DNA of 55,145 nucleotides, the filler included, from Bipalium vagum (lineage: Eukaryota): the NCBI GenBank assembly GCA_037834085.1. It is 2 parts of 2 records of this genome, joined end to end, with 100 filler letters (N's around TTAATTAATTAA, not from the genome) between each part and the next. Parts side by side here need not be neighbours in the genome. Positions count along the whole stretch, not along the records: positions 30,002 to 55,145 come from JBBMKC010196720.1; 1 more part is not named here. One strand, 5' to 3'. The position numbers and the translations under genes were made by a program. Below are positions 1-55,145 of this stretch, one piece after another; the stretch's first letter is position 1, and each line of letters opens with the position of its first letter. The notes under the pieces were generated by a model. That model ran no database searches. It was not told the DNA's origin and worked only from the letters and a program-made list of their open reading frames with translations.

Positions 1-1413
1 TCTATCAAATAAATGTATTTTCAATAATAATTTGTTTATTCCAGATTCATTTTTTACTAAATCATATGATTTTTATATGTGTACTCAGACTTTTGCACGG
101 GGGTGAATGTTTTAGTTGTTTTTCATTTAATTAACGAAGAAATAGAGCAGGAGACCGGAGACCAAATTATGAATTTCATAACTTGTGTTTTATTTTTATT
201 TTTAAATAATTATCAGAATAAAATTTTTTATCTCATTGAACAATCTTTTTACCCAGATTCGTGGTTTCAATAAAATATCGACTTTTTACACATATTTTAT
301 AATATTTTTCATTCTTAATAAATCTTTTTTCCAATAAAAGACCTCTAGTTGTAATTCACGAGTTTGAGATTTTAAGATTTGCTTTTTAACATAATCAATA
401 TAAATTTCAAAAATTGGTTATTTAAATTAAATTATTAAATTATTTAACAGAATAATCATATTCGAATTGTATAAGTATAAAATATTTGATGTTATAATTA
501 TTTCAATCAAAATATCTGGTTGGTTTTGCCAGTTATTTAATTGTCTCCAATGAGTCTGTTTTACGAACGAACCAATATAAAATTACGAGTTAGATAGGAA
601 ATATTAAAAATTTACTTTAGATATAAAACTGAATTTTTATTTTTAAATTATATTGTTAAATAAAGTATTTTATAAATTGAAAAATGAAGTATAATAATGT
701 TAAGCAGAATGCAAAATATTTTGATCAAAATAAAGAGTAGAATTCGATTATACTCAGTTTTCCTATTAAAATAATTGTATTATTAAAGTTTTTAAATATA
801 TTTTTTGGTTTATTATTAATTTCTGTAATTTGACTAAAAATATATTTTTAAAATCGTTTTTATTATTAAAGACTTTCTAAACTTAAGATAGTTTTAAAAT
901 TATCTTTGTTTATATATTCATTTGGGTAATAAACAAAATATTATAATTCCTTGAAACAATTTAATAATTTTAACATGAAATCAAATTTGCTCATTTTTTA
1001 TTACTTTAATTTCAGCTTTTTCATGTATTTCTTATTTTTAGAATTATATTTCAAGCAACTGGGTTTAAGGTAATCACTATTCTTTCCACGGATATTTATA
1101 AAATATTTAAAGGTAATAATATATATATTCATATATTTTTTTATAAATGTAATAAGATATCCATGAAACATTTTTATATAAGTGTTAATCTTACAACCAA
1201 TATGACTGTACAAATGAAAAAATATGCTATTTCTTGTTCGACAATTTTCTAAAATATTGTTTTTGGAACATATTTTTTACCTAGATTTCAAGATGTATTA
1301 ATAATATTTATGGTTGCGCTTTACTTTGTGGGACAATTTAAAAAAATATATTTTATGTAATCATTACAAAATCGTAAAATTTAAAATATGATCACATTAA
1401 AATAAGTGGTTTT

Positions 1414-1677
1414 GGCTATAGTGTAGTTTTACTACTCTAAATTATTTTAATAAAAATCAATAAAAAATTTTATTTACAGATTTATTACTATGCAGGCTAA
1501 TAATAACCTTGAAATAAACTTTATTACAAAATTTAATAAAAAAAAGATTATTACTCAAAGTTTATTAAAAAGTAAACAAAAACTTTATTAAAAAAATAAA
1601 ATATAAAAAAAATTAAAATCAATAAGAATCAATATTGTTTATTAAATAATTTAGAGTAGTAAAACTACACTATAGCC
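1414..1677. mobile_element. Merlin-type non-autonomous element (MITE), 264 bp
   Basis: Perfect 34-bp TIRs GGCTATAGTGTAGTTTTACTACTCTAAATTATTT (1414-1447 / 1644-1677) flanked by an exact 8-bp direct repeat GTGGTTTT (1406-1413, 1678-1685). GG termini plus an 8-bp TSD are Merlin/IS1016 hallmarks. The interior is AT-rich and non-coding. Confidence 0.85.
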
Positions 1678-1989
1678 GTGGTTTTATATGGAACAATTTA
1701 TAATGTTTTCATAAAAATTTACGTTTCAGAAAGATTTTCAGATGTTATAAGAAAGGTGAGAGGCCTTTAAAAATCTCTTTTTTGAAGATCAACCATTTCA
1801 CGCCTTTATCTTTTTTAACTGTCTCATGTCTTAAATTTTTTCAGGATGTCAATGAAAATCAATAATTATAAGATGATTTTCATTTGTTTATTTTGAATTT
1901 AAATCTTAAATACATATATAGATATGTAAATATTAATCAATTATGAAATTGAATCATTAATTCAATATTTTCTTGAAATGTGTTTTTGG

Positions 1990-2560
1990 ACATCCATTCT
2001 CATGTGTAGAGTTCCAATTGAATGTTATAAATACCTGTCATAGTCGGTATTTTATTTTTAAGGAGCATCATGAACTGTGAATTTGTGTATTTGAATTGTT
2101 ATCCGGATTGACCAAATTATATGATTTACAGTTAAGTGAACATAATTCTTCATTAAGTTATTCATAATTACGGTGTCTTTTCCGCATACCGATTGTTTGA
2201 CCAATATTATAGAGCTTATACAATTATTTATTCATAATGTAGTCTAGTTTAATCTGCATCCAACTTATTTTAATCCTTACGTAAATATCTTAATCTTTTT
2301 ACAAAAGTATGTAATCGTTATGTAATATTGTTTAATCCGAAATTTCAAACAATTGAATTTACTTTATTTATACAAAACATAGTAAAAAGGACATTAAAAT
2401 CTTCGGATACCAACAACAGCAAACTGACGAACATGATTAAAAAACCCATTACAATCATTTTCAGTGATTTCATTCATTTCATTAGATATTACAGTAAGTA
2501 ATTCTGCATTTGCGTTCGGGTTTCTATCAATTAATATTAATAGATTTATTAATATTCCAC
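1990..2560 (-). mobile_element. Degenerate MULE/Mutator-like transposase fragment
   Basis: Shares about 150 bp, in inverted orientation, with 4785-4950. A degraded Cys-containing SWIM-like stretch lies near 2040-2080 on the minus strand. Many stops. Confidence 0.4.
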
Positions 2561-2639
2561 TTCGCAAAAACTTCTTCGACTGCGTTCAATTGTAGACTGT
2601 AAAAGATTTCAAACAAAGATTTCAAAAATGAAATGAATT

Positions 2640-3210
2640 TTAAACGATAAAAAAAACAATTTCTATGTTATAACCCAATACTTTTCTTTTGGCGATACGA
2701 GCCACAACCGACAAATTTTTAGATCTTACAGTTCTTACAACCTTTTGTGGTGTTGTATTCACAACATTTCTATCATACTTGGTTTTTGATGATGTACTCA
2801 TTCCAAACTCATCAAGAAACACTATATTTTCCTCGTCTTACAAAATATATTCACTACAATAGGTACAAAGATTTTCAATGCTGATTTCCGAGTTTCTGGC
2901 TATTGGTACTAAACTAACTCTGAAAGAATAATGAAATTCTTTTAATGCATTATTTATTGTGGTGGTGAAAACATTTACATTTCTTGTATTTTAAAGTTCT
3001 ATTCTGATGTTCTCCAATGTGATAGAAACGTTGCCATCTATCTCTTCCTTAATATATAATATATCTTCGATCGGTAGTTTTTTGGAAATTGGTCTTCTAG
3101 TTTTCAAAGTTGAAATCCTGCCCGTGGAATTATATAAACGAATAATGGAAGTGACTTTTTTCATTAAGTATCAGTTCGTTACATATTTGTTTGGGTCCTT
3201 GCCCATCTTG
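2640..3210 (-). mobile_element. IS630/Tc1-like transposase remnant (HTH region plus first catalytic D)
   Basis: Minus-strand reading gives ..SITLENIRIEL..INNALKEFHYSFR..ARNSE..IVFLDEFG..KVVRTVRSKNLSVV, with frameshifts. Confidence 0.65.
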
Positions 3211-3599
3211 ATATTTACATATAATAAGCGCTTTTTCATTGTCACTTATCTTACGACCCAATAGAACGATGTTCTGAGAAATCACATTTGTAGCTTCAAT
3301 GATTTTTTTGAATTTTTTTTCTTTTATTATTTGGTTTTTTGTAAATTCAAAATAAAATAAAGTATAAAATGTAAATCTCTAAAAGGAAATTACTTTATTT
3401 AAATATATACTTTTATATATATGCTAAGTTCCTAAAAATATGGGCTGATTTTTAAAAAAGACTTAACTTGGCTTTTAGGTCACTTAACAAAGTATGTGCT
3501 ATCAGAAGGAATTACGGATGAACGTTGAAGCACTATAGCCACTGACACAATATAAAAATCGATCAAAAATAAGAATTTCAAATAAACTAAGAGAACACA

Positions 3600-4400
3600 A
3601 ATTTTTAAAAAAAAATCTTTATTGAGAAATAAGTTTTTGACAAGGTTTTTATTAACAAGGGTTGATGAGATTTGGTGCTGATTGTATCAGATTCTTTAAA
3701 CACAGGCTTCGCCTAGTGTGTTAAAGCCATCAGGAAGTTTACCAGCTAGCGGCTGTGCAAACTTTAAACAAAAAAGGAAGAAATGGAAGAAAACTTTTAA
3801 CTGATCAACGGTGAAGCACCGAGTAATTATTTATAAGAAAAAAAATTAGTTGATTAAAAATTTACGTCAATCGGTTAGGATTGCGCAAATTATTGTTAAA
3901 TATAGTTATTAAAAAGTTTCTTAATATTTCTGTGCTCAAAGAGTATTAAGCGAAAATAAAGATAATAATATATTTGGTAGGACAAGTTACTTAATCTTAC
4001 TATTGAATGAATTACGGCCTTTTGTATTGACGGTACTGATCTTTTCTCCTTTCTCCTTTTTTCTCATCTTGTTACTGAGTTAGCTATCGTTTATATATAT
4101 GCACGAGCTCAAAAGGAATGCGTGGAATTTGTCCATCTTGACTAATTAATTCGGCAGTATGCTAATTTTTTCGAATAATTGATAAGGTGATTTTGAACCA
4201 GTTCTTTGACTTTTCTACTATGAAATTTATTCGTGTCTATGTTTTTACACTTTGGCTAATTCTTTGCTCTGCTGCTGATGAATCCCTATTTCTCCTTTGT
4301 GATGTATGCTCTTCTGCTCGTGCTTTTTTTGTGTGTCTTATGATCTGGAGTAAGTCTTTTTATACTATTCATTTTCGATATATTTTTATTAAATTATGAC
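3600..4400 (-). mobile_element. Probable Penelope-like retroelement 3' end (GIY-YIG remnant plus pLTR-like tail)
   Basis: Minus strand KKARAEEHTSQRRNRDSSAAE resembles the R-x-x-EH...SA part of the PLE GIY-YIG endonuclease. It is followed by a non-coding tail with a degenerate hammerhead-like motif at about 3700-3740. Confidence 0.4.
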
Positions 4401-4569
4401 TTTCTATTAATCTAGTTTTATATATTCCATTTTTCAAAAATTAACTTTATTATGACTATTTTGTATACTTTTTTTAGTAAGTTCTTGATTTCCAATTTTA
4501 GTTTATTACCAGTTTTTATATTTTAACAGAAATTTTAATAACAATAATAGTAATAATAATAATTATTAT

Positions 4570-4950
4570 TATTTAAAGAGGAATTTACTGATTATCAGCT
4601 ACAAATCTTTAACATAATAAAGTAAAATCACAACATTTATTGATCATAAAAATAAAAATCATAATCATTGAACAACAAAATGTTTATTATGGGATATTAA
4701 AAGTCTCAATCAAATTTTTATTGTGAGTGCTGCAATATATTTAAAAATTCCAAATATTTACTATAAAAAATTTAAAAATATGATTTGATTAAACAATATT
4801 ACACAATTATTAAACACTGTTGTATAAAGATTAAAAGATATTAAAGATATTTGCATAAGGATTAAAATAAATTGGATGCAGATTAAACTAGACTACATTA
4901 GGATTAAATAATCGTGTAAACTCTGTAACTTTGAGACGAATTTATTGCCA
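4570..4950 (+). mobile_element. Degenerate MULE/Mutator-like transposase fragment
   Basis: TTLGLNNRVNS resembles the MULE TNNRxES catalytic-E motif. It is an inverted homolog of 2190-2340. Confidence 0.4.
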
Positions 4951-4951
4951 A

Positions 4952-5560
4952 CTAATTGTAAATAAAATAACTTTGTTGTTTAGAAATCGATAATTCAGTA
5001 TCTGAAGCTTTTCCACACTGATATTTGGGTTTATATATAGATTTATGTGATAATAAATTAAAAATATAATTTTTATTAAAAATTTCCTGGTACTCCGAGT
5101 AGTATTTTGTTTTCAACGAACTATGTTTTGGAGCATTTCTGGATAAAAGATAAGTATATTCTTCGGTTATTTTAACATACTTCTCCTTTATCCATAAGTA
5201 CATTAATTTTAGGCATTTGTTCATATTTATTTTAAAATCTTCAAAAAAAGATTTTCTAGTGGTGAAATACTTTTATAATTAACGCATTCCATCTGTATGC
5301 AACACCAGACAATTTGGTCCTTGTTTCCTTTAAATTGAGTGAGCTTCAATTGAGTGAGCATGAGTCCCAGCTATTATCTATATTTTCATGTTATTTTCCG
5401 TGTTAGATTAAATAATAATCATCATATTATCATTCATTATTTCATCATCGCAGCATAAGTTATTTTAAGAAGCACATTTTCAACTGCATAAAAAACCATT
5501 TTACTGTGTTTTAAAAGATGTTTATTCATTTTTCCTACAGATAATGAATTCCTAACAATC
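4952..5560 (-). mobile_element. Sola1-like transposase remnant
   Basis: ORF 4952-5224 reads LMYLW..YQEIFNKNYIF..KPKYQC, resembling the MY..Y..IF..F..PKKDxC segment of Sola1-type transposases. Confidence 0.35.
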
Positions 5561-5759
5561 TTACATTTTTATTAAGATCGAAAATACAGATTCATTTTAA
5601 AACACAATTGAGTTACAAAACATTTATTTTATAAAAAAAAACTTACAAAAAAATAATAAATAGTGTTCGCAAATTATAGGAACACTTTTGTGAGCACCAG
5701 CAAAATGATAAACAGAGTCCTATATTTATACTATTCAAATTTAAATAAAAAAATTATAT

Positions 5760-6676
5760 TCATTCAAATTTCTACACCATGTTTTGAAATTTGAAGGAGA
5801 ATTTTTGCACCATGCTAGTTAAGTCGATTCCATGGTCTTCACCAACTTCACTCGCAATTTTCTTCCATACTCTTGAATCCAGTGAGTCCTTTCGACAAAT
5901 ATTTTATGAATATCTATTTTTACAGATGGCCCAACAATGCTCTATTGGACGTGAATGAGGTAAATTCGGCGTGTTTCGATTTTTGGATACATATTTGACG
6001 TATTGGCTCGTCAGTTAGTCAGCGACCAAATAGCTATTAGAAAATATTATAAGTAATAACTGTACCGTTTAAATGAAAATTTTCTTCATCACTGAATATT
6101 ATACGCTCTGCCCATCGATGATCTAATTGTTTATCTAATATCATTCGATAAAAGCTAAGTCTTTTAGGTTTATCAATATCTTTTAGTTCTTGAAAAACAT
6201 GATATTTATACGGTTTCATTTTCTTTGATTTTAATATTCGATTGACTTTTGAGTAGGAGATATTAAACCGACTTGCACACTCACTGAGAGTTGCATGTAC
6301 CATCATTAATTGCCTTAATAATGTCATCTTTTATTTTCTGTTTGATTTTGACAGGAGAATTTATTGGAGTACGTGAGTTTGGTAGATTCTTTAGAGTTTT
6401 GAGAAATCGCTTTTTCCAATCTTTGACAATTCTAGTTGGAGGTGCTGTTTTATGAAACTCTTCTGTATATCGCCGACATGACTTCTCACAATTATTTTCT
6501 GCAATTGCATAGGATACAGTGCGCGCGATCTCTTCATTAGGAAATTCTGAGTAATTCATGATTTTGTATTTTAAAAAATTACTAATAAAGAAAAAACATG
6601 ATAAAATAAAATGAAAATCAATCATAATTGAATATCTTTTAACATTAAATAGCTAGATGTCCTGGAATAAACCCTG
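5760..6676 (-). mobile_element. Decayed Tc1/mariner-superfamily element with DUF4817-type N-terminus
   Basis: Overlapping ORFs 6281-6625 (RRYTEEFHKTAPPTRIVKDWKKRF) and 6037-6327 (KMKPYKYHVFQEL..IIFSDEENFHLNGTV). A TIR-like end CAGGGTTTATTCC lies next to TA at 6677-6678. Confidence 0.75.
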
Positions 6677-6899
6677 TATGAAATTAAAGGTTTTAATATT
6701 TTTTAAAATATTTTAAAATTTCGCACATTATAATTAAAATTATTAAAAACATTAATTAAATTAATAACTTTAAAATAAGATAATTTTTAAAAATTTTAAT
6801 ACACCCTTTTCAGCATTTTGCAAATATATTTCAATCAATTTCAATTTTTTCAGCACATTTTAAAAAAATTGAAAGTGCAGAATAATAAGTACAATATTT

Positions 6900-7296
6900 T
6901 TATCTAATCTAAAATAAGTTCACCTCGTAAATATCCAAGCATATTTCCGTAAAAGCCGTTGCAGTATGCTGAGGTTATTATCACGAATGTTTCATTTATT
7001 GCATTCATCAAATCCTTCTTAGTTTCTACTTTTCTTCTCACCAAATCCTTATATTTAGAAAACATGTTTTCTGTAGGATTTAGAAATTATAAGTAAGGTA
7101 GTAGTGACATCGCACCATTTCCACTATTTTCTATAAATAACCTTAAGCTTTCGGTTTTGTGAAAGCGAACGTTATCTATGATAACCTTTCCAATACTTAT
7201 TTTCACATTAGAAAGCTTATGAAAAAAATGATTCAATAATGATTCATAAAAAACAACATTAATTATGATTAAATTTACGTCGGAAGAAACAATCAA
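6900..7296 (-). mobile_element. IS630/Tc1-like transposase C-terminal remnant
   Basis: VIIDNVRFHK...LLPYL..LNPTENMFSKYKDLVRR carries the second D and the E motif. Confidence 0.7.
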
Positions 7297-8299
7297 AATA
7301 GTAGTAGTATATTCCCTCGAAAGTCAGAGATGTATTTCCGAAACACAATTGAAATTTAGAAGATTCGCCTTTCGGTCTAACCAATCGCCCATTAGTGCAA
7401 AAATTTGAAGACATTGGGACAGTGGCAGATGCCAGAAGATCAGGGAGACCAAGATCTTCAAGGAATATTAGTAATATTTAGGCTGTAAGACAGAGTGTAA
7501 AGGAGGGCCCAAAAAACAGCCGTTAGTTACTCAATACAAATGATTGTGATGGTTCGTTTCTAAGAAATTTATGGATGAATGACGAAGCTCATTTCAACTA
7601 TAACGGCTACGTTAACAAGCAAAATACATGCTTTTGGGGTACTACCAATCCACATATTTTACATGAACACTCTTTGTACCCAGAAAAAGTAACGATGTGG
7701 TGTTCTGTTTCCACGAGAAGAATCATTGGTCCTTATTTTTTTGAAGAAAATGGTATGACGGTAACGGTGAATGGCAACCGATATCGAAAGATGATTCAAA
7801 ATTTTTCATACCGAATCTTGCAAATGAAGTTGGGAAAGCCTGGTTCAAACAGGATTTAGTCATAGTTCACACCAGCAGAGCCACAATACAACTCCTGTAT
7901 TCAACTTTCAGCAATCGATTAATATCGAAAAATTCGCATTTTTGTTGACCTCCAAAGTCGCATAATTTGAATGTTCCTGAATTTTTTCTTTTGGGCTATC
8001 TGAAAGAAAAAGTTAATGTTAATAAGCCTCAAACATTAACTGAATTAAAATGCAACATAAGATCCAAAATATCAGCAATACAGATAGAAACATTGCAGTC
8101 AGTAATAGCAAATGTATTAAAAGAAAACAGATTTGCGAGCGTTCTGGTTGTCAACATTTATACGAAATAATTTTTAAAATTTCGTCAAAATATTATGTTT
8201 GAATTGAAATTTATTTTAAAATTAATAAATTATTTTTTTCTTATTTCCTCATTTTTGTTTTTTCTTAAAAGGATAGTAATATACTTTTGGCCTACCTTA
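7297..8299 (+). mobile_element. Decayed DUF4817-type Tc1/mariner element, 5' truncated, nested in the IS630-like element
   Basis: MNDEAHFNYNGYVNKQN..WGTTNPH..PEKVTMWC..IIGPYFFE..TVNGNRY, then WFKQD and FFLLGYLKEKV. The right TIR-like sequence TACTTTTGGCCTACCTTA is followed by TA. Confidence 0.8.
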
Positions 8300-8301
8300 T
8301 A

Positions 8302-8430
8302 TAGTTATATAGTGGTATAATTCATAAAGGTATCCGCATACTCAGATATAATTTTAATAGTACCTTCAGAATTTCTTTCCGGAAGTAAATGTTCTCTTTT
8401 GAAAGAGTATGAGAAACCATGCAAATGTAT
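8302..8430 (-). mobile_element. Upstream piece of the IS630/Tc1-like transposase at 6900-7296
   Basis: HLHGFSYSFKREHLLPERNSEGTI aligns by eye with EFHYSFRVSLVPIARNSEISI of the 2640-3210 copy. Confidence 0.55.
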
Positions 8431-9858
8431 TTAAATAATCAAATATTAAATGTAAAAAAAATAATCAAATTGTTAAAAAAAATATTAAAATTCGAAAGTG
8501 ATTGAAAAAGTTTCGAAATGTACTGAAATAGTAATTTTAAAATATTTCTTGATGGAACCTCTTTTGTCATTTTAACCATTAACTGTAACATTTTAAACTG
8601 TACAAAAATTCATCTTTTTAAAATCATATTTTTTCGAAAAAGTACTACAAAGTCCAAGTAGAATACGACTAACAAAAAAACAATCAAAACCTTATTAAAA
8701 ACATCAACTATTTACTAATGCTTATATCATTCATCAATGCTATCCACATGTCTTCGTTTTAGCAAATTGAATATTTTGGAATTCAGTTAGTTTATTTCTT
8801 TTATTTTTTTTATTTCCGACAATTTTCGGGTTTGTTTTATATATAATCATTATAATTGGCACCCCTTTATATGATCGTAATCACTTTGTCCATATCCTGA
8901 CTCTGTTTTTCATATGTGGTTTTAACACTCATAATGTATTTTTCTCCTACAAATTATTCATTTAGAATTTTTCTTATAAAGATATAATTTCTCTAGTATT
9001 CTGCACTTAATTCACGGAGTCTATCCAAATATTAATTTTTTTCTAATCTTTTGTTTCTCTATTCATCTAACATAATTTTTTATTATGGAAATTTAAAAAT
9101 AAAAAAAATATACTTTTATAATTTTTTACTTTTGTCTTCTAAATCATGCCGACTCTTTGACTTTTCATTTAAATTAAAATTTATTTTTATTAATTTTTTT
9201 ATATTTCAAACTCATGTAAGGCTTAACTAAAAAATAAAAACAGTAGAAACTAAAAGAACAAAACCCGTTACACCTTTTTGAATAAAATCAAGTTTTTCAC
9301 TTATCATATCAATATCTAAATTTATAAATATTAAAAAAAATTTAAATGAATTGAATTTAAATAAAATGTTGGGTTTCTTTTAGCAAAAATTAATTAATTC
9401 ACTTTTTTACTTATGAAATTTTAATAAAATTAAAAAGATAAAATATTAGTTATAAATTTATGTTTACTTATTTTTTATTTACAGTTTTTACTTAGAGAAA
9501 AGTAAGGGATGAATCCAACACACAGACGCACATGTCGACTACCGAATATTGAATACCAAATACTGCAATACTATAATATTGAATACCGAAACCCTTACTT
9601 TTTCCATTACTATCACATTTTTAAAAATTTTTGTCTTCTAAATTTGAAGTTGAAAAAAAACTATTTCAACAAATCTTTTTTGATCTTTTATTTTTATTAT
9701 TAATTACAAAAAATTTGTAATTTTTAGAAAAAATGTAGACACCTTGTTATACCCTATTAAAGATTTTAACTTCAAGGGTAGTGAAAAAAAAGAAGCAAAA
9801 TAACAAAATTTTTGATACAACTATTAATTTTATTAATTAAATTTAAATTAAAATACTA

Positions 9859-11215
9859 TTTAAAGTTGAGGAATAATTCTTGAGGATTTTTTAAATAACT
9901 TTATTTGAATGCAAAATAAAGGAATAGTACACAATTTATTATTAACGAAATTACGATAAATTAGTCAAAAATAAGTCTCTGTTGTTGTTACCTTACTCCC
10001 ATCGTTCAATAAGTTCAATGCTTCAAAAATAAAATTCCTTCGGTCTAGATTCAAAGAATTCGTCCAATCAAGCGCTCAATTCTCTACGACTATCTCCAGA
10101 AATTAGCCCAAAGAAATTCTCTAAAATAATTAGTGTTTTTATTGAAGATTTTTTTTGTGCAAGATATCAAAGAAGTTTTTGTTATTATTGAATGATACGC
10201 TACGCAAAGCATTCGAATGAGATAAAAATCTGATCGTGCGAAAAGTTTGACGAATATGGGAGTGAGGCAACACTTCCCATTGGAGTTCTTGAATCGCTGC
10301 TTTGGTTATATATTTGATTTGAGGACCAGCGTTATTGTGCTGCAGAACACTGTTTTGCCGATTTGGTCTTTTTTTCTGAATTCCTTTGTTAAGTCGGTGC
10401 AGGTGTTGACAATAGAGTTCCACATTAACTGCTTGGTTTCGCCAAAGCAATTCATGATAGATTATGCCTTCCCAGTCGCAGCATACATACAACATAAACG
10501 TCTGAGGATGGAAATCTTGTTTTGGTCGAGGATTTTCATTTTTGTGGGAGTTTAGCCATTCTTACCGCCGCTTTATTTTCATCTTCAGTAATGATATAGT
10601 AAAGTAAACGCTCCATGTGACTGTGTTGAACGATGTGGAGCAAGCAAACTGGCGGTAATTTCTAATCATTTCGCTCAGAGAGTGTGGCACCCAAGCGCCG
10701 TGTTTCTAAACTTTACCCATTGAATGAAAGTGGTTAAACACCGTTTTTTGGTCACAATTCATCTGCTCTGCTAAATCTCTAGTCGTTTGACTAGAATTTT
10801 CGCGAAGAGATTGGTTCAAACGTTCTTTATCAAAAACAGTTGGCTGACCACTGTGTGACTGGTCCTGCAGATCAAAATTCCAATTTTTAAAAATGGAAAA
10901 CCAACGCCGGGCAGTACTCTCAGGCATTGATTCTCTGCCATAAACAACAGATTTCAGGAGCAGCTTCAGCGGCACTAACACCTCGATTAAATGCGAATAG
11001 AGGATGGTGTTAGAAATACTCAATTTTATCAACCTGAAATTCCATTTTATGAGCTGGAAATGATAGCAAACATTAAATAAATATTAAATTCAAATATTCT
11101 ATATATTAAAACAAAAATCAATATATCTATTAACATAAAATATTTTGCGAAAGCGTCTAATTTATGAATATATATTAAACTTTAAAAAATGATAATGAAT
11201 TATTCCTCAACCAAA
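9859..11215 (-). mobile_element. Near full-length degenerate mariner element (about 1.36 kb)
   Basis: The TIR core GTTGAGGAATAATTC is present at both ends with TA flanks. Transposase pieces: STARRWF..FDLQDQSHSGQP, a WVPH motif (~10680-10695), CCDWEGIIYHEL, LQHNNAGPQ, WEVLPH. Multiple frameshifts. Confidence 0.9.
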
Positions 11216-11255
11216 TAGTATCAGTTACATATAAAGAAATAAGCAAAATAATCAT

Positions 11256-12561
11256 TTAATGGGAGGGATGAACTTGATGACTTAATAACAAATTATCAAC
11301 ATTTGGCTTTCATTTAATTAGATTTAATCTCAAATTTCCTCCGTTTATGATGTACAGTGTTTTTTTTTAATAAGATTTGTCACTGCGCTGAAACATCTTT
11401 CCAACTAGATATGAAGACGGAAAAGCAATTAAAAACTTTCTTGAGACATCCCATAATACGGGATAAGTAATAGGTATGTCTTTTTGAAGTTCTTCAGTAA
11501 CTTAGTTCTTCGTTAGTACTTATTCAAAGCAATTTCTCTTGTAATGTGACATCCGTGTCTTCAATGTCACCATATGGATTTATAATCAGTTGTACTGTTA
11601 TAAGCGTCAAAATATCCTCAAATCTAGTTTCAAAATCTGAATTGAATGTTTTCAAATGTTAGACATAGATTGGAACATTGTTTTCCTGGAGTTAACCTGG
11701 GATAAATTGGGGAACTGGAAAAATTCGCATCGTCCAATGTTTTGCTTCATCAGTTTAATTCTAGCTAGAAAAGCTGAAATGATTGACTTTGTCTTAATCA
11801 AGTTTAAACTTTCACCTTAAACTTTCATAATATAGCAGTATCTGTTTTTCTCTTCAGTAAATTCAAATGTGGGTCTTTTCTGAAAATTCTCTTTAACTGT
11901 TTGAAAATATTTCAAATCTTTATCTGTTTTATCATGGCATCTTAGATGATTTTCAAGCTTAGATGGCTTCATAGCGTCATTGCTAAAAACTTAGTTGTAT
12001 AAAAGGTTCAAGGGCTTTTGTTTGTTTGAAAATGATGTGAAGAACCCAAATTCAGGTAATCAGCATTATACTGTCTACATTTCTTTATTGATTCCATCAT
12101 GTTTAGAACCAGCTGTCTGTGAATAAAAATAATCTATTTAAAGAAAATGATATTGATTCACTTTAATTATGTGCCTAATTACCAGTTTATATTATTATTA
12201 AATATTTTCCTTTTAAAGATCTTATAAATTGATGTCGAGAAAGAAGCTTATCATCCGTGTGGTTCATTGTGAATATCCATTCTTGATAATGCTACAAGGT
12301 TAAATTCTCTTTTGAGTAGCAAAGCGACGTACGCTGAAGTACTAACGTCCTTGAATGGTGTCTGGTCGACGATTCCAGTATTGAATACTTTCAAGAAACT
12401 AATATAACAAAATAAATTAATATAAAATAATAATAATATTTTTATAATTTTTTTTGCAATTTTTTGAAAATTTCTTCGCATAAATTTCTTCCAAATTTTT
12501 AACCCACGTAGACCTCTTGCATGTCTTAATCAACCCCCATGGATTATCTTGGGAATCACTG
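11256..12561 (-). mobile_element. hAT transposon of the Buster/Charlie type, internally deleted
   Basis: 5' TIR CAGTGATTCCCAA (ends 12561) sits next to GTCTAGAC, matching the NNNTANNN Buster target pattern. N-terminus from 12100: MMESIKKCRQYNADYL..FSNDAMKPSKLENHL. C-terminus: DFETRFEDIL..NLRLNL..PNVDNLL..HQVHPSH-stop at ~11256. Confidence 0.85.
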
Positions 12562-13938
12562 GTCTAGACAATCGGATATTCCGATCTTAATTAAGACAAC
12601 CAGTTTGCTGGAATTTCAGAATCATTTTTCTAATTTGTTGCAATGAAGGTATGACAATAGTTTTATATTTTTTTCCCGTGAAAACCTGTTGACTCTCCGC
12701 TAAATACTCTAGTTAAATACATACTCCTGATTCTTCTTTAACTTCTGTATCAACGTCTGATTTCTCTTCTTAATTAAGCTCTTATATTATTTTATTTATT
12801 CTTTTTCTTTCAAAAAACTCTTAAGTATCTTCGCTGAACTCCTTGTCAATACTATACAATTGATTTTCTCACTCGCCAGAATATTTATTATTACTCAGAC
12901 CAAACTAGCTTTCCTACTAAAACGGCCTTTACTAAGAAGTTTAAAAAATCTTTGTTACATTTTTAAATTACTATGAAACTATTCGTAACCTTACAGCTCG
13001 TAAATTTCCTGACCATGTCACTTCTGTAAATAACGTGTTCGCAAATAATTGAAACAAGACTACAATAAAACTTTATTCTTTCAACCACCAGTGCAAAATA
13101 TTCACACAATAGCACAAAGTGAAATTTCTCAAATAGTCATATTCAGTAATACTGAAAAGCAAAGCAAAATAATCGAATAATCAATAATATTCAAATCAGT
13201 AAAAGTTCAATCAAAATACTTAACGAAATAATTAATAAGATTACTATTGATTGTTAACTAATGATAAAGAAATTAAAAAAATGCAATATAGATCTCACCG
13301 ATCCAGTAGACGATGGGTTCAAGTGTCGTTTGATGAGCCCGGTCCGGTTCGTTGATAAATGCCCGTCATATAAAACTGGACATAAGTTTACCAAATCTTC
13401 TGACTCTTCAAATGGCTTTTAATATTTCAAATATAATACGTGACGAAATTTTCTAGCTGTAGTCTTTCTGGAAATCCATTGAGTATTTCAGTGCCTTTTA
13501 GTATATACTGGTCAGACGACTAATCAGTTATAGACTAGTATTATTAATGGGGAATGTCAATACTCTTTTTAGGCCATTTTTTCCAAATCGATCCCTATTT
13601 GCGGACCTTGATTTAATATTGGAAATTCGATATTAGCCTTTGCCAAGATTAGATCATTTTTGGAAAAAGAAAAATTATTATTTTATTATTAATATTCTTA
13701 AGTCATCTTTATACTTTTATAATTATTATATAATTATAATATATTATATAATTATAATTTTTATTATTTCATTTCTGATCATTTTGTGGTCTATTAATGA
13801 TTAATTTATAATTATTATACATATTCTAGATCCTTTAGCGGTCTTCAAACGATAGTTTTAACAGGGTTAAAAGGGATATGCCCTTGGTGAATCCAACATA
13901 TTTGTATAATATGCAATTTATAATAATAACAATAAGTA

Positions 13939-14174
13939 TTGGTTTGGCAAGAAAGTTCGTGCGCTTTCTAATCTTGGAAGTTGTAAATCAAATTGGCCGC
14001 TAGTGATGAAAAATGGATTGTCTATTAAAGTGTGATCCAAAAAAGCTCACCAGAACGACCCCAAGACTTTTTGTGGATCACATTTTAATAGACAATCCAT
14101 TTTTCATCACTAGCGGCCAATTTGATTTACAACTTCCAATAATAGAAAGCGCACGAACTTTCTTGCCAACCCAA
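13939..14174. mobile_element. Fold-back (palindromic) mariner-derived MITE, 236 bp
   Basis: Two near-perfect inverted arms of about 107 bp around a loop of about 20 bp. Mariner-type termini TTGG(T/G)TTGGCAAGAAAGTTCGTGCGCTTT with TA on both sides. The arms contain a DEKWIVY-coding stretch. Confidence 0.9.
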
Positions 14175-15667
14175 TATAATGATCACTAAAGATAACAATG
14201 TTGAAATGTCTTATAAAATACAATATTAATCAAAAGAAATAATTTAATTAAGACAAAATAATAATTAATCAAATTAATAGTCCAATAAAAACCAGTTAAT
14301 TAAAACAAATTACAATAAAGTATAAAGTAAATACTACAATAATAATGATAAAAATTAAAATTTTAAAGAAAAAAAACAATCTTACGGTACGTCTTCGGTC
14401 TAATTTCACGAACTATCATCTGAGGCTTTACAGTCGCTCAGAGATAACCCTTAGGCTGGAACTTAAACATAATCTTAGGAAAAAGTAAAAAATCATTACT
14501 TGTGAATAATCTTCTGATATAGCAACATCAGTCGTCTTCCACGTTAATAATCTTCCGAATTTAATATATTTAAATATATACATAATATATATATATATAA
14601 CAATTCTTAGAATCTTGTACGCTTTTGGAGGGCAATATTTTGGTGAAAATCTTTCTGCTTTTATACTTTTTTGGTGATCTTGACATGGAGATTAATCCTA
14701 AAATAATCTTAAAAACCTAAAAGTTCCTTTAAAGTCCCAAAATTTCATAAAATTCCTAAATTTCCTTTCATCTTTATTATATAATTATCATTATTGTTTC
14801 TAAATTACCTTTTAAAAAATAAAATTACTTTTTAGGAGTTTTCTTTTATCTTAAGTAATTTTAAAGTAAGTAGGATAAAATGTTTTTATTCTAAAGTAGA
14901 TAATTTGATAATAATAAAAATTTGATAATCATGTACTGGTATAATGTAGTGTTTTTAAAGGTGGGAGATTTATTGATTTGAATTTAAATTATTAAAAGGT
15001 TCCGTTTGGATACCCAAGATTTTGTGACATTTAACAAATGAACAATTTCAACCTGACGCTTATTTTGCTTATCGATATTAATTAAATAAATATTTATGAT
15101 CGGTATTAACACTTTGACAGAAAATTAATATTTTTGTTAGCTAAAATGGCTGTTATAGCTGCGTTATCCATCAACGCAAAGAAAAACTTTTAAAATTTTT
15201 TGTTGAGCATTATGCTGTTTTGGCCGTTTTCTAGATGAATAGTTTTTAGTGCAATTATAAGTGATTTTGAAGCATTACCAAGAAGACTTATTTGAATTTT
15301 AAAATAATAAGGAAACTGTCAGAAGAAATGGTCTTTGTCTTACTAATATGTATCCAAACAGTAAGAAATAATTAGCAAAAATCTAGCATTGAGAAATATG
15401 TAATAATAATAACATTTACAGAATATTTTTGTTTCTATTTATTCATTATGGTTATATCATTTGGTTATATTTCTTTTCGAAAAAACCTGCTCACATATAA
15501 TACTGACTATTAATGTCAAATAGAGATTGTAAGAATCAAATAGGAAATATAAAGTAAGTTCTTTCAATTTAATGGACGGATGGGTGGTGGCATTGGTTTA
15601 ACTGGATTTAGTGAGTACCAGATATTAGGGACCTGAAACAACAGCTCTAGTACTTAATTACTTTTAA

Positions 15668-16755
15668 TTAAACTAAAACAAGATTTGAATAAAAAAAGCC
15701 TGGCCCAAAGACAAAGATTTCGCCCAAAACGAAACGATTGATTATTCGCAAAGCCAGCAATAAATCGATTTCAAAATCGACAATTAAACATGAAATTAAC
15801 TTAAACGTAAGCAAGGAGACTATCCGTCGTGTTATCAACAATTCCAAAGTCTTAAAATACCAAAAATGATGGTGAAACCACCACTGAAAGTTGAACACAA
15901 ATTGAAGCATTTGCAAAGGGCGAAAACTAAAGTAGCATGGGGCGACGAATGGAAGCAGGTCATCTGGCGTGACAAAAATAAATTTAATTTAGACGGACCA
16001 GATGGCCATGCATACTATTGGCATGATTTGAGAAAAGAAACATGCAATTTTCCAAAAGAAACTCAGACGGAGGATCTTTAATGATTTGGGCCTGTTTCAA
16101 TTTCAGTGGCAGGTCCAGTCTGGCGACTGTTTCCGGCAATCTAAATCAATGGTGGTATCAGAGACTTCTGAAAGACAATCTACTACCTTTTATAAAAGAT
16201 TTTGCCGGATTCAGCCCTGTCTTTCAGCAAGATAATTGCAGGTGCCATGTATCCCGTTCAATTATGGAATGCCTAAAAGGCAAAAATATTGAAGTTATGG
16301 ACTGGCCGCCGTACTCACCGGATCTAAATCCCATAGAAAACTTATGGGAGTGTTGGTTCGGAAGGTATATGCTGGTGGAAAGCAATTCAATTCCATTGAT
16401 GAGCTGCGATCGGCAGTTATTGGCTGTTGGGAAGACATGGATCAATACATCCTGGAAAATTTGGTAACTTCAATGCCAAATAGAATTTATGAGACTATTT
16501 ATGCTCACGGCAGCTCAATAAACTATTAGAATCGTATTGGTACATTTTTTTGTGAATAAAGATCGATTTTTTGGAAATTGTGGAAATTAATTTTTATTCT
16601 TTGCTTAATATATTTGGTTATATTAGGAATTTTTCAATTAATCTTTTTACATTTGCATTAAGACACTAATAGCTACATTGTGTAAATATTTTGAAATCTT
16701 TGGGCAATAGATAATGTCATTTTTGTAAGTGCGGCAATTAATTTGTGGTGCACTG
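15668..16755 (+). mobile_element. Tc1/Tc3-like DD34E transposon, 5' truncated and frameshifted
   Basis: KFNLDGPDGHAYYWHDLRKE, GGSLMIWACF, FQQDNCRCH, WPPYSPDLNPIENLW and LENLVTSMPNRIYE in ORFs 15866-16529. The right TIR ..AATTTGTGGTGCACTG is followed by TA. Confidence 0.92.
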
Positions 16756-17574
16756 TATTATTTAGTTAAATAAAATTTTAATTAATTAAGTTTAGAGTTC
16801 TATCTATTTAAATTATTAATATTAAAAAATTTAATATAAATATATATTAATATAAAAAATAAATTTAAGCTGTAATGATAAGTTCGGAACAGATTAAATG
16901 GGGAAATTGAGTATCCGAGGATGTGAACATGCGAAAGGCATGCACAATATTTTTTATGGTGTAATCATCAACTGCTGCGCGATTCCTAGCACACCAAGCT
17001 TAACATGAGTATGAAAAAGGAAAAAATGTTGTAAATGGAATCTGAGAAAAATGGAATTTGTGACATATGATATACATATGAAGCATTACAATTTATATTT
17101 TTGAAGTGTTGTTCAATCCTTAGATAAATCCTTAGACATACGTATGAGTGATCTTTCTGGTCTTTTTGTATTTTTCGGCTTCCGATCACTTTTAGACAAT
17201 TTTTTCAATGTATTATGTTGTTTGAGTTTGAGTATATATTGCACAGTATGTCTTGAAATCTTAAGTTTCATTACAGCCTTCCAATGAAATGGTATTTCAA
17301 TTATTGAATAACTTATTTTCTAATATCTAGCGATAGCAGTGCTATATTTAACAAAATATTTCTAAAATTATAAAAATATAGCATAAATCAGTTAATGTTT
17401 TTAAAATAGTTTTTAATAAATAAATGAAAACTTTAAAATTTATTAAAGTTTATTGAACAATTTTACACTATTTGTAATAATTTTTGTACTGAAATATGAA
17501 GCTAATATCAGCATGTATCTAAATTTAAATAGTTGAAATCATAAATTTCTAATCTTATAAAATGTGTTTTTTTA

Positions 17575-18010
17575 CATGATGGCCCAATTCAAATAAACGT
17601 CTTCACTGAAAATCCATCGACCAAATCTTGTCTTCTGGTGAAAATTTGATTCTCTTTTCTTTATGAAGTTGGGTCAATTTTGGTACAAACTTAGGTACCA
17701 TTCACCATATCCCCATCTCATTTAAATATTTTCTTATTGTACTTGGAGCTGCTGTAGGATTATTTCAGTGGCAATTTCATTTGTTGACATATGACCATTT
17801 TTAGGGGTAATCTTGAGTGTAGTCTTTTATCATTTACTTAAAATTTTCGACGTCTTTTTTCACTTCAGATTTCTTATGATTGTTCTACTAGATTGATCAG
17901 TGACTTTTACAAACCTTTTGATGTCAGTGATCCAAAGCGAAACAAGATGTCCAAAACATTGTTTTGAAGGTTTCATTTCTTAAAATCGTAGATTTAAATT
18001 TTTTTTTGAA
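17575..18010 (-). mobile_element. Highly decayed Tc1-like remnant
   Basis: Minus-strand WIFSED-like motif at ~17600-17620, with an HTH-like upstream stretch. Confidence 0.3.
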
Positions 18011-19289
18011 ATACATTTGTTAAGTTTCTAAGATAAGTGAGTAAATTTATTAAGTTAAAAATATTGAATTGTGACTTCAGGTAACTTAATAAAATATTTT
18101 ATAATCAGAAGGTTTTATAGAGTGTAACTCGAAACTAATAGGGATAGAATTACTAAAAGCTACACAATGAAAAATACGTTTAGTGGTAAAATTTGACAAG
18201 CAATTATTACTAATTTGGTTAATAAAATCTCTGAAGGTTAAGAAAATCCTTTCACAGTTTCCTTATAAGCTGTGGAGAGGTACTGAGACAATTTACCACC
18301 TCTATCCGCTGTATCCATATATTATTAAAGATTATTGATTATTGGAAAAAATGATTTTAAAATATATCTTGTGTAATTTGAGATCAAATTACCAAGAGTT
18401 TTATAATAATATTATTAATAATAAAATACTAAAGATTACTTATAGTATAGACTGTAACCAGATTTTGAAGTATGAATTATTGAATTCAGGTGGTTTTATT
18501 TATATAACCAGTTTTGTGTAGGACTAGCTTAGAATATGGATTGATTGTTTAACAGTTGACTGCGTCAAAACAAATCTGTTTATTCTTGTGAATTCTTGTC
18601 TTGTCCTTACGTTATTTTTATCTGCTTATTGTACTTAATTTTTGTCCGCCTTGACCAGTCTTATGGTGATCTTAAATGCCCTTAAAATGGGGTTATTCTA
18701 TTTTAAGAATTATTCGTTTTATTTCTTAGGGTTTTAATTAATTTTTCTGTCTTTTTAAAATATTTGTAATCTTGAGTTCTATTCTTAGTAAGTTAGCTTT
18801 TCTAATTTTAAATTATAAATTTTATGTATTTTGCTTATAATAATATTTATAATAATGATAATAAGAATATTTATAATGGTTAGGATAATTTCTCAGAGGT
18901 TTTTATTTTACATGAATATGAAAATTAATAAAAATTAAACAAAAAATCTAGTTCTTTCGCAGTCTCCCCACACTTAGTATCTATATATTTATGTAAAAAT
19001 TCTTGTTAATTCATTTTTTTTCAATAATAGTAAATTGATTATTTAGTAAATAATGATTAATAATAACTAATACAAATACTAAAAAAATCTTTTTAATATG
19101 CTTATCCTACTTTACAAGTTTTAAAATCCCTATAGAAAAAACAATAGCCATATATATAATGGCAAAATATTAAAAAATGATGTCATAAAATGAAAAAGTT
19201 ATATAAATATAGACATGAAGTCAATAGAAGTATATAAGCTTTAAAAATATTATAAATAGGCAGCTGAAGGTCATAGTTTTAGTTTATTA

Positions 19290-19614
19290 TAACTCATCTA
19301 AAATTAGAGAAAAATATTTAGCCAATAGAAAAGGTGTTATCTTCCGTGATTTGGGTTAAGTAGTATTGCCTCACCCAGCTTATAGTCCTGATATCTCGCC
19401 ATCAGATTATTATCTTTTACAATCTTTTCAGCACGTCCTTAAATGTCAGTTTTTAAACAATGCTGAAATAAAATCGAGCATTATTTTTGATGAAAAGTCT
19501 GATATTTTTTACCGATGGTAATGATGGTAAATACATAATTTTTAATGTTATTTTGTATTAAACATGTTATTTTAAAACTGATTTTTGATTGATAGTTTCT
19601 TTTCGGCTACCTAA
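19290..19614 (+). mobile_element. Mariner 3' remnant
   Basis: VLPHPAYSPDISPSDYYLL (YSPDLAPxD motif) and a terminal TTTCGGCTACCTAA followed by TA. Confidence 0.75.
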
Positions 19615-21879
19615 TATTTTAAAAAAATGAGATTATTAAAGTAAAATATACTATAGCTTCAGTTATTCACCATATAAAACACAAAAAGAAGTCCTACCTT
19701 TGATTAACCCACTTGTCAGCTTGGTCTCAATTTCAAGATTGTATATTTACGTTACAAGTTAAAAGTTCTGTATGCACCCGACAACCATCACACTAAGGTC
19801 ATAATTAATATTTGGAAATATATCTTGAATGTTACTCTTTCTAAAATCTTATGGTAGGCTTCTGAACTCGAATTAGTCTAAATGCTTTATTACATCTACC
19901 GTACAACGCTAAAATACAATTAAATATTGTCTTGACACAAACAAAAAAGAAAAACTGTCTCTATTCAAATCCATACTACTCCCAATGACTGAATCAAAAT
20001 TTCATATAGCTCACGAATACCTTCGACTGCTGAGTACCTATAGGAAACAAAAAATTACAATAAAGAGGTGAAAATAAAATTAAAAATAAAACAGATATCA
20101 TATAAAAGACTTAAATAAAAAGTAACAAAATGAGACGGTAATGTTTGTTGACTGTTTAAGTTAGAATACCCGATCTAATTATAGCACCGGCCGACTTTTA
20201 TCAGCTTAAACTTAGCTACCAAACGTAAAGATAATATCAAATTATTTTATCAAAATCAATCTAAAGAAAAATCAGGTTATATTTAATCGAAATCAAAGTT
20301 AAATTATTTAGTCCAAAAATCGAAATCATTTCTAAAAAGCAGATAATTCTGAAAAAATATTTCTTTTATTATTAATATTTTATTCTCTAAATTATCATTG
20401 TACAGATAATTATTATTATTATCTTTAATCTTATTTTAATCCAATCATAAATCAAATCAATTACTTCTTAACTTTTTCGCAATAACTAATTAAATAATAT
20501 AGAAAATGACAAAATAAAATGAAAAGAAATAAAATGAACGGGTAAATTAAGATCGGTAATAATATTAGTAGGGGAAAGCAGACTTTCGTTACCGTTCGCA
20601 AAAATCATCTAAAAATCAAAAAATGAATAAATTCGATTTTATGAGTCATGTCGTCAAAGTCTGATTTACTCATAATTACTTTAAAAACACAATTAATAGG
20701 ACAAACAGTGTTACTTTTTTCAGACTTCAGATCGAGTCAAACGGAGGTACAAAATTGAACAAAATTGTACAGGGAATTGAACACAATCACTTAAAAATAA
20801 TTATCACCCTCTTACATTAGTGTTTTCACGGATGTTCAATTTTCACATCTTCCAGTTATCTAAACAATATCGATTATAATTGATGTTTTGTAAGTATTAA
20901 AATATCAACCACTATCTTCGCGTTCAACAAATATTATATCAGCAATTTTTTTCATGTTCTCAGCTGTCTAGTTCTGAGAGCTGTGAAGTACTTATTTCTG
21001 GTCATTCAGGCTGTCAGATTCCAGAACTTAAGTGACCAGTTTGTCCTAACCGGGAAACATGGCACATTCTAATCTCCTAACGCTAAGGCAGTGAGGAAAT
21101 TATTCAACTTAAAAAGTAAAAGTTCTCCTACAAACCTTTCCATTAACATAAAATTCCTATCAAGTCATTAATGAAATTTTTTTTAAATTCAGGATAATAA
21201 ATTAAGTTATAAAAACTAATAATTTAATAATAATTTATATCCTTCAATAAACATGGGTTCGGTTTTGAAACGTTTTTTTTGGATAGGAAATATATAATCA
21301 TGAAAATAACTTGTATATTTGTATCCCTCATTTTAAAATTTTTTAAAGATACTCGATATGATAGTTAATGGTCATTAATGAATCTTTAAATTATTTTTTT
21401 GTGATCTGTACTTGTATTCTACATGTTTATTTGATGAATCATGGATGATCATTTTGCATTTGTTCGTTTTTATTTTAATAAAATTATTTGTGATGCTAAT
21501 AAACTACCGTTTAATTTGCTTCAATATACTACTTTGTTGTTGATTTTATAATTTTTATACAATATAATCACCAGCGCTGTGTAATAATCTCTTGGTATTC
21601 GGGTTGTCGTTAATAGATAATCAGAATCATTTGTTTCTTAAGATCTTCAATCACCAGTTTTTTGCAGTAAAGACTTCGGTTAACCATTCCAGGATCTGTT
21701 GGATCTCAAAGATTGTCTAAGGAATTTACTTTTGAGAAATTGAACTAATACTAATCCGAGTTCACTGATTGGTGCATATAAGTAGGCTATTGAGCAGTCA
21801 AATCTACTGAAAGAACATTAGATTATTTAATTAAAAATCTAAAATTTTCTTTAAATAATTTTATTATAATTATCTTCTC

Positions 21880-22700
21880 TCAGATCTTCTGTATTTGCAA
21901 AATGTTTTTTCATATACCTGAAAAGGTAATAATCATTGGGAGCAAGGTCTGGACTATATGGAGGCTAGTCCATTAGGTCAATTCCACTTTCCTCCAGAAT
22001 TCGCGTGGATGTTGCACTTTTATAAACCAAATTGGAATGCTCCGTTCTTTTCGTCGAGCATGTTGGCATTTGTACACAAGATCAGAGTAGTATGAAAAGT
22101 TAAGTTTGGTCTTTTTCCAGCAAAATCGATAATGATAAAACCACGAAAATTCATAAAAACGCTCAGTATCAGATATTTTTATGTGGGAGTTTCCAGATCT
22201 CATCTTCCGGCAACTTGATTCTACTGCAAATTTCCATTCACTTGACTCTCTTTTAGATTCTGGCAGATGCAGACTGAGAGGGTTTTCATCTTGCATGATG
22301 ATATTACGTAGGAATGCCTCGCCTCAGGAAAATAAGGAGGTTTTCTGAGAACATTCCAGTCGCTTCTCACACATTTCTAATGAAAGAAGATGGAAAACAA
22401 ACGTGGACACCAGCTTTTGCACTCCGAATTCATGCAGGATTGTTTGTATTGGTACTTTTCTCAGACTAGCTGCATCAGCCAGTGTTCACGCTGTGATTCG
22501 ACGATCGTCTCGCAGTAAATATTCACATTTTTCTTTAATTTTGTCAGAAATTTCATGCGGGTGTCCAGTCCGTTGGTCATAAAAAATTGACTGTTTCCCC
22601 CAATCCACTTGTACATAGACTTATTATAATGACAATTCAAACAAATGAATCTGTTCACAGTTTATTCCGGATATTTCGAAACGCTTATTGCCACAAAAAA
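21880..22700 (-). mobile_element. Decayed mariner-like transposase
   Basis: Minus strand PPYSPDLAPNDYYLF at ~21920-21965 and a WCPRL (WVPRxL-like) motif near 22400. Confidence 0.65.
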
Positions 22701-23449
22701 TCTTAATAAGTTATAATAACCGATTTTTAATAAAAATGATAACAAAATATTTTTTACGAAATGAAAAAATGTTTAATTTTAACATTTTATACACTTTCAA
22801 AATATCAATTCAGAATTTTTTAAAAAAGGAATGAAAGAACAACTTTTGTGAGGGCAGAATGAAGTTTTGCTGCACTCTGAAAATCAGCTGAATAATCAGA
22901 ATACTTTAGAAAAGTCAATCGGTCATTTTCGACCTAATTTATGGTTTCTGATGGAGTTGGACTAATCTCGACAACTTCATTATTTACTTCAGTAATCTTC
23001 TCATTAAAGTTCCCTTTTCGGAATTTATTGCCATAAAAATATCTTCATTGCATGTAGTTTCATTGATTATGACATTCTCATCGACATTTATGAACTCATA
23101 AAGGCTCAGGACACTTTTGCACTTGTAGAGAGCAAGATTATTTTTACATATATTTCTTAGATGGTCTGTTAGTAATGATAAATAAATAGAATTGTTGTAG
23201 TTTACGTAAAGCCAGTCGAGAAGGAGAAATTAACTGTTTTGTTGATGGACATCCTAGTCTATACTTTAGAGATCAAGTATAATGATCGAAGTAGGCTTGG
23301 TTTGAAATCTTTTAAAAATCATACTCAATCATTATGTTAAGTCTCTTAAAAATGCAGCTAAAAATAAGAGCTTAACGGGTAGAAGGTTAATTTTTAGGCA
23401 TGATCGAAATATGAATTTGAATCGACTAAAAGAACTAATTACTTTTCAA

Positions 23450-23690
23450 ATCTTTATTGATACTAAAAATTGAATTTACAAGACAAGAGTGATTGCTGTT
23501 TGAACAATCCTCTGCAAGAAAACTTTCCCCGAATTTAGGATTAATTAAAGGACGGAAATCTTTTCGCACTGATAAAAATATCAGTGTCTCAAAAGCCCTC
23601 AAAGATAGGTAATTCACCACCCTAATTAGTGTGTGAACTACGAAAATAAAAAAATCTGCGACAGAAATGAACAAAAACAATTATTTGATT
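23450..23690 (+). mobile_element. Possible hAT C-terminal dimerisation-domain remnant
   Basis: FPEF...DR*FTTL..TTKIKK loosely resembles FPxL...ERxFSxL..KTKxR. Confidence 0.25.
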
Positions 23691-25171
23691 TTAGAGTTGA
23701 ACCCTAACATTTATTTATAAGGTATTTAGTTAAGACAGTTGTATAATTTATTAAAATTATCAACTGTAGAAATGATTTTAGCAAATTTATGAAATTTATA
23801 CATACTTGATACAAAAAATTATGCAATTCTTTTCGAATTACTAATTACTTAAAACGTTAACAATGAAATTATAATAAGAATTATATATATAAGAATATTT
23901 ACTTGTGAGCATTTATTGATTCAAAAATATTTGTGCAATTGGACTTTATGTTTATGTTTATGTTGACTAATTTCGAATTGAATATGTTCTGGAATATATC
24001 CGTTAATCTCTTGGATTTTGACTACGCTTTAGACTTGACAATTGACGTACAAAAATGTGAGTGTTTTTCAGTATTTTCATTCTGTTTTTATATGCATTTT
24101 TTGATTGTTTTTATATTTAGTAACATCTTGTTACTATTTTTAGATTTTGTTTTTCAATATATTACCATATATAATTTTTACATAAATATTATTTGTTTAA
24201 AATCTAATTTTAGTAATTTGTACTTACTAAATTATTTTAATATATTATTTATATTTTTGTTTTAAATATTAAAATATGAGTAATAATAATGATAATAATT
24301 ATTTACATAATTTATATTTTAATTTCTTATTCTATAATAAATCTTTTTCAGGAAAGAATTCTTGTCACTTAAAAATCAAATTAAAAAAAATATTAAAATA
24401 ACAAAAACATGTTATTAACAGTAATAAAACTGTTTTTTGGGATAAAATTATTGTTAGGTTATCAAATAAGGATCACATTATTATTTGTTCTTTGTTTGTT
24501 TTGGGAGTCTCCACAATTAGGTTTATCCTAAGTTCTATATAATATACAAATAACTTGCTCAATTCCAAAACTTTTGGCTAAACTATTAGTCTTTGTGTTT
24601 AAAAGGTTGTCGCATATTGGAATGAGAAAATGAAATAATTTAAACCACTATAATAAAGCATTTTCAATATTTGTTTATTATTTATCCGCTTCACGAACAC
24701 ATTTTTCGGAGATAAAAAGTTACTTGTAAATAAGTGAAAAACGGTCGTTTAAAATCTTGGAGAGTTGAAGGTCTGATATGAAATGCGGAAGCTATATTAA
24801 GCAGTTTTCTTTTGAGTTTTCTATTTTTCAATCTACATATTCAATTTTTCAGCATTCCTTATATCATCCCAGTCTCTATACACGAAATAACTAAAATACT
24901 AAAATAATTGAGATAAAAATAATAAAACCCGAATTTACCAATGTTGGCTAACAGGAAAATAGTATAACTTGACAAGTTTTATTACAGTCAACATTAGATT
25001 TCGTTATTGAGACTGTTATCGGTACATGTATCTTTAAATAATTGTTTTTTTAGATATTGAGTTACGATACAATATTTATAAATTGTTTTGTTTTATATAA
25101 TAGAAATCACATAAAAATAATTAAAAATAGGATATGTGAAACAAAAGAATATCAAATATATTAAGATTATA

Positions 25172-26000
25172 ATAGGTATACAACTTGAAAGTGACGATTT
25201 TTTAAGAGTGCAATAATCATTTATTTTATCAAAAAAAATTTTTAATCCAAGTAATTTCCATCAATTTTTTAAAACTTTAGGCCATTTTTCTGATAACACT
25301 GGTCTACAGAATTTTTGTTGTCGTTTTTTTACAATGTAACGCGTAACATAAGCAAGTAAAGTTGATAACGATCACCAGTAATGGTCTGACAAGGTTGCAA
25401 GAGCTCTAGAACAATACATCCTTCTTATACCACCATATGAGTAGTAATGCTTTCTTCCCGTGAATATTGCTTTTTTCTATCGAAGATGACGGTGATCTTG
25501 GTCGCAAAAAGATTTTCGACGTTTTTGATTCTCGAAAAAGTCCCCAATGACGATCGATGCAGAAATGATTTTCTTCTGTACGTTTACATCAACATTCTAC
25601 AATTGGTTTTTCGCTTTTCTTTGTTTCGCTCATTCAATTCATATGGTATCCATTTTTCCTTTTTTGAATCTTCCCCATTGTTCGTGTCATTCAGAAATTG
25701 CTTGTTAGCTAACATTTAAGGCATCTGCAAGTTTTTTTGACTGTGTGGCGCCTTCATGCAATAATGCTGCTAAGTGTGCATCTTCGAATGTTTTCGGTTG
25801 ACATGGATGCTCGTAATCTTGCACATTAAAATTTCCTTCTTTCAATTGATCGAACCAACGTTCACATGTTTTTTGGGATATAGTTTTGTCACCATAAGTT
25901 TCTAGAATAATACGATAACAATTCATTGTTATTTTCTTTTGAAGATAAAAAAAAATTAAAAAGTGCCGCAAATGATATTTAATTAACTGAAATTAAGAAA
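25172..26000 (-). mobile_element. Mariner element (Mos1-like N-terminus), internally deleted
   Basis: ORF 25705-25971 MRHFLIFFY..ETYGDKTISQKTCERWFDQLKEGNFNVQD..PKTFED..LADALNVS. A TIR-like ATAGGTATACAACTTG lies at ~25172. Confidence 0.8.
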
Positions 26001-26587
26001 CATTAATTGACAAAAGTTATACATTATTATCGCTTTTAAGATCTCAGGAATGTTAAATTTAAGTGCGTGAAAAGTATTATATAAACAAATGTATATCAAT
26101 ATTAAAATTATTTACATTAATCAATGGGGTTATCGTTTATAATTATAATAATTATAATTATAATTATATAATAATCGTTTATATAAGATCTTCATTTTCA
26201 ACTTGTATGCAGGACATCAGAAAATTTTTTATTTACCATCTGAGTAATGATGTTCGATTAATAACAGAGAATCTTCAAAATTAAATGATCAATTTTATTT
26301 CTTTTATCTGATATAATCCATTTCAAAATAGAAAATAATCTATCCACAGAAACTTATAATCCTGGTAGCTAACATTTCATTTTTTCCAGGCTGATTTCAA
26401 TAATCTAAAATACTAATAGCATCATTTATTGAATGAATTTCTGTAAATCATAAAATGAAAATTTCACAAAATTTAAATAATAAATTAATAAAAATTCGTT
26501 TTGAAAATTGTAAAGTTTATTTATAAGGTATTCCAATAAAAATTATTTGATAATATTTAAATATTTTGGTATATTAAAATTCAGCCA

Positions 26588-26791
26588 TTAAAATTCTGTT
26601 ATCAGCGACTGTCTTATTTTAGCTCCTAATCCTTTATATATTTCGCCATAAGAGACCAAAATATATTCTAATTGTCTCTTGAACTTCAAAATTCTTTCCA
26701 TTATTGGATCACTTTCTACTAATTCATCAGCCAATCCCAAGTCATCTTGTATTGTACACTGGTGGCCAAAAAATCTAGTACACTTTTTCAT
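26588..26791 (-). mobile_element. pogo/Tigger-like transposase C-terminal remnant
   Basis: ESDPIMERILKFKRQLEYILVSYGEIY..RQSLITEF matches the Tigger C-terminal pattern DPxxER..Y.EIY..Q..IT.F. Confidence 0.6.
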
Positions 26792-26859
26792 GATTTTTTT
26801 TAACTTTAAATTAATATATTTTTAAGCAATATTTATGAATTCAATTGAATAAATTAACA

Positions 26860-27843
26860 ATATCTTAAATGGCGTCCTACTTCATCCCACATATGTTCTA
26901 TTGGTGACAAATCTGATGATCTTGATGGGCACGGTAGAACCTGAATTTAATTCAGTTTCGACATAACAACTTTTGCTTTGTGAGGCCTGGCATTATCTTG
27001 TTGGAAGATCAAATTTTTCCCTTTCACAATTGGTAAGACGTGTGGCAGAATAATTTCATTTATATATTGTTTGTCTGTCATTGTACGTGAAACAACAACG
27101 ATTTCTGTACGATTATTCTACCACATACCGGCCCATACCATTACACTGCCTACTCCATAACGGTCGTGCTGTAGGATACAGCAATCGGCATAATACTCAT
27201 TTTTCATTCTTCTAACTCGAATTTGGCCATCATGGGAATCTAGCGAAAACCTTGATTCGCCAGTTCATAAGATATTCTGCCACTGTTCAGCCCAATACTG
27301 ATGATCAGGAGCCCACTGAAGCCTTGAAACTCTGTGATAGTGTTTAAGAGGAATTGTGATGGCAGGATAACACGATTTATATCCAGCATCAAGGACAATT
27401 CGTCTTTCGGTACCTAAGGAGCGGGTTAATTTATTCACCTTAATCCATTCATTTCCAACTTTGGTCACCGGCTTGAAACGATTTCTTTTGACACACAAAA
27501 CCAAAGCTGCTTTTTGTTTTTCTGTTGTTCTGGAAGGACGGCCAGATTCAGTCTTTTTGTCGACATTCCTTTCTTTATGAAATTGGTCCCACCATTTTTG
27601 GATTCTACTACTTGTTACACTAATTCTCTATGCCACATTCCTGATGCTCATCCAGTCTCCAATAATCGACATAGAAAGACTTTTTGAAACTCTGATAATT
27701 ATACCATTATTTACAGCAATAAGTGAATAAAAAGTAATGTATATATAATCGAAATCAAATTCCACAACGTAATGTCTATATGAAGCCTCAAATATAATAA
27801 AAGCCTCATAATAAAAGTGTACTACTTTTTTTCGCCATCAATA
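26860..27843 (-). mobile_element. Decayed Tc1-like DD34E element
   Basis: FQQDNARPH (~26980-27007), PSRSSDLSPIEHMWDE (~26880-26930), HRVSRLQWA..WQNIL, GESRF and SGRP motifs. Confidence 0.85.
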
Positions 27844-28079
27844 TATTAAAAGTGAAACATGTAGCTACGCCACTGGAACTGCTTTGTGAGTCATTAATCA
27901 CGATCAATTCATCCAAAATTTCGACTAATTCTTCGTTCAATGGACTTCGTTCAATCTTCTAATATTTCGATTTCTTAAATATCAAAATCATGGAATTCTT
28001 TTCCACATATTTCACGACAAATGTTAATCGTCATAATGTTAAAATATTAAAAATATGTTAACCATATCGATAAAATTTT

Positions 28080-28480
28080 GATCAATTAATATTCTTTCAA
28101 ATGAAAAAATATTCCGTTTTGATGGACCGAACAAGTATAACACCTGATGCTTTGACGATGAGAAAACCTGTCGAAAAAAGCGACAAATGGGTGGAGGTTG
28201 AATTATAGTTCATGGAACTTTGGCGTCTGATGGGTACTTATGATTAGTAAGAGTTGAAGGAAATATAAATGACGATAAATACCTGGACATTCTAAATGAA
28301 CTATTTGCCGTACTTAAACGCAAATACAAAAAAATTTATTTATGCACGACTCTGCTTTAGCAAAGACATGTGCAACTGTTACAGATTATATGAAATCCAA
28401 AAAAGTTAAAGTCCTACCTTGGCCATCGAAAAGTCCAGATTAAAACATAATAGAAGATGTCTGGTATTTAATCTCGAGAA
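28080..28480 (+). mobile_element. Tc1-like transposase remnant
   Basis: LVRVEGNINDDKYLDIL and VLPWPSKSPD*NIIEDVW. Confidence 0.65.
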
Positions 28481-28930
28481 AATGTGATTCATCTCTTTTT
28501 CCGTCTTATTTTTATTTTGCCGTTCTCTCTTATGTTCTTCTCTCGGCATCAATGGTTTAAAATCATTGTTGATATCGTCCAAATCGACATGTGAAAACTT
28601 GCAAATTTCCCTATACCTCTTAAACTGGCCTTCCAATCTCTTGGATTCTTCATCATCGGATTCTTTACTCTCTACCGTTGACATTTCTATTTCGTTAGAC
28701 CAATCCTCTTTGGGTTTTGCTTCTACCTGTATTCTCTTCTGCTCCACCTTACTTGCGGTAGCCTTTTCCTCAGGCCCAAACCTCAATTCCATGAATCTTA
28801 CTATTCATTTTTTCATGTGGGTAGTTTTCCTGTTTCTGAACCTCTTTCCATATGCCTATTAAATCTTTCATCAGATCATCTATGCATCTATTTCCTACCA
28901 CTATCCACACTCTCAGCATAATTGATACAT
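28480..28930 (-). pseudogene. Unidentified charged coding-like fragment (possibly from a retroelement ORF1/gag)
   Basis: The 128-aa ORF 28406-28792 is Glu/Lys-rich. Its last ~25 codons run into the antisense Tc1 remnant. No diagnostic motif. Confidence 0.3.
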
Positions 28931-29901
28931 TTGTTGTAAGCAAAACATCCTCTCTTGTCTGTCATCTTCCGGTTGACATAATACTGGACCAGCATATGTA
29001 ATAACACTGTTCCATCTCTTCAAAACCGTCTTGATTAGTGGTAATTTTTCCAGATTCCAGTACTCTCTAATCAAATTACGGTCTATTCAGATAGTTTCCA
29101 AAACCTTTTTAACATCTGTGGAAATCATCAATCAAAAAGAAAAGAAGTAAAAAAACAAGTGGTGGGGAAGATTATAGTTTGTCATCAAAAATTGATTCAG
29201 TTGGTAAGGAGAATTGCAATCAAACATTTTAATTACATCACGACTTTTATTTTTGATTTTATCAACAAACATTTTAATGATTATGTTTTGTTTGTGATTT
29301 TAGAATGATAAATATTCAATTTGATTTAAATAATTAAATAAATAAAATAATAATAATAATAAAAGTAAAACAAACTAGGAAAAATAATAAAGGAAAAGAA
29401 TGTAACCTGAAGGCATATCCACAAAAAACAAGACAAGCAGCGAACAGCAAGCAGCGAACAGCAAGCAGCCATCAGGTTCGGATCTAAAAAATATTCATAA
29501 ATTAATAAAAATAATATTAAATAAACCTGTGGGAAGAAATAGAAATGTCCTAGTACCTAAAAAATAAAAATAATAATGAACAATAAAATAAAACAACCTA
29601 CACAAAATCAATTAGAGTTAAGTGGCATAATAATAAGTGGGAAAATAATATAATGGGCTTAAGACATAAGCACCAAAATAAAATAATAAGAACTATAATC
29701 GATAAAAAAATCAATATTATAACGATAATAAAACATGTTAATTAAAATATACCAAAATAATGTTAAGATCCTAAGTTGATAGATAAAAATGATTTTTAAA
29801 GGTCGGAGCGTGTATATGACTTAAGTCTCAACGGTTGAAGGTTGCTTTTGCTCGTGTTCGTCTTTAATTAAAATTCACTGAGAAAACAAATTTTTAATTC
29901 A

Positions 29902-30001
29902 NNNNNNNNNNNNNNNNNNNNNNNNNNNNNNNNNNNNNNNNNNNNTTAATTAATTAANNNNNNNNNNNNNNNNNNNNNNNNNNNNNNNNNNNNNNNNNNN
30001 N
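29902..30001. other. Assembly gap with artificial linker (44 N + TTAATTAATTAA + 44 N)
   Basis: Exactly 100 bp, with a centred 12-mer that gives stops in all six frames. Confidence 0.95.
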
Positions 30002-31420
30002 TGTTTGCAAATATATTGTTTGGTGTTGATATTATTTAAGTTTTAAAATGCGACAATTTCATCGTGGACAAGCTTTATTATATTTATCGAGGATTGTTTT
30101 AATTATTGCCATTAAATAATCAACTTAAACAAAATAATGATTATTATTATTTTCTAATTATAACTTTGTATCACTAACAAAAACCATTAATCAATTGTTC
30201 GTTCAAAACTCGACAAAGTTGAGACAAAATGGAGAGAAATATTTATTTCTAAACGATTTTTTTTTAAATATAAAAAATATAAATAAATAATATTATCCAA
30301 TAAAAGCAAAACCTTAATATTGAACTTGGACATCGTTTTCGCTGAATTTTCAAAGGAAAATCTTTAAAATAACAGTACAATTTTTTTAGTCCTCTATTTT
30401 TTGTTGTTGCTTTTTTTTTAATTTCCAAAAGAGAATGTTTCAAAAGAAAAAAGTTTTAAAACATTCCAAATAAATAAAAACAGTGGAGATAAAGATAAAA
30501 ATCCGTCTCAACAGAGAGATAGATGGGGGAAAAAGTCGTACTATGTGGTAAAAGACGGGTGGGTTTTTTATTTGCATTCTTCAGCTGGAAAAAGCCGGAA
30601 AAATGATAAGTAAAAAAGAAAAATATAAATTATTCAATTAGCAATGGTGAAATGAAGTGCTGAAAGTTTCGAAATCAAAATAGATATCGATAAATGATTT
30701 TCTTCGACGAATGTCAAATTATTTTTGACGGCAATGACAATTACATGACGTGGAAAAAGCATTCATTTGATAATTTTATGGGAATTTTGCACAGGTCTTA
30801 TTATGGTTTGGAAGTTGCTTCATTTGTTCAGGGAGAAATTATTCTCTATCAGATGGAAAGAAAGTCTAGCGATGTTGGAGACATAATACTATCAAAATAT
30901 CAAAAAAAAAAAAGGGAAGAAGAAATGATTTTTCAGATAACTACAACTTTTATAAATCGTATCAGTTTATGTTAGGATTTGTGTAATTCTTTTCAATTAA
31001 TTATGGGCAAATAATTGAAATAGTTTTTTATTTTATTATTCGATTTATAATTGGTTATCGTGAGGAATGGGATAGTGTATTAGGGAAAATTACTGCTGTT
31101 ATTTGTTAAAGATTGGACAATAATGTTCAAAAGTTTTGCATGGTTAAGGAGTTGTAACAACAACCAAAAACTTATTTGGTAATTATTGCCAATTGAAGAG
31201 TTTTAAAGTACGAGAATTCTAAACCAATGCTGGAAATAAGATTGGTTTTTTGAAATGGAACGCTAGCCATTTCAAGGGTTAAGCTAGATTTGAGGAACCT
31301 GGCGTTCATGAAGAAACAGAAGACTGGTGGATAAATTGAGCTTTATCTGTTATATTTTTGGACACAATGGACTTTCTTATTTGAAAATCATTGGTTATGT
31401 CATACTGAAAAATCCGCACA

Positions 31421-31457
31421 TTATTATTAATAATATTATTATTAATATTATTATTAA

Positions 31458-31490
<33 letters not shown>
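31421..31490. repeat. (ATT)n / TATTATTAA microsatellite
   Basis: Directly visible tandem repeat. Confidence 0.9.
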
Positions 31491-32639
31491 CAATTAAATA
31501 TATATTTTTAAATAATATTAAAATACTAATATTAAATATAGAATATTTGTTTTAATTTTTTCCCAAACTCATTTCTAGTCATAAAAAAACAGTACCATTT
31601 TTGTAAATTTAATAAAATTGATTATAAATTTTATTATTTTTTTTTATTTTCAAAAAACTTTAACCAATTATTGATAGAAAATTCATTGAAAATTAAAAAT
31701 TATTTTAGAGTATATCATTGGAAGAGAAGAAATATTTTTATGAGAAATATTATGATTATAATATTATAATTAATTATAAGTTTTAATTATAAGTCGATTT
31801 TTGTTATTTGTCGATTTTCCGTTAATTTATTAAATAATTTCAATAATTTAATAATAATAAAGAAAATAAAATCCGAAAATTTATCTGCAACATTTTTTTA
31901 GAACCGAAGAATGAAATACAAAAAAGATGTTATATCAAAAACTCAAGACTTTCCCGTCTAGTGGGCATCGGATAAAAAACGAAACTGAAAGACCAAAAAC
32001 ATTATTTTCTTCGGAAAAACTGTTAAAACTTGTACATTTATGTTTAGAAATTAAAAGATGATTTACATTTCATTTTGTGGTTTTTATAATTTAATGAAAA
32101 TTTTATTAATGAAATTGGTTTGAGAAAATTAAATTAAAAAAATAATAAATAATAACTGCATTATCAATAATTAATAATTATTTTAATTTTAGATATAATC
32201 AGGTTTGGAGAAAACTTTATCAATATTCTAAACTCCGTTGTTTTTATATGTGGAAAAAATAATTGATAAATATTTTTAATATTGAAATAAATTTTTTGCA
32301 AATGAAATAACAACTACTGACAAACGGTAATTAGTAGTATCTAATGTCATGTCTGTCCGGAGATAAGTTTTACACTTAAAGTCTGGAGCGGCAAATCGTT
32401 TGATTGTCGTCTTTTTTTTTTGAAAAGTTTTATGCCTTATTATCGGGTAACATCGTTTTCTGTGAGTTTCTGTGAATTCTGAAATTTCTTGTTGGTCCCA
32501 TTTAGAGAGATTCATTTCAATTTGTATGAATTATGGCTTACTTGACGGAGGCTGCAGCTTTTCGGACAGAAAAAGATTCTGAATTCGATGACTGTTATTT
32601 AATTTTCATTTGAAATAATTTATTGGAATTTTCATTGGA

Positions 32640-34071
32640 TTCGTTTTGCCAATCGTAAACCATCTCTGTTTCTGCCTCTTTTTTATTCTCGCTCGTTCTC
32701 TCTCTGTCTTTCTCTCTATGAAAACCGACTAAATTTCAGTTGAATATTGATTTATGTAGAACCTTCTCTCAAGGAGACAGTGACACATGTAACATAATCA
32801 ATTGGTATTTTTTGTTTTAAATGTAATTCTGTGATACCAGCTAATGTGTAAATATGTCTCAAATGATGGCCGAAACCGAATTATCATCCATATGATGTCA
32901 TTAAAACAATTTATCAACAATTGTCAAGTAAAATATGCAATTTCTTAATTTTTCATCTTTTATCAAGCGAAACTGGTGATTACGACATACTTTTCTAATC
33001 ATTTCCTGCGCCATTAGGTTGACACTTGGAAAAAAAGTATATCGGCAAAATCAATGATAATATCATGCTGTACCATAATCAATGTAAATAATAACCAGCA
33101 TTTAGTTGGGATCTTTCCAGCACAAAGGAAATTGAATTCCATGAATTATTAATGAATCGTTTGGTTTTCTCTCTTTCTCTATACCCAATCAACATTATAA
33201 TTTGAAAACAATAATGGTTAATAGTATGATTGTCATCCTATGTGAATCGCCACGTCCTACTAGTGGTCGCATTTCGTCAAAATGATCAAAAAAATTTTAC
33301 TTTGAATTTACCGAAACCGCTTGTTGAAAAATTATTGATAATAAAACCAGACGCATACAAATAATAACAACAACAATAGCAGTATAGATATATTGGCATA
33401 TATCTACAGACAAACAGAGACATACATGACGCGGTTTTTGAAAGCCAGCATTCAAGGAATGCAAACACAAGCAAACGCACACATACAAATGGACAGAGAA
33501 ACATACATTCACACGATCATGGTGATATGACAAGCTCTTTGATATGTGAAAGACCAAGAAGAAAATTGATAGGTCCACAGACACACATACACGCCATCCC
33601 GTCACCCCGCATGATCAAAGCTGTCAAGTCACAAAATAACCAAAAAATAAAAGACGCCGCCTTTTCGGCAATTTTCAAACGTTTTATTGTCGGAACCAGA
33701 AATGATTTCAACCGAACCGATTTTCTGTGACCGTATGTGTGTGTGTGAATGTCGATGTGCATGTTCGTTTGTCGACGTGTGTGATTAGGTTAGTATGAAG
33801 AAATATTTGTGGAAGAAGAACCACCATTCTCATTATATTCTTTTGATGGACCAATCGATGAGCCACATTTTCGGTTTTTTACCAATATTTCACCATTTCC
33901 CATCACAGTGTTGCATGGTGCTGTCGTGTGTGTTTGTTTGTGTTAGTGTGTGTATTGGCACATAAATACACCAAATAAATCAGCAGCTTTGAAGTTGCCG
34001 CACCAGTCAAATCGCCGTCTAGGATTTGTGGATTCCAGAAGGAATTGTTTTTCATTACTTATACCATAACG
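32640..34071 (+). promoter_or_regulatory. Putative promoter/enhancer region and first non-coding exon of the mir-10 host transcript
   Basis: No recognisable TE, relatively GC-rich, with CT, CA and GT dinucleotide tracts. TATA-like CATAAATA at 33961-33968 and a strong donor ACG|GTGAGT at 34071/34072, about 190 bp upstream of the hairpin. Confidence 0.5.
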
Positions 34072-34247
34072 GTGAGTGAATCGACTTCATAGGAAATAGT
34101 ATTAACTTCATTTTTTATTTTTCTTTAGTGCTCTTAGTCTGGTTCCACTTTTATTGATATATTTATAATAGGTTGAATTTTGTTAAACGAAAATGGATAT
34201 TTCTGTCAGTTTGTCGTTTAAGTTTCATTTTCAACCGCTTTTGTCAT

Positions 34248-34352
34248 TGTCACATATCTGAACCCTGTAGATCCGAGTTTGATGTCGTATATGGGCTTTG
34301 TGTTCTTATTCATAACGATCAAAATCGAATCTTCATGGTGAAGCTTGTGACA
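34248..34352 (+). ncRNA. mir-10: microRNA mir-10 hairpin (mature 5p ~34261-34282, star 3p ~34320-34342)
   Basis: 5p AACCCTGTAGATCCGAGTTTGA closely matches canonical miR-10 (UACCCUGUAGAUCCGAAUUUGU). The 3' arm ATCAAAATCGAATCTTCATGGT pairs with it with few mismatches. Basal stem TGTCACA/TGTGACA, basal TG at 34248-49, apical TGT at 34283-85 and CNNC (CATC) at 34358-61. Confidence 0.93.
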
Positions 34353-35829
34353 AAAGCCATCATCAAAACAATTCGGGAAATGGGTAGAATTATAAAATTT
34401 GGTAAATATTTTTTTATTTAGGGTGCTGGAAATTCACTGAGAGCGAAGAATCCATATTTTCCATGAGTAGATAGAATCTCGAGTCCAATTTTGTTCAGGT
34501 AATTTGTGATCTATTTCTACAATGTCTTTATTAATTTTTCTCTGAAATAGTCTATTACTGATTAAAACTAAAGTCAATATTGATCAGATTCAGTGATTTT
34601 TAATCGATTTACTATAATAATTTCCATGCAATAGTTTAATAATAGACAAAAATAGATAAAATTCGTTTCCTATTGATTCCTAAACAAAATAAATAATTTC
34701 TCTTTCATTATATAAATTGGGCGTCTTTGTCAAATTATTTTTTATAATGATCATTTTACAATTCTCTCTAATGATTGCCGCATTTATCACTTGAATTAAA
34801 ACGATTTTGTAAATAATCTTTTCAATGAATTTATCAATGATAAAACTATACGGGAACTGGTTATATTCCCAGTTTATTCTGTTTAATATTTTTTGTCTGG
34901 AAAAATTGCATTGCACTTATTGAATTTATGATATTTTCTAAAATTAAAACAATAATCGTTAAATTGGGTCAAGAATTTCATTGTCTCAGAAAGTGCAGAA
35001 ATGGCATTAGCTAGTTGAGTTATGAAATTAATTTCATTTAGTTCCAAAACTGGATGGATAAGAATAAAATTAGCTAAAACCAAATCTGTTGGAGAGAGGG
35101 ATAAAAGGGTAACTTGGGTTTGTTTGGTTTTCAAAAAAATATACCGTTTTCCGAACCATTAATCAAAACAAACTACTTTAGGTATTACAGTAAAACGTTA
35201 AAAATCTATAAAAGAAATTTATGAAGTTTTATTAGACTTAAATACTTTTGACTAGATCGATTAAGTACTACTGTAGTTTCCCTTTACCACTTACTTTCCT
35301 ATCAAAAGATATTGATATCTTCATTTATTTAATACATATCACCAAATTCCATTTGTAGATTTGAAAATCATAGCTGGTGAGTATATCATTAAATTGAAGA
35401 AAATCTTTGACCGAAAAACCATTCAACTTTCTATAAATAGTCTTTAGTTATTAAAATTTCTCTTTGAATTTTGCGGAATCAAAATATGAAAGAAATTGTT
35501 TCAAATTGGGGTTCCATTTCTGAAGCAGTTTCTATATTATGCCTTCTTTACTTTCTGTGGCATAATATTCCATTTTATTTTCTGCTTCTGAAGCAAATCG
35601 TCCAAGATGTCTTGAAATGCAATTCGTTTCTCAATATCACTTATTTTCACCCTTTTGGTCTCTTTTCCAATTAATGTTCAATAAAAAATACATTTAAACA
35701 AATTTTTAAAACAGCGTCACCTCTCACACGTTTACGACAGTTTTTTAAAAAATTGAAATTTACCTGAACTAAATAAGTGAAAGACAAAATTTGACAGTGC
35801 ATTATTCGAAACAAGTAAAAATTATCAGA

Positions 35830-36350
35830 ATAGAATCTTTCAAAAATTATAGGTTCTACCGGAAAAAGAGTTGTGACTCAAACTCACAGCTTGGTGATAG
35901 AAGAGTTTTATAATAAAGAGACACAATGTTCAATAAGATAAAGCTGAGCATCAAAGAATAGGTAAAAGTCATTTATTTGATTTTATTTCATATTATATTT
36001 TTCCATCGAAATGGACGACCTCGTTTTATTTTCGTCTTCATGATCTTCATTCTCCACTCGTATTTAATCTCCAAAATACTTAACAGACTCCAGAAAAATA
36101 CCGAAATAACTTTCCATAATATATATATGCCCAATATCATTTGTAAAGTGGTATAATTTTCACAAGTCTCGGTGTCGTATTGAATTTCTGTATTTCGCAG
36201 AATTCAATCTTAATCGCTGCTTCCATGAAATGTAATATTTAGAATTTATTATCTGAAAAAGTTTTTCGTTAACTTTCAAGATGTAGAGAGTTATTAACTA
36301 AACAAATAGCGGAGATGAAACGCGGTTTTTGTATGATCTATTCAGTTAGC
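35830..36350 (-). mobile_element. Highly decayed mariner N-terminal remnant
   Basis: Minus-strand ED..RGRP-like motif at ~36010-36045. Confidence 0.3.
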
Positions 36351-50800: not shown

Positions 50801-53800
50801 ACCTCTTTTGATCCTTCATAAAACAAGTTTAAAATAATGATATCCTTTCCAATGAAAGATAATAAAATCTAATTTTGACATACAAGTTATTAAATTGATT
50901 TAAATGAGAGCTTTTAATAATTTTAGTTTCAGTTAACTACTTAAAATTTCATGACTCTATTTTAGAAATCTTTAAAAATTAATTAATTTAAAAAAAATTA
51001 ATTAATTAATTTAATAAATAATTTTTAAATTATGAAATAAAATTAATATCAAAAAATATTATTTTGAGCTTTTTAATGTTAAAATATTTTAAATGCCAAT
51101 AATAAATAAGAAAAAGGAAATCATTTTTCTATGATCTTAGATAAAATCAATATTTATCAATTATGCAAATTAATCTTTAGATTAGATAAATAAGTTATAC
51201 GTTTTCCTTTGGAAATTTTTATAGTTTAATTTAATAAACTAATATCTTTATTTTCTTAATATATAAAATTAAATAAATATTTTGATTTTGAATCGGCTCT
51301 TTGTGAAAGATTCTTCAAAATTTAATTATTAATTTATTAATATAAATTTTATATTAAATAAATATCTTGTTCACATAAAGATTATTTAAAACAAATAATT
51401 TTTTGTTAATGTAAAGTATTGTTAAAAAGAATTTAAATTCTAAAAAACCATTATTTAATTAGGAATAATAATAGAAAATGTTGGCAGTTTTTTTATTGGA
51501 ACTCAAACAGTCTTAAATTGATCGTTTTTAAAAATTACTTTTAAAAATATAAAATTTATAAATTCATTTTCTTTTAGTAACTTATGTTAAATTTTAAATA
51601 TTTTGTTTTGTTTTAAATATAAATCACTATTATGATTATCTAAAGTCTTCACAAGTTTTTGTCAAAACTCTGTGTTAATAATAATAATAATAATACTTAT
51701 AATTCAGTAAAGTGGCCGAATTGTTATCGAAAACTCCCAAATATCGGACATGATTAATTATTATTCAGAAGAAATAGGATGAAAATGACGATATATCTTT
51801 TTAAAAATTGTAAATGGAGATAAAGTCAGTTATCATTGAATATTTTTGGTATTTCTTAAGAGAACGGATCGATTAGATTATCAAAATACGGATTTTAATT
51901 ATTCACTTTGATCATTAGCCCTTTCTGTGAATATCTTTTTTTAAAAAACAGTTATAATAATAAATATAAAAATTATAAATTTATTTCTTTTATTTGTACG
52001 CGGTACTTTCATAATGTTTTTTCATAAAACTTTTTGTGTCTTACATGTATTATAATTATGACAAGTGCTTTCTTGTGGTCATATCAACTAGAACTGAAAA
52101 GTAAAGGTTTAAAAATCCGGACAATGCTATATTTTTTGCAATATGTACCATGGGTGAAACAGCATTCCTAACATCAAATCACACAGTTTTGGTAAGATTG
52201 TGGTAATTCTAACTTACTACAGATACCGACAGAATAATATAAAATACAATAATCGATAGGTACACAAGTCTAGATGTACCAATTATTGTATAAAAATTAG
52301 AAAAATAAATGATGTACTAAAAGTGACAATAAAATAATCTAGAGATTTATGTTATTTATTAATATAAGCTGTATTTAATATTAAAACTTGTCAGTCCAAT
52401 CTTTCTCTTGTGATGTCTCATTCTCGCAATATGGTATACTTAAAGGTTAACTTTATGATATTATTTTAATCCGAAGGTTTTTGATAGATTTCAACATTAA
52501 TAATGTTGAATAAATCGAATTTTATGTTCATCACAGAAAAAAGAGAAACTTCATCAGATAACTTTTGAAATAAAATCGCGGTATGATATTACAGGATGTT
52601 TAATGTTCAACCGGAAATAATATTTTAAGTTGAAATTAGTATTTGTATTTTACATTGTCCGGTTTAGAAAATTTAGAAATCAGTCCTTTTTATTTCAATT
52701 AAAAATTATTTTTAATGCAGTCTTGTCGAAAACGATATTTTTAAATATGTATCAGGTTGTCCATAAAGTCTTTGATTTTTCACTATAACATCAAAAGTCA
52801 TGTTTGTAGATAGAGATCATTTTATTATAACAAATTTTGACCATTTTGTTTAGCAATGAGTTGTCATCTATCATGTACTTTCATTATTTCATCATAATTT
52901 TTCTTATTTGTCCTACTAAAAGTACAATCTTGTTTAAAAAGTTTTTTAAATACTAAAAGTTTTCCGAATTAGAGTTTTTTATAAAGACATAATCTGCTCT
53001 TCTAATATTAGTGACTTTACTAAGGGTGTGGTAGAACAACTCAGCCAAATTCACCAATTAAACAAGTGGTCAAAGAAGTGTTAAAACGAATTTGTCATTT
53101 CTGGACAATTTTGATGCAAGAAATTGCTTATTTTTTGTTATTTTCCGCAAAAACAAAAATATCTGTATATACTTGCACTAGTCTCACGACGAAATTTAAA
53201 TGATCACGATGATCCTTTAAATACTTCGTCTGCCTAAGACCTATAATAATAATAAGCACGACAATTATTGGAAAATGATTGGATAAAAATGGAACTCAGA
53301 CAATCAAATCAATATGGTACAGTTAAGCGAAATGAGCAATAATGCAATGAAACAGCAATATTTGATAACCTCTTTGGATAGAGTTTCCTTATAATAGCCA
53401 GTGAATATTGTGTAATTCTTGTTAATTCTTCAAGATTTTAAGCTTAATTATCGAAATCATTGAATCTCTTTCCATCAACTAAAACTCCAGTAATTTAAGG
53501 AACTAGTCGAAATTCTCTTTTAAAGAAAGGAAAAAGTCTACCAACTTAATTATTTCAATATAACTTCAATCCTTTTATTATAATCAAAAATCATAATAGT
53601 TTTTCAATAAATAATCTAAACTTATTCTATTGACGGTTCAGTTTGCTTTAATCAAAATTGTAATCAAGAATCGTATCAATAATTATCAACAACCAAAATC
53701 ATGGATCACTTTAACAATCATTGTATTTTAGTTGGATACCATAAATAATATAAAGTAGAATGATAAAGTAACAATATATACTAAAATAACTAAGGGACAT

Positions 53801-54973
53801 GCACCCACCTTTTGTAAATCTGACGCTATTTTTTTTTTCAAAATAACTTTTTCAATAAATCATTGAAACAACCGTTGCGTTTTTATGCTAAAAGTTATTT
53901 TAAACAGTCTATTTCTCATCACCTGCGATCAGGAGATTTGTTTTGATTAAGTCTAAGAAGCATGTTAAAAATGTTGATACGCTAAGTTTAATGAAAGTTC
54001 AGTTTAGATGGAATCAACTATCAAGCCTTTAGCTATATTCAAGGTTTTTCAGGTAGTGTTTAATAGATACTCTGATTTAATTCAACTTCTTACCGATCTC
54101 AAGAATGACAATGTTTCGTTCAGTTTCAATTATGGTCTTTATTTGACCAACCAGAAGACAATAAAAGTTGAAAGGAAAAATTCAGAGAACCAATATTTCC
54201 AAAGCACATTTATCAATTAATTTCTAACACTACATCATTGCTATGAACTTCACTGAGTTTTCGATGTTTCTAAAGTTCTTAAACATATCATGAAAAATGT
54301 TTATTTTCATTTTTCCATTACTAAAATTTATGTAACAAAAATGTACCAATTATTGCTCTCTTAACAGAAAAATTCATTAATAACTTTCATAAGAAAAAAC
54401 AAAAATCTTTTCGGTCAACCTAATAATTGAAAATAATGTTTGTTAATAATGTTATACGTTAAAATCAAAAACACAATAATTAATTTGATAAAAACACCTT
54501 TTTTACTTTTCCTGCAAACTTAACACTAACTTTATTCGACCAACGAACATGATTATTTTATTTTGATCAACTTAAGTTTTCGCTTAAGTGTTCATATTTT
54601 TTGTCAAAGATATTTAAAACTGAATAATGTAAGTCAGTTAATTACTCTGAATTAAGAGAGAGGTGTTTATACATTAATTATGTAGTCTTTGACCAAAGGT
54701 CAAAGACCTACTCCTACTGGCGTTATTTCGTAGAATGCATTTTGGGACGAAAAGATTGTGAACTTACTGTATTACTAATGTGGACAAAAAGTAAGGTTTC
54801 CAGATTGACTTTCTATTCATGAAATAATCATGTTTAATATTGCTTTTCCATATCATATATTAATTAAAAAAATGATAAAAAAGTAGTAGATTTAACAATC
54901 ATCAATAATTAACACAGGTGGCAAAATATTTAGCATTATAATGCTATTGAGTTTACAGATAAAACGAGATATA

Positions 54974-55145
54974 CAGTACCTGCAAAAAGTATTCGTATGA
55001 TCACTTAATTTCTAAAATAGTTAGATTTATGAAGCACTATGACAAAATATTGAAAAATAATTTTAATATAATTGTTCAATATTTAGGGTATCAAATTTAA
55101 CCTGACTCCAAAATCTTAGGTGGTGCAAATCAAAACAATCAGTAA
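54974..55145. mobile_element. Terminus of a Tc1-like element running off the window
   Basis: TA followed by CAGTACCTGCAAAAAGTATTCG, a typical Tc1 CAGT-starting TIR. Confidence 0.45.

What the first reader, a model, noticed from the sequence alone, without database searches (positions are those of the whole stretch)
34248..34361. mir-10 gene with no Hox gene visible around it
Seen: a well-formed miR-10 hairpin, the only clearly functional element in 55 kb, with no homeobox (no WFQNRR-type coding) that I could find on either strand. Established: in most bilaterians mir-10 lies inside the Hox cluster, upstream of Hox4/Dfd. Inference: this is either a mir-10 detached from a disintegrated Hox cluster, or a Hox interval greatly expanded by transposons.
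Basis: partly seen in the sequence, partly recalled or inferred. Interest (0 to 1): 0.75.

Follow-up and report, generated by a model that had tools for sequence, protein, structure and literature searches.

The report
Flatworm mir-10 gene, Hox linkage untestable
This is a real copy of the ancient microRNA gene mir-10 in what is probably a planarian flatworm genome, and finding no Hox gene in the 25 kb around it is unsurprising because planarian Hox genes are already known to be scattered.

Summary
The hairpin is real. Window 34261-34282 (+) reads AACCCTGTAGATCCGAGTTTGA. It carries the miR-10 seed and matches 20 of 22 letters of Echinococcus emu-miR-10-5p as printed in PMC8016320. It sits on the 5' arm of a stable hairpin (-31.3 kcal/mol, z -2.9, 0 of 200 shuffles as good). 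Rfam's best family is mir-10, but at only 19 bits against a gathering score of 47.5.

No homeobox is in the piece. None of 233 stop-to-stop ORFs of 38 aa or more hits a homeodomain model, and none of 6 homeodomain or hexapeptide motifs occurs. Detachment from Hox therefore cannot be judged.

Earlier notes of this scan call the genome planarian. Schmidtea Hox genes are published as unclustered (PMC4815179), so the picture is expected.

Public contigs show a second, diverged version of the locus in the source organism and in two related organisms. That suggests an old duplication. No RNA runs were available, so expression is untested. The scan also noted another miR-10-seed hairpin on other DNA of this genome (s1-734062). 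Low interest.

The parts
34261..34282 (+). Predicted mature miR-10-5p (guide strand), AACCCTGTAGATCCGAGTTTGA
   Evidence: Read. 20 of 22 letters match emu-miR-10-5p with an identical seed. Unique in the window, with 0 of 100 shuffles matching. 17 of 22 positions are paired.
34321..34342 (+). Predicted miR-10-3p (star strand), placed by 2-nt 3' overhangs on the 5p strand
   Evidence: Pair table (34262:34339 through 34282:34319). The Rfam alignment also matches the 3' arm core of the mir-10 consensus. This is inferred, with no reads behind it.
34283..34320 (+). Apical stem and loop, long for the family (the Rfam alignment shows 28 unaligned letters where the consensus has 9)
   Evidence: The only listed difference inside the hairpin among related contigs lies here: 34317 G>A (table 3; 217 further differences were not shown).
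34248..34260 (+). 5' side of the basal stem below the predicted Drosha cut (pairs with 34343-34352)
   Evidence: In the fold, 34248-34254 pairs with 34346-34352 and 34258-34259 with 34342-34343. In the longer fold the lower stem is instead 34237-34247 with 34347-34357.
34343..34357 (+). 3' side of the basal stem
34260..34352 (+). 93-nt block held by contigs of two related organisms in two versions each
   Evidence: table 8. X2 record 13 has 7 differences and 0 gaps. X2 record 14 and X4 record 22 each have 13 differences and 3 gaps.

Best explanation
Window 34237-34357 (+) is the hairpin of a genuine mir-10 gene (miR-10 proper, seed ACCCUGU) in an AT-rich flatworm genome, probably a planarian.

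Inferred mechanism, the canonical animal pathway: a Pol II primary transcript is cut by Drosha/Pasha about 13 nt above the basal junction, releasing the roughly 82-nt precursor 34261-34342. Dicer removes the long apical loop. The 5' arm (34261-34282) is loaded into Argonaute as the guide, and 34321-34342 is the star strand. The guide represses mRNAs that carry seed matches.

Shown here: the sequence identity, the hairpin, the strand and arm, low copy number, and presence in related organisms. Not shown: transcription, processing, targets.

The lack of a homeobox in the piece is real but covers only 4.3 kb upstream and 20.8 kb downstream. It fits the published scattering of planarian Hox genes and does not by itself show detachment.
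For: Sequence and seed: (20 of 22 letters, seed identical). The 3' half ...CCGAGTTTGA is shared with the tapeworm miRNA, which fits a flatworm.

Uniqueness: (1 match, 0 of 100 shuffles).

Fold: z -2.90, 0 of 200 shuffles as good; 17 of 22 paired, mean pairing probability 0.73.

Best Rfam family is mir-10 on the + strand, covering model positions 1-74 of 74 with both arms aligned.

Not a dispersed repeat or MITE: contig depth over 32288-36621 is 22-97 per bin, against 300-780 for the flanking repeats. No terminal inverted repeats bracket the hairpin.

Related organisms B and C hold the 93-nt hairpin block.

Contigs of the source run break with a 29-nt overlap at 34257-34285, which is the mature arm. 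That is expected if this exact word is shared by two loci (records 3 and 4).

No homeobox.

Hox genes unclustered in S. mediterranea: PMC4815179. miR-10 family present in flatworms including planarians: PMC3840308 and PMC5671611.
Against: Rfam RF00104 reaches only 19.0 bits (gathering 47.5), and E is 4.2 when the whole piece is searched.

No RNA run holds the stretch, so there is no expression or processing evidence.

The ortholog-like contig of organism B differs at 7 of 93 places in the hairpin block. Upstream, 89 letters differ and 68 are gapped over 1,105 places. The substitution rate over the whole block is therefore not visibly lower than in the flank, only indels are absent, and I could not see where the 7 differences fall.

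The minus strand folds about as well (-30.9 kcal/mol, z -3.73), so the fold alone does not fix the strand.

The planarian identity rests on earlier notes of this scan, the GC content (27.5%) and the flatworm-type miRNA. I made no independent taxonomic test.
Confidence: 0.85

Rival explanations
1. The mir-10 locus is truly detached: the nearest Hox gene is hundreds of kb away or on another chromosome, so the ancient mir-10/Hox4-5 linkage was lost in this lineage.
For: No homeobox within 4.3 kb upstream or 20.8 kb downstream. [quoted passage not shown] The locus seems to exist in two versions, and both can hardly have kept the original position.
Against: The piece is far too short for a genome in which another note of this scan reports a 14.9-kb intron inside a homeobox (s1-757923, unchecked). 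In tapeworms, whose Hox complement is also reduced (PMC4815179 background passage), mir-10 is still reported next to a Hox gene (PMC8016320 citing Macchiaroli 2019).
Confidence: 0.45
2. The mir-10 gene is still linked to a single Hox gene that lies just outside the piece, in an interval stretched by repeats.
For: Only 4,259 bases upstream were available. High-copy repeats flank the hairpin on both sides (table 2). There is a mariner-type remnant at 49346-50028 (Atlas clusters HTH_48/SETMAR/Mos1 at 0.92, a lead only). The tapeworm precedent applies.
Against: Nothing Hox-like, not even a hexapeptide or a partial helix 3, in 25 kb. In compact clusters the downstream Hox4 homeobox would lie within the 20.8 kb searched.
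Confidence: 0.4
3. This copy is a decaying duplicate (miRNA pseudogene), and the other version of the locus is the working gene.
For: A second, diverged version of about 33120-34364 exists in the source run (1,009-nt contig at depth 27.1). At 34317 this copy has G, while the other version and all listed contigs of organisms B and C have A.
Against: The hairpin is intact with canonical geometry. The contig break pattern indicates the mature arm is identical in both versions. Organism B holds an ortholog-like copy of this version with 0 gaps in 93 nt and collinear flanks at 32922-34352 and 34624-34847 (records 10, 11, 13).
Confidence: 0.1
4. A chance hairpin that happens to carry a miR-10-like word.
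For: The Rfam score is below threshold, with E 4.2 over the piece. AT-rich DNA forms many hairpins.
Against: A 20-of-22 match to a published flatworm miR-10-5p on the correct arm. 0 of 100 shuffles gave even a 3-mismatch match. The fold is better than all 200 shuffles. The block is held by related organisms.
Confidence: 0.02

Closest known systems
emu-miR-10 of Echinococcus multilocularis and other flatworm miR-10 genes (PMC8016320, Table 1; PMC3840308)
   Same: Same seed, 20 of 22 mature letters identical, including the flatworm-type 3' half. The mature strand is on the 5' arm.
   Different: Letters 1 and 12 differ. The tapeworm gene is reported next to a Hox gene, and here none lies within the 25-kb piece. 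I did not see the tapeworm precursor, so loop length cannot be compared.
Rfam RF00104 mir-10 precursor family (built mostly from arthropod and vertebrate genes lying in Hox clusters, as I recall)
   Same: Full-length alignment to model positions 1-74, with both arms aligned.
   Different: Apical region of 28 unaligned letters against 9 in the consensus. Several non-standard pairs at the base. 19 bits, below the 47.5 gathering score.
Schmidtea mediterranea miR-10 family entries in miRBase (a miR-10b-5p is mentioned in PMC5671611)
   Same: Same family, in what is probably the same order of animals. More than one family member per genome.
   Different: I could not see their sequences: the papers with the tables were not held and supplements are closed. 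Identity or orthology with this locus is therefore untested.

Membership tests
MIR-10 (miR-10 proper) | Seed ACCCUGU at positions 2-8 of the 5p strand | tested here: met
   34262-34268 reads ACCCTGT. This is the same as the seed of emu-miR-10-5p in PMC8016320 Table 1. That it differs from the miR-100 and miR-125 seeds is recalled, not from a call.
MIR-10 (miR-10 proper) | Similarity of the mature strand beyond the seed | tested here: met
   20 of 22 letters match emu-miR-10-5p.
MIR-10 (miR-10 proper) | Hairpin with the mature strand in the 5' arm, an imperfect duplex of about 22 nt, and room for 2-nt overhangs | tested here: met
   17 of 22 paired with single-letter mismatches only; z -2.90.
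MIR-10 (miR-10 proper) | Reaches the Rfam RF00104 gathering score (a classifier's cut-off, not a biological definition) | tested here: not met
   19.0 bits against 47.5. The long apical insertion and the divergent base of the stem cost score.
MIR-10 (miR-10 proper) | Small-RNA reads with Drosha/Dicer offsets | not testable with these tools
   None of the 5 listed runs is on record as RNA. All runs laid were contigs.
MIR-10 (miR-10 proper) | Conservation of the hairpin in related species, with arms more conserved than the loop | tested here: inconclusive
   The block 34260-34352 is present in organisms B and C, but the positions of most differences were not listed. The overall substitution rate (7 of 93) is like the flank's (89 of 1,105).
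Hox-cluster-embedded miRNA | Lies between or next to Hox4-type and Hox5-type genes | tested here: inconclusive
   No homeobox in 30002-55145, but only 4.3 kb upstream and 20.8 kb downstream were covered, and extension was impossible.

The most novel reading that the evidence does not exclude
In this planarian lineage mir-10 was duplicated together with at least 1 kb of flanking DNA before three species diverged. Both copies keep an identical mature strand, and both sit in repeat-rich, gene-poor DNA far from any Hox gene. That would be a case where the oldest miRNA-Hox linkage in animals has been lost while the miRNA itself stays under selection, implying targets and regulation independent of the Hox cluster.
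Probability: 0.3. Interest if true: 0.4.

Novelty: new member of a known kind. Interest (0 to 1): 0.2.

Why it matters
mir-10 is among the oldest animal microRNAs, and its position inside the Hox cluster is a textbook example of conserved microsynteny. A genome in which it survives away from every Hox gene would show that its function does not depend on shared Hox regulation. However, flatworms are already known to keep miR-10 (PMC3840308, PMC8016320) and planarians are already known to have scattered Hox genes (PMC4815179). Finding the gene in a 25-kb stretch without a homeobox therefore adds little until the distance to the nearest Hox gene is measured on a long assembly. The practical value is annotation: the Rfam cut-off misses this gene.

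Tried and rejected
Rfam at gathering score gave nothing. At the E-value threshold, the only other miRNA-like hit in the piece (mir-363 model, 44866-44938, 20.5 bits, E 2.1) has no mir-92-type word (the word is recalled) and folds no better than shuffles (z -0.94, 31 of 200 as good), so I rejected it. The weak hits next to the hairpin (mir-297, mir-6301, mir-1473 models, E 2-8) were treated as chance.

MITE or transposon hairpin: rejected. No terminal inverted repeats bracket it, and contig depth is low-copy.

Bacterial-type promoter and terminator scan: irrelevant to an animal genome and not used.

tRNA scan: 0 genes.

Mariner idea for ORFs 49346-50028: Pfam found nothing for them at E up to 10 apart from one unrelated weak hit. 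The Atlas gave HTH_48/SETMAR/Mos1-type clusters at 0.92. I keep this as a lead only.

Literature:
- The 22-mer in DNA letters is in 0 papers. I did not search the RNA-letter form, because that would be a changed sequence.
- 'sme-miR-10' found 1 unrelated paper.
- No listed paper or passage I opened or 49 places a planarian mir-10 relative to Hox genes.
- PMC4815179 has 0 occurrences of 'mir-10'.
- PMC11410931 has 0 occurrences of 'microRNA' or 'miRNA', and 'Hox' appears only in its reference list.
- One search was too broad and useless.
- PMC3854530 and PMC2770079 hold neither 'mir-10' nor 'Hox'.
- The passages of PMC3384580 and PMC4405270 that I saw do not place mir-10 relative to Hox genes.
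- Supplementary tables of planarian small-RNA papers (for example Table S2 of PMC5671611) and Macchiaroli et al. 2019 (not held, seen only as a citation) may hold the planarian miR-10 sequences and the tapeworm mir-10/Hox distance. I could not see them.

Earlier findings looked up by sequence returned nothing, which means nothing.

Full report
WHAT IS THERE. The piece (places 30002-55145; 25,144 bases including a 190-N gap at 47038-47227; GC 27.5%) contains a single long hairpin on the + strand at 34248-34361. As RNA it folds at -31.3 kcal/mol, against -21.8 +/- 3.3 for 200 dinucleotide shuffles (z -2.90, none as good). The 5' arm at 34261-34282 reads AACCCTGTAGATCCGAGTTTGA.

The paper PMC8016320 prints emu-miR-10-5p of the tapeworm Echinococcus multilocularis as CACCCUGUAGACCCGAGUUUGA (Table 1, passage seen). 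20 of 22 letters agree, with differences at positions 1 and 12, and the seed (positions 2-8) is identical. The 22-mer is unique in the window even at 3 mismatches, and 0 of 100 shuffles produced any match.

In a 137-nt fold, 17 of the 22 positions are paired and are interrupted only by single-letter mismatches. Below the duplex lie 9 pairs within 13 letters (34248-34260 with 34343-34352). As I recall, this fits the roughly one helical turn that Drosha measures from the basal junction. A CNNC word at 34358-34361 starts 16 letters after the predicted cut. That motif and its usual position are also recalled, and I give them little weight.

WHAT SPEAKS AGAINST. Rfam reports nothing at gathering score in the piece. 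With permissive filters its best family for the hairpin is mir-10 (RF00104), aligned over model positions 1-74 with both arms. The score is only 19.0 bits against a cut-off of 47.5, with E 0.13 in 801 nt and E 4.2 over the whole piece. The alignment shows why: 28 unaligned letters in the apical region where the consensus has 9, and non-standard pairs at the base. The minus strand folds about as well (-30.9 kcal/mol, z -3.73, 1 of 200). The strand is therefore fixed by the miR-10 word, not by the fold. No expression data exist: none of the 5 listed public runs is on record as RNA.

COMPARATIVE EVIDENCE FROM PUBLIC CONTIGS (my single read-laying run, 5,901 letters at 80% likeness).
- Run X1 (share of words 0.96) carries contigs identical to the window (records 1, 3, 4, 8, with 0 differences). 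It is presumably the source organism or even the source data, so it is not independent.
- Its contigs break with a 29-letter overlap at 34257-34285, exactly over the mature arm.
- A further X1 contig (1,009 letters, depth 27.1 against 17.7-25 for the identical ones) aligns to 33196-33361 with 17 differences and 9 gap letters. It skips 33361>33650 and 33683>33963, and still covers 34317, where it reads A for G.
- Together these show a second, diverged version of roughly 33120-34364 that shares the mature word exactly.
- Organisms B (X2) and C (X4) hold collinear contigs over 32922-34026 (89 and 73 differences; 68 and 72 gap letters) and over 34021-34285.
- They hold the 93-letter block 34260-34352 in two versions. 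B has one with 7 differences and 0 gaps (record 13, which continues collinearly at 34624-34847) and one with 13 differences and 3 gaps (record 14). In C only the second is listed (record 22).
- The two versions thus seem older than the split of these organisms, so I read them as paralogs rather than alleles. Old haplotypes are not excluded.
- The comparison does not prove selection on the hairpin. 7 of 93 substitutions is no lower than the upstream 89 of 1,105, only indels are absent, and the table listed just one difference inside the hairpin (34317, apical region), with 217 rows not shown.
- Depth per bin over 32288-36621 is 22-97 in X1, against 300-780 at 31500-31893, 32091-32287, 36622-36818 and 37016-37400. 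The hairpin sits in low-copy DNA between dispersed repeats.
- No inverted repeats bracket it.

THE HOX QUESTION. Six-frame translation of the piece gave 111 stop-to-stop ORFs of 50 aa or more and no WFxNxR-type word. I then took all 233 ORFs of 38 aa or more that contain no X and scanned each against Pfam through two alignments. All matched families were listed (24 and 20). None is a homeodomain. The best E-value is 0.00068 (HTH_micro, one ORF), and everything else is at 0.015 or worse. Six regular expressions for homeodomain helix 3, the N-terminal arm, the LELEKEF region and the hexapeptide found 0 matches. So the piece holds no recognisable homeobox.

The limits of this test are as follows. 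A homeobox split into parts shorter than 38 aa would be missed. More important, the hairpin lies only 4,259 bases from the 5' end of the piece and 20,803 from the 3' end.

WHOSE GENOME. Organism names were coded. Several follow-up notes of this scan on other pieces of the same genome conclude that it is a planarian flatworm. I did not test that independently. It agrees with the low GC content. It also agrees with the 3' half of the miRNA (…CCGAGTTTGA), which is shared with the tapeworm sequence printed. That other phyla differ there is recalled.

One soil-metagenome run holds a 151-letter contig with a single difference at 33956-34106 (record 28).

WHAT IS KNOWN.
- Currie et al. 2016 (PMC4815179; abstract and passages seen) report 13 Hox genes in Schmidtea mediterranea that are not clustered. 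[quoted passage not shown] The paper never mentions mir-10 (0 occurrences).
- Fromm et al. 2013 (PMC3840308; passages) found the miR-10 family kept in flatworms, with three hairpins in Gyrodactylus.
- PMC5671611 (passages) mentions a miR-10b-5p among 257 known S. mediterranea mature miRNAs in miRBase.
- PMC8016320 (passage) states that in tapeworms one neighbour of mir-10 is a Hox gene, citing Macchiaroli et al. 2019, which I did not see.
- The planarian comparative-genome paper PMC11410931 holds no 'microRNA' or 'miRNA' and mentions Hox only in its references.
- In some searches, no listed paper or passage I opened gives the position of a planarian mir-10 relative to Hox genes. The library lacks most subscription papers, and supplements were closed.

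VERDICT. In detail: a well-formed mir-10 gene with no homeobox in its 25-kb piece. The gene is an ordinary ortholog of a very well-known family, missed by the Rfam cut-off because of a long apical loop. In a planarian the absence of a Hox gene within 4-21 kb is what the published scattering of Hox genes and the large, repeat-rich intergenic DNA predict, and it cannot separate 'detached' from 'stretched interval'.

I put about 0.85 on a functional mir-10 gene, about 0.1 on a decaying duplicate and about 0.02 on chance. On location I put about 0.45 on true detachment and 0.4 on a Hox gene not far outside the piece.

Interest is low (0.2). It would rise to moderate if a long assembly showed both copies far from every Hox gene.

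Noticed in passing
window about 33120-34364 (second version, not in the piece): The source run holds a second, diverged version of the mir-10 locus with about 1 kb of upstream DNA (1,009-nt contig; skips at 33361>33650 and 33683>33963; A for G at 34317). Organisms B and C also show two versions of the hairpin block. This looks like an old segmental duplication of mir-10.
   Followed up: partly
window 34072-34128: A consensus-like splice donor (GTGAGT at 34072-34077) and a polypyrimidine tract plus AG acceptor (34110-34128) would bound a 57-nt mini-intron 130-190 nt upstream of the hairpin. This may belong to a spliced primary transcript, as note s1-753399 proposes. There are no RNA data.
   Followed up: no
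window 31500-31893, 32091-32287, 36622-36818, 37016-37400: Contig depth of 300-780 in the source run against about 25 nearby marks dispersed high-copy repeats on both sides of the hairpin. They are also very deep in organism B (up to 5,900) (table 2).
   Followed up: no
window 33956-34106: A soil-metagenome run (X5) holds a 151-letter contig with 1 difference and another over 33841-33980 with 5 differences. DNA of this animal or a very close relative was therefore present in that sample (records 27 and 28).
   Followed up: no
window 49346-50028 (+): Three overlapping frames look like a frame-shifted mariner-type transposase remnant. Pfam finds nothing for them. The ESM Atlas puts the first ORF nearest to HTH_48/SETMAR/Mos1 clusters at 0.92, which is a lead only.
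   Followed up: partly
window 33467-33772: CA-rich and GT-rich low-complexity blocks form imperfect inverted repeats (arms 33485-33514 and 33743-33772, 70% complementary). This raises GC to 0.37 in 33002-34001. The stretch lies inside the upstream region shared with organisms B and C.
   Followed up: no
window 41797-41827 (-): Sub-threshold Rfam match to CRISPR-DR41 (28.2 bits against gathering 36, E 0.047). It is meaningless in an animal genome and probably chance.
   Followed up: no
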